The notes beneath the pieces are model-generated. The model worked only from the letters and a program-made list of their open reading frames with translations. It was not told where the DNA came from and made no database searches. This document shows, one piece after another, positions 1-64,000 of a DNA stretch of 64,000 nucleotides. A program made the translations under genes and the position numbers. Position 1 is the stretch's first letter. Every line of letters starts with the position of its first letter. Origin of the DNA: Eledone cirrhosa (taxonomy: Eukaryota); assembly GCA_964016885.1 (NCBI GenBank), contig OZ024742.1, positions 101,928,001 to 101,992,000 of the forward strand. The letters run 5' to 3'.

Positions 1-526
1 AAGAATGAATTACAAAATTTTCAAGAGTATCTAGTATAACACTCAATAAATACTGACAACACTTTTAACCCTTTTGATGCTAAACTTCCTGAAAGCGCCA
101 CCACCTCTACAATACTAAGCTGTTTGTTTTAAAGTATTTAAAATTATCCAAAACCTTCCATTATATTTTATGTAAGTGCGGTGGATTGGTAGTATCGGTA
201 GAGATTTGGACGCCATGCTTTGCAGCATAGAGTTACGGCTTTTTCGGTCTAGCTTTGTCTTTCATCCTTACGGGGTCAATAAAATAAAGCACCAGTAATA
301 CACTAAGGCTCCAAATACCAGCTTAAAATAAAATAGTAATATTACTAAATCACTGCAATTTCTAAACAATTTTCCAAATGACTTGAAATTCATAGTCCTT
401 CATTAAACATATGGTGATGAAAAGATTAACCTAATGCTCAACTGTTACTCTTCTTTTCTCAAGAATTAATAATACCGCCACCACCACCAATAATAATGGT
501 TTCTTATATAGGCACAAGGCCAGCAA

Positions 527-702
527 TATGGGGGAGGGAAAGTTGATTATATCGACCTCAGTGTGTGACTGGTACTTTATTTTATCGACCCCTTAAGGAT
601 GAAAGGCAAAGTTAACCTTGGCCTTTCATCCTTAAGGGGTCGATAAAATAAAGTACCAGTCACATACTGGAGTTGCTATAATCGACTTTCCCCTCCCCCA
701 TA
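527..702. repeat. ~175-bp inverted duplication of SINE sequence
   Basis: Arms centred on gttaac at 611-616. Confidence 0.85.
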
Positions 703-924
703 ATGGTTTCTTATTGAGGTACAACGCCAACAATTTTTTGGGGTAGGGAGGTTGATTAAATCAACCCCAGTGCATTACTGGTACTTCATTTTATTAACCC
801 TGTAAGGATGAAAGGCAAAGCTAACCTCGATAAGATTTGAACTCAGAACGTAAAGGGACGTACTCTATGCCGCAAAGCATGTTGTCCGACGCTCTACCGA
901 TAATGCCAATTCACCAATAATAAT

Positions 925-1125
925 AGATGCTCTGGGAATTAAAAAAAAAAACTGAGACTGATACATACCCAAAACCCAAGGACATACAAATATATACAAC
1001 ATACAGAAAATAGCTATATTAAGCACTGCACACATATAAAGAATACTTTAAATTCAAAAGAAACATTAAAAAATAATACTGCACAGGGCTGTGTTCAGTA
1101 ATGCAATGAAAATAAGACTAATAAT
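925..1125 (+). mobile_element. Decayed 3' end of an R4/Dong-like (REL-endonuclease) LINE
   Basis: Remnant ALG...NIYNIQKIAILSTAHI peptide in a (TAA)n context. Confidence 0.6.
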
Positions 1126-4103
1126 CATCACTGTTTAACATCCATTTCCCATGGCTGCATGGGTTAGACAAGTATTCCATGTAGAGAGACAAGTTTGGCC
1201 AAAATTGGCCATGCTGTACCTTGCTCAGATGGGACTGTAAATTTGGCCGGGGTTTTTACAGCTGGATGCCCTTCCTAACACCAACCACATTTACAATGTG
1301 AAACTGGATGGTACTGTTATGAGGAGGGACAGGCCAGTTGACTGCGCCAAACCTTCACACAGCGGAGTCATAGTTTGGGAGCTGCAGTCACATTTACAGT
1401 GTGGAAATGGATGGCACCACTATGAGGAGGGACAGGCCAGTTGGCTGTGCCAAACCCTTCTCACAGCAGACTGCTCCTGGGCCTATTATAGAAAACTGCT
1501 TATTTTAAAGTTTTTCTATTCATCAAAAACCCTTCCATCATAATTTTAAGAACCTTTTACATTTTTCTCCAAACACCAGCTAAATAATGAGAAACTTATA
1601 TTATTAAATCCTTCTAAATAATTTTCAAAGTTAATGGAAAATAATAGGCAATGTCTGTCATTAGAATTATGGTAAAAGGTTAAAATGAGGATACTGATTT
1701 ATAAGGGAGTGGTTGTCTTAATTATGAACCATAATATTGTTGACTCTGGAAGAATGTTGAAAGCTTGTGGAATTTATACAAAGTACTGTAGTTAAACACT
1801 GTAATGCTTTTAGTCTTACTCTCTACCAGTTAAGATATTTCACTGACATCATCATCATATGTCTGCTTTCTACACTGGCATGGGTTGGATGGGTTGTCAT
1901 GGACCAAGACCAGAATAGTAAGAGAAATTTCATGTTGCTCACATGTTCCATATTTGGCATGGTTTCTACAACTGGATGCCTGTCCAAATGCCAATCACCT
2001 TACAGGGTGTTGTGGATGTGTTTTATTATCGTTTTTGTGGCAATACCACTACCACTTTACAAAATGTACTTGGTGTGTTTTTGTGGCACCACTATTTTAT
2101 AAAGTGTACTGGATGTATTTTTTTTTGTGGCACCAGCACTGAAGAAGTTGTGATATGTTCATCCAGACTGAAGAGTCATCTCAACCCTTATATTGTGTTT
2201 GATTGCCAACCCTGTAACACTTCACTACTCCACTTTTCATCATTGTTTAGTGTTTTCCCTGTTAGCAAGGGTTGAGCATGTTGTCACAGACTGGTCAGTA
2301 TTCATGTGGACTGGGAGCCTAAAATACGAAATCATGCTCCACTGAGTACATTTTATTGTAGTATCAGCACTATGGAAATTGTGTCCTTGATCCAACTGAG
2401 GAGTCTTTCCAACTCTGGTTGTCCTTTCTACCTTTAATCACTTTATAGTGTATACTGGGTGCATTTATCATGTAGATCACCAACACTAGAGAGATGGTCA
2501 TGTTTATGGCACAATTGAAGAATCTTCCTGACCCTTTGTTTGGCAGGTTTTCTACAGCTGGATGTCCTTTCTATCACCAACAACTTTATAGTATTTACTG
2601 GCTAATAATAATAATAATAATAATGAAATAATGTTTTAAGGCCCTTATACTTACAAAAGTGAGGGTAAACCTTGCAAGGCTCCATGAAAGACATGCCGAG
2701 TCTCCCTTTTTGAAGCAATGTTTTACAACCAGATGCCTTTCTGTTGGCAACACTTTTAGCGATCCCTTAATAATTTCTAACTTAAGTACAAGGATTTATG
2801 AGTGAGAAGAAAGTTGATCATATAGTCCCAGTATTCCACTGTAAATTATTTTATTGATACCTGAAAGGATGAAAGGCAAAATTGGCATTGGCAGGATTTG
2901 AACTCAATGTAAACAAATGCAACTAAATACCTAAAGATATTTTGTCTGCTGCTCTATCAATTCTGCCAGCTAACACTCTCCTAAAATAATAATTTCTCCT
3001 TGCATCATCACAAAGCCGTACATTTGTGAAGGAGGTGATCATCATGACCACCGTTTAATGCCTATTTTTCATGTTTGCATCGGCTAAACAGATTTATCAC
3101 ATACTGAAGCTTGACTAGTCAGTTGACCATATCTTGCTCATGCAATTCGTTTTTGGTTTGGATTCTATGGTGGGATGCTCTTCCTAACACCAACCTCTTT
3201 ACAGCATGTACTGGGAACATTTTATTGGGACTCTGGCAGTACAAGATTACAGGGTGACACTACCACCTACAGTGTAAGGTGTAATCTGAGGGATATTTAG
3301 CTATTTCTCACAGGTCAAGTAACAATGTAGAGACTCCCTTATTGGCCCAGAAAGTTAGGGTTTTTCTTTGAGGGGACTACACAGAAGGGTGGTTTGCTCC
3401 AATGAAGTGATAGTTTAAACATGTCTCTTGTACTTTTTGGGTATGTTTAGATATTGTTTTCTCCAGTTGTCTTTAAAGAGATTCACTTTTAACAGTATTG
3501 TCTTTATTTTCTAAAATATTGGATTAGTTAATATTACTGAAGTGTTGAGGTTTATGAAGAAAATACTGTTTTCAGATGCATAAAGACAGAAATGTATCTT
3601 AGAATTACACATTTTAAAAATAGGAACCAATATGTTGACCAATTATGGTTCATTTAGTTTGTTGTGTGTGTGTGTAGAGGTTGGAGTTGTAGAAGGTAGG
3701 AAAAACATCATAAAACAATAACACATCAATTTGATTGAAAGTATTTAAAAGTTTTCATAGTAAATCATAATGACAGAAAACAGGTATATTTCAAATTGTT
3801 TATGGAGATATGTGTGGTGTGAGCAAAAAGAGGCATGACTGTACAAAAATGGCCAGCCATAGCTAGAAGTACTAAGTAACCCCTGTGGTTAAGCAAGATG
3901 AGGAGAGAACGTTTTATAGCTGAGAGTGATGTCATGGTAAATTTTCATTGGAAATGATATTACATACATGAAAATATACAAATTTTAGCAGAACATGATT
4001 TTGCTACAAGTCCAATATTTTTTAAAATTTATAACATTTAAAAAATTGTTCTTTTTTTTTGGCAAAAATACTTAATATGAAATGTTTTATTTTGATTCTA
4101 TAG

Positions 4104-4184
4104 ATTAGTGCGCTGGATGGCTGCCATACAGAATGTGTTTGCCACTCGGCTACTAGCTGAGCTTCTTGGCCATGAGGTTGACAG
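4104..4184 (+). CDS. LRRC41: LRRC41-like gene, first visible exon (possible start ATG at 4117)
   Basis: tttgattctatag acceptor and gtaagt donor; reads LVRWMAAIQNVFATRLLAELLGHEVD; phase-2 end joins the next exon in frame. Confidence 0.65.
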
Positions 4185-5083
4185 GTAAGTTGTCAAATAG
4201 TTTCTTTATTCTTTATATCATTTTGATTTCCTTTTTCTCAATACAACAATGGACAAACCAACTTCTTCCAACAGACTTGTTAGTCATAATGAACTAAGAG
4301 AATGTGGCTTTATATGACACTACAATGGCATGTTCATTATAAACTTAGAGGTAGTTTTAAATTGTTTACATGTTCCATGTACTACAGTGATAAACAATAG
4401 CTTAACCTCATGTGATGAGATATAAACATCGGCAGCAAACTGGCAGAGTTGTTTGAATGTTGGATAAAATACTTTGCAATGTTTGTTCTGGCTCTCTGTA
4501 CTCACTGAGTTGAAATTCCGTTGAGGTCAACTTTGCCTTTCATCCATTCAAGGTTGATGGAAAAAGTATATTCTATACTGGGGCCGATTCTTCCTTTATT
4601 TCTCTTTCTTAATTCGTTTCTGTCACTGAAATAAAGCCTACCCCTTTTTGCAACATAGTGAGATAGTTACAACTGGGAATTAGAAACGGTCTACTTTATT
4701 GGTGCTCACCTTATGTTTTTCATTGTTCCCCTCCCCATCAAATGTGCAGCAAATTTTAATTATGCTTATGTGGTACAATTTTAAAGTGGCCCTCGTCTCC
4801 ACTTCATTGTTGAAGTACCCATCCCCTAAATTACATGCAATGACATGTGCACATATGTAAATACTTTTGTTTCTGCCAAAGAAACTTATTTTGAACATTT
4901 AGAGACCTTGTAGTATGATTTCTTAAAGGTATTTCATAGTTCCTGGCACAGTTTTCACATTTTGCCTTTAGTGTTATTTTTCTTGGTTGAGTTCAAATTG
5001 AAACTAAAATTTTAAAAATCTTTGTCAGAGTTTTGATTATTGTGATGTTTTCAATTATATATATTATTTTGTGTTGATTTTAG

Positions 5084-5196
5084 TGGCCTTTTAAAAGAAG
5101 AACGTCCTAGCAACAACCCACAGACACTTCATGTGAAGTGTGCCATTGTGCTGGGCAAGGAAATTGCCAACTTTTCACAGAAAACTTTGGATGAAG
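5084..5196 (+). CDS. LRRC41: LRRC41-like exon with Elongin BC-box
   Basis: gattttag / gtagat boundaries; (S)GLLKEERPSNNPQTLHVKCAIVLGKEIANFSQKTLDE; TLxxxCxxxL fits the BC-box consensus. Confidence 0.85.
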
Positions 5197-5743
5197 GTAG
5201 ATATTTTTAAATGAATAATTATTGTAACCAATGTACTATTGAGTGACTTTTGATATACAATGTTTAAAATGATAAAGCTTGTAAAATATGGGACTTAGTT
5301 ATCATTTGTAACAAATGATCATTCAATTTTACTTTTGCCACAAGATAAGCAGATTTTTAAAAATCTAGTTTGTTGCTAATTCTTGTAAAGATAAAAAAAC
5401 AACACATTTTTACATCTATTGTAAATTTCAATGACTAGATGTATTTTGGCAACAACTTTTATCTAATTTTGTAGGGTGTGTATATAAATATTTTAATATC
5501 ATTTGTTGGAATAAGTAATATTATTGCAGGATGTTAGCTTCTTGCTAATGTTGAAGTGGCCACAAATTTCAGCCAGTCAGTATGAAACAAGCAAATAAGA
5601 TAGCATATCTAAAGATATATTCACCTTTATGATGAGTTCTGTACTTTAACTATTTTAATATTAACCTTCCTGAGACTGTCTATAGGTTTATAACAGAACC
5701 TCTCATTTTAAAGTGCTCATATTTAAATTAATGGATGCATGAA

Positions 5744-5860
5744 GGCGTATGGCAGAGTGGTTAAAAAATCGCTTCGCAATCATGAGATTGTGAGTTCGAT
5801 TCCCGGACCGGGTGATGCATTATGTCCTTGAGCAAGACACTTTATTTTGTGTTGTTCCTT
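5744..5860 (+). mobile_element. Second tRNA-derived SINE family with CORE-like segment (also ~9125-9330 and ~12300-12540)
   Basis: ggcgtatggcagagtggttaa A box, gttcgattccc B box, then tgtccttgagcaagacactt. Confidence 0.7.
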
Positions 5861-6225
5861 CTACCTGGAATTGCGACCGATAGATAGTATTAGCAATTGG
5901 AAAGACCAATGGAAACCTTGTTTCCTCGGTCCGATTTGACAAATCGATTGACTGTTGATATTTAAATTAAAACCTTCCATCATAATATTTTAAGACATTT
6001 CAAACACCAAGAAAACATCAGTTATTTTGCTCAATTGTTCCAAATTCTTGATGATTCTCAAAAATGTTACTCATGGGCAGCATATTTCAGTAGAAATATG
6101 GTTACTAAATGGTTAATGACATTATGTGAAAGATTTCTCTGCTTAGGGTGATAAGTTCACCTTGCTCATCTCTGCTGTGTCCACCACCATAGTGTGTGAG
6201 CTGCCTGCAACACTGTTTCACTAGA

Positions 6226-6358
6226 TGTATCTGGTGAGGTGGGGGTGTGGTGCATCTGGTTAGGTGGGGGTGTGGTGCATCTGGTTAGGTGGGGGTGTGG
6301 TGCATCTGGTTATGTGGGGCCATGGTGCATCAGGTTAACAGGGTTGTAGTGCATCTGG
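6226..6358 (+). repeat. 25-bp G-rich minisatellite
   Basis: gtgcatctggttaggtgggggtgtg x ~5. Confidence 0.85.
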
Positions 6359-7101
6359 AACATTGATGGATTAAACTTAGTTGCTTGGCCAACGACATGT
6401 GATAGGTCTGCTCAGTCAGATCTGCTCTGAAGCTATACAACTACTACTGAATGATAAAAATCTCTAGCTAACACTATATTTACATAGGTATTTGACAGAG
6501 AGGTTAGTAGTGCTATATATTTTGATGTTTATTAATTTCGTATTTACATGTAAAATCTAAACATGTTGTGTAATTTGCCTACTCTTATATAATCTCACCT
6601 TAGTATATCTACAATTATCAAACAGGTAACATTTCAAAATTTTAGGATTACAAACTCTGATTTTGAAATATTTATTATTAGTTGCAACTTTTTGGTTTTT
6701 TTTCCTTATATTATTATTGAACTCTTAAGCTGATGTGAGGTCAACTTTGCCTTTCGTCCTTTTGAGGTCGATAAAAAAAAAAGAGTACGAGTCTAGTACT
6801 GAAGTTAATCCTTCCTCTATTTCTCTTTCTCACTATCACTTTCTATCCTTCTCTGGAAGAGGGATGGGCTCTGCCTGGCTTTAAAATGCCTAAGAAACGT
6901 ATGCTACTACAGCACCCCTATGACGCCATTGGGAGTTAAGAGATCATACCATAGCAACCTCATGTAATGATTTGGTAGGAAATATCTAAAACCAGGCTTG
7001 TCAATTCAAATATAGTATATTTACTAATGGATTTGTCATTGTGAAATGTTGCAGTTATTAAAGTGTAAAGGCTTTAAGTTTTTATATGCTGCAGTCATAG
7101 T

Positions 7102-7916
7102 ATCATCATCATCGTCATCGTTTAACATCTGTCTTCCACACTAGCATGGGTTAGACGGGAATTGTCTCACTTGAGGCAAGATTGATCGGGTGATCGTGTC
7201 TCGCTCGTATAGAACTGTATCTGGCAGGTTTTCTATAGCCGGATGCGCTTCCTAACACCAACCACATTTACAGTGTGGACTGGGAGCCTTTTTACCGTGT
7301 TTGCTACATGACCACATTACAGCGTGGACATCTACACAACCTCTTTAGTTTGGACTGGATGTTGTGGTACGAGCATAACTTTACAAAGAGAGAGTGGTGT
7401 TGCTGGGAGTGGGAGGATGGAATAGGGGTAGTTAGTTGGAGTGTATATTTGGTTAAGAGGTGCCTACTGACTGTAGGTTAACTTTGCACGCAGGGAAGGA
7501 GGTCTTCTGTATTACTGCGTGGTATCAAAGATCTCGATCCAGTGACATTGTCTTAGAGAGGTGTAAGTGTGCAAGGTCGCAGGTTTTTCTGGATCTACCT
7601 ACTCCATAACTACCATCAATTTTGATCGCCCTGCACTTTTTTATATAACTGTCTTTCATGCTCATCACATGACCATACCAACGTAATCTTCTCTCAAGTA
7701 AACAGCATCTGATCCCTCTTATTCCTAATTTCTCACTTGGTTCGTCTGTTTTGCCGTTCGTGTATATTACTATGACACATCCAACGGAGCATGCATGCTT
7801 CGTTCCTTTCCAATCTGTGCAGGTCCTCTGCACACAATTCCTATGTCTCACTGCCATGTAACATTGGTGTTTGTATACAAGCATCATACAATCTGCCTTT
7901 CATTTTTAGAGAGAAA

Positions 7917-7922
<6 letters not shown>
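7102..7922 (-). mobile_element. 5'-truncated, frameshifted RTE copy
   Basis: Matches the RTE C-terminus (LGIRGIRCCLLERRLRWYGHV) and 3' UTR; 5' end abuts (TG)n. Confidence 0.9.
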
Positions 7923-8006
<84 letters not shown>

Positions 8007-8040
8007 TTACATACACACTTTATTTACCTTTTATTTTCAG

Positions 8041-8130
8041 ATATCCCACCTCGTTTATGGAAAGATATTTCAGCATACATGTGTCCTTGGACTCTAATTA
8101 AGCTTGGTGAAGAATTCTTATCAAAGAAAG
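8041..8130 (+). CDS. LRRC41: LRRC41-like exon (cullin-box-like region)
   Basis: ttttattttcag / gtaaaa; DIPPRLWKDISAYMCPWTLIKLGEEFLSKK; phase 1-1; recalls vertebrate LRRC41 'LPGPILQSILPLL...ALKKG' (from memory). Confidence 0.85.
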
Positions 8131-9625
8131 GTAAAAGAAAATATTTTTTGAGGTGTTAAAAAAATGAATTTTTTTTTACCAGTTTAAATACAAACATTTA
8201 AATTAAATCTATGGCCTCTAAATCTCATGGAGGAAAAATATAGAATTTGATTGGTAAAAAAATATTTTATTTCAATTGAACTTCAAGAAGGTTCCTGTCA
8301 TTTTGAGTAAAAACATTTTGTCTTCATTCATCATCATCACCCATTCACACACGTTAGTGTACTGAGTGAATTCTATAGTGGCACCAACATTAGAGGGGTT
8401 GCCTTGTCCACTGCAAAGTTAAAATAGACAATTATCCTTTGTAGATATCAGTTCATAGTAATGTTCAAAGATTTCTTTATCAATTTCTCATGCCAATGTT
8501 AGTGGTTTGTATCTTTCTCTCGCTCTTATTTTAAAAAAAATTATTTATGGGGTTATGTAGTGTTTAAAGAGTATAGTCAATTTAAAGTTACTCTCTTACA
8601 CTCTCCAGCTTCTGGCCTACTGATGTGCTGCCTCCTTCCTCTGCTTCTACCATTTACTACAGTGATTTCTACCTCTTGAGCTTGCTGAACTCCTACCATC
8701 TCATTTCAGACACTCTCAACTTACTCATCTCTCTTCCTTTCATCATCCATGTTGTGCCTATCCAAAAGAATGGAGCTACAACTATTATAAATTGTGTTAA
8801 TGCCTTAAATCGATTGCATTTACATATTCATAGCATTAATGGTACAACTTTGAATAGAAGTAAACATATACATACACCAGGTCCGAATACAGAGGAGCCA
8901 AACTCCCACTGTCATCGCCTCCATCTCTCTTGCCCTCCCCATCTCTCACTATTATGAGAAAATGGGGTCCCCCGTGGACAAACCTGAATGACACTACCCC
9001 ATCCACCAGATCTAAGTATAAAACAAACAATAACAAATTGTGCTGTGGTGAAGGGATTTCATTCAAATGTGCCTACAAACACACAGTAAGTAGCAAATAG
9101 CATCTCTTACTCCTCCTTAAGTGAAGGTACATAGCTTAGTAGTTAGCATGTTTGGCTTATGGTTGTGAGTTCAGCTCCCAGTAGTGTATTGTCCTTGAGC
9201 AAAACACTTTATTTCACGTTGGTCCAGTTCACTCAGATGGCAAAAATTAGTTGTTCCTATAATTCAAAGGGTCAGCCTTATCACTCACTGTTTTGCTAAA
9301 TCTCCCTGAGAACTACGTTCTACGGAGAAATTTGGGAATACATTTTTTACATCAAATCTTTGACTAATATGATGTAGTTGTTTTATTTAGTAGTTAGTGT
9401 TATACGCAGTTGTTTCCCTTTGAACTATTTTTTTTAATGTTCGAAATTGAAATTTTATTTTTCGGTGTTTTATCTCGTTTTTTTTTTTTTACTTTAACAC
9501 CTTCATCTTTTTTTTTAAATATATATTTTTTATATTCCTTTTTTATTTTTGCAGATTGTCTGTTACTGGCAGTTCCGATTGTCAAATTTAGAATAATATT
9601 ATATTATATATCATTTGAGAATACT

Positions 9626-9671
<46 letters not shown>

Positions 9672-9770
9672 CATCATCATACATATCAAATGTCATGATA
9701 CCTTAACATTGTGTGTATGTATATATATATATATTCATTTTATTAACCCTTTCATGACTGCATTAATGAG

Positions 9771-9958
9771 GGGCGGTGAATTGGCAGTATCGGTAGAGGG
9801 TTGGATGCCATGCTTTGATGCATAGAGTTACAGCCCTTGCCATTCTGAGTTCAAATCCCGCCTAGGTTAACTTTGCCTTTCATCCTTACGGGGTCGATAA
9901 AATAAAGTACCAGTAATGCACTGGGTAATTGCTGGCCTTGTGCCAAAAGTAGAAACAA
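9771..9958 (+). mobile_element. tRNA-derived SINE (representative of more than 15 full or partial copies)
   Basis: A box (tggcagtatcgg), B box (gttcaaatccc), core ttgcctttcatccttacggggtcgataaaataaagtaccagt, tail gctggccttgtgcc; flanked by the direct repeat attaatgag. Other copies near 175, 720-915, 2780, 18245, 21385, 38135, 38445, 48300, 55970, 57080, 60065 and 60540. Confidence 0.88.
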
Positions 9959-12844
9959 TTAATGAGGTATTTACTAAAATTACTTCATTTTTTTTACAAG
10001 ACCCGTTAAGTAACTTCATATATGGGTCCTGTAAAAAAAAAAAAAGTTAATTTAAAAATTTAGATGAAAGTAAACTAGTTTACTTAAAATATTATTCCAT
10101 ATTGTATTATTATAATTTTTCAATTAATTTTTAAACTTAATTTTAAAATTTTAAAATTTTTATTTAAATTTTTTTCTTCTCTAATTTGTAATTTCTTTTC
10201 TTCCATTTTGTCATTCTGAGATGTTGTCATTTTTGTCATCCTTTCAACTTTTCATTTTTTTATTTTTCATTTCCCCTTCTCCCCTTTTTTCTGTCTCTGA
10301 GTGTCTTTTACCTAATTTTCGAAAGCCATAGTGATTTTGTGTTTGGTTGGATCCCAACGTTTCAAATGTATGTGTGTTTGTCTCAGTGTTTTTAGAATAG
10401 GTACACTGTATCTCTGTATGCCAAGTAAGAAGCAGTAAAAAGGGTTGGTGTCATGAAGGGCACCTGGCTGTAAAACATTATCAGAACACTGCATCCAACC
10501 CATGCCAACATGAGTTGACATGAAAACGATTATATAAATACTTGAAAAAATTACAGGTAGTGGTTGAGAACCAGCTTTTCTTCCATGGATTTCCATGGAT
10601 GATAATCAATAACAAGTCTTAGGGATTATGGAACATTTGAGGCTCGACACAGCAGATGAATGAAAAGCTTGAAAATAGCTATGGGGAGCATATGGTAGGT
10701 GTCCTTTGTCAAGGACATAGTGCACCTGTTTTGTTGGAATGTTTTTCACTGCAGTTCACCACTTGATAATGAATCTCGACAGAAACTGTATATATGATAT
10801 GCAACAGTTCAGTCAGTAGTAAATATAACAGAAGGGAGCCTGTATAGAGTATCTCACCCTGCTAAAAATAGGAGCCAAATTGTTCTTAAATACCCTAGCA
10901 TGTAGAGTGGTGACAAACTTTTAAAATATTTTTTGTCATACATTACATTTTGTTAGTGACACAAAATTAATGAAATTAATAATTAAATATTATATCATGT
11001 CACTAATTACATGTCTAATTGTACACAGAGTTGGCAGATGTGAAATATACTTCACAGACAAATGTTTGTAAATATTGATAAGATTTGACACACGACCGTG
11101 ACCTCTGGCGTCACGCAGTAATACAGAGTACCCGACCTCCTATGGGTACAAGCTGAAGCATATAGACAATATTCCCCCACACCCTCCCACTGCAAGGTGG
11201 TCGTGGAGGTGCCATGGCAAAAAAGCACCCAGGCCACACTGTAAAGTGGACGTGTAGGCACCACGAAAAAGCACCCAGCACTCACTGTAAATGAGGTTGG
11301 TGTTAGGAAGGGCATCCAGCTGTAGCAATCAAGCCAAAATCTGTTCCTGTATGAGCAAGGCATGGTCAACCGACCAGACACTGCCCACAACAGGACAACC
11401 CGTCTAACCCATGCTAGCATGGAAGAATGGACGTAAAACGGTGATGATGATGATGATGACATAATTTCATGACCTATCTAGAGATTATTAATGACACACG
11501 AAAGTCTGGTGACAATCAGTTTAGAAACCTCTGTCCTTGCATCATAAATAAAGGATACATTACACAATATTAACTCTGATACACACAGACATGATGCATG
11601 GTTGAAATGCCTTTGATCATAGCTTTGCTGGATCAGGGTTGACCTAAGGTTAAACAACACAGCTATAAATAATTCTCAATATAATAAAAAAAAAAAAAAC
11701 AACAAAAAACTTTAACTACAACATATGTAGAAATCATTTATTATCACTACTGCTTTTACATTTACTTTATCACATTGGCATGGGTTAGACGAGATGTTTT
11801 GAGGCAATGTTTTACAGCTGGATGCCCTTTTGATGACAACCCTTTCAGTCACTTCTTACAACATGGAGGGATATGGTGTCCCTATTCTAAAAACTGGCAT
11901 ACATGTCAAAGGTGAACATGGGTGCCTATGAGGAAACAAAACCCCATATCATACAAATAGCATGTGAGTGCATTGCCATTATGTTAAGGGGCGAGTGACA
12001 TTAACCTTATATGAAACAAACTGGACTATGTATAATCTAAAGTTCTTTCTACTACTTTATATTCAGTACTTCATGCTGGAATGGATGGTATGTTCATTGT
12101 TGTTACTGATTGTATTTATAGCTGGCTGTTTTTCTGTTTAACTATGAATTAGCAACGGAACTTATGACGTGCTAGAGTAAGCAGGGTTATGTACATTAAG
12201 GACTCATGTATTGTCAATTATTTAAGTTTATCACCATAGAGTTAGTGGTTAGCATCCCAATCCATTAATGATTAAATAGCATTATTATTTTATGGTGAAA
12301 TTCCATGGCTTAGTGGTTATGTTTGGCTCCTGAGCATATGGTTGAGTTCAGTTGCTGGTATTGATTGAGCAAGACACTGTATCATGTTGAATCTCCCTGA
12401 GAATCACATTAAGGGTACAGGTACATATGTTTGTAGAATACTTGACCACTTGCACATTCAGTTCCAAAGCAGATTTTTCAGTTGATGGAAGTTCAACAAT
12501 TAATGTATATACTTCAATATAAGCACCCTCCAATTTGTGTCTGAGAAAAGGGCAAAAATCTAAACCCTGTTTATAAGCTGATGTAGCTAATCAGCACATT
12601 GATGTCGAATATAAGCTGACCTTTTTTTAAAATTTTTATTTTGGTGACATTCTTCAGCTTATATTTGAGTATATACAATAATTTATATTAAGTTGTGAGT
12701 GATGTTTATCTGGTTTCAGGTGTCAAAGTTCATTACAACAGCCTTATGTGTACTGGGTACATTTTATCATGACACCAGTGCCACTACTTTACAGTGTGTA
12801 TTGAGTATGACATTAATTCTTGAATGATGTTTATCTGGTTTCAG

Positions 12845-13027
12845 GCGTCAATGTTGAGGAATGCTGGCAAGTTCATTACAACAGGCGTTGGCCTTGGAAA
12901 TATAGTCGAAGTGCTTTAGATCTCTTGGATCGACATAACCTCACTCATAAGCAACTCTACATTGACAGGCATTTTATGAAATTTCTTGAAGAGTATTGTC
13001 GTATGAAACATCTATGTCTTGAAAGAG
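12845..13027 (+). CDS. LRRC41: LRRC41-like exon
   Basis: ggtttcag / gtgagc; GVNVEECWQVHYNRRWPWKY...HKQLYIDRHFMKFLEEYCRMKHLCLER; phase 1-1; lies in ORF 12820-13068. Confidence 0.88.
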
Positions 13028-13149
13028 GTGAGCAGTCTCTTATCTATATTTCTCTGCCCTTTCTGTAGTCTATGAACTCTTCACTTTGTAAAAAGTTTTC
13101 GTTTATTTCTTGTTTGTATAAGAGGCAAATTATTTTTTTCCAGTGTGGC

Positions 13150-13298
13150 ACTCAAGACATTTGCTGACAATGAAGTTCTTGTCAATGTTGGTATCAAGTG
13201 ATGTTCCTCATGAAGGTGCTTGGTTGTTCCAGTGTCATAGCCTTGCTCTCACTCATGGCAATGCTGCGAGTGTGTTGGCTTGCCTAAAAAATTATTAG
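13150..13298 (+). mobile_element. CRE-clade LINE C-terminal remnant
   Basis: EGAWLFQCHSLALTHGNAASVLACL* fits the CRE consensus WLxQRxSxAxxRGNAxSxL. Confidence 0.6.
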
Positions 13299-14142
13299 AA
13301 GAAAACTTAGTCATATGATTACATGTGCAGGTCTTTTCCAAAATTAAAAACCACCCCAAAAAGTTATACAAACTTGTTATTATAAGCAGTAGATTTTTAC
13401 CTTATTCATTCTTATATTTTCTAGTCAAATTCTTTAACTATTCCCAAAACTACAATATGTTGAAACGTAAAGAACTTTTATCAGTTAAAATAGAGCTTTA
13501 ACTCTTAAAATCCTTTATTTATGAAATCACAGAAGCAAGACATTCTTGAAAAGTACAAATCAGCACAATGACTGCATCATTTTAAAAATTAGTGTTTATT
13601 CTAATATTGCAAATTACCACAAAGATTTGCCCTCTATTAAAGATACTATAAACATTTAAATTCACAAACATATCTTTAGATATTTCCAGCTAAATCAATA
13701 CAGGATGTTATGAAAAATGTTGAAAGTTTCTAGAATCTGGTTCCTAAGAAATACATCAGTTTCCTCTTCTTTTTTATTCCTTATTTATTGTTTTATAATA
13801 ATAATTGTTATAATTTCCTTTTCTGCATTCTCTTCTGGCTTCTTGAATTTTGCAAGAGTTAGCACTTTTAATACCAAACTACGTGAAACTGTCTTGGATT
13901 TTATACAAAACTGCTCATTATAATTTTATTTTAGAAATTTCTGTTAAGTAATGTTATAAATATCAGTTTATTAATGAAAACGTATTTTAAATTCCTCCAA
14001 ATTTATTTTCAAAATTGAAACACATAAGCAGTGTATTTTATCAGAAATATGGTAATGAAAGAGTTAAATTTAACACTAAACAATAATATATCTTTTACCT
14101 ATATGATTTCATCATTTTGATATTCTTTTTTTTCTGTTCCAG

Positions 14143-16245
14143 TTTTGAGTCATGACTTAATGTGGTGTTCTGTTTATGAATATGACCCGAAAGTTACCTG
14201 TTACCTTCCAAAACATGTCCAGGCTAGCATGAAGACAGATACAATGGCAACGCGAGTGTTAGCCCTTGCACCATACGTCACTTCCTTGACCTTGAACTCA
14301 ACTCTCTCTGTATTTTTAGAATGCCATTTAGAATTGGTTCATCTTCTGTTAAATTCGGTTGTCTTTTTACGTGTCCAGTGCCACCCTGTCAATACGGAGT
14401 CAAACTGTTGTTGGAATATTATTGAAACTTTTCTAAAGCATGGCAAACTACAAGAATTTTCTTTGACTTTTGCCAAACGTAATGATGGCTTTGTCGGCTT
14501 CTTTGAACGTTTAATGAAAATTTGTGCTGGCATTCATGAATCTGACATTGTTCAAGATTCTAGCTTTGACTGTGATATATCTGATTGTTCTGAGGATGTG
14601 TTTGATGAAAATCCTGAGGGGGTTATAAACAATCTCGAATGTAAGAATGTTTATGATTTTGATTCTTCTATAGCCAAAAAACTGAAACTTCACTCAGAAA
14701 GTATATATTTTTATAATAATAATGATAAAAATAATAATGACTCTGGTGATAATCTTAATAATTGTCAAAGAGTATTTAATAATTCAAATTCTTTGTTTGA
14801 TAGTATTGGTGCTGTTGATAAGAATGATTGTAGTACAAATTGTGGAGATAACATTTCTGATGTTAGCAAGATGCAGCAGGTTTTAAACGAGAAACTGCGA
14901 TGTGAGAAAGAGTTCAATAGCTCAGCAGTCCATAAATTTAGTTGTTGTCAGATGAAGTTTAGAGAGAAAAAAGGAAAGAACAGAGATGCTCCTTTAACAT
15001 CTTCTGAAGAAAACTCACTGCTTACTTCGATGCTTTGGCATCAAAATCTTAATTCGCAAACCTCTTCTTCCAATGAATCTCATTGTCATACAAATATTGA
15101 AGCCAGTCCTACATCTCGTAAATGCCTGAGGTTTAGTCGGTTTGATTCCAAAAATCATGTTATCACCCCTTATTCGAAAAACATGAACTGTCTGAATGTG
15201 TCTTCAAACCAATTTGTAATGAATTGCTGCCATATAAAAGAACATTCAATTACTGCAGACAAGCTTTGCAAGCTCTGCTCCTATAGAATGAACAACTGTT
15301 TTCAATCCATGACTTCTTGCCCACATTCCATAAAGTTTGAAACTAAACGGAAGGCCTCCTATTCAGTATTAAATGCACTTCTCTCAAATTCTTATGATGA
15401 ACTTGCAGAAGCGAAAAAACTTCGACCTGCAGATCGATATCGTTACTGTAAGCCATTAGGAAAAGAATTTGGCTTCTGCTCTTCAACTGGGAAAGATTCT
15501 ATGTCACCATTTGACAATTCCTGGGATGATAATCTGCCAGTTTCTGGGTCTCTCTGCGAAAAAAATATTTCTGTTGTGAAGTGTTACCAAAATGCTGATG
15601 ATCTATCTCAAAGTGAGAAAGCCTCAAAAACACCTGATATGGGTTCCAGTACAGAAAGTGAAGTGCTTAATACAGATAGTTCAATAAGCTCAAGTGACAT
15701 TTCAACAGTGAATGATACATCTTCTGATCAAAATGGCTTTGAATCTTTTATAGGTAAGATAAAAGAGGAAAATGGAATATCAAACAAATCATGTTTTAAG
15801 CCTCCTCCCAGTCCCATTGGAAAGAAAAGAATACACTCTAGTGTAGATATAAAATCACGGAGAAATTCACCTGTCGATATCATGACATCAAAACAACTGG
15901 AATCCCGCCGAGTGTCATTTGATATCTATGCTGATTTAGATGAAGGCATTGTTTCTGAGGAAGAAACAACAAACCCCAAAATGGACTCTCCATTGTCAGG
16001 TTCGCAATGGCTGTCACCTTCAAACTGTAAGCAGTCTTCGCCAATATCAACACCAGGAAGCACCAAATCTGACAATTCATTGTGGGACCTTTGCTTGGAT
16101 TTGTCTAAAAAGATGCATCATTATTCATCAAAGGGTCTGAAATCACTGAGGCTTATTGGTGAACCTAATCCCCATATAGGGGATGTTTTAAGAGATGTTC
16201 TACCGATGTGGCCAGCTCTGCAAAAGTTGTACTTGAATGTATCTG
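14143..16245 (+). CDS. LRRC41: LRRC41-like 2.1-kb exon: LRR-like ends around a Ser/Asn/Asp-rich, probably disordered middle
   Basis: Long polypyrimidine tract + cag and gtaagt donor; open for ~700 codons (ORF 14145-16304); YVTSLTL and GLKSLRL...WPALQKLYLN LRR-like motifs; phase 1-1. Confidence 0.9.
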
Positions 16246-17325
16246 GTAAGTGTTATTTAACTATAAGATTTAATCGTAATTTTATTTTTGTTATTATTAA
16301 CTGAAGACCTTCCCATAATTTAAGAGGGCAGTCAAAGCTATAAACTTCATACAAAAGGTAAACTACTGCAGAAACTGGTATAGTAATTATGTTCAGTTCT
16401 GCAGATCATCACTTAGAGCTCTGTTAAGTACTTCTGCATCAGGTTGTATTGTACAGCTGAAGAAACCTTAAGGATAGCAGCCATGACTATCCTTTTCTAA
16501 GACTTCATTGTCCAATGTGTTCTTTTTTTATATGATTGGAGGTTTATTTGGTCCCTATTTCTTGTAGGTTATGTGCACATACAGGGACTCCAGTTTTTAC
16601 TGTGATATGTGTGCATGTAAACCTTTCATTGTTCTCAGATCTTAGCAGTAACAAGTTTAATAACTCTGCTTATCACTGTTCCTGCTATGTTGAAAAGTAT
16701 GTGACACTGTCACTTCACAGTTGAGTGGGTAGCAGTTGGACAGACAGGAACTGCTCCTACATGTGAAGCTGAAGGAAGGAAATTTATTGCAGGTTATATG
16801 TTGGCACAGTTCCAGGTTAGCCACTTTTCAGCAGACTTATATGATCAAAAATGTTCTAGCTGAGACCATTCCTTCTGTATATCAAGGATTACATTATTCA
16901 ATGCATCCTTTTAAAATTATTTGAGGAAGATTTGGCTGATATTTCTAGAAGGCTGAGTAACCACATAGAGGCTCTTTAAATGGCATTTTTACAGAATGAC
17001 CAGAATTATTGAATAGTGACAGCCAGTTTGGATTGTACTCTGTGCACTCATTCAGTTGAATGCAGGAACATATGTAAGCTAGATGTGGCCCCTGACCCAT
17101 CTCAGCAGTCTGTGGCTCTGGCAAAGTACAGACATGGTCTGTAACAACCTGTCTAACCCTTGCCTAATGGAAAATGGTTATTAAATGGTGTTGATATAAG
17201 ACAAGATATATAGGGGAATCAATTTTACTATAATTTTCAAAACTTGGTCATGATTTGCTAATTTTCAATGCTATATTTCTCACATGTAGGCTGTGTGTTT
17301 ACTGGATATTGTTTCTACATTTCAG

Positions 17326-17461
17326 GACTCAACAATCCAGAACTACTTGACATTATCAGTGATCTCGTGAACAAAAAGCAATTGAAAGATCTCAGTATTA
17401 TTGGCTGTGAAACTGATGGTGTATTTCGTAGAGTTCTGAATTGTCTACATAAGAGTTACAG
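17326..17461 (+). CDS. LRRC41: LRRC41-like LRR exon
   Basis: catttcag / gtattt; GLNNPELLDIISDLVNKKQLKDLSIIGCETDGVFRRVLNCLHKSY; phase 1-2. Confidence 0.88.
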
Positions 17462-17844
17462 GTATTTCATTCAGTTGAAGATATCTTTTCTAACTAGTTA
17501 ACGTTTAAGGATATCTTCCATCCTACCCCTTTCTACCAAATATAATATTTCTATCCAATATAACATTAAATATTCCATCTACATAAAGTACTATACCACC
17601 ATAACCTAATCATATCTATCCAGTTTAGAATAGGTATGGGGCAATGCATTAATGCTCTTTCATTCTCATTCTCATATTCTCTCTCTGATTGTCATAAGAG
17701 GCAACTAAGTTGGAACCAGAAAGGGTCTCCAGCCATAAAACAATGCCGCAAAAAAGACCTCATGATAAATGCAATAACTCTGCTAACAACACATTGCTTC
17801 AGAATAGTAAATATATTACATATTACTCCTAGAATTTTATATCT

Positions 17845-18015
17845 TCACTTCTTCTTCGCCTACTTATTCCTGAGAGGGTCATGGGGGCAGTGTCCTCAAA
17901 CACTCCTTCCAGCAGGTCGTGTCAGAAGTAACTGTTTCTAACTGATCTAGCTGGATACCCAAGCGAGACCAGCCAAGCTCATGGATGTTATCCAATCATC
18001 TTGCTTGGAGTCTGT
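17845..18015 (-). mobile_element. 3' end of a Rex3/Expander-like RTE element
   Basis: Minus strand reads LDNIHELGWSRLGIQLDQLETVTSDTTCWKECLRTLPP, followed by a (GAA)n tail; resembles the Rex3 C-terminus from memory. Confidence 0.6.
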
Positions 18016-18505
18016 GTGTGTATATAAAATTTGAACACTAAATAAATGCTATCTACAAACTTAAGCAAATGTAATCCATAAGCCTACATACAAAAAAAAA
18101 AAAAATACCCTCCAAAACCATACCTAGTCTAATGACTCTACCAAACCGTTGCCTATATAATGTTTCTTTGTCACACTTATTCCAAGATGTAATGTGCAGA
18201 GTTTTCAGCAAATTTGTGTTATTTATAGTTAATTAAACAAAGGGTGGTGCATTGGTAGAGAATCGGATAAAATGCCATTGTGGTATTTGTTCTGGCTCTT
18301 TATATTCTGATTTCAAATCCCACTAAATTCAACTTTACCTTTCATCTTTTCAGGGTTAATAAAATAAAGTATCAGTCAAGTACTGCAGTTGGTTTAATCA
18401 ATTTAGCCCTTCTCCTAAATTTACTGACTTTGTGCCTAAACTAAAAATCTATATTTAATTAAAGACATTACCTAAATCAAAACATTTATTACTTTATACT
18501 TTCAG

Positions 18506-18597
18506 AGATGATGGTAAGAAAGAAGGATTGAATTTACTCAATATTCAAAGTTTGGCCGATCCAAGTATCACCTGTTCTGCCATTCTACCTCATGCTG
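18506..18597 (+). CDS. LRRC41: LRRC41-like exon
   Basis: tactttcag / gtgagt; RDDGKKEGLNLLNIQSLADPSITCSAILPHA; phase 2-1. Confidence 0.85.
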
Positions 18598-18619
18598 GTG
18601 AGTAAATTTCAGGTTATTC

Positions 18620-19080
18620 ATAAGGTGGTAGTGTTGGGGCCTACCATGTAAGATAGTAGTGCTGGTGCCACAACGAAAAGCACTCTGTACTGTAAGGTAG
18701 TTGTGCTGGTGTCATGAAAAAAAGCGCCGTGTCCACTCTGTAAGGTGGTAGTGCTGGTGTCACGATAAAACGTACCCAGTCTACGCTGTAAGGTGGTAAT
18801 GTTGGTGCCACGATAAGCGTCCAGTCCATCATGTAAGGTAATAGTGTTGGTGTCACAATAAAAAGCAGTCTGCACAGTAAGGTGGTAGTGCTGGTGCTAT
18901 GATAAAAACCTCTATCTGCACTGTAAGTTGGTAGTGCTTGTGCCATGATGAAAAGCACCCTGTTTATAATGTAAGGTGATAGTGTTGGTGACGCGACAAA
19001 AGGCACCCAATCTACACTGTAAGGTGGTGGTGCTGGTATCATAAAATGCTCTTAGTATGTGCTGTAAAGTAGTTGAGGTC
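18620..19080 (+). repeat. ~48-bp tandem array derived from an RTE/SINE 3'-UTR module
   Basis: About 9-10 diverged units of gctggtgccacgataaaaagcacccagtccacactgtaaggtggtagt. Confidence 0.8.
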
Positions 19081-20316
19081 TGTGATAAATTATTTAACAA
19101 TTTTTTTCATATGCTATTTAAGAAAATAAGCTTAGAAACTTGAGCATTGCAATTCCTTCTCTCTTGAGATTTGTTAGTTCAAATTTTACTGCTGTTTGAA
19201 CACAATTTTGTTCTAAGCTTGCTTTGTCTACTTTGCTCATCATGTGCCATCGACTGCCTATGGATGGTTAAATATTAATTTATATATGGATTTTGTATAA
19301 TCTTTATCATCTATTTCGTTCCAAGGGGAACAACACAGTATACACATGTGTATATCATAACTCATGCACTGTTCATTTTCCTGACGTTTGTACATTACCC
19401 TATGTACTATACATACACTTTTGATGAGTTGTAGTTCACCTAAGCACTGTACACAATATTTTCATTACTATTATCATTATTATATCTATGATCAACTGTA
19501 TTCCAGCCATGACAATCCTATCTGTTCAGACAGCTTATCTTGCATCACACTATCCAATGCATCCTTCGTTTTTCTTGAAATACTGTAGGATATAATTTGA
19601 AGACTTAGCTGTTATTTTAATCAGGCCAATCAACTATATAGAGGCTCTTTCGTTGGCTTGCAGGAAGCAAGTTTGGTATAAAAAGTGGCAGTTTAAATTG
19701 TAAAGCCATTTATTTAGTTTTAGGTTTTGGAACAAATTCTCAATGAACGTTGCAGAAGCAGTGTTTAGGAACATTTTAGTCCAGAATAATGGTTATATTT
19801 AGAATGATGAACAACAACAAAACTTGTATTCACGGTTAGATAGCCAACTAGTGATATAATATCGATGGTTGTGGCAGCGATGAAAACGATGAATTGGAGT
19901 AAGATGAACTATATAGTTTCAGAATATTAAAAACGAATACACCAGGCAGTAAATTGATACGTATGTTTGTAGTTATCTCCCTTTACTTTGAGATTAGTTT
20001 TATTTGGCAGTTCTCTATATTTGTAGTATTGAGATATATTTTCCTTTTTGAATACTTTCAGACTTGATACCTTTGTAATAAATTATTATCGATATGACTG
20101 CTATTTTAATTACTATTATTTCTGCTGAAATCACCAGTATTATTTACTAGCGACAGTGATTAATGTAATTTTACATATGACATTTAGGAGAACAAGACTT
20201 TCAAACAATAGGCTGTCACCAGTCAATTAGTTGACATGGATATAGAAGGATTTATTCTAGTTCAAATCTAATTTTCATCCTTCAGAATCTATAAGATTAA
20301 TAATGATAATAATAAT

Positions 20317-20502
20317 TGTTTCTACTTTTGGCACAAGGCCAGCAATTATCTCAGTACATTACTGGTGCTTTATTTTATCGACCCCGTAAGGATGAAAGGC
20401 AAAGTTAACCTCGACGGGATTTGAACTCAGACCGTAAAGGGACGTAACTATGCTAGAAAGCATGGCGTCCAACTATCTATCGATACTGCTAATTCACCGC
20501 CC
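20317..20502 (-). mobile_element. tRNA-derived SINE, young copy with TSD
   Basis: Reverse complement of the 9771 element; taatgataataataat on both sides. Confidence 0.85.
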
Positions 20503-20652
20503 TAATGATAATAATAATGATTTCTATTATAGGCACAAGGCCAGCAAATTTGGGTGGGTGGGAGAGAAAGAAAGTCGATTAAATTGACCTCAGTGCATTA
20601 CTGGTACTTTATTTTATCGACCTTAGTGGGATTTGAACTTAGAACATAATAT

Positions 20653-20900
20653 AGCCTGATTTGGTGGTTTTTGACAAGGAAAAAATATCTGGCTTCATTA
20701 TAAATGTAGCTTGCCCCCTTTGACACACGAGTGCAAGGAAAGAACTAGAGAATTTACCAGGATCTAAAGTGAGAATTAAAAAAAAGATTTGCAACTGTCA
20801 TGAGATCAAGGTGGTCCCCATTGTCATAGGAGCTCAACTAATATTTATTTTGCAAAAATTGGTTATATTATTAATTAAAGGAATTTGGAGAGGCTGTAGA
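20653..20900 (+). mobile_element. Decayed R4/Dong-like REL endonuclease fragment
   Basis: PDLVVFDK...IINVACP.DTRV...YQDLK...IKVVPIVIGA across frameshifts, a PD-(D/E)xK-type motif. Confidence 0.65.
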
Positions 20901-21601
20901 TTAACAGTAGGTGTGCACTATTCAATTTTGAGGCAGATGTGTGCTGTCTTCTAGCATCACTTTGCTAGACATAAGCAGAGATGGACAGGGAACAATAATT
21001 CTTCATTGGGGACGCAGAGTACTATGAAAAACTGATCACAGCTGAAGTGTGAGAAAAAATTGCTGAGACTGGATGGTCTGCCATATGTGTGTCAGATGTG
21101 TTTTCTAGTCTTAACAGCTAGCACAGATTAGGGGTAACTATGTCATGTAATGCAGAGTGATGCAAGGGGGACAACCTCTGGCTGATAACTCTTGTTATAT
21201 ATATATAGGAAGTTGACAATCATGAACATTATGTCCCTGAAGTCTATGCTGGGCTTCAACAAAGCCAATTAAAAATGTGTTGTATGAAGAGAAAGACAGA
21301 GCTAATATACAGGAGATAGGTAAACAAATTGTTAGTGATAATTGCACTGATAATTTACTTTAGCATCAAACTGAAATATCTATGTGGATTAGCAGAATTA
21401 TGGTATTACTTTTGGCTCTTTACTGAGTTCTAATTCTGCCAAGGTCAACTTAGCTCTTCATCCTCCCGAGGTTGATAAAATAATGTACAAGTTAAATATT
21501 TGGTTTGATATAATCAACTCTCCTTCCCCCTCAAAATTGCTGGCCCAAAATTAAAAACCATAATTATTTTATGAATGTTTAATTTTCTCTTTTCTTTGCA
21601 G

Positions 21602-21769
21602 AGCCACTGTATGGTGTGAAGACTTTGATTCTACGTGATAATACGTTTGATGTGTTTGGTGTAACAGGCTTGCTAAGGATTATTTCATATGATAATGCTC
21701 TTGTTAAACTAAACCTCAAATGCTGTTTCTTACATGCCTGGATGGGTCAGCTGCTGGCTGCTATAGCAT
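21602..21769 (+). CDS. LRRC41: LRRC41-like LRR exon
   Basis: ttttctttgcag / gtaagt; EPLYGVKTLILRDNTF...ALVKLNLKCCFL (LxxLxLxxN/C); phase 1-1. Confidence 0.9.
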
Positions 21770-23607
21770 GTAAGTAGTTAGTTTTTGAATGAAATTTTTA
21801 AATTTTCATAATTTGATTATAAAAATATCACAAATTGTTTCTTCAGAGACACAGTAGCTTAATTTTTTTTAGATGCCTGTATTAGCATGAATAAAATGGT
21901 GCTGCCTATCTTGATACTTTCATGTAAATTATTGGAGCATTTCATTTATTCATATAGGCAAACTACTCAACTGAATTTGAATATAGTATAAAATGCACCC
22001 AGTATACTCTGTAAAGTAGTTGGTATTTGGAATGGCTTTTACATTGATGTCAGGTCACTCTTGAGTGCTGCTGGTAACATGTAACCCAGTACAACCTGTC
22101 GCATGGTCGGGTCGTCAGTGACTAAACTGGCAACCCCACCAAGATTACTTGGTGAGGAGGATGATTTTGGACACCCTGCAGGACAAAAAACAAAACCTGA
22201 CAAAGGGCGGAAGAACTCATCAGAGTCAACAGCCATCTAAAAAAAAAAAGAAAAAAATCCTGCAAAATCAATGGGAGGCAGTAGTTCCAGCTGCATGCAT
22301 TGAAATACTGGTGTGGTGGTTCTGAGAACAATGCGGCTTTGCAGATGATCAATGGAAAGGTGCTGCCACTCGAGTTAGAAGAGAACTATTGACCTTCAGG
22401 AGAAGCATCGATCCCTGATTATATTCAGCAACCGAAATAAATATGAAGTACACCAAATCCAATGCTCCTAGGGGCAGCCCTGGTTCTTCTTATTTATGAG
22501 TGTAAACTCGGTCAGATTGGAGATTAGATTCACATGTAGAAACTGCTTTAAAAAATGGTTGGATTCTTCAGTTGTATCAAGGGCATAACAATCTCTCTTG
22601 TGCTGGTGCCAGGATAAAACTAAGTTGTGCTTGAATGCAACAAGACAATAATATTAAGTAGAGAACACTCAGGCCATGTAGAATATCTGACAAAGATTCT
22701 AGCATTGGTCTGATGATAGAATGCACCCGGTACACTCTAATTATAGTTGATCAAATGGAAACAATATAGATTAGAGAGAATATGACATTTCTAGTTCACC
22801 CAATACACTCTGTAAAGTGGTTGATGTTAGGAAGGGCGTTCAGTCATAGAAACCTTGTTAAATATGGAATATATGAGCAAGATGAAGTTACTAACAATCT
22901 AGTCTCATCACCATCACCACCGTTTAATGTCCATTTTTTCATGCTGGGTTAGATGAGTTATCCTGTTGTGAGCAATGCTAGGTCAGGTGACCATGTCATG
23001 CTCATACAGAACCAATGTTAACTTGTCCAATCCATGCCAACATGTAAAGATGTAAAACTATGATGATGACATGATAATTGAATATATAGTGATTTGACAA
23101 TGTCATTAGAGCATTAGTATTTGTTCCGGTTTACTACACTCTGAGTTCAAATCTTGCTGTAGTTAACTTTATCTGTCATCCTCTCAGGGTTTATAAAGTA
23201 CCAATCTAGTTAGATTGGGGGAAATGTTAGAGAGTTAGATGGAATGCTTTGTGGTATTTGATCTGACTCGTGTGGTCTGTGTTCGAAATTCCATCTCTTC
23301 CTGTCAGGTAGAGAGCATCAACAATGGAAAGAATATATTTTTGTCTAATCTGATGATCATTGACTTTCTGTAAAAATAGAAATTTCTTTATTGAATTGAG
23401 TCAAATTTGTTTTAAGACTCTTAATATCCTGTAATGATGTAGTTGAAAATATCTAAAAACAGATTTGTTAATTAAAAATATTTATAGTCTTTATTAGTGG
23501 ACATACCATTGTAAAAATTTGCAATAAAATATTTTCAATAATATCATGCTAATGTAGCTTCTTATGGTAGAGTGACCCAAAGTTTATTTTACTTTGTTTG
23601 CTTGCAG

Positions 23608-23751
23608 CTAAGGGCCAAATGGAGGAATTATACCTAGGAAGTAACCAAATCGAAGGCACCCATCCTGAGCTGGAACTGATTAATGTTATTGACAGTTGTA
23701 AAAATCTAAGGAAGTTAGATCTACGATCCTGCAGTTTGAGAAGTCAAGTTG
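23608..23751 (+). CDS. LRRC41: LRRC41-like LRR exon
   Basis: gcttgcag / gtaagg; MEELYLGSNQI...NLRKLDLRSCSL, ribonuclease-inhibitor-type LRRs; phase 1-1. Confidence 0.92.
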
Positions 23752-23824
23752 GTAAGGAACATTCTGTTTTGATTTACTAACACTTCTCTTCTCATGTCCC
23801 TTTTTTGAAAATCTTACACTATTT

Positions 23825-24380
23825 TATAAAAAAGTGCAGGGCGATCAAAATAGATGGAAGCTACAGAGTAGGCAGACCCAGAAAAACCTGGGACGATTTG
23901 ATAAATTCCGACCTTACACACTTTCACCTCTCCAAGACAATGTCACTGGACCGAGATCTTTGGCGCTATGCACTAATACAGAAGACCCGCCTTGCCTAAG
24001 TACAAAGCGAAACCTACAGTCAGTAGGCACTTCCTAACCAAAAATACACCCCCATCCCACTACCACTACCCCACCCCCATCTACACCACCCCTTTCTCTG
24101 TAAAGTTATGTTGGTGCCACAACATCCAGTCCTAAACAAATGAGGTCGTGTAGGTGTCATGACAAAAAAACACAGTCCACGCTGTAATGTGGCCGTGTAG
24201 GTAACACGATAAAACCCTCCCAGTCCACACTGTAAACGTGGTTGGTGTTAGGAAGGGCATCCAGCTGTAGAAAACCCGCCAGACAGTCCTATACGAGCAA
24301 CGCAACCAATCTTGCCTCACGTGGGACAATTCCCCATGCTAGCGTGGAAGATAGACGTTAAACGATGATGATGATGATGA
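23825..24380 (+). mobile_element. 5'-truncated RTE copy
   Basis: IKKCRAIKIDGS...GRPRKTWDDLINSD...KTRLA*, 3' UTR and (GAT)n tail; very similar to 61133-61680. Confidence 0.92.
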
Positions 24381-26241
24381 TTTTCCATTTGGTAACTGAT
24401 TCCATTCCTGTGAATACTTCAGCCATTCCTGTTGGGTGTGCAGAGGGAAGAAATTTTTTAGTTATATATGGAACCACCACCATTATCATCATCATCATTT
24501 TTACGTGCATGCATGGGTTGGATGGGTCATTTCCAGCACAGCCTCCTTCCATACCTTGTGTTCCTTTGTCCCTTCTTCTGAGGTTTAGCATTTTGAGATT
24601 TGCTCTCATCACCTCTGTCCAGGTTTTCCTTGGCCTTCCTTTACTGCAGATTACTTCCACTGGGAACTCCATCTTCTTTCATATGTGAGTTTGTAGTGAC
24701 AGGGTCAGTGCTAATGATCCCATTGAATTTACTTCAGTTGATTAGGTTATTGTTTAACCCCAGATCAGACTTATGACCATCCCAGCTGTGATCATCTCAC
24801 ATTTTTGTATATTAGTGCCTACACAGACACAGTGTATCCTTCTTTATTTAAGACGGTAGTGTGATTTGAGCGAAATTTTGTTGCTATTTTTAGCAGGTTG
24901 AAGCTTCTGTAGTTGGATGTTGTTTTGGTGAGTATAAATTTGTTGGTATTGAGTAGGAAGATACAGAGAAAGAGAATTCAATTATGTAGCTCTTGGAAAG
25001 AAAGCTTCAGTGTTTTATGCCATTAGCAGTGATACTTGATATTGGCATGTCTTGACATTGTTTCCCAACCCACTTTTCTTACTACACCTACATTGTTAAT
25101 ATAAAGACAAATGATAGCTTATCATCATTGTTTAACTTCTGTTTTCCCTGCTAGCAAGGGTTGGACAGGTCACTGAACTGTCAGTACTCAAGTGGAGCCA
25201 CAGACCTCTAGGTGGACAAGGGCCCTGACATATGATCACCCTTATTTTAAAAGTATAGGTTCCAGCCTGGTACTGTACATGCATCCCAGAATAAGATACC
25301 TGATGATTAAAGATGAAACTGGTCAAAACATAGTGATGATGTAAATCCAGAAGAAAATAAAAATTTCTCTTTTTGAGTCATCCTCCATTGAAGGTGAAGC
25401 ATTCATTTTGCTTTTCAAATGACTAGAATATCGTTTAATGTTCACTTTCCATGCTTGCATGGGTTAGACGGGTTGTCCATGTCGAGAGACAAGTCTGGCC
25501 AAATTTGGCCATGCCATACCTTGCTCAGATGGAACTGTAACTTTGGCTGGGATTTTTACAGCTGGATGCCTTTCCTAACACCAACCACATTAGAAGAGGT
25601 TAATTAGTCCTCCGAATTATCTTAATCTTAACTCATCTTGCATATTTATGCCGTTGATTGTATCTATTTTTGCATTGAAATAACTTGTTTTCACCATTTA
25701 CTATATCACTTTAAATAAGGTCAAACTTGGACTCAAAACCTCACACTAAACTTGTGATTTCTTGAGAACTTTCTCATTCATACATCTTTTGTCATGAGCT
25801 TTGTAATTTCAAGAAATATTGGATTGAATTAGTCTTTCTGATTAAAAGAAAAAAAACGAAGAAAAAAAAATGAAAAGAAAAATTGGCTAATTAGACCTCT
25901 TGTCTGGCAGTGGTTATTTTTTCGTTATTTTTTGTGTTTTTTTCTTGCTTGATGGCATTTTAATGGTGGTGGTAGTAGCAGTAGTAGGTGTAATAGTTTA
26001 TTCAGCAATCTAATTAGAATGTTTAATTAAACTTCAATTGCTGTGTGAATGTTTCAGCCTGAAATGTTAGCTAAAAACAATTTTCAAGAACTAAATTGGT
26101 GTCTGTAGCTGGCACTACAATATTGTTCCACTGAAATTTCACTGAAACCTTGTCTACAGTTAGCAATACTACATTGCTCCACCAAAAACTCATGCTTTCA
26201 TTTTACTTTCCCATTCATTTAGTTGTTGGTGTTTTTCTCAT

Positions 26242-26442
26242 CAACAAGTGTTAGCTGAAAAGTTCATAGGTTGACCAAGATACTCTCATGGAATGACCAA
26301 ATCAGGTTTATTTTTCAGCACAGTCCCTAGAAAGAAACTGCAGTTATTAATAAGATGAGTTGAAATTATTGCATGCAAGATTTCGCAGTACTAGCATCAC
26401 TCCTTCATAATCAGCCTATGAACTTTTCAGCTGCCCCTCGTA
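26242..26442. mobile_element. mariner-type MITE
   Basis: Inverted ends agctgaaaagttcatagg(t)tga / tcagcctatgaacttttcagctgcccctcgta (TACGAGGG-type terminus). Confidence 0.8.
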
Positions 26443-27108
26443 CTTCTCTTTGATCAACCATCTTTGTTTTGGTATTAGTGGCAAGACTATCATCATCATC
26501 ACTATTTAATGTCCATTTTCCATGTTTGCATGGGTCACTGAGGTACTCAGGTGACTGTCTTGCTTGTATGCTCCAGTTTTGACTTGGTTTCTACAGCTAG
26601 ATGCCCTTCCTAATGCCAACTACTTTACAGCATGTACTGGGAGTGACTCCAGCCCTACCACCTTACAGGGTGGACTGGATGTTTTTTTTATCATGGTACC
26701 AACATTACCATTCTACAGAGTGGACTAGGTGCTTTTCGTCATGACACTTGCACTTCCACTTTACAGATGGGCTAGGTGCATTTTATTCTGGCACCAGCAC
26801 TACCTCATTACACACTGGGATGCTTGGTGTGTCCTTGGTCAAACTGGTGTAGCATTGATGGGAGTAGGGGCAGGTTATGCTGCTTGGTAGGGTAGGGAAT
26901 GGGAGAGACATTCTCGTGTAGGTGAGGAAGTGCCAGGTGGCATCTACATATTTGGTCTTTCAGAACTGAATATATTGATTTTGGGGTTCTCTTCCTTATA
27001 TATACAATGTACTGGGTGTGTTTTATCAAGACACTAGCACTTGAGAGGTTGACATAACTAGTCAATCCTCTTGTCCATCTATTTCTATATTTATTGATGT
27101 GTGTGTGT

Positions 27109-27310
<202 letters not shown>

Positions 27311-29698
27311 TTGTGTCTATATATTTTGAGTCAAACCCTTTCTTAGCAGGGAACGTGGATGTTAAACGATGATGTGTATGTGTTACTCTTCTATCAATAT
27401 TGACATTTTCCCTCTCAATGTGAAGTTTCCTGTTTTTAAGTTTATATTCCCAATAAGAACTTCAAGCACAGTACTAGTGTAGGCTTTCTCATAGTCAATA
27501 AAGCCTAAACTCAATGGCTACCTATTTTCATGTTTTCAAAATGGTCAATTGTTGAGAATTTACTTCTAAACCCTATTTGTTTCATTGGTTGACTGTAGTT
27601 TGACAATATAAATGAGCTTTATATGTACTTTCGTAAATGATTTATAAGATCTATTATGACACATCTCGTGAATAAAAGTATGACTGCATTGCTTCAGCTA
27701 CTGGAGGACCTCATTTGATTTGATGTATTTTGTGAAGAAAACTTGCCAAATATACAGTTGAAAGGACTTTTCAGCTGTATTAAAGACTAGACAACCTTCA
27801 TAGTGCTGATGCCACAATAAAATGCACCCAGTACACTTTTTAAGGTTAAAATTTATGTGCTGTGGTACTTTATCTAACACATTTAACTATATATACATAT
27901 CATTGCCATATGTGTTCCTGTTTTTAGATTAAGTACACCATATCCCTGCATGTTGTAAGAGGTAACTAAAAAGGTTGGCGTTAGAAAGAGCATCCAACTG
28001 TAAAACATTCTCAAAACAACCCGTTTAACACATACCAACCTGGAAAAGGAGATGTAAGAATGATGTTGATATACAACTAGAATTAACATGGGGCATATAT
28101 TGAAATTTGCCTTGATAGATATGAATAGTTAAATAAAGTATGTAATATAGGTATTACAGATAAGCAGTAAAATAATGCAGTAGAATGTAATGTCAGTAAA
28201 TTTATTTATCCCAAGCCTTTTCTGAACATTTATTCATTCAGGATGTGTAGTACAGTGAGGTAATGAAAAAATATTGTGAATGTCTCAATGCAGAAAATGA
28301 TTGTAATAAATTGGTCACTATAAATAATAGCTGAGAAAATCAGATAAAATGCCTCTAGCAATGGATAAAAAAGTTCACAATTATTTCTTTGGTTGTCTTT
28401 CATAGATTAGAATGTTAATCCTTGATTGTTGTGAGAGTATTCCAATTTTTAGAATAGGTACACTGTAGCCCTGTATAGCCTAAGGGGTAACTAAAAGGGT
28501 CTACCCCATTCCAGTATCGTAGTCATCATCTATATTATAAACATGCATGGGTTAGAAAGGCTGTCACATACTGAGGCTAGACTGGTCAGGTGACCACATC
28601 TTGCCCATATTCTGTTTGGTTTGGTTTCTGTGGCTGGATGCCCTTATTAATGCCAACAACTTTATATGTGTACTAGGAACATTTTGTGACACTTGGGACT
28701 GGCACTTTCACAAGGTGAACTGGGTACTTTTTGTTGTGCAGATATAAAAACGATAATAGGTTACTGGTCATATTTTTTAATTTTTTATACATATATTTGA
28801 GTTCTTTATTTTTTACATATGCAACATCTGCAGTCATTCACATAATATATGTAACTTTGTATGATTTTCACATGCATTAAACATTAGCTTAACACATTTC
28901 AGTATTGCTGCAGCTTATATATTTGTGTTATTCCAGCATATATTTTTCAACATAAACTACTTTCCCATTGTTTTCTCCTCCTACTCCTCATCACCACCAT
29001 TGCCATTATCACCATCATCACTGTTTTTGTCTGTTTTCCATGCTTGCATGGGTTGCATGGGCCCTCACATTCTGAGGCAAAACTGTAATTGATCAAAGCA
29101 GACTGCTTTTCTGACAAGATCTATATGATTAAAACATGTCTGGAGCTATCACCTTGCCCACTAATAAATATTAGATTTTCTTCTCAGCATAACATTTTAA
29201 TTTTTTCTCCTTTTTAACTTCTAGGATTTTGTTCTCTTTTTCAAACTAAGAGGCAAATTTCAATTCATTAAGAATTATTTGCATATATCTGTATCAGTAC
29301 ATCACCACCTACCTGATTCTGCATATTAACTGATATAGTCTAACCCATGCTAGCGTGGAAGATAGATGTTAAACAAAGATGATGATGATACCAATGTTAC
29401 CTCAGCTGATGTACTCTGACATTACCTCATTGCTGCAGATTACCAACTTCATGGCTGCATGGTTAATGTTTTGCAACTATGTAGTTTCAAGTTCAGTCTC
29501 ATTGTGTCTGGCTTCTACTATGGCCTTGGATTGATCAATGCTTTGTGTGTGAAATTTGGTAGATGAAACTATAGAGGCCTGTCATATATATATATATATT
29601 TTTTTTTATCATTATATTATTTTTTTTTACTTTGTAACTTCCCTCCTTAAAACCCTTCTTACTCCTTCATGGAGTTCCTGTTCTTCCCCTATCCCAAC

Positions 29699-29734
29699 TT
29701 TCCTGATGAAGGACTTATGTCTGAAACATTGAAA
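29699..29734 (+). ncRNA. Decayed minimal hammerhead within a ~215-bp insert between (TA)n and (CA)n
   Basis: UUUC CUGAUGA a GGAC-uuau-GUCU GAAA CAUU GAAA; restoring two apparent CpG transitions gives GUCC GAAA CGUU. Confidence 0.6.
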
Positions 29735-29839
29735 CCTCCTCCACTTCCACCAAGCGTGAACCTAATATAACTGTGTACAATTACCTCCTGTGTTTTGTTA
29801 ATTCATTTTCAACCACACACACACGCACACACAGACACA

Positions 29840-29880
<41 letters not shown>

Positions 29881-29881
29881 A

Positions 29882-29944
<63 letters not shown>

Positions 29945-30156
29945 GTGTCTGTGTGTCTATATTTAAGTTTGCTGTTTGTTTATGTCCTATAACAAAGAGA
30001 TCGATAAAAATAAGTACCAGACTTGAAAAAGTAGTGATTTGGATCGATGTAGTTGATTAAAACTTCCTTCAAGATGGTGTCCCAGAATGTCTGCAGTCTA
30101 ATGATTGAGACAAGTTGGAGAATAAAAAAATATGTATAGTCCAGTGTTACATGAAA

Positions 30157-31560
30157 TACACACACATACACCACTTATACATACACATACACCACTTATA
30201 CATACACATACACCACTTATACATACACACACACCACTTATACATACACATACACCACTTATACATACACACACACCACTGATACATACACACACACCAC
30301 TTATACATACACATACACCACTTATACATACACATACACCACTTATACATACACATACACCACTTATACATACACACACACCACTGATACATACACATAC
30401 ACCACTGATTCATACACATACACCACTTATACATACACATACACCACTTATACATACACATACACCACTTATACATACACATACACCACTTATACATACA
30501 CACACACCACTGATACATACACATACACCACTTATACATACACACACACCACTGATACATACACATACACCACTGATTCATACACATACACCACTTATAC
30601 ATACACACACACCACTTATACATACACATACACCACTTATACATACACATACACCACTTATACATACACACACACCACTGATACATACACACACACCACT
30701 GATACATACACACACACCACTGATACATACACATACACCACTTATACATACACATACACCACTGATACATACATACACACACACCACTGATACATACACA
30801 CACACCACTGATACATACACATACACCACTTATACATACACATACACCACTGATACATACATACACACACACCACTGATACATACACACACACCACTGAT
30901 ACATACACACACACCACTGATACATACACACACACCACTTATACATACACATACACCACTTATACATACACACACACCACTTATACATACACACACACCA
31001 CTGATACATACACACACACACCACTGATACCACACACACACCACTTATACATACACACACACCACTGATACATACACACACACACCACTGATACCACACA
31101 CACACCACTGATACCACACACACACACACCACTGATACCACACACACACACACCACTGATACCACACACACACACCACTGATACCACACACACACACACC
31201 ACTGATACCTCACACCACACATACACACTTCACACATACAGCTACACACATACAGCTACACACATTCACATACACACCACGCATACACATCACATACATA
31301 TCACACACACAGACACACCGCACACAGACACACCGCACACAGACGCACCACACACAGACGCACCACACAGACACAGACACACACACACACACAGACGCAC
31401 ACACACACACAGACGCACACACACATACCACGCACACACATACCACACACACACACATACCACACACACACATACCACACGCACCACATACACGCGCACG
31501 CACCACACACACGCACTCATCCATCACACACACACATGCACACCACACACACATACATAT
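30157..31560. repeat. 21-bp minisatellite (catacacatacaccacttata) grading into CA-rich repeats
   Basis: Roughly 45-50 tandem units with cactta/cactga variants. Confidence 0.95.
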
Positions 31561-31673
31561 TTTTAGCTTCATATTTTTTATACACTATATTTTTAAACAT
31601 ATTTTCTTTAATGGACCCTTGTAATTTAAGGAACAAAATAATAATGTTTTTGTTTTCTGTTTTGTTTGTTCAG

Positions 31674-31751
31674 TTCTGAGTGATAGTTTCATCTCTGCCC
31701 TCAAGAATCATAAAAGCCTGGAGTTCCTCTGTCTGAAAGCTAACCGCTTAG
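31674..31751 (+). CDS. LRRC41: LRRC41-like LRR exon
   Basis: tttgttcag / gtaagt; VLSDSFISALKNHKSLEFLCLKANRL; phase 1-1. Confidence 0.9.
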
Positions 31752-32496
31752 GTAAGTACAATCGACACTACCCTTTTCTTCTCCCAAATTTAAACCAACC
31801 TGGTAACAGGGACATTTAACTGTTAATGATGGTGATATTATGACCCAATAATTGTATTAATGAATATCTTGGCTTCTGTTGTCTCTATTTCCACAAAACC
31901 ACTTACAAAGGACAATATAAAAAGGAAGAGAAAAAAAAATGAGAAAAGGAAAAGAAAGAAAAACCAAACAAACAAACAAACAAGCCACTAAACTAAACAA
32001 TCTCAAACAAAACAAAGCATAAACTACATTGCCAGACAGTTGTTATTGAATATAACACAGACATAATCAGTTTGTTTGTGAGGCTAAATGACCAGGCACT
32101 ATAATTTAGCATAGTATTTGCTGGCTTTCTCTGCAAGTATTTTATTGAAAATAGTTTACACTGTCAATAATTACAGAGAGGGAGAGAGAGAGAAATAAAA
32201 AGAGTGGGAGAGAGAGACAGAAACAACAAAATGTTTGGTATTTGTTGTTTTATTGACTAGGTGTTCTTGAAAGTTCTCTGTAATTTCTTTGCTTACCATC
32301 CTACAACTAGACGTCTATCTTGATGCTTAATATCCTGTAATGATTTAGCAGAAAATATCTAAAAATAGGTTTAATTCAAATGTTTATAGTATCTTTACTG
32401 GTGGACAGACTTTGTGAATATTAGCAAAAACTAAAATAGTCATAAGTGGTGTTTATATGTTATATTGGATATAAGTTTGTTTTAATTTGATATATT

Positions 32497-32658
32497 TATA
32501 CTATATACTCGAATATAAGCTGACACCCCTATTTTATGTTTGAGAAATGGACAAAAATCCAAATCCCGTTTGGTAGCTAATCAACTAACCCCCCTTTTAA
32601 ACCCATTGATTTTTTTTTGGTCACATATTCCTTGGCTTATATTCAAGTATATATGGTA
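32497..32658. mobile_element. Tc2/pogo-like MITE (related remnant at ~12540-12680)
   Basis: tatatactcgaatataagc ... gcttatattcaagtatatatggta inverted ends. Confidence 0.65.
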
Positions 32659-32782
32659 GGTTAGAATAATTTGATTTATTTAGGTTAGTATAATTTCTGT
32701 TGACTATGTATTTTACTTATCCCTGTAAGCTGAGAATCTCTAAATGTCACTTGACTGGCTAGAAACACAAGCTAAATCTATC

Positions 32783-33010
32783 TTAACCCTTTAGCATTCA
32801 CATTACTCTATATATACTATTATATTTTCATGGTAAATGCTTTACCTCACATAATTATCTCACATAATATCGAATCTATGAGATTTTGAAAGTATTTATT
32901 TTGAGAACAATACCTTAACATCAGTTTGAGCGACCAGTTACAGTCAGTTTCAACAGAAAGAGATAGAGAATTCTGCCCAGTTTTGGTCGGTTTGAACATT
33001 AAAGAGTTAA
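32783..33010. mobile_element. piggyBac-like (TTAA|CCC) MITE; related ends at 65-429, 9743, 14066, 49165, 49238, 55613, 56407 and 58022
   Basis: ttaaccctttagcattca ... tgaacattaaagagttaa inverted termini. Confidence 0.65.
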
Positions 33011-34405
33011 ATCAAACTGTATCGTCTGAAAAAAAAAATCTATTAAATCAATTTTGAAAATTGTATCAGGAAAGAAGTCAGGATGGTCACAGCTGGAATA
33101 TCAGTCCAGTAAAAATGTGTTGTTTTTCTGTAGTGTCTGGCCTGATAAAACAGATTAATTAGGTTATGGGAATGGCTAAGCATGATACATAGACTCATAA
33201 GCTCTGGATATGCTGTACCTCTGTTCAGTAATTGTTAACTGTATGAGGTGTGTTGCAGTCTAGATGTGTACTCCCACCATTCTCCACTGTTTCTGTATCA
33301 TCATTTTATGTCTGCTTTCCATGCTGGCATGGGTTGGACAGGTTGTTACAGTGTGAGACCAGTTTGGTCAGATTGACCTATCTTGCTCTTACATTTCCTA
33401 TTTGGCATGGTTTCTGTGGCTGAATGCCATTCCTAATGCTATGTATGTTTGTAGAATTTTGCTGTATCTGTGATTGGCAAGTAGAACTTGGCCTGAATGC
33501 GTCTGTGCACTTATTATTGGTGCTATTGTTTGGAACTATTAAAACTTGGTGTTTTTCTGTGTATGTCACATCATCATCATCATCATCATCATCATCGTTT
33601 TACATCTATTTTCCATATTGGCATAGGTTAGATAGTTTGTCATGTGCTGAGATTCAACTAGTTAAGTTACCATGCTTTTCTCAAGCTTTCCATTTGGCAT
33701 GGTTTCTATAGATGGATGCTCTCCCTAAATCCAACCATTTTACAGCATGTACTGGGTGTATTTTATTGTGGCTCTGGCACAAACACCTTACAGGGTGGAC
33801 TAGGTATTTTTATCATGACATCAGCATTACCACATTACAGGATGGACTGGTTGCTTTTTACTTTGGCACCAGTATTACTACCTTAGTATGAACTGGGTGC
33901 TTTGTATTGTGACAACAGCACTCCCACCTTATGGGGTTGATTAGGTGCTTTTCATTGTGGAACTAGCACTACTAGCACTATTTATTTGTCCTGAGTGGAA
34001 GAGTTAGTTTTTAGGCTACTGTTGTGGAGAATTATACATGTGCCACTTTGTTTAGGAGTGATTGTATATGTTATAGTAGGAGCTATGAGGGTCAGAGCTT
34101 GTTACATCCACAACCTGTGCACCCCACAATGGCCAGATTCATATTTTTGAGTGTGCTGGTTGTTTCTAATTAATGTTCTCTGGTGTTGTTGGTAAGGGAC
34201 ATATTGAATTTTGTAGGTATTACTTTAAATCTGTTGTTTGAATGCCAGTTATTAAGTGATTGGTATAGTATTGGAGTAGTTGGGTAACTGTTTGGAAAAT
34301 ATTAGTGGAATGATCAGGTGTGTGAGAGGTTGAAAAGAGCAAGTGAAAGAACTGTGGCAGGCTATTTGTAAAACTGCAGATTCTAGATATGTTGATATTG
34401 TATAC

Positions 34406-34605
34406 CAAGCATGTCAAACATGTGGCCCTTTACAAGCACACCTGCAGCCCGTACAAAGGTTTTTACAGCACGAGCATGTTTTATCTTTGTAATATAAAAA
34501 AAAAATATTAGTTGTAATGTGCGCAATTAGTTGTCGTATGTTTCCCCCAGACAACACATATGTGATCCATGTGGCCCTCGGGGGACCCTCAGTTTGACAT
34601 GTCTG
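34406..34605 (+). mobile_element. hAT-type MITE, 200 bp
   Basis: TIRs caagcatgtcaaac...gtttgacatgtctg with an exact 8-bp TSD ttgtatac (34398-34405 and 34606-34613). Confidence 0.9.
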
Positions 34606-35819
34606 TTGTATACTATATAGACTTGCCAACCTGAGACATAGTCTGTTAATTAGTATTTTTGTGTTTTTTTACGATGTTGAGTTGTTTAATAGTCAATTAC
34701 GCAACCAAGGAAACTTCATAGCAGTCCCTTGAATTACTAGACAAAGCAGCCATATCTCCTTCAAATTTCACCCTAAATATATACTGGATAACTCAGTGTT
34801 GTTTGGTGGTTGTTTAAGCTACTACATGTAGCTCCTTTATGTTATTGTGGCGGTAATGGTATTGAGGTTTGTGTGATGATGGTGCTGGTATTGTTGTTTA
34901 TGTGATGGTGGTGGTGCTACTTCTGGTGTTGTCAGTGTGTTAGTGGTACTTCTGGTGTTGTCAGTGTGGTAGTGGTACTTCTGGTGATGTTATTGTAGTA
35001 GTGGTGTAGTGTTATTAGTGTGGTAGTGTTGCTGTTGTTGTTAGTAGTGTAGTGCTATCAGTGTGGTAGTGGTACTTGGTACTTTGACCAAACTTTCAGG
35101 AAGACATTGGGTTTAATTTTCATTAACCAAACAATCACCTGTTCACAATCATAAAACATTTCTCATTGAACTTCCTTAGTTGGTTCTACCTGTGTGTATG
35201 TGTTTGTACCTGTGTAGGTGTAGGTCAATAATTAAGTACACTTTCCTCTTACCTGTCCACTCATTGACCCTGACTTCTTCCAGAACAACTTCATATTTTT
35301 ATACACTATATATATATATTTTTTATGCCCAAGTCTTGTTTCAATATTTTTCATCAATACATGATAAAACTGACTTGTTGCCGATGATGATGATGATGTA
35401 TGTTTGAGGGTGGAGACCTGTATTTTTTCTTGTTTGTTTTTACTCTCCCATCTCCGCCCACCCAGCCCTAGAACCTGCCTGGCTGGCCTAGCTACCCTCA
35501 GCTGTCACCAACGGGTGCAATTATTTCCAATTCTCTTTTGTATTTTGTGTTTTATTTTTATGTCAGGAATGTGTGGACTTTATTAGTGGTTTGGGTTCAC
35601 TGAGTGCAGACATGTTTATATATATATACACACACAGATATATTTACACATAGACACAATTCTGTCTCCATGTTTCTCTGTCTCTGTCTGTCTCTCTCTC
35701 TTTCCATGTCTCTATCTCTTTCTCTCTGTTACTATCTCTTTCCATCTCTGTCTCTTACTCTCTTTCATTTTGTCTCTCTTGCTCTGTCTCTGTCTGCACA
35801 CCCACATGCATACACATAT

Positions 35820-35869
<50 letters not shown>

Positions 35870-36251
35870 GCACGTTTGGTCTTGTTAATGTCTTCATGTG
35901 TGTGCAGCATCTTGGTGTGCATTATCCTCCCACTCTTCTTTACACAACACACATACACATGCTCCATTGTTTGTGTGCGTGTGTGCGTGTGTGTGCATCT
36001 AGATGTGTGTGTGTGTGTGTGCATCTAGATGTGTGTGTGTGTGTGACACAATCCCATTTTTACATATACAAACATATCAATACACTTTTTTGTGTTGTTC
36101 TGTGTATATGTTTATGTATGTTTGCTTGGGCATGCACACACACAATGCTCGGGCATGCACACACACACACAATGCTCGGGCATGTGTACACACAATGCTC
36201 AGGCATGCACACACATACTTTGCTTGAGCATGTGTGCACACACGCACGCAT

Positions 36252-36283
<32 letters not shown>

Positions 36284-36873
36284 ACAGAGAAGGCTCTGAC
36301 ACACACACACAATACTCAAACACATGCGCGTACTCACTCATACGCACACAATGTTCCATGTGTACACACTGATTAGGCACACATGTGCACACATGCAATG
36401 CTCGGTCACACAACACTACTTGGGCACGCGCACACACACGTTAACACACAATGTCTGGGCATGCGCGCCCACTCTCTTACACATACACATGCATGCAATG
36501 CTCTCTCTCTCATACACACAACTTGAGAAACCAATGGACATTACTATTTGGTCTAAGTAACAGCAACCTATCTCTGTGTTCTCCCTGTTTGAGTTTGTAG
36601 GTATGGCTTTGTTTCAGATGTATTTATCTTTTAAGCCTTAGTTATCTATATATACAGTCAGTATTCCTTTTTAGTTTTGATGGGATTGCATTAAAGGTAT
36701 TTACTCCAGATTATCAATGCCTCTATTTAGTTTTTAATGTCTGGCACTTGTTTTATTGATTGCTATTTGTCATGCTGCTAAGTCACAGGACACGGACACA
36801 CACGCACACACACAGTTACACACAGTCAGAGACGGACACACAGTCACAGATGGACGGACACAGTCACAGATGG

Positions 36874-36926
<53 letters not shown>

Positions 36927-39183
36927 CTCTAGTGTCTACCGAGATAGCTGTGACATGATCACTGTTTAAAACAGCTATAGTAAGACTTGTATATGTTTTT
37001 TTTTTACACATAAACATATTGTATATGCCTGTGTATGTACCTCTATTATTAATCACACTATGTTAGTGCTACTGCTAATTAATTCTAGCAAGTCAAACTT
37101 GCACTATATGCAAACAAACATCTCCAGATGTTTTATATGCAAAAAGTATATACGCTATAGCTGATTTTTGTCTCAGTACTGAGTGAGTAAATGTTACCAA
37201 TGATGGGTAAATATCTTGAAACATTAGTGCGGCATAATCACGACTAGAAACATTCATAGCAAGATCTATATATGTTTATTATATGCTTCAGTGTTACTGT
37301 ATACCTCCACATCACACTCTATTCAGAATCCCCTCCATCCTTCTTAAATACTAAAGACCCTCACACTATCCATGTTCATCATCCAACCATCTTCCTACTC
37401 TTCTCTATCACCACAGTAGCTTCCACACTGCCGGAGGTCTCTCTCCCCATCTGCTAATTCACCCATGACGTACACCCCAGCCCTGCTCATAAAGTAGAGG
37501 GGGCTCTTCAGTTGAGTCAATGACAACAACCTCTCTGGTGGTAAATGCACTTAGTACATCCTGTAAGGTGGTTGGGGTTAGGAAGGTTATCTTGTAGAAA
37601 CCATGCCTAAAAAGCTCTAGAGGACTCTTTAGTTACGCCAGAAGCAGTATGAACTATAGTGATGGTGATCTACACAATAAATGCACTCAGTACACTTGGT
37701 GATAGAAAGGGTACCCAGTTGTAGAAAACTTGCCTAACAAGAAGACTCTTCAGCTATGTTAAGACCATAACTTCCGTACTCTCTGGTCTATGATGAGGCT
37801 ACAGTAGAAGACATGATGTTGATCTAATTAGTAAACCTAATGTTTAACTAGTGAGCTGACTGGCTACTTAGCCAGCTAGTAAATATTATTCATCATCTTC
37901 GTTTAACGTCCATTTTCCACGCTAGCATGGGTTAGATGGGAGTTGTCCCACTTGAAGCAAGGCTGGTCGGGTGACCGTGTCTCGCTCATATAGGACTATC
38001 TGGCAGGTTTTCTACGGCTGGATGCCCTTCCTAACACCAACCACATTTACAGTGTTTAACTGGGAACTTTTTACCGTGTTACCTACACGGCCACATTACA
38101 GTGTTATTATTAGGCTGTGAATTGATTATGGGGGTAGTTGATTGGTAGTATTGGTAGAGTTCAAATCCCACTGAGGCTAGCTTTGCCTTTCATCTTTATG
38201 GGGTTGACAAAATAAAGTACCAGTAACACATTGGGGTTGATTTAATCAACTATCCTCTCCTCTAAAATTGTTGGCCTTGTGCCTAAATCAGAAACTATTA
38301 AGGTGTTGAGTGAGAGATGGGGAGGGCAAGAGAGATGGAGGCAATGACAATGGGAATTTGGCTGCTCTATATTCGGACCTGGTGTACGTGTGTGTATGTT
38401 TGTTTCTATTCATTTGATATGACTGTATCTACGTTCCCTACTTTATTGGCAGAATTGTTAGAGCATCAGAAAAAATGATTTTGGTGGTTGTTTCTGCTTT
38501 TTTACATTGTGTTCAAATCCTACTGAAGTCGGCTTTGTCTTTCATCCATCTTGGGTTAAAATATAGTACCAGTGATATTCCGTGGTTGATCTAATCAACT
38601 TTTTACTTCCCTGAAAATTGCTGGCCTTATCGCTAAACTCAAAACCACTGTTGTTGTTGTTGTTCATATGATACAATTGATGTTGACATGGGTTTACATT
38701 GCATGAGTTTTCACAAATAATGTTAGTAATGTGAATTTATAAATAATTTGAATTATAATTTGTAGATGATCTTATAAATAATTAATTGATAGATAATGAT
38801 ACAGATGATTTCTGAATCTTGGCACCATCTCACAAATTATGATGGAGTGAACAGTCAATTAAATGTACTTTTCTGTTTAACTGGTACTTAATTTTACAAC
38901 CTTGCAAGAATGAAAGACTGTCAACCATGGCAGGGTTTGAACTTGGAACTTAGACATAACTAAACATGTGAAGACAGATGTTCTACTGGCTCTGCTATTG
39001 CCTTTGTAATAGTGAGTTAAAATGTTGGTGAGAAGAGGAGTGGTAGGTCTTTATGAAAATCGAAAATTATGAAGATAGTATTATTGAGTATTGAAGATAG
39101 GATATAATGTCTTGATATAATTAAACCTACTTTCAAGAATGTGAATGAGATTATTTTTTGTTCTTTGTTTTTAATCTTCACAG

Positions 39184-39259
39184 GTGTCACTGTTCTGAGC
39201 CTTATTGACAAACTTCACGACAGAAAGGAACCATTTAGTCTGAAGATCCTTAACATAAG
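39184..39259 (+). CDS. LRRC41: LRRC41-like LRR exon
   Basis: cttcacag / gtatta; GVTVLSLIDKLHDRKEPFSLKILNI; phase 1-2. Confidence 0.82.
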
Positions 39260-40526
39260 GTATTATTTTTACTTTCTTATATTACAGACTGTAGTAAGTT
39301 TTGTTTTTCTTCACTTGTTTTATGTATTTATTTGTTTTTCCTTAACCAATCCTCTATGCTTAATTCTTGACATTTTATCTTTGAAATTTGATCTAATCTT
39401 TGTTGTTGAGCTTCAAACAATGGAAATGTTGAAGGATTATTGTCAGGTTTAGTCTCTGTCTCTGAAAAGTTAACCTGGTTAAGTTAGAGATACTAGCATT
39501 GGAGTGGTGTCCTAGTACAAGTTTACACCTGTTTAACAGTGGTGTATGGAATGTTTACATTTTAAGTACAATTGGCACCACTTCTTGTGTAGTGTGTGGA
39601 TTGTTTACCTATTTAAAGTAAAAAAGCAATACTAATGTTTAGTGAGTGGAGTGTTGTTTGTACATTACAAACTGTAGTTTCTATTAACGTAAGTTGTCTT
39701 CAATAGTGTTGCACTAATCTAACTACAAATATTACCAAACACAATAACATATATTTCTGTACAGTTATACTGTTCTAAATATAACCTGCACTACTTCAAA
39801 AACACTAATAAAAGTATTACCTGGCATTGTTTAGCCTTAATTGACCCAGTCTATGATCAAAACTGTTTTAGCCATGAGTATTTAGTGGTTCTCTTGAACA
39901 TTGCCCATCATTCATGGGTTGCTATTTCTAGCAGGTCGAGCAACTGCATAGGTTTCCTTGTTGGTTTGTGTTAATTGTAATGGTGTTATACAGTTTTTTG
40001 GAAGTTAACTATTCGTTAGAAGCAAGCAAATAATTTAAGAGTTTTCCTTTTGATATAGAAACAGATTTGAACATGAGGGTGATTCTTAAAAATAGGGTTA
40101 GTTACTGAATTGGCAGTCATTAGCATGTTGGAGAGAATGCTTTGCAGTATTTGTTCTGGTTCTCTGAGTTCAAATTCTACTGAGGTCAACTTTGCCTTTC
40201 AAGGTCAATAAAGAAAATACCAGTCCAGTATTGAGGTTGATTCTTCCTCTATACTTATTTCTCACGTTCTCTCTGGCAAACTCTGCCGCTTTCTCTGGAA
40301 TAAAATGACTGTTCAGACCTGAAGAGAGGATGGGCTCTACCAGGTTTAAAAAATGCCCAAGACATGCCATATGTCACTATGACACCATTAGAAGTAGGAT
40401 TCAATGGATAGGAAAATCTACTTGCTAGTGTAACTAAAGTTATTTAAAACATTTATTGATATGACACTCCCCATTTCTAAGCCTAACAATATTTCCTGAC
40501 ATCTTTCCTTTCTTGTCTTTTATTAG

Positions 40527-40572
40527 ACATGAAACAATGTCAAGTTTTCCTTGGCTCCTATATCGGAAGTAA
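40527..40572 (+). CDS. Tentative terminal exon (RHETMSSFPWLLYRK*)
   Basis: Strong pyrimidine tract tctttcctttcttgtcttttattag, phase-2 compatible, TAA at 40570-40572, aataaa near 40725. It does not continue the LRR pattern, so it may be an alternative or false end. Confidence 0.35.
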
Positions 40573-43500
40573 TAATTTCTTGTGGAGAAGACATTGTGTT
40601 AAACTCTTATCAAGAATGTTTCATTGTTTAAAAAGAGAGATTTGGTTCAATATTATATTACTGGAGAATAATTGTTGAAGTGGTAGCCTATCAATGTCTG
40701 AGAGAGGTTTGGAACAGTAATTTCAATAAATCTTTGGCAAATGAACTGAACTGTTTAATTTAATACCCATGTAAAAATATGGTTAACTTTAGCTAACAAT
40801 GTTGTTCATTGTTATGTAACCTAATGGTTATTGTTAGCTCTCACTCAATGATGTTGAGGTTACACTGAGTCTCATGTGGCACTGTTGCATTGTCAATTCT
40901 GTTCATGAAGATTATAAACAAGATTATGGCAGAGACTCTCCCTTCTTTTCTTTGCCTGACACTTAAGGTGATTTTTTTTTTCTCTTTTACTTCTTCTTCT
41001 TAGTAGTTTTTTCCTTCTCTGTTTTAACTTTTTCAATACACATTTTTACAGATAAATACCTTTTTTTTTGTTTCTTTTTTATTTCACTTTTCCAATGCTG
41101 GATGGGTTTTATATATTTTATTGTTTTTATATATGTACCTACCTCACACGGCGGTCCGAAGGCCACTGAGGTTTTCTTTTCAAATATTTCTTTCGCTTTC
41201 TACCGCTCTCTCTCTTTCATTCTTGCTTTCTTGAATCTTTTATACACTCTCTCTCTCTCTCTACCTACCTCTTTCTCCCTCTCTATATACCTCTTACTCT
41301 ACTCCTCTTTCTCTCTCACTTTCTCTGGTTTTTCTTAATTATTAAGGGAACTTTAATAAAGAATATTCTGCTGGAAATAGTAGCGGTGGTAGGAGTTGAG
41401 AAAATAATCCACTGGCTGTTATGTGTACACATGCACATGCGCGCATACATATATACACAGATATGCATGCACAGAAACAGAAACATCTGCCCCCCCCCCC
41501 CCCCCACACACACACACAAATGCATACATGCACACAAACAAAATGCAAAGTGACAAACACCAACACAAACACATGCACACATTCTTGCACAAAGCAGACA
41601 TGAGCACAGAAATGAATAGACATAAACATGCACAGACATGCATACTTTAACATATGCATATGTACTGGCAAACCTGTACACATTTTGACATGCATGCATG
41701 CTTGTATGTAGACAGGCATATGCACACATATAGGTACTCAATCACACATTCATATGTATAAAATGATGTTTATAGATTACTCTATTCCTTCTGAGTTTTG
41801 CAACTTCATACGAATAGGGAAAAAATGTAAAATAAATGATATAACTCTACTTTGGTATTGAGCACTTTTTCCTCGTGTTTGCAAACCTAAATATCTGGAT
41901 AGGTTGTGTGTATCTTGGATTTTTAAAATAGGTAGATTGTATTCATGTGTCTTGTAAGAGGGGACTAAAAGGGTTTGTGTCAGGAACGGAATTTGGTTGT
42001 AAAACATCCCACTCAACCCATGTCAGCATTGATAAGTGGAGGTAAAAACGATGATGATGCATATTCATCATCATCATCTTCATTTAACGCCCATTTTCCA
42101 CGCTAGCATGGGTTAGACGGAGCAGGAGTTATATGCACGCACGCAGACACAGACACACACACACATATATGCGTAAATAGGACGGTTATTGCTCTAATCA
42201 GTCCACAAACACTCTAAACCAAATTCCAACTTGCACTCATGAATCCTGCTTAATCAAACCGCGACCCACCCTCCAAATATTCGGCATATTGAACATGGCC
42301 CACCTACCTTCCCAAACTCGGCATAGCAAACTGGACAACGGTAGCTACCAATCACCATTATCATTTAATGTTTGTTTTTCCTGTTAGCAAGGGTCGGACA
42401 TATATATATATAACCCCCCCCCCCCATATATATATATGTATATATGCATGCCTACACACACATACTTACATGTAAATATACACACACATATATATATTGA
42501 TATATATATATGACTTCATTTATAATTTGGTTTTATATGTGTGTGTGTGTGTGTATATATATATATGATACACACACACACACAGGTAGTCAAGTACATC
42601 CGGCAGACAATGTGTTGAACCAAATAGACTTGTTATAGGACAGAGAGAAGCTACAATTACTGGTCACAGTGTTCTTTTGTGTGTAGTTTACAACATGGGA
42701 GATGAGATAATTGTTGAAGATTAGGCGTGGGAGGTAATAGGAGGTTAAAGATCATGACTGTTGCTTATTTACTAAGGATTTACTTTTACATTTTGTGGCG
42801 TCACATGGAATTTCATGCTTCCATCTTCTCAACTCTTTATTACAACAATTCTCACCTTTTTTCAGGGTGTATGTCTCTCTGTTGTATATCTATAGGTACA
42901 TATGAATGTGTAATATATATATTTCTGTGTAGGTGTGTGTGTGTGTGTGTAAATATATATATTTATTTTTAGTTTAGCTTACCTTCCACTCCCACCCTCT
43001 GTTAACTTTTTCATTATTTCACTTCTTAGAATAGGTGCACTGTATCCCTTTGTATCGTAAAAGGGGACAAAAACTGGTTAGTGTCAGGAAGGGCATCCAG
43101 CTGTAAAATATTGTCTTAAAATATCCCCTTCAACCAATGCCAACATTGAAAAGTGGTAATAAAAACCTTGTAAAGTGGTCCTGTTGGTGACATGATAAAA
43201 AGCACCCAGTTCACTCTAAGGTTGTTGTGCTGGTGATAGATGAAAAAGTACCCAGTCCAACCTGTCAGTTGGTTGTTTTCACCATTGGCATTAGTAGGGC
43301 ATCCAGCTGTAGAAACCAAGCCATAAACAGTTCTGTATGAGCAAGTTGCGGTCACCTGACCTGACAACAGGACAACTCGTCTAACCCATGCTAGCATGGA
43401 AAATGGATGTTAAACGATGATGGTGTGTGTGTGTAGGCATATGATATATTAACTGATAAATTTACAACAAAATTGGGTAAGTTTGAAAATTTGTAATTTA

Positions 43501-44379
43501 TTAGTTTTGTGGTGAAAAACTGTCACAATTCATATATTTACTATAAAATAGTAAATTAAGTCAGGTAATTTATCCTTGGTGATAGAAAAGGGTGAAGAGA
43601 TGCCTGCAGGAACTGAACCATGTATTTGCATTTTTCCATCTCCAGGAGTAATATACCTGACTTATTTTACTATTTCATAGTTAACATATGAATTGTGTGT
43701 GGCAGCTTTTCACCACAAAAGCAAATAAATTTCATATATTTCTCCTTTCTTGTCCAACCCATGCCACCATGGAAAGATTAACGCACCTTCAGTGTATTGC
43801 CTATCACTAGATCACTCTCTTAATGATATTTAGATCTCACCTTCCCCACCTAGTCTTCCCTTCCCCCACTTGATCCCCTCTACCATCTTAATTTTCTCCC
43901 TTCCCTGATTTCTCCTTCCTTATCCAACTCGTGGCCACCTGGAAAGATAGATAGATGCATCCCCCACTACATCCTTTAATTTCTAACTTCTTGTCCAACC
44001 ATGTCAGTCTGGAAAGATGAGTGCACCCTACAGTGTACTGCTAGAAGTCACTTTTGAAGGCCACCTCTCCCTCTCTCACCCCTCCAGCAAGCAGCATGTA
44101 TCCTAGCCCCCTCCTCTTAACCTTTCCTATCAGTGCTTCTTCAACCTGACTGAGGACACAGCGTGCACCTTAATGTCGAAAAATGGAAGTGCTGGTGTCA
44201 TAATAAAATGTACTCAGCCCCCACTGTAATGTAGTAGTGATGGTGCCACGATAAATGCACTCTAACATGAACACACACATGTATACACATGTACATACAA
44301 GTATACCCCCTCCCCCACACACACATATATATACAACCACTTATATGCACACACATGTATACATATGCACATGTAAACG

Positions 44380-44420
<41 letters not shown>

Positions 44421-44934
44421 TACAGGAGGAGGATTAGTGAATTAAGAAAGTGTCCTTGGATGTTGTATGAAAAGTTTTTAAGAAGCAAGTGGGAGTGACC
44501 TTAGGAACTGTTTTGTATAGAGGGGTGGTGCAGAAGGGTAGCTTAGACAGGTATCATCCCTATTGTGTGACATGTCAGCACTGATTGTCACCTGTATTAT
44601 AGGTGACATAAGGGGACACTATCTCAAAGATCAGAGCCATTAAATGGTGTGTGTGTCTTTCTGTGACTTTGACTGGCTTAAGAGGTAGTTGTGTTATTTG
44701 TCATGTGATTTAGATGCTAGTGGTTGTTTAGCCCCAGGTTAGCCCTGATCAAGCAGACCTATGATCAAGTATTGACTGGTTTGAGAGGTAGTTGTGTTAT
44801 AGAGTTATTTAATTTGTAGCAAATTTCATTTAAATTATATAATACTTGCAATAAATAGGAAAAAGGAATAGTGAAAGTAAGTGGAAAGAGGGAGGTAGTG
44901 GCAGACTTTACACCTCAGTCTAGACAATATATCC

Positions 44935-45230
44935 TAGCTGCACCCTGCAGACAAAATGGTGAAGGCATTGTTGCAGCGAATAGCCTGCAACACCCACTGC
45001 ATCAGTCACTCCACTGCACAGAAATCCTTCCTCGGGTGGGATTCCCTCCTAATTTTGTAGAGGAAAAAAGCAGCTCGGGGACTGAGGACACAAGAGGTCT
45101 CCTTAGTGACCACCACAAAAAGGAAGTGGTTGGTCAAGTCCTGGTATTTGACTATCTTTCACTTCTCCATGCTATGGGTTACAATGCCTGGGTTTGAAGC
45201 CAAAGTGACATGGTTAGAGGCAGAGAATGT
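44935..45230 (-). mobile_element. CRE-clade LINE C-terminal remnant
   Basis: Minus strand KYQDLTNHFLFVVVTKETSCVLSPRAAFFL...LMQWVLQAIRCNNAFTIL with an internal stop. Confidence 0.55.
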
Positions 45231-47137
45231 GCTGTAATATGTGGTATGCTAATGTTTATAGAGCTGAGATTGAGAGGTGCTATAACCTCCTCATCCTACA
45301 TGCACACTAACAATAATAATTGTTAGCAACTCTTAAAGAAAAGAAGAGATAATTAAAAATCATTTGAGTACTACTTCAGTTAGATGGAAGACTGAGAAAA
45401 CTGGTATGTGTGTATATCTGTAATATTGAAGATGCTATGATGTGTAACTACATGGGATATTGACCTATTTCTTCTGCAACCACCTTGTGTTGTTTAGACC
45501 CAAGACAATCCTAATCGAGCAGACCTATGATCAAAGGAATTCCAACCATGACCACCTGGCCTTTTTATGGGTAACATTATTTAATGTGTCCTTCCTTTTT
45601 TTTTTTTTAAATATTGTAGAATGAGATATTTGGCTGCTATTTCTAATAGGTCAGCCGCATAGACTTGTTGGTTTGAATACTGCTAGTTTTTTTCTTCTAT
45701 GTTTTTATATATTTTGGGGCAAAATATTTAAGCTATCTTCTTTCTACATATGAACTCTTATGTTTGTCTATATAAAAATTCATGTTGATATTTTCTACTC
45801 TTGCTGTCGTGAGCTTATGAAAAGACAGTAAAATTGTCTAATTTTGGAAACTGATAGAAATTAAATGAACAGATCATGGTATAGCTTCTAAATTGTTGCC
45901 AGGAGATAAAAACTTTTAACAAGATTGGTCTGTGTCTGTATAGTTCATGTTGCAGTGATTGACAATAGTGTATAATAAAGTCAGTCAGAAATATATTATG
46001 AAAGCTCTGCTGGTTTATCTTTGATGTATCTTGAATCTTTCATAATATTTTCACTCATGATTTCTATAAAAGTCAAGTGGTCATAGGATGCATAAATTGT
46101 AATGTCAACACAGTTTTATTTTTGAAAAGATTTTATGATGAATTGAAAGTAATGTTTATTAAACATGACTTTTATGTTTGATCATGATGTTAGCTACATT
46201 AATTACACAGAAGACATGTCTAGTTTTATATTGCTTTCATTCGTTCTTTAATTTATTACTTTTTTTTTGTTGAATAATTTGACTTTCTCAAATATTTGTT
46301 AAAATATATTTTTAACATGTAATTGTCACTTCTGAATCTAGTAAAATAGAACAACAAATAAACAAAAAGAGAAAGCCTCCCTTTGTATTCTTTTATTGTT
46401 TAAATCTTATCCTTCTTGTGTCCAATGGATGAGATTAGTGCAAGTTAATCTCTGGTGCTGGAGGTTAGTGGATCATAAGGAGCTGTTTCACTAAGACGCT
46501 CTTTCAAGAACAAGACAATACAGGATTACTAGAGAGATAAATACAGTCCAGCCTGTGTGAAGGGTCATGAAATGTAGTGACAACTTCGCTAAATCATAAA
46601 CCATCGCCTTAATCTCTGGCTTCAGCAGAGCAGTCACTAAATTAACGTCGAAATGTAATTGTCTTGTTAAAGGTTCAATGTTCAGTGCTACTCTACTGTG
46701 GTAACTACACGGGAACACATGCATGATTGAACATGCAGTCATGCATGTTGTTACAGTCTCATGCTCTTACTCACATATATAGTCACACACATGTATTCCT
46801 ACATGTATGCAGACATGCACTCACTTGCAAGCACACTGACATGCATTCACTTGCAAGCACGCAGAGATGCACTTATTGCATGTACATAGACATGCACTTA
46901 TTGTATGTACACACATACATTTACTTGCAGACTCTTTTTCCTCTTATGTACAATCACACATGCACACACATGCAGGCACACACATACGTACACACACACC
47001 AACACACTCTTTCTCTCTCTGAGACATACATACTCTTTTCCCCTCTTTTTCTCTTTCTCTCTCTGATGCAGACATTCTCTCTGTCACATATTACCACACC
47101 CTTCCTCTCTTTGAGGCATACATTGTATTCCCCCCTC

Positions 47138-47236
<99 letters not shown>

Positions 47237-47302
47237 TCTCTGCATGCGCATATTGTAACTTTATATTCAAATTGTTAGGTTTCAAAAAGACTGTAGTAAG
47301 GG

Positions 47303-47390
47303 TATAACGGGGTATCCCCCAAAATTGTATACACACTTTTATTAGAATGCTGTTGAAGTATGTATACATTTATGGGGGACACCCTGTATA
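47303..47390. mobile_element. Tiny Tc1/mariner-type MITE
   Basis: Inverted ends ggggtatcccccaaaattgtatacacact / agtatgtatacatttatgggggacaccctgta, TA-flanked. Confidence 0.7.
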
Positions 47391-47480
47391 TAGAGTGGCT
47401 TGTTAGTGTATATATATATAGAGAGTGGCTTGTTGTTAGTGTGTATATATACAGAGTGGCTTGTTGTTAGTGTGTGTGTG

Positions 47481-47530
<50 letters not shown>

Positions 47531-47920
47531 GTAGCTTGTTGTTAGTGTATATATATATATGTATATATATATATACACATACACAGAGTAGCTTGTTGTT
47601 AGTGTATATATACAGAGTAGCTTGTTGTTAGTGTATATATACAGAGTAGCTTGTTGTTAGTGTATATATACAGAGTAGCTTGTTGTTAGTGTATATATAC
47701 AGAGTAGCTTGTTAGTGTATATATACAGGGTAGCTTGTTGTTAGTGTATATATACAGAGTAGCTTGTTGTTAGTGTATATATACAGAGTAGCTTGTTGTT
47801 AGTGTATATATATAGAGTAGCTTGTTGTTAGTGTATTTATATAGAGTAGCTTGTTAGTGTATATATACAGGGTAGCTTGTTGTTAGTGTATATATACAAG
47901 TGTATATAGAGTAGCTTGTG
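47391..47920. repeat. ~29-bp minisatellite (agagtagcttgttgttagtgtatatatac)
   Basis: About 15 tandem units with a variable (TA) spacer. Confidence 0.92.
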
Positions 47921-49429
47921 AGATTTATAAAGTGGATTGCTGACTACAAGGTCAGCAATCCACTTTAATACATGTAACCTCATTTAACAATCCACTTTAA
48001 GTATGTAACCTCTCTGTGTTGTGTCTGTTTCACTCAATAAATAACATTATTAGTTGATTGGTCAGTCTTTTGTAAGGTAGTTTATTTCTGTGAGTTTCAA
48101 GTTGGTTTGTGATGTTTGATTGACTGTTAGTAACTGCCTCAAATCAAGCCTCATCATTTTGAAAAAGGGCGAACACACTACAATGTGTTTCAAAAACATA
48201 AAAGATGGGATAGTCATGGTTGGGGCACCATTGATCATACATATGTCTGATTGGTCAGTGTAAAAAGAAATAATTCTTTCTAGAATTGATACAAGGATGG
48301 CAATTTGGGAGAAGGAGAAAGTTATGTCGACCTCAGTACTTAACTGGTAGTTAATTTTATCGACCCTGGAAGGATGAAAGGCAAAATTGAGGTCGGCAGG
48401 ATTTGAAACCAAAAAGTAGAGGTCCTTAATGGAATATTGCAATGTATTTCATCCAACGCACTAACAATTCTGCCAACCCACCATAAACAAAATAATGAAA
48501 GGTTCGTTAGAATATGGTGATTTTGAACCAGGAATGTTTTAACAGAGTCAATGTAAGAAGATTGGTTGTAGACCGAGTTTCTTTTGTTAAGTAACTGGTT
48601 TAATGAGTGGAAAATTATACAGTTGCTGGTTACTTTGCTCTGGATAGCTGCTTACTGACCTCTGGTGATCTCTTCATACATTAACACACTTTTTTCATTC
48701 ACACTGGACATTGTTACCACCCTGATATTGCAGTGGAGGGGGCAGGGAGTGAACTGGTTAGACTTGGCTCAATTCTCCTTCTCACTCGTATGTTCCTAGA
48801 TCAACCCAAACTATCACCACCTTTTGTCTACTAAACATTTTACTCTTAGCCAGCTGAGACAATGTAGCCTCTGTGATCACCTGACTTGCTAAAAACAGTT
48901 GTGAAATCTCCATGAAATTACACCATAACATTTTAAGCTTTATAATACAAAAACTGACTCTAGTTCTATGATACAAACTTTGTTTTTAAGTGTTTATATT
49001 TATGTAAAAACTTCCCATCATAATTTTATGTAAGAACCTTTGTTTCAAATACCAGTTTAATGATGAGAAGGTTTAAATTTACACATTAAATGAACACATT
49101 AGAATAAACAATTTTTCTTCATAGAACTAGGGGTGGTTTATATGTGGGCTGGTATCAAAGGGGTTAATAATAAATACAACTGAAAAACAAGTGATTTTCC
49201 ATGATAAAACCAAAGGCAGGTTGGTATCAAAAGGGTTAACCTCTTCAGTTGAGCCATCAGTAAAGTTCTTTAAAATCAGTTAAATTTTAGTTGTTAGCTT
49301 ATATCCATATTTCTGTGTTATTACGAGTCAATTGACTTTCTTTAGGGCCCTTTAAATAAAATACATTGTTGTTTAGCCCTGGTCAGCTTTAACAAAGATG
49401 ATGTTAGTCAAAAGGCTAGGTGTGATCTG

Positions 49430-49770
49430 TAGTTCCATTGCACCTAATTGAGAACCACATGGTTGGACAAGTCTTTTTCAGTATAGCCTCCCTCCACTTG
49501 TGTTCTTTTGTCATCTCCTCTGTGAGGTTCAGCATTTTAAGATCAGCTCTCACCACCTCTTCCCAGGTCTTTCTTGGTCTTCTATTGCAGCTTCCTTTTA
49601 CTGAGAACTCTTGGCATTTCTTCACTCACTGATCATAATCCATATGCATCACATATCCATACCAGTGAAGATTTCTCTCTTGTACACTACATTTAATTCT
49701 TGTTATGCCCAATTTTTCTGTCATCACTCCCATGCTATGCAGTCTATTGTGTGTTAACATCAAACATAGT
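49430..49770 (-). mobile_element. Decayed fragment of a related RTE subfamily (similar piece at 24480-24690)
   Basis: EKLGI..I...VQERNLHWYGYVMHM and RPRKTWEEVVRADLKMLNL in broken frames. Confidence 0.8.
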
Positions 49771-50640
49771 AGCTTTGTCTCTATTATAAGAAAAGTGTTA
49801 CTGTCAATAATATTTGTCACAGAACGAATGTTGATGTTGACATGGTAGAGCTAGAGATAATAGGTGGACAATGGAGGTAATTTAGATATATATAACATGT
49901 TCTTTGAACTGTGTGTGTCTGCCTGTCTATCTGTCTATGTTTGTCATATACACGTGTCTGTATGTCTATGCATGTGTCTTTGTGTGCCTTTGCTTATTTA
50001 CACATCTGCATGTCTGAGTGCAAACATGCATATTTATTTCTACATGCATTTGTCTGAGTGCATATATCAGCACATCTGTGCATACAAGTCTGGGTACCAT
50101 ATATGGATAGGGGTATGTATTCACCTGTGTGTGTGTGTGTGTTAACTCATGTGTTCATGTATAATTGTTTCTTTGTCAATATATGCATATTAACTGCTTA
50201 GTCTATTTCCATGCATATATACATACATGTGTATGTACGTGTGCACTTCCATACATTTCTACATATATGTATTTCCATGCATGTGTAGGCATATGTGTAT
50301 TTCCATACATGTGTATGTGTATTTCCATGCATGTGTATGTATGTGTATTTCCATACATGTGTATGTATGTGTATTTCCATGCATGTGTATGTACATGCAC
50401 AAATTTGACCTTGTCTTTTGTAATCTCTCTCTCAGCAGTGTGTGGTCTCCTCTCATTTCAGATAAAATGTTGAAGTCTTTTGAACTGTGTACATGTGGAT
50501 TTTAATTGTATGACAACAATGTTCATTTTACAGAAATTATATTTGTGTATACATGTGTGAATCTGCATGTGTGCATATATATATATATATATACCTACAT
50601 ATACATACATAAACATAGCTAATTATATCCAATATAATAT

Positions 50641-53600
50641 CATCATCATCATCATCATCAGCGTTTAACGTCCGTGTTCCACGCTTGCATGGGTTTGGAC
50701 GGGGGTAGTCCCACTTGAGGCAAGAGTGATTGTCTTGCTCGCATAGGACTGTCTGGCAGGTTTTCTACAGTTGGATGCCCTTCCTAACACCAACCACATT
50801 TACAGTGTGGGTCTGGGAGGTTTTTACCGTGTTGCCTACACGGCCACATTACAGCGTGGACTGTGTGTTTTTTTGTCGTGACACCTACACGATCTCATTT
50901 GTTTCGGCCTCGATGGCGCGGCACCAACATAACTTTACATAGAACGGGGTGGTGTGGATCGGGTGGGGGTGGTGGGACGGGGTGTATTTGTTAGAGATGC
51001 CTACTGGCTGGAGTAGGTTTTACTATATATTTAGGTAAGGCGGGTCTTCTCTGTTACTGAGTACCGCCAAAGGTCTCGGTCCAGTGACATTGTCTTGGAG
51101 AGGTGTAAGTGTGTGATGTCGGAGTTTATCAGCTCGTCCCAGGTTTTTCTAGGTCTGCCTATTCCGTGACTACCGTCTATCTTTATTGCCCTGCACTTTG
51201 TTATACAGCTATCGACTTTCATGCGCATCACGTGTCCATACCAACGTAGCCTTCTCTCGAGTAAACAACATCTGATCCCTCTTATCTCTAATTTATTCCT
51301 TAGTTCGTTTATGCTTTGCCATTCACGTATATTACTGTTACACATCCAGCGGAGCATGCAAGCTTCGTTCCTCTCTAGTCTGCGTATATCCTCTGCACAC
51401 AATGCCCAGGTCTCACTGCCATGCAGCATTGCTGTTCGTATGCAGGCATCGTACAACCTGCCTTTCATTTTTAGTGAGAACCCTTTAGCAGCTAATAGTG
51501 GTATAAGCTCTCTGAACTTTTTCCAACCAGTTCTGACTCTAGCTACAGTACTTTCAGAGCACCCTCCCCCACTGCTGATTTTATCGCCCAGGTAACGGAA
51601 GCTGTCCACTATTTCTATAGAACCCTCTGCGCAATTGAAAGAGCTAGTAGTTTGTGGGCACTTGCTGCTACTTATTGCACCAGAGCACCGGCCACATGTA
51701 AAATCTATGTTCTTAGTTAGCCTACCTGTGATCCCACTACATCTTTTATGCACCCATACTTTGCATTTAGGACATAAAATGGAGTTTCTACCTACGCCTT
51801 TCCTACACACCGAGCACGACCATTTCCCAGAAGGGACCGCCGCCTTGTTTTCTTTCCTACAAACTAGTACTTTGGTCTTAGCCAGGTTAATTTTAAGTCC
51901 TTTTGACTCTAGGCCGTGCTTCCATGTTTGGAATTTCTTCTCTAGCTCGGCCATTGATTCCGCTATGAGTGTCAGGTCGTCTGCGTATAGGAGTTCCCAT
52001 GGGCAGCCTGTCTTGAACTCCTCTGTTATGGCCTGAAGGGCAATAATAAATAGTAGTGGACTGAGAACAGAGCCCTGATGGACGCCGACTTTTACGCTAA
52101 ACTCTTCACTATATTCGTTGTTAATTCTAACCTTGCTGACTGTTTCTTTATACATGGCTTGTATAGCCCTCACAAGCCATTCGTCAACGCCTAGTTTTCT
52201 AAGAGCCCACCAGATAATGGAGCGGGGGACTCTGTCGAAGGCTTTCTCCAAGTCGACAAAAGCTAAGTAGAGGGGTTTACCTTTAGCTAGGTACTTCTCT
52301 TGTAGTTGTCGTACTATGAAAAGAGCGTCTGTGGTACTTTTGCCTGACACAAACCCGAACTGCATTTCATCTAGGTCAATTCTCTCTCTGATTAGTTGCG
52401 CTATTACTCTTTCCGTGACCTTCATGACCTGGTCGATTAATTTAATGCCTCTATAGTTACTCCTATCTAGGGCGTCTCCTTTACCCTTATAACAGTTAAC
52501 GATGATGCTGCTATGCCAGTCCTTCGGAACAACCCCGTTTTGTACGACTTGGTTAACTATGCGGGTGACCATGGTGTGTCCCACCGTGCCAGATGCCTTC
52601 AGCATCTCAGCAACTATTTCCGAAGGCCCAGCCGCCTTACCAGTCTTCATATCCTTGATTGCCTTACTTATTATACTCCCCTCGACTAACACTGCTGGTC
52701 CCTCTATTGGGTCGATATGGGGGAGACTGCCTTTCTCCCAATTATTCTCCTCATTTAGAAGCCTTTCATAGTGACACTTCCAAGCTACCTTCTTATCAGC
52801 GTCGGTGATGGCAAGTGTGCCATCGTCGTTTAGTACACACTTCTCCCCGACAATATCACGGTTTTCCTTGACGCATTGCCTAGCAATCCTGAACACCTCA
52901 CGTTTTTGGTCATCGCGTTGTAGAACATGCTTGAACTTTCTTTCCTCAGCTTCCCTTCTTGCTAAGTACACTTGTCTCCTAGCTTCCCTCCTGGCCACTT
53001 GATAGTCCTCTCTACTTCCCCCATCCCGCCATACTTTCCAAGCCTGCTTTTTGGCCTTAATTGACCCCTCCACCTTACTGTTCCACCACCATGTTACTCT
53101 CCTCCTGCCTACAGGCCTGCTCCAGCCACAGACCTCGTCTGTCGCCAACAGCAGGTTTGCTTTCAGAAATTCCCACTCTCCCTCTATATTGTCCGACTGT
53201 AAATGTTCTTCCTTACTGTCGAAAGCATCAAGTAATATGCTTTGAAATTTATTCCTGGCTGTGGGGTCCTTTAACTTCCATATTTTCCTCCTGAGGATAG
53301 TCCTCTTCTGTTGTCGAGTACGTCTCGTCCTGACTATGAGGTCGCTAATTATCAGTCTATGTTGGGAGGTGCATTCTTCATGGGGGAGGGATTTAGTGTT
53401 AACAACAGACACTCTGTCACGTCTTCTGGTAAGGATATAATCTACCTGGCTTGTGTGTTCCCCGGATCTATAGGTGATCAGGTGATTGTCACGTTTTTTG
53501 AAGTTAGTGTTACAGATAGTTAGGTTATTTGCATCACAGAATTCCAGGATTCTGGAGCCTTCCTCATTTCTAGTACCAAACCCATAGCCTCCATGGATTT

Positions 53601-54186
53601 CGTCGTAGCCGTCACAATGTTGTCCAACGTGACCATTTAGGTCGCCTGCGATAATTATATAGTCACTGTCGGATATTTGGGAGGTAGTTAGCATCAGTGT
53701 CTCATAGAATCTGTCTTTTATAGTGCCGGGCAGTCCGGATTGGGGTGCGTACGCAGATATTACTGTCACCGTAGTTCTATTGAGGACAAGTCGTATTTTA
53801 ATTATTCTGTCGTTCACTCTATTTACGTCTATTATCTTATCTGCCCACTTTTCTGCTACCATGATTCCTACTCCACCCAGCCCATCGTCGTTTCCCACCC
53901 AGAAAAGCTTATAACAACGTTTTTTACCCTCAATGAACCTAGCAGACCCACCCCTCCACCTGGTCTCTTGAATACAACAAACATCGACCTCCTTACGTTC
54001 AAGCATTTCTACAACCTCGTTAGCGCGACCCTTTAGGGTGCCTACATTTATGGTACCAACTCTGAAGTTTTGGATTGCGTTTGGGGGTTGGGGGCGGTGA
54101 GGGGCGGGGGGCGATGGGGTTATGTTAGCCGTCCGCGGTCGAAACAATGAGGAGTGCTCGCATTCTCGTCCAAGGGGTGAATTTGT

Positions 54187-54190
<4 letters not shown>
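50641..54190 (-). mobile_element. Near-full-length RTE-clade LINE retrotransposon
   Basis: Single open frame; ~390-bp 3' UTR ending ggacgttaaacgc(tga)n; 5' end abuts an (AT)n tract; GC richer than the flanks. Confidence 0.95.
51031..54189 (-). CDS. RTE ORF: APE endonuclease + reverse transcriptase with internal PHD finger
   Basis: GTINVG, CIQET, GDLNGH, QVDY, SQHR (APE); GKAAGP, NYRGI, FVDLEKAFDRV, GVHQGSVLSP, LLYADD, FRYLG (RT); RRLRWYGHV and GRPRKTW (RTE C-terminus). The N-terminal 39 aa of the ORF-track protein is microsatellite read-through. Confidence 0.95.
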
Positions 54191-54222
<32 letters not shown>

Positions 54223-54849
54223 TATAAATATATACATGCACATATGTATATCATATATATATATATATGTATATATTATACAACACACCAAGCATTTTAA
54301 GGCCATATATATATAATTCCCATTAAGGATTTCATGTCATTTTAAGTGTGTGTCGATAAACCTTGTCACTTAAACAACATATCACCAAAGAGATCCCCCA
54401 CATGGGTCTCAGTATTTTGTCGTCCAACAATACCGCCATCTCTACATAATACACATCTGAATTTCATTTCTTAACTCTAGAATCCATTTCTGTTGTCATT
54501 TTGTTTAGTTTAATATTTTATTTTTTGTTTTGTTTAATACAGTTATTTTATTGATAGCTTTTGCAGCACAGCTTCCATTTAAAAACGTCTTGAGGCGACA
54601 AAACACATTACTTTGTTATGAGTTAATTGTCTTGATAGCTCCCATGCTGGATTGCATTTAGTGTAACTTTAGACGAGGATGTCTTTAATAACAACCTAAT
54701 TAAGTCTCGGCATCTTTCTAAAGGTTTTTACACTGTAATGCTAGCTGCCTGTGAATCCGATCACAAAGGATTCTATTACTCTTGTAACCAGCTTCCATAT
54801 CCAAACCACCTTCAGGCAATTGCATCCTGTTTCTCTCACTCATATATAT

Positions 54850-54923
54850 ATATAAATTCCACTATTTTGTGTATGTGCATATATATATATATATGCACAT
54901 ACACAAAATAGTGGAATTTATAT
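54850..54923. repeat. Perfect 74-bp palindrome centred on (AT)8
   Basis: atataaattccactattttgtgtatgtgc(at)8gcacatacacaaaatagtggaatttatat. Confidence 0.95.
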
Positions 54924-56112
54924 TTGGTTAAAATGATTAAGAATCTGAGTAAGAAACTTCAAAGGAACACCATTGACTTTTGGGATGAATCCATCAACTA
55001 AAGGCAAAGCAAGAGGTTAAAAGTTTTGTTTGAAGGAGGCCAAAGTTGTGCACAGGTGTTGGATTGTGGGGGTGGGGTGTATGGTTTTAGGAGCTGTAAA
55101 GTTGTCACACTTGTGTAGGTATATTTAGGGTTGTCATTCATGTAGAGAGGTGGTGTAAGAAGCTATGTTTGTTTATGGGAGATTTAAATAATCTCATGAG
55201 GTTGTGAGAGTTAGCACTTTCATTGCCAAATTTCTAATGAAAGACATTTCCTATGCACTTTAAATAACAAGGAAAATAACCAAATAAAATAACCATTAAG
55301 CTGGCATTTGGAACATAAAGATTTCTACATAAAGTTATGATGGGAGATTTTTGCATAAAACAATTCAAGAATGATAGGTTTTGTATAATAAAATCCTGGT
55401 CAATTTCTGTCAGTTTGGTATCAAATGGGTTGATGGTTTGCTCACTCCGGTGAAACTAGTTGCAGAAAACTGAACAACAAAGTTTCTATGTGGTTGTTAG
55501 ACCTGCTAGAAATAGTAGCCAGATTTTCTTTGAATCAGATGCTGTCATCAAAATAATGTATACTGAGTTGTGTTGGGGGAGAAAAGGTGGGATCATCTTG
55601 GCTTAAATATTTTAACCCTTTTATGACTGTATCTAATGAAATACACTCCAATTAACTGAAGAAAAATTTGAAGGGTTGATTAAAATTTTCATTACAAATC
55701 AATTATAAAATCCCATACTGATTTCAAAATTGATGGCAATAATTTGTGTGACGGAGATTGTGTGTGTGTGTGTTTTGACTGGATTAGATGAAAGGGATAT
55801 GATTTCTGTGTCTTTTCAAGGTTAAGTGTTAAGTTATTGGTTATTGTCAGGCTTTTACAGTAATTTAGAAATTGAGCAAGGATTTCTTATAAGCAGTGCC
55901 ATCTTATACAAGTATACTTATACAAGTACCTTGTTTTGCTGTGGGGTTCATACTGACAAACATTATTTAATTTGCCTTTCATCCTTACGGGGTCGATAAA
56001 ATAAAGTACCAGTAATGCACTGGGTAATTGCTGGCCTTGTGCCTAAAGTAGAAACAATTATTTAATGAGTTTTTTTTTTTATTAGATGGACTTTCTCACA
56101 TTTTCCACGCGC

Positions 56113-56160
<48 letters not shown>

Positions 56161-56536
56161 CCTAAAGAAGGTTGCTCTAAATCCAGTATATTAATGGCAT
56201 TAGATTTATAAATGCAAGACTAATTTCCACATGTTAATTAATACAGAAAGTTCTACAATTAACCAAGTTGTTCCAACTTACTGACTGAAGTATTGTGTTG
56301 TATGTTTACTGAGACTGTATTGTGTGTCTGGCCAAGACAGCTCACAATGATCATGTCTATCCAGTTATGAAAAGGTACTCTGGTGGTTGGCCCACTTCAT
56401 AATTGTTTAACCCTTTAATTACTATGTTTCTAATGAAATACACAACATTTCTATCAATTACAAAATTTGGCGAGACTCACTAAAATTATCATAAGAGGGT
56501 GTTGTAGATTGCTTGAAGCAATGTGGAAAGTGTAGA

Positions 56537-56570
<34 letters not shown>

Positions 56571-58507
56571 CAGGGGGCTACAGTAATGCAACTATGACAT
56601 TAAAGTTAAAAATAACTAAGTTGTTGGAGTGTTACCTTTCAGATTAAAACACGCTAAATTAAGAGCAATGCAAAGTATCCTGCTCTGACATGGTTTCCTT
56701 AACTTTTTGTCACAAAGGGTTATATCCCCAAATATCAAAGACTATTTAAACACCTCCAACTTTATCGTTATTTTTAACATTTAATGTCCTATTTGCATTG
56801 CTGTAGCTCCCCTTAAAAAAGCACACTATTATTTCATTATTAAGATGGTATTTGTAATACAGCTTAGCAAAAGGTTTTGATATTAAATTATGTTGAAAGA
56901 TTTTAATTCAAATACAATCTCTTTAAAATAGCTGGTGCTGTTTCATGGAAACAGAGAATGTTTCATAATTTACAAGGATGAACTGAAGTTATTCGTGGAC
57001 AAAATCTGTAATGGATTATTGGCATGTGAACCATAGGAAAGGGTGTCCCTAAACTAATTTGTGCCACAGGATAGAGTGGGGGGGGGGGGGGTATATTATA
57101 TTGATCGAGTATTTGATTGGTATTTTATTTCATAAACTGCCAGATGGATGAAAGGCAAAGTTGACCTTAGTGGGATTTGAACTCAGAAAATAGATTAAAC
57201 AAGTACTGCAAGATATTTTGTTTGACACATTAATAATCCAAATATTAATAATAATAATAACGATTTTTTTTATTTTATTAGTCACAAGTCATATTATTTT
57301 TATTAGTCACAAGTCGTATTTTTATTAGTCCTATTATTTTATTGACCCCATAAAGTTTGTAAATTTGTTTGTAACAACTGTGGAGAGAAAAAGAATTTGA
57401 TGTTCTGGAATTGTTTTCACTCAAGAGAGGGAAAAGTAAGGCTTAATAGCATTGGGACATCTATCCCAATCATCATCATCTGTTTTCCCTGCTGGCAAGG
57501 GTTGGACCAACATCTAGGATAAACGTAAGGTCTGTCTTAATGTTTGGTGCTATGATAGAAAAAAATTTAACATGTTTATTAGAGGAGTGTCAAGAGGTAT
57601 AAACAAGTTAGGAAGTAGCATCAAAACAAATCATGACAATAAATGTACTAAAAAAAACCCAATTCTCTCTCACTTAAAGGTTCAGTTACAAAATGTCAGA
57701 TTTCTCTTCTTCCCAAAACATACAAACTTATCTAAACTCTCAAACTCCACTAAAACACACATAGATTGTAGATTATCAAGCTGCAAAAAGTTTTAAAACT
57801 TTTCATTTGCCTATGATTTTCAAATAATTTTGAAAATTACCAACATTTTGGAAGGATTTAACAAACTTTCTCATTATTAAATTGAAGTTTGGAACATAAC
57901 AAAACAAAGGTTTTTATATAAAATTATTATGGAAGATTTTTAGATAAATATAAACACTTTAAAATAGTTTTCTATCATAGAATCAGGGGCTGTTTCAGGC
58001 AGTTTGGTATGAAAAGGGTTAACGAAGGCATAGTTGTAAGTAAATAGATATTAGATTGTAGGGTAGATATAATTATTCTCGGTCTGCTTGCTAAATTCTA
58101 CTAATATCCACTGTTGGCTACTACAATGTTCAACTACAACTGACCACTAACCGGTCATTTGCTAGGTATTTTTAGTTATGTATAGCCAACAGACATTTTG
58201 CTTAAATTATGTGTGTTGATGGAGGTGGTGGTGGTTCCTCTATTTCCTGCAACTTATTCAACTTCACCAATATACATATATACATACATGTATGTATGTA
58301 TGTATGTATGTATATAGGTATATATATTTGTATATGTGTGGGTGTATGTATAGTTAATTAGTAGTTGTCTCCCCTCCAACCTCCTGCTCTCACCTACACC
58401 TACACATTCTGATTTTGTTCCAAGGTGCGACACTGCCAGCCTTCTTTCTCTTTTTCCCTATGCATATAGAAAAACACAAACACGCACACGCACACGCACA
58501 CACACAT

Positions 58508-58538
<31 letters not shown>

Positions 58539-60940
58539 ATGTGCATTTATATATGTGTGTATATACACATGTATATATGTGTTTGTATGCCCCTCTACAT
58601 ATTCTAACATAGTAATTAGGTGTCAACTGGGACCATTGAAAAGTCTTGTACTCAATGAATTTCACATTGTTACCATTCTCAATGGGATGGGAAATGGGGG
58701 GGGGGTTTTCTGGCGACCATTTCAAGACAAAATCTTATAATTACTGAAAGTAGGAAAGCTTTCCTGTATTACTGTCTGGTGGTGGTGGTTGGCCTGTGAT
58801 TGTTGGTGAGTGGTGGTGGTGTGAATAATAGTTATGGAAGTAATGGTGGTGGCATGATGGCTGGGGAGATTGCCTTCTTTTACTGCTGCTATTAATTTCA
58901 TTTGCTAATTTGACATTTACTGGCATTACTATTGTGGTTACAAATGTTTAGAGATCTGGAGTAAATAAATGCCTTATAGGAGTTCAAAACCAACAATATG
59001 TCTTTGTACGAATATAAGAAATCATTTTAAATTCTTTTGATGCCAAATCACCTGAAGTCACCTCTGGTTCTGTGATATTAGGATATTTATTCTCACCTTT
59101 CATTGCCATATTTTTAATGAGATCCACAGCCTGATTAATTTAAAAAATAACCACAAATTTGAAGAAGTTGAATAAAATAATTAAGATTTCATTAGTAAAC
59201 TGGTATTTAGAACATTACTTAACAAACATTTCTGATGGCCAACTATACTACCAACCCATCTATCCAAATTTCTGGTTTTGTAACTTTGTTAAAAACAGTA
59301 TTTATAGTTATACCTGAAAAGATAAATAATTGTCATCACTGTTTAATGTTCAATTTCCATCCTTGCATGGGTTAGATGGTTCAGGTGTCTGTCTTGCTAG
59401 TAAACTCTGTATTGGGTTTGGTTTCTACAACTGGACATTCTTCTTAATACCAACCAACATTTCTGGTAGCATTTTATCATGACGCTGGCACTAGTATTGT
59501 ATTGGGTGCTTTTCATTGTAGTATCAGCTCTATCACTTTACAGACATGGGCTGGGTAGTGACTTTTCACTGTGGCACCAGCACTACCATCTTACAGGGTC
59601 GGTTGAGTGCTTTTCACCTTGACATCTACTGCCTTACGGGGTGAACTGGGTACCTTTTGTCATGGTACTAGCATTACCACTTTACATAGGTGGACTGAGT
59701 ACCTTTTGTCATAGGACCAGTATGACCACCTTACAAGTTGGATTGAGTATATTCATCTTGGCACGAGCAGTACCTCTTTACAAGTTGGACTTGGTGCTTT
59801 TTTTTTTTTTTGTAGTATCATCAAACGGAAAAGAGTAATTTACCTGATTTATTTGACTATTCTGTAGTTAATATGTACCTTATGGCAGCTTTTCATAATA
59901 AAAGCAAATAGATATCAAACACACACATACAAATTTTCATAAGGCCAAGTTTGAGTCTTGTTACTCTAGAGTTTCTCCTATGTACTTACAGGCTCATTAG
60001 ACAAGTAAGTGCATATGTGTCTTCGCGCATGAGAAAACTCAAAAAGGAAAAATAACACAATACAATAATTGTTTCTACTTTAGGCACAAGGCCAGCAAAT
60101 TACCCAGTGCATTACTGGTACTTTATTTTATCGACCCCATAAGGATGAAAGGCAAAGTTAACACAACACAATACAATAATGATAGTTTAATGCTTGATAT
60201 AGTTGGAAAAGAGTACTGAAGATTAAGAAATAGATGAATACATTAGCCCAAGGAACCATTTGGAGGAGAGATGAGCTCCTGTTTTGAAAGCAAAGCCAGG
60301 TGCAGCATTTGTCATCTGGCACAGTTGGCAATGAAAAGGGCAGTCACCATGTGTGTGTGTGTGTGTGTGTTTCCTGGTAAGATATTGGAGAAATAAAAAA
60401 AATATAAAGATTATGGCTGTTCTTTTGATTTTATGAAAGTAGGGCGATGGGGTAGTCATGTTTTAGTTGAAAATGTTGGTTCTTTAAATTTGTTGTTTTG
60501 AGGTCATTCTTTTAATTATGTCTGTGAAATATTGATTTCTAATTTAAGCACAGGGCCAATAAATTCTGGAAAGGGCAAATTGATTAAATCAGCCTTAGTA
60601 CTTGATTGGTACTTTATTTTATCAACCTTGAAAGGATGAAAGGCCGGTGGAATTTGAACTCAGATTGTAAAGAGCCAGGACAAATACTGCAATTACATTT
60701 TAGCTGTTGTTTTACCAATTCCACTCTCTGAAATGTTGACATCATGTCTGAAAATATTGACATTAACTTTAATGAAGTTTTTAACATGATTTTTATTCAC
60801 TATTTTTTTTTTTAAAATAGGACTTTTAGCTAGTGTTATTTCAGTCTCTTGTCTGGAAGGGTACTGGGCTTTGATCAAGGTAGTGTCTGTGTGTGTGTGA
60901 GAGAGAGAGTATATGCATTTTTGTATATGTATGTATATGA

Positions 60941-60979
<39 letters not shown>

Positions 60980-60980
<1 letters not shown>

Positions 60981-61680
60981 CATGCTCCGCTGGTTGTGTG
61001 ATAGTAATATAGTGAACGGCAAAGCATAAACGAACTAAGGGAGAAATTAGGAATAAGAGGGATCAGATGTTGTTTACTCGAGAGAAGACTACGTTGGTAC
61101 GGTCACGTGATGCGCATGAAAGACGACGGCTGTATAAAAAAGTGCAGGGCGATAAAAATAGACTGTAGCCGCGGAGTAGGCGGACCCAGAAAAACATGGG
61201 GCGAGTTGATAAATTCCGACCTCACACACTTACACCTCTGCAAGACAATGTCACTGGACCGAGATCTTTGGCGCTACACAGTAATACAGAAGACCCGCCT
61301 TGCCTAAGTACAAAGCGAAACCTACAGTCAGTAGGCACCTCTAACAAAAATACAGCCCCGTCCCACTACCCCACCCCATCCTCACCACCCCTTCCAATGT
61401 AAAGTTATGTTGGGACCACAACATCCAGTCCGAAACAAATGAGGTCGTGTAGGTGTCACAACAAAAAAAAAAACAGTCCACGCTGTAATGTGGCCGTGTA
61501 GGTAACACGGTAAAAACCTCCCAGTCCACACTGTAAACGTGGTTGGTGTTAGGAAGGGCATCCAGCCGTAGAAAATCCGCCAGACAGTCCTACGAGCAAG
61601 ACAACCAATCTTGCCCCAAGTGGGAAAATGCCTGTCCAAACCCATGCTAGCGTGGAAGATGGACGTTAAACAATGATGAT
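60980..61680 (+). mobile_element. 5'-truncated RTE copy of the same family as 50641-54190
   Basis: Encodes ...ERRLRWYGHV...RDLWRY...KTRLA* plus the same 3' UTR and (GAT)n tail; (AT)n on both sides. Confidence 0.92.
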
Positions 61681-61702
61681 ATATATATATATATATATAT
61701 AT

Positions 61703-61822
61703 ATAGGAACGAGTATGACCCCGACGGCTGAGCTCAAGCCGTTTTGACGGCTAATTCTGGACGTCCAGAATTAGCCGTCGAAACGGCTTGAGCTCAGCCG
61801 TCGGGGTCCTACTCGTTCCTAT
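61703..61822. repeat. 120-bp spacerless palindrome (2 mismatches)
   Basis: Centre ctggac|gtccag at 61762/61763. Confidence 0.95.
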
Positions 61823-61938
61823 TACCCACTCTACTACCCTAAGTATTGAGTACTTTGGTGCATTATGGTCCACCTGGTTCCTTACCACATTTCCTCCGTT
61901 ACATATATATATATATATATATAGTTTTAATATAGATG

Positions 61939-61989
61939 AGATTCTACAGGACTAGAACTGTTTCATTCTTTAGAAATCATCAGGAATCT
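61939..61989 (-). ncRNA. Type I hammerhead ribozyme (Penelope-like element terminus)
   Basis: Minus strand AGAUUC CUGAUGA uUUC-uaaa-GAAu GAAA CAG-uucuaguc-CUG UA GAAUCU; stems I and III pair perfectly; first stem II pair is U.U. Confidence 0.8.
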
Positions 61990-62012
61990 GGGTATCAAAA
62001 AATAAAAATGGT

Positions 62013-62073
62013 ATTTATAGGTCTCTACAAGTGGTAGGAGAGGGTGGGGAGTGGGATGGGTGTAGGTCATTGG
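62013..62073 (-). promoter_or_regulatory. Candidate Pol II promoter (CCAAT + TATAAAT) upstream of the minus-strand hammerhead
   Basis: attgg at 62069-62073 and atttata at 62013-62019 on +; the TATA lies ~24 nt before hammerhead stem I. Confidence 0.45.
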
Positions 62074-62483
62074 TTGATAGAAAAGGGAATTCATTAAAAG
62101 CTAATTCTACAAAGCTATAGTTTATTTTTATTTATTTATGTTTTTAGAGTAACAAAGGCAGACAGAATTCTATAAACATGTTCCGGATGGCATACCATTC
62201 CTTGTCATTACGTTTCTCTTAAGCTAACAGATGTCTATAAGATCAGTGGGGGGTCAGTCATGGTAGATAGAATTAAAGAAAAGGGAGATTCTTTAAAAGC
62301 TAAAATCATTAAGGTTCTACTAAGTGACAAAGGTTTAGAGAATTCTGTAGACAGATTCAAAATACTGAGTGCATATCTTACAATTATCTTCGAACTTCTC
62401 TTAAACTAATCAACTATATGCCAAAAATCAACAGACACATTCACAAAAAAACATACTCACCCACACACTCGCGTGCAGCCATA

Positions 62484-62584
62484 AACACACATACACATAT
62501 ACACACATAAAAACACACACATACACATATATATAAAAATATATTTATATACATACATATACATACACACATACATATATATAT

Positions 62585-62631
<47 letters not shown>

Positions 62632-62650
62632 TATATACATACACACACAT

Positions 62651-62697
<47 letters not shown>

Positions 62698-62766
62698 CAC
62701 ATATAAATACACTCACACACATACATACAAACACAAATATACATGTGTATACATATACACATAAAT

Positions 62767-62809
<43 letters not shown>

Positions 62810-62818
62810 CATACATAT

Positions 62819-62861
<43 letters not shown>

Positions 62862-62933
62862 CATACATATATATATATATATATAAAATACAAATACACA
62901 CACATATATACATATACACACACATACACACAA

Positions 62934-62968
<35 letters not shown>

Positions 62969-63096
62969 CATAAACAAATACACACACATATATACATATA
63001 CACACACATACACACAAACACACAAACACACACACACACATATATATATATATACATAAACAAATATATACATATACATACACACACACATACATA

Positions 63097-63144
<48 letters not shown>

Positions 63145-63162
63145 TATATAAGGAAAAAGCAC

Positions 63163-63230
<68 letters not shown>

Positions 63231-63285
63231 CACCATTCATACATATATTCATATATATATACATACACATATATATATATATATA

Positions 63286-63342
<57 letters not shown>

Positions 63343-63395
63343 ATACATACATACATATATACACAAATACATACACACATATACACACACACACA
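62484..63395. repeat. Compound (CA)n/(TA)n/(GA)n microsatellite
   Basis: Directly visible. Confidence 0.95.
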
Positions 63396-64000
63396 ATACA
63401 AAAGTGAGTTACAAACGAAACGAAATTTAATTTCGTTTCGTTATTTGTTTTTATCGTCTCCGCTGAACCGGTACGTACTCACGCTCTATGCAAATTAGTC
63501 TGCCCACTACTAATTTTCATAGAAAAAGCATATAACGATATGTGCTTTTACGATTCTCTAGAAAGGCCGGAAGATAGGTAAATATTGCTGATGAGATGTA
63601 ACAACATCGAAACTAGTCCAATATTCCTTGTCTGGCTTTCTGGAGAATAGAGGAAAGGTGTTTCCTCGAAAACCAGTATGACTCTAAAAACCGGTTTGTC
63701 TGTGTGTTTACATACAGAATAGCTGGACACTCACAGTAAAGTGTCCAGTGAAAAACTCGGTACATCTACATATGTACACGTGTGTGTATTCATATGCATA
63801 CTAGTATTTCAGTATACATATGTGGATGTACATTTTTAATTTAATTGTTTAAGCGTCAGTCATACAAAAGTGAGTTACAAACGAAACGAAATTTAATTTC
63901 GTTTCGTTATTTGTTTTTATCGTCTCCGCTGAACCGGTACGTACTCACGCTCTATGCAAATTAGTCTGCCCACTACTAATTTTCATAGAAAAAGCATATA
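63396..64000 (+). mobile_element. 466-bp tandem hammerhead-containing repeat (non-LTR retrozyme or Penelope-like pLTR)
   Basis: 63396-63534 is identical to 63862-64000; the unit contains the hammerhead and many hairpins and starts directly after a (CA/TA)n tract. Confidence 0.8.
63581..63625 (+). ncRNA. Minimal type I hammerhead ribozyme with intact core
   Basis: Stem I AAUAUUG/CAAUAUU, CUGAUGA, stem II GAUGU-aaca-ACAUC, GAAA, palindromic stem III (A)CUAG(U), GUC cleavage triplet ending at 63618. Confidence 0.92.

Follow-up and report, generated by a model that had tools for sequence, protein, structure and literature searches.

RZ1, a recently active non-LTR retrozyme family in an octopod, with Penelope-type insertion anatomy and an A>G footprint

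At its 3' edge, the 64,000-nucleotide stretch of Eledone cirrhosa DNA analysed here (the window; C3:101928001-101992000) carries a 466-bp repeat that an earlier note read as a candidate genome-encoded, viroid-like circular RNA. This raises the question of whether the repeat, which we call RZ1, is a genuine retrozyme, and from what template and by which enzymes its copies were inserted. The repeat itself was as described: 63396-63534 and 63862-64000 match at 139 of 139 nt (100% identity, spacing 466). The array continues past the window to window-equivalent position 65249, comprising 3.98 copies with zero differences, and terminates at a "short" 3' end (unit position 456) abutting (TA)n. Its features inside the window are as follows.

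63396..63861, + strand: RZ1 unit copy 1, 466 bp (from the direct repeat and the array extension)
63862..64000, + strand: start of RZ1 copy 2; the rest of the array lies beyond the window
63487..63521, + strand: hairpin (unit 92-126), a hotspot of array-fixed A>G changes, containing the octamer ATGCAAAT
63581..63625, + strand: type I hammerhead with palindromic ACUAGU stem III (from motif and Rfam score); predicted cut after C63618
63846..63920, + strand: region between the two fixed 3' ends, short (unit 449-457) and tail (unit 55-61), from insertion ends

The unit is CpG-rich, as had been claimed (observed/expected ratio 1.18 versus 0.32 for the window, a value reached by 1 of 136 window bins), and its GC content is 36%. 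It is also non-coding, with a longest stop-free frame of 60 codons over both strands of the concatemer; it has no RT/GIY-YIG ORF, is not an autonomous Penelope-like element (PLE) and, judged from the array ends, is without LTR organisation. Two details needed revision: position 63396 is merely the 5' truncation point of this one insertion and not a unit boundary, and a length of 466 nt is not unusual, given a published retrozyme range of 51-972 bp in the accessible text of bioRxiv 10.64898/2026.07.22.740005. The hammerhead motif (stem I AATATTG/CAATATT, CTGATGA core, stem II GATGT/ACATC, GAA, ACTAGT and C) is complete and canonical in four consecutive array positions, starting at 63581, 64047, 64513 and 64979, the second of which had been predicted at about 64047-64091. 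The Rfam check was divided: Hammerhead_HH9 was found with 38.9 bits (E 2.7e-8), but the cut-off of 52 was not reached, and the scan of the window hammerhead gave no match at gathering score. RF00163 is absent from the Rfam E-value output, which keeps the best clan member alone. The stability of the isolated 58-nt hammerhead motif was ordinary (z -1.5).

Exact-pattern searches of the whole genome returned at least 1,994 junctions between the RZ1 tail and (TA)n and at least 1,606 hammerhead cores, with 0 control hits in each case; because the patterns were exact, both counts are lower bounds. A DNA search gave at least 311 RZ1 matches from the 39 of 389 candidate regions that were scored. Insertions were compared in a sample of 85 loci, made up of the 33 best matches (biased towards young and long arrays) and the first 56 junctions listed on contig C1, from which one duplicate was dropped, two fell in one locus and a few were too short to score; the genome-order loci are thus all on C1. 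RZ1 subfamilies range in identity from 100% down to about 89%, and young arrays are 100% identical across chromosomes. Non-LTR retrozymes are recognised by a type I hammerhead in at least two consecutive units, a non-coding unit, GC below 50% and, when present, target-site duplications of more than 4 bp. With its tandem hammerhead units, non-coding sequence, stable fold and dispersed tail junctions, RZ1 bears out the earlier assignment to this class: it is a recently active, genuine non-LTR retrozyme family in an octopod, the class being already known. Low-depth pieces in organisms B and C were left out as evidence of spread.

Two further tandem hammerhead families were found in the same loci.

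L031 7724-8680, and L052, L054, L060, L089, L036 and L090: RZ2, with the inverted-arm and tail design of RZ1
L033 1-1392, and the end of L062: third tandem hammerhead family, 310-nt unit, unrelated to RZ1

RZ2 is a sister retrozyme with a unit of ~430 nt, 61-63% identity to RZ1 and ACUAGU in common. The hammerhead of the 310-nt family has a stem II like that of PLE-A, described below. The octamer (63488-63495) lies within a 10-nt block that is invariant between RZ1 and RZ2, and it is kept in 73 of 78 loci, four of the five exceptions being A>G only. Newt satellite 2 has an snRNA-type promoter. A role of the octamer in a promoter of this type gained no support, two U2 upstream regions having neither the octamer nor a significant RZ1 match; the U2 snRNA genes form a tandem array with a period of ~2.2 kb at C3:307349256-307453739. 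According to the part of PMC6765202 available to us, newt satellite 2 and Schistosoma Sm-alpha are tandem hammerhead repeats processed to monomers, a design like that of RZ1. Unlike them, RZ1 has no tRNA-derived part that our search could find.

The window array lies inside a PLE, designated PLE-A, whose features are listed here.

61923..63395, - strand: PLE-A inverted 5'-truncated arm, with pLTR and microsatellite-rich 3' UTR (99% over 578 nt to the PLE-A forward arm in L031)
61939..61989, - strand: PLE-A hammerhead, different from that of RZ1 (from motif)

The microsatellite sequence of this arm resumes beyond the RZ1 array, and about 70 nt past the array there is a 5'-truncated, frameshifted RT-EN ORF with a CxCX5C linker. 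Because the arm is interrupted and has its own pLTR and hammerhead, RZ1 was inserted into the (TA)n of an existing PLE-A copy. PLE-A has the features of the Hydra clade (C-terminal GIY-YIG, CxCX5C linker, (TA)n target and hammerhead), to which its sequence assigns it by the linker definition, although the GIY-YIG domain was under the Pfam cut-off (E 0.0037). A member of this clade, Hydra-1_Obim, is known from an octopus in the consulted part of Craig et al. 2021 (PMC8557442). The window array therefore represents a single, very young insertion with one arm, placed inside a Hydra PLE copy that is older than itself. Judging from sequence identity, PLE-A is itself young and abundant: all 116 scored matches, from 84,304 first-look candidates, had 95-100% identity, and many of the 116 contained a 758-aa open frame. 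In L031 (3322-7682), PLE-A has a microsatellite-rich 3' UTR of ~2.6 kb that is a target of later insertions.

This proximity bears on whether RZ1 is simply the pLTR of an autonomous PLE family, its arrays being truncated remains. A PLE ORF does lie close past the array, and homology between retrozymes and pLTRs is reported by Li et al. (bioRxiv 10.64898/2026.07.22.740005, in the portion available). The adjacent PLE-A, however, has its own, dissimilar pLTR and hammerhead, and the array interrupts its 3' UTR. RZ1 showed no similarity to the PLE-A pLTR, with 73 of 100 shuffles scoring equally high, so that the pLTR of this neighbour, which the earlier note had named as the alternative, is a different sequence from RZ1. 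Nor was RZ1 significantly homologous to any 3' end of the four PLE families compared (including PLE-A, PLE-C and PLE-E). One above-shuffle score, to an element beside a second Hydra family, was discarded as a low-complexity match. Furthermore, in a search with five PLE fragments, PLE coding sequence abutted 2 of 166 RZ1 5' flanks, both times as an inverted arm. We regard present-day pLTR status as very improbable, whereas an ultimate origin of RZ1 from a pLTR is likely.

The ends of the insertions were next informative. In the first set (33 best-match loci), 29 of 58 3' ends fell at unit 449-457, 25 at 55-61 and 4 elsewhere, and the fixed 3' ends nearly all abut (TA)n; the 61 5' ends of this set were scattered round the unit (Rayleigh p~0.2). 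In the genome-order set, an inverted partner was joined 5' to 5' to 34 of 54 tail-ended arms, with 1-5 bases often in common at the arm-arm junction. The far ends of these 34 partners were short in 26 cases, tail in 0, other in 4 and cut off in 4, so the region between the two fixed ends is a one-sided, PLE-type tail of ~68-74 nt, with a 13-bp hairpin at 63880-63908. ATTATAA occurs on both insertion flanks of L044; target-site duplications are otherwise masked by (TA)n. The autonomous PLEs of the same genome have the same design, with tails of 68 nt (PLE-A), ~59 nt (PLE-C) and ~39 nt (PLE-E), and the inverted arm with a one-sided tail has been described for PLEs by Craig et al. 2021 (PMC8557442, in the text available). 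According to the same text, EN+ PLEs of the Hydra and Neptune clades resemble RZ1 in 5' truncation, inverted 5' arm, one-sided tail, (TA)n preference and a sense-strand hammerhead; RZ1 differs in having no ORF, a tail of ~70 nt rather than 30-40 and up to 16 tandem units. RZ1 thus carries the insertion hallmarks of PLEs, namely an inverted 5'-truncated arm, a one-sided tail and a microsatellite target. The suggestion that Penelope-like elements mobilise it finds its evidence in these fixed ends on (TA)n, random 5' truncations and arms: from insertion anatomy, RZ1 integration is PLE-type, and the enzymes of Penelope-like transposons most likely pasted the copies.

If a single insertion had seeded the repeat and its arrays then grew in place by slippage or unequal crossing-over, RZ1 would instead be a local satellite, a scenario discussed in the accessible part of Li et al. 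2026. DNA-level events do occur: L167 and L168 are one RZ1 insertion present twice, ~18.6 kb apart, by local duplication, and the higher-order periods of some arrays could be DNA duplications. Local growth is nevertheless highly unlikely as the general account, since the roughly 2,000 insertions are dispersed and each has precise ends, inverted arms and variants of its own that both arms share, and the A>G skew described below is strand-specific.

What, then, was copied? Neither fixed 3' end coincides with the ribozyme cut (unit 223/224), and 5' ends were not enriched there (0 of 61 with 1.4 expected, and 4 of 88 with 2.1 expected). A cut linear monomer copied from the tail end would yield at most 302 nt, a length exceeded by 46 of 54 tail arms, and the longest RZ1 arm, 15.8 units, runs through the cut. 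Because the ends ignore the cut and the arms outrun the linear monomer, the template would have been a circle or an uncleaved multimer. Copies diverged by 0.31% within arms and 0.42% across inverted arms, against 5.8% between loci, and a rare variant may be common to both arms, as is C91T in 19 of 19 copies of L047; these observations support the derivation of each insertion from one template. Among the 31 loci with at least five long copies, 16 were homogeneous and 15 mosaic, 2 of the latter being two separate insertions. Mosaic arrays require multimeric templates or template switching, and higher-order periods of 2 (L039, L040 and L057), 4 (L062) and 6 (L182) were found; multimeric templates therefore also occur. 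The proposal that transcripts mature to a monomer and then a circle thus survives in part, the array anatomy pointing to a circular template that was not always the 466-nt monomer. L182 (267-8740) is an array with a 463-nt period and a 6-unit higher-order pattern, and its tail arm jumps from unit position 29 to 321 after 31 nt.

If the template were instead an uncleaved linear multimeric transcript, still inserted by PLE enzymes, circles would be absent or by-products. Mosaic and periodic arrays would follow naturally, as would a median tail arm of just 1.35 units in the genome-order set, and cleavage could be slow, given a stem III pairing probability of 0 in the modelled monomer. The homogeneity of 16 of the 31 long arrays speaks against it, as does L158, where A93G, A97G and A98G, private to this locus, occur in 14 of 14 copies and both arms, whereas the units of a multimer would be edited independently. 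Truncation would, moreover, shorten linear templates each generation, yet arms of 10-16 units exist. We consider the linear multimer unlikely and an RNA circle the probable template, in line with the model of circle plus PLE RT proposed in PMC7229834 and PMC4209133, as far as their available text goes. In the literature covered, no experimental study of the PLE mechanism was found. A 495-nt contig from a sequencing run, lying on L031 1455-1950, equals a closed unit of 465 nt that differs by four A>G changes; it was left out as evidence because tandem DNA would assemble likewise.

Folding models were examined for the RNA itself. The circular unit was predicted to form a branched structure of -154 kcal/mol with 67% of bases paired (z -10.5, 100 shuffles), in which stems I and II had probabilities of 0.66-1.0 and stem III did not pair. 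A hammerhead dimer joined via ACUAGU was modelled at -16.4 kcal/mol versus a cofold minimum of -16.8. The models make it probable that RZ1 hammerheads cleave as dimers, a behaviour described for palindromic stem III motifs in the accessible text of PMC7229834 and PMC4209133. RZ1 stem III resembles that of axolotl HHR_Amex1, with one pair and a palindromic tetraloop, and HHR_Amex1 is efficient as a dimer (PMC7229834, same text); in a published cleavage test, 1 of 9 predicted Xenopus dimers was cut (bioRxiv 10.64898/2026.07.22.740005, available portion). At the locus level, variable sites numbered 0 of 7 in CUGAUGA and 0 of 4 in GAAA, versus 123 of 466 in the whole unit. In an older RZ1 subfamily, an A-U pair of stem II has become U-A by compensatory change (15 loci), and the cut triplet is mostly GUU. 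Shared changes mapped onto the predicted circle comprised 6 compensatory, 17 tolerated and 16 pair-breaking ones. Together with the invariant core, the predicted stable circular fold supports RNA-level constraint on RZ1.

The description of the repeat as viroid-like, taken in the sense of self-replication, was not supported, with a ribozyme in one polarity alone and a branched fold. A viroid-like RNA that replicates from RNA to RNA and is only occasionally endogenised would fit the highly structured circle, and RNA replication has been suggested for plant retrozymes in the consulted part of PMC4918200. Rfam and motif scans, however, found no minus-strand hammerhead or other Rfam ribozyme in RZ1, and the complete identity of young arrays across chromosomes is unlike an error-prone replicon; we judge such a replicon to be extremely improbable.

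Analysis of sequence changes revealed a skew of a particular kind. In tree parsimony over 78 loci (5 of 83 were left out as poorly covered), terminal multi-copy changes included 21 A>G versus 4 T>C (n=47, p 4.5e-4), and the hairpin at unit 92-126 had 15 A>G versus 0 T>C. A102 and A168 were each hit four times, and the 5' neighbour was G in 3 of 51 A>G events versus 24 of 145 A sites. Among changes fixed in an array and rare elsewhere, 11 of 26 (8 loci) were A>G and none T>C, whereas single-copy changes comprised 15 A>G and 25 T>C (n=181; Fisher p 3e-5 against array-fixed). A looser neighbour test gave 16 A>G versus 3 T>C (13 versus 3 loci of 83, p 0.013). The three tests draw on overlapping loci; L168, the duplicate of L167, was left out, as were the narrower extracts of loci extracted twice and, from the neighbour and tree tests, L041 and L155 (two insertions each). 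When distinct changes in young arrays were first pooled, their spectrum had no A>G excess (9 versus 14 T>C), and the split into fixed and single-copy changes was chosen after inspection of the data; 20 held-out loci alone gave 3 versus 0, the same direction (p 0.12).

Clustered, strand-specific A>G change with 5' G avoided is the trace of ADAR, and cephalopods are an animal group with heavy A-to-I editing. Reverse transcriptase errors would be expected on single copies, and DNA mutation should be roughly strand-symmetric. In addition to the L158 cluster, L175 has five A>G changes within 22 nt in 4 of 4 copies. An A>G cluster in every copy of a 13-unit arm implies that one edited unit became the entire array, for which a rolled circle would be a simple explanation. 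Internal tree branches, on the other hand, had no A>G skew (21 versus 16), and G>A also exceeded C>T (20 versus 9); therefore, selection for pairing or mis-polarised changes may contribute. Such selection, under which A-U to G-U would be tolerated and U to C would not, could produce the skew as a whole, and so could DNA mutation linked to transcription; the A>G sites were paired no more often than other As (16 of 24 versus 92 of 146). The excess of C>T over G>A that selection predicts was not obtained (3 versus 7), and clusters of 3-5 A>G in one hairpin, recurrent sites and their scarcity after G speak against it; we hold this account possible but doubtful. The array-fixed skew fits A-to-I-edited circles copied by rolling-circle reverse transcription. 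We lean, by a little, towards the wider proposal that germ-line rolling-circle reverse transcription of ADAR-edited circles makes edits heritable, multiplies them along arrays and is a main source of RZ1 change.

The partner element is indicated less clearly. In three loci an RZ1 arm is joined to the arm of a Neptune-like PLE: L050 (PLE-C), L154 (Neptune PLE-E) and L181. The first two obey the one-tail rule; L181 has two tails and resembles a deletion between neighbouring insertions, and deletions may therefore explain all three junctions. L095 was rejected as a chimera, adjoining an old PLE fragment without a (TA)n end. No standard hammerhead core was found in the PLE-E arm of L154. Neptune-like PLEs with ~59-nt and ~39-nt tails were seen at L050 and L124-L153, and at L154, L181, L067, L084 and L086. 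Tail length (68 versus 68-74 nt) gives a weak hint that PLE-A might be the partner.

Other features of the window and loci were noted, two of them coding.

14121-16304, + strand: 727-codon exon of an uncharacterised octopod gene
51031-54336, - strand: 1,101-codon LINE ORF with AP endonuclease, RT and PHD finger

The exon has 81% identity to a protein of Octopus sinensis and 69% to one of Argonauta, which places the host among the octopods; no Pfam match was found. Between (TA)n tracts at 61706-61900, a near-perfect inverted repeat of ~58 bp is followed by a one-sided extension of ~79 nt, and has the look of a very small PLE-type insertion from a different family; L144 and L190 are flanked by similar sequence. 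An abundant PLE-type end in L042 (4440-4600), L060 (1-270) and L053 has a hammerhead-like motif with the core CAGAAGA, not CUGANGA. Degenerate 47-49-bp tandem repeats at 18647-19046, 26649-26812 and 59632-59749 look mutually related.

Taken together, RZ1 is probably a non-autonomous Penelope-like element that belongs to the non-LTR retrozymes and uses a circular RNA template. In the mechanism we propose, tandem arrays would be transcribed, and adjacent hammerheads would pair via ACUAGU and cut the transcript into 466-nt monomers and some multimers, as the motif, covariation and published homologues suggest. A host ligase would close these RNAs into structured circles, where a single hammerhead would be unable to form stem III, and ADAR may occasionally edit double-stranded parts of the circle, as the A>G footprint suggests. 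A PLE RT/GIY-YIG endonuclease acting in trans would then nick a (TA)n tract, in keeping with the insertion anatomy, and on each strand priming would start from one fixed point, the two points lying ~70 nt from each other. The template would be copied over 0.1-16 turns, and two 5'-truncated products would join head to head, as seen in the arms.

Compared with the metazoan non-LTR retrozymes of coral, mussel and axolotl in the consulted part of PMC7229834, RZ1 is alike in its non-coding tandem units with type I hammerheads, GC below 50%, stable fold and absence of LTRs, and differs in its octopod host. That part does not describe inverted arms, a one-sided tail, targeting of (TA)n or an A>G footprint, and it names RNA editing just as a possible cause of mussel circRNA heterogeneity. 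The available portion of bioRxiv 10.64898/2026.07.22.740005, whose length range includes RZ1, also concludes that retrozymes depend on PLEs; its evidence is co-occurrence and pLTR homology, mostly from vertebrates, with no mollusc among the classes listed, in contrast to the evidence for RZ1, which is insertion anatomy, no homologous pLTR having been found. Neither cephalopod retrozymes nor an editing footprint in retrozymes were found in the literature covered, which left most subscription papers out; RZ1 is provisionally the first cephalopod retrozyme, and its editing footprint provisionally unreported.

RZ1 adds both a new family and a new host group to a known class, and its value is that of a test system. 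In the sources available to us, PLE mobilisation and the circular template of animal retrozymes have so far rested on co-occurrence or analogy. The roughly 2,000 RZ1 insertions include many young ones; they give a direct view of PLE-type integration and preserve the variant pattern of the template. Because the genome also contains intact PLE ORFs, a partner assay is feasible. The A>G footprint points to the writing back of RNA edits into the genome. If this is true, each array would be a record of one RNA molecule, whether a monomer, dimer or higher circle, and the insertions would support, from the side of the genome, the proposed model in which PLEs and retrozymes transpose through a circular template.

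Follow-up and report, generated by a model that had tools for sequence, protein, structure and literature searches.

What is the 466-bp sequence that is repeated head to tail at the 3′ edge of this octopod locus, and what does its elaborate fold serve? The stretch analysed here (the window, 64,000 nt of the Eledone cirrhosa genome) ends in 1.3 copies of the unit, and we consider it highly probable that this is a metazoan non-LTR retrozyme: its RNA would be split into monomers and closed to circles, which Penelope-like machinery would then put back into the genome. Repeat identity ends exactly at 63396, the 5′ end of the element in the window, and the window stops before the hammerhead of the second copy. 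No further copies were found elsewhere in the 64 kb. The units lie head to tail, not as two LTRs around a core. Read circularly, the repeat has a longest ATG ORF of 19 aa on the + strand and 50 aa on the − strand, and the ORFs immediately upstream are microsatellite frames.

Eleven tblastn segments between 4105 and 39257 (+) trace a conserved uncharacterised cephalopod gene, a homologue of LOC115215002. It includes a 2.1-kb exon at 14160–16253 that shares 81% identity with a protein of Octopus sinensis and 69% with one of Argonauta hians (3 matches); the homologue P0001 has no Pfam match. The last ~85 residues of this gene are unmapped, so the element may be intergenic or lie inside the last intron. 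An unbroken 1101-aa stop-to-stop frame at 51031–54336 (−) carries AP endonuclease, reverse transcriptase and PHD finger domains and appears to be an intact LINE, which we take to be RTE-like, with LINE 3′ fragments at about 61008–61325 (+), 23825–24017 and 7525–7899. Eleven diverged copies of a further family (D18) with a 64-nt core are scattered over 223–56003, some as inverted pairs (e.g. around 560–660), and presumably resemble an octopus SINE. Short tandem arrays of 47–49 bp are dispersed on both strands (18645–19046, 26643–26836, 33768–33957, 59571–59806 and others).

Table 1 Features of the 466-bp unit and its immediate flanks.
Feature	Position	Strand	Basis or remark
(CA)n/(TA)n/(AG)n microsatellite tract, ~900 bp; probable insertion target of the element	62487..63395	.	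TRF; directly 5′ of element
Full unit of the probable retrozyme	63396..63861	+	466 bp, non-coding, 36% G+C
Closing helix GUGAGU/ACUCAC, 6 bp (63404–09 with 63477–82)	63404..63482	+	P 0.97 in circle, 0.28 linear
Perfect hairpin, 13 bp (14-nt arms, 1 nt between)	63414..63442	+	No variant among listed substitutions
Mostly unpaired U-rich linker	63443..63454	+	Unpaired probability 0.5–1.0
Hairpin, 14 bp, one C·U mismatch	63485..63523	+	Two variants, A-U to G·U
Hairpin, 11 bp, 1 G·U	63524..63549	+	Circular MFE
Long arm, 18 bp, 2 G·U, hammerhead at tip	63553..63648	+	Folding
Type I hammerhead	63573..63632	+	Rfam Hammerhead_HH9 full-length match
Predicted self-cleavage site, after C63618	63618..63619	+	Hammerhead_HH9 alignment; GUC in this copy
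Hairpin, 7 bp	63650..63667	+	Circular MFE
Hairpin, 8 bp, 1 G·U	63699..63718	+	Circular MFE
Hairpin, 10 bp	63722..63749	+	Both members of three neighbouring pairs altered in one minor variant
Long hairpin, 19 + 8 bp, 3 G·U, purine-pyrimidine alternations	63760..63831	+	
Weakly paired U-rich linker	63832..63857	+	Ensemble pairing
Start of second head-to-tail copy	63862..64000	+	139/139 bases identical to 63396–63534; ends with window

The most informative part of the unit is the ribozyme. The initial annotation placed a hammerhead at the tip of a long arm, and a canonical type I hammerhead is indeed located there (Table 1). An outer helix I (63573–77 with 63628–32, 5 pairs) and an internal loop 1 (GUAA/UCC) are joined to a 6-bp helix I (63582–87 with 63619–24). 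The core comprises CUGAUGA (63588–94) and GAAA (63609–12), and a 4-bp helix II (63595–98 with 63605–08) is capped by loop 2, UAACAA. Helix III (A-CUAG-U) has just 1–2 bp and is formed by the palindrome ACUAGU (63612–17). These proportions of 6, 4 and 1–2 bp are those of the canonical metazoan type I hammerhead, whose short helix III is palindromic and depends on a partner in tandem, as described in PMC4209133. Positions 63570–63641 (+) match Rfam Hammerhead_HH9 (RF02275) with 38.9 bits (E 2.7e-8), below the 52-bit gathering score, and an Rfam scan at gathering level returned no match. The structural match is full-length and includes internal loop 1 and the 6-nt loop 2; unlike HH9, the octopod helix III lacks a 5-nt loop, and the motif lies here in a mobile tandem repeat.

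Among the 37 listed Rfam matches of a scan to E 10 there is no − strand ribozyme, and a relaxed search for the core likewise gave hammerheads on + only. A further hammerhead, in decayed form, was considered at 63640–63671 and rejected (one core mismatch, three extra bases, and G63668 is a minority allele), and Rfam matches to microRNAs and sraA lie far under their cut-offs and reflect the hairpins. Searches of other sequence collections with a strict hammerhead pattern returned 0 metagenome loci; a looser pattern returned 14 metagenome loci and 0 viral loci, and outside the ribozyme core none of these is similar to the unit, the best match being 38 nt. Four related metagenome contigs (L003, L006, L009 and L014) have in common a motif like a type I hammerhead, in which the palindrome is again ACUAGU and the cut site is GUU; it adjoins homologous flanking sequence, and the contigs are otherwise unrelated to the 466-bp unit. 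Other hammerhead-like motifs occur on contigs L002, L004, L008 and L012.

We then considered how so short a helix III might act. When a fragment with two copies is modelled, the double hammerhead (−195.4 kcal/mol) lies 0.4 kcal/mol above the minimum free energy (MFE) structure (−195.8 kcal/mol), and two single hammerheads (−178.4 kcal/mol) lie 17.4 kcal/mol above it. In the modelled monomer circle, the active single hammerhead costs 7.4 kcal/mol because CUG pairs with UAG. These energies describe secondary structure, with tertiary contacts outside the model; in the ensemble, the helix III between copies has a probability of only 0.04–0.08, and the ends of the folded fragment may favour helix swapping. 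With these bounds, the modelling favours cleavage as a tandem dimer rather than as a monomer. The axolotl hammerhead HHR_Amex1 of the salamander and newt satellite retrozyme, as presented in PMC7229834, has a comparable layout, with a one-pair helix III, a palindromic tetraloop and a retained loop 1/loop 2; in the same account 6% of it is cut as a monomer and far more as a dimer. The octopod unit resembles HHR_Amex1 in its predicted dimer-dependent cleavage, a likeness of description and not of sequence. Most invertebrate type I hammerheads are reported to have a stable helix III and to cut as monomers (PMC7229834, PMC7761336); the weak helix III of the octopod hammerhead looks amphibian-like despite the invertebrate host.

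The unit was also proposed to fold almost entirely into a branched array of hairpins. All nine arm pairs quoted in that proposal are present at their stated or implied coordinates, and all form in the circular MFE structure. The + strand circle folds to −154.0 kcal/mol (z −11.0, 0/100 shuffles as good), and the circular − strand to −133.8 kcal/mol (z −8.3, 0/100 shuffles as good). As a linear molecule, 63396–63861 reaches −157.1 kcal/mol on + (z −11.9) and −139.5 kcal/mol on − (z −7.4), again with 0/100 shuffles as good in either case. Branching sets the unit apart from 136 background tiles of the same size drawn from the rest of the window, each counted on its best strand: ten helices with at least 7 robust pairs on + compare with at most 8 in any tile, and 128 robust pairs with at most 117. 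The description as branched is thus well founded, whereas "almost entirely" overstates the pairing, which is 67% in the MFE structure and 66% in the ensemble; pairs with p > 0.7 include 262 of the 466 nt.

The energy itself is not unique in the window, since 4 of the 136 tiles reach −157.1 kcal/mol or lower. Three of the six lowest-energy tiles have z between −13.6 and −15.8, and the two lowest have only 2–5 long helices. The tile with z −15.8 holds a near-perfect ~119-bp palindrome (~61704–61822), which directly follows a (TA)n tract and may represent a MITE or foldback insertion. With DNA parameters the unit gives z −11.2 (+) and −10.1 (−), so that energy alone cannot separate RNA from DNA structure.

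This leads to the strand on which selection acts. G·U mismatches had been taken to imply selection on + strand RNA rather than on DNA structure; selection on the + strand is supported, mostly by other evidence, and the G·U counts are suggestive. Within helices defined without G·U on either strand, 1×1 loops comprise 5 G·U (+), 0 A·C and 1 other (one-sided p 0.03), and strand-specific folds give 8 G·U against 4 (p 0.19). The 17.6 kcal/mol energy gap between strands was dropped as evidence, because a gap as large or larger occurs in 47% of the 136 tiles. The long arm reaches −35.3 kcal/mol (z −5.5) on + against −24.5 kcal/mol (z −3.2) on −; an alternative 13-bp hairpin at 63791–63822 is favoured on the − strand, as is the hairpin at 63670–63697. 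Firmer evidence for the + strand comes from the ribozyme, found on + only, from its near-invariant core and from helix II covariation among copies.

These last two observations derive from contigs of public sequencing runs. Six runs from three studies contain the stretch, and variants were taken from contigs of four of them, whose library kind is unrecorded. Run X1 holds 1238 variant contig pieces on the unit with a summed depth of 1.3e5–6.7e5, which is not a copy number, and the share continuing into unlike sequence is 0. In run X4, a 495-nt contig consists of a 465-nt unit and a 30-nt end overlap and so forms a closed cycle, a result equally expected from a tandem array and from a circle; from this cycle, a second complete hammerhead would be expected in tandem. 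X4 and X6 are labelled as other organisms and match at depth 2–10, which could be trace carry-over and is not accepted as evidence of transfer between organisms.

At a threshold of 5% within a run, 36 substitutions are listed at 34 positions, and 16 of the 17 hammerhead core and closing positions are free of variants. The sole variable core position is C17, which changes to U, with GUU making up ~76% of X1 depth; a GUU site is cut more slowly than GUC. This change is allowed by the RUH cut-site rule as given in PMC7936874. In helix II, A63596-U63607 is replaced by U-A (44% and 32% of X1 depth at the two positions), and one X5 contig has both changes, their linkage being judged by equal depth. 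A minor X5 contig differs at both members of three adjacent pairs in the 63722–49 hairpin, with linkage again drawn from equal depth.

To weigh these changes, variant positions were permuted 20000 times over pairs with p > 0.8, ignoring relatedness. Pair-breaking variants number 5 against 11.7 expected (P 0.004). In helices common to both strands, 2 are seen against 8.1 under + rules (P 0.004) and 4 against 7.1 under − rules (P 0.11). Compensated sites number 8 against 0.8 expected (P 0.0005), and single-site variants that keep pairs are at chance (7 against 6.7, P 0.54), so that the signal rests on four compensated pairs. Three of these four are adjacent on one minor contig and may be one event, the variants are not independent, and 63744 T>A, which entered the count as compensated, gives an A·A mismatch with no compensation in most X1 depth. 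Compensatory changes among copies are thus present, one of them in helix II, and the covariation they suggest is real but thin. An A-to-I editing signature was not seen among the listed substitutions (A>G 8 against T>C 10; TpA context 4 and 5).

Could the array now be ordinary satellite DNA, in which the ribozyme is vestigial, DNA recombination spreads the copies, and template switching at inverted repeats makes and perfects the hairpins? We regard this as very improbable, even though several of the observations above suit it: folded as DNA, the unit stands out no less than as RNA and is almost alike on the two strands, foldbacks of equal strength occur elsewhere in the window, a single template switch could have made all three neighbouring compensatory changes on the one contig, and 5 of the 9 listed C>T or G>A changes fall at CpG, as in methylated DNA. 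It accounts poorly for an unpaired catalytic core that is conserved while 34 other positions vary, for covariation in helix II and a 5:0 G·U bias, and for ends that lie at several unit positions, in microsatellites.

Those ends are seen directly in the contigs. Fifteen of 52 loose ends are listed, with 1–4 contigs per site. Among the listed ends, five X1 contigs end after 63454/63920 and continue into (TA)n, two pass from 63851 into (TA)n, and one contig has (GT)n before 63697. Both (TA)n junctions show TA-type microhomology and lie inside unpaired or weakly paired U-rich linkers. The (TA)n/(GT)n joins therefore occur at three different unit positions, to which the window adds its own 5′ end at 63396. 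Penelope-like elements (PLEs) are described as biased to microsatellite targets (PMC8557442), and the junctions match this bias. In one X1 contig, an inverted copy of the 3′ arm is joined at 63620, at an AATATT palindrome just past the cut site, either as in PLE insertions or as an assembly artefact.

The same bias invites a second alternative, in which the repeat is the pseudo-LTR (pLTR), a partial tandem end, of an autonomous PLE whose ORF lies beyond the window. PLE pLTRs share type I hammerheads, tandem structure and microsatellite preference with the octopod unit (PMC4209133, PMC8557442), retrozymes are held to be of PLE origin and derived from pLTRs (bioRxiv 2026.07.22.740005), and the sequence downstream of the second copy is outside the window. 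Yet the PLE hammerhead is reported as a minimal type with a helix II of 7–8 bp and a helix I of 4–5 bp (PMC4209133), whereas the octopod motif has canonical proportions with loop 1 and loop 2. The unit itself has no ORF; in X4 its ends join up into a cycle, and the X1 depth contains no share that continues into unlike sequence. We therefore hold this explanation to be very improbable.

The fold had also been likened to that of pelamoviroids. The likeness in shape stands as an analogy, since pelamoviroids and other Avsunviroidae have a branched multi-hairpin fold, a similar size and a hammerhead; membership does not, as the octopod unit is single-polarity, type I, AT-rich, chromosomal and from an animal. 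Avsunviroids are reported to have hammerheads in both polarities (PMC5680766), and here one is found on + only. Where theirs is a type III hammerhead blocked by a long complement, the octopod core is held by 3-bp local pairing. The window also contains two ACCGGT palindromes (63467–63472 and 63690–63695) that may pair with each other over 7–9 bp. As a nested helix ACCGGU/ACCGGU has P 0.47 in the linear and 0.02 in the circular fold, and the two could be a candidate kissing or dimerisation contact; a kissing-loop pseudoknot is a pelamoviroid feature. An infectious, pelamoviroid-like or other circular RNA that replicates from RNA to RNA and leaves DNA copies behind would share the size, branched fold and hammerhead, might use the palindromes for a kissing contact and could explain the low-level matches in runs labelled with two other organisms, but we give it hardly any credence, given a type I rather than type III hammerhead that is not blocked by a long complementary strand, no − strand ribozyme, a G+C of 36% against about 55% (PMC5680766), copies joined to genomic microsatellites, and other-organism matches at a depth (2–10) that could be trace carry-over.

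A single type I hammerhead in a chromosomal tandem repeat is the definition of an animal non-LTR retrozyme, which places the unit with retrozymes and not with viroids. Every testable feature of that class is found: a short head-to-tail DNA repeat measuring a few hundred bp (the 466-bp unit and the X4 cycle), non-coding sequence with G+C below 50% (36%; ORFs ≤50 aa), multiple copies (the 1238 variant pieces of X1 and several distinct microsatellite junctions), a type I hammerhead with an intact core in the unit, and a highly self-paired predicted monomer circle (z −11.0; 66–67% paired). In bioRxiv 2026.07.22.740005 an element counts as active when two successive units both have a complete hammerhead; the window reaches only the first 139 bp of the second unit. 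Metazoan non-LTR retrozymes as described by Cervera & de la Pena (2020; PMC7229834) include mollusc examples (Mytilus galloprovincialis, units of 350–390 bp) and likewise have tandem non-coding units with G+C below 50%, one type I hammerhead per unit and a self-paired predicted circle. The octopod unit differs in its cephalopod host and majority GUU site. At 466 nt it exceeds the 170–400 nt RNAs and 150–450 bp repeats of that paper and falls inside the 51–972 bp range of bioRxiv 2026.07.22.740005.

For the retrozyme, we propose the following cycle. Read-through transcription would yield multimeric + strand RNA; U-runs of 4–5 argue against Pol III. Since helix III has just 1–2 bp in a single motif, neighbouring copies would join through their ACUAGU palindromes, forming a 6-bp helix III, and, in the model, be cut after position 17 as a double hammerhead. 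The ends of the resulting 466-nt monomer would be held in helix I and ligated to a circle, probably by RtcB, as in other species. Within the modelled circle there is no partner, and a 3-bp CUG/UAG extension of helix I would hold the core off. The branched fold is predicted to form the compact, stable body of this circle, with the hammerhead on one long arm and a few unpaired linkers. From the junctions, a Penelope-like RT/GIY-YIG enzyme may use a nicked (TA)n/(CA)n target for priming, at the unpaired U-rich linkers, and copying around the circle would leave copies in tandem whose ends are permuted. Cephalopods are reported to have PLEs (PMC8557442 and the giant squid genome paper). Counting against our explanation, 8 of 9 Xenopus retrozyme dimers are reported as uncut in vitro (bioRxiv 2026.07.22.740005).

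How new is this? In literature listings and abstracts we found no report of a cephalopod retrozyme, and PMC7229834 does not use the words 'octopus' or 'cephalopod' in its main text. For the giant squid genome, 235 Rfam hammerhead_1 loci are listed in the genome paper, so cephalopod hammerheads as such are not unseen. The branched, viroid-like fold of retrozymes is already in print (PMC7761336, PMC5680766); with the class, the fold and the viroid resemblance published (PMC7229834, PMC7761336), the element is a useful further example for specialists rather than a surprise. What is distinctive is the long unit, the amphibian-style weak helix III in an invertebrate, the majority GUU site and the permuted microsatellite ends.

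A bolder reading, which we put forward as possible yet unlikely as a whole, is that this is the first cephalopod retrozyme, a very abundant 466-nt circular RNA with a doubly throttled ribozyme (dimer-only helix III and majority GUU) that cuts in tandem transcripts and is shut as a circle, and whose genomic ends map Penelope RT priming to unpaired U-rich linkers on (TA)n. If this is true, the ends would testify directly, at the sequence level, that a circular template is copied, a step so far proposed but unproven. Under the same reading, and in a cephalopod host with very high A-to-I editing, the long stems could be a major ADAR substrate. As a probable retrozyme, the element extends ribozyme-made circular RNA elements to cephalopods, and it offers a test case for two open points of the retrozyme model: why the hammerhead that such circles carry does not cut them again, and whether Penelope machinery uses the circle as its template.
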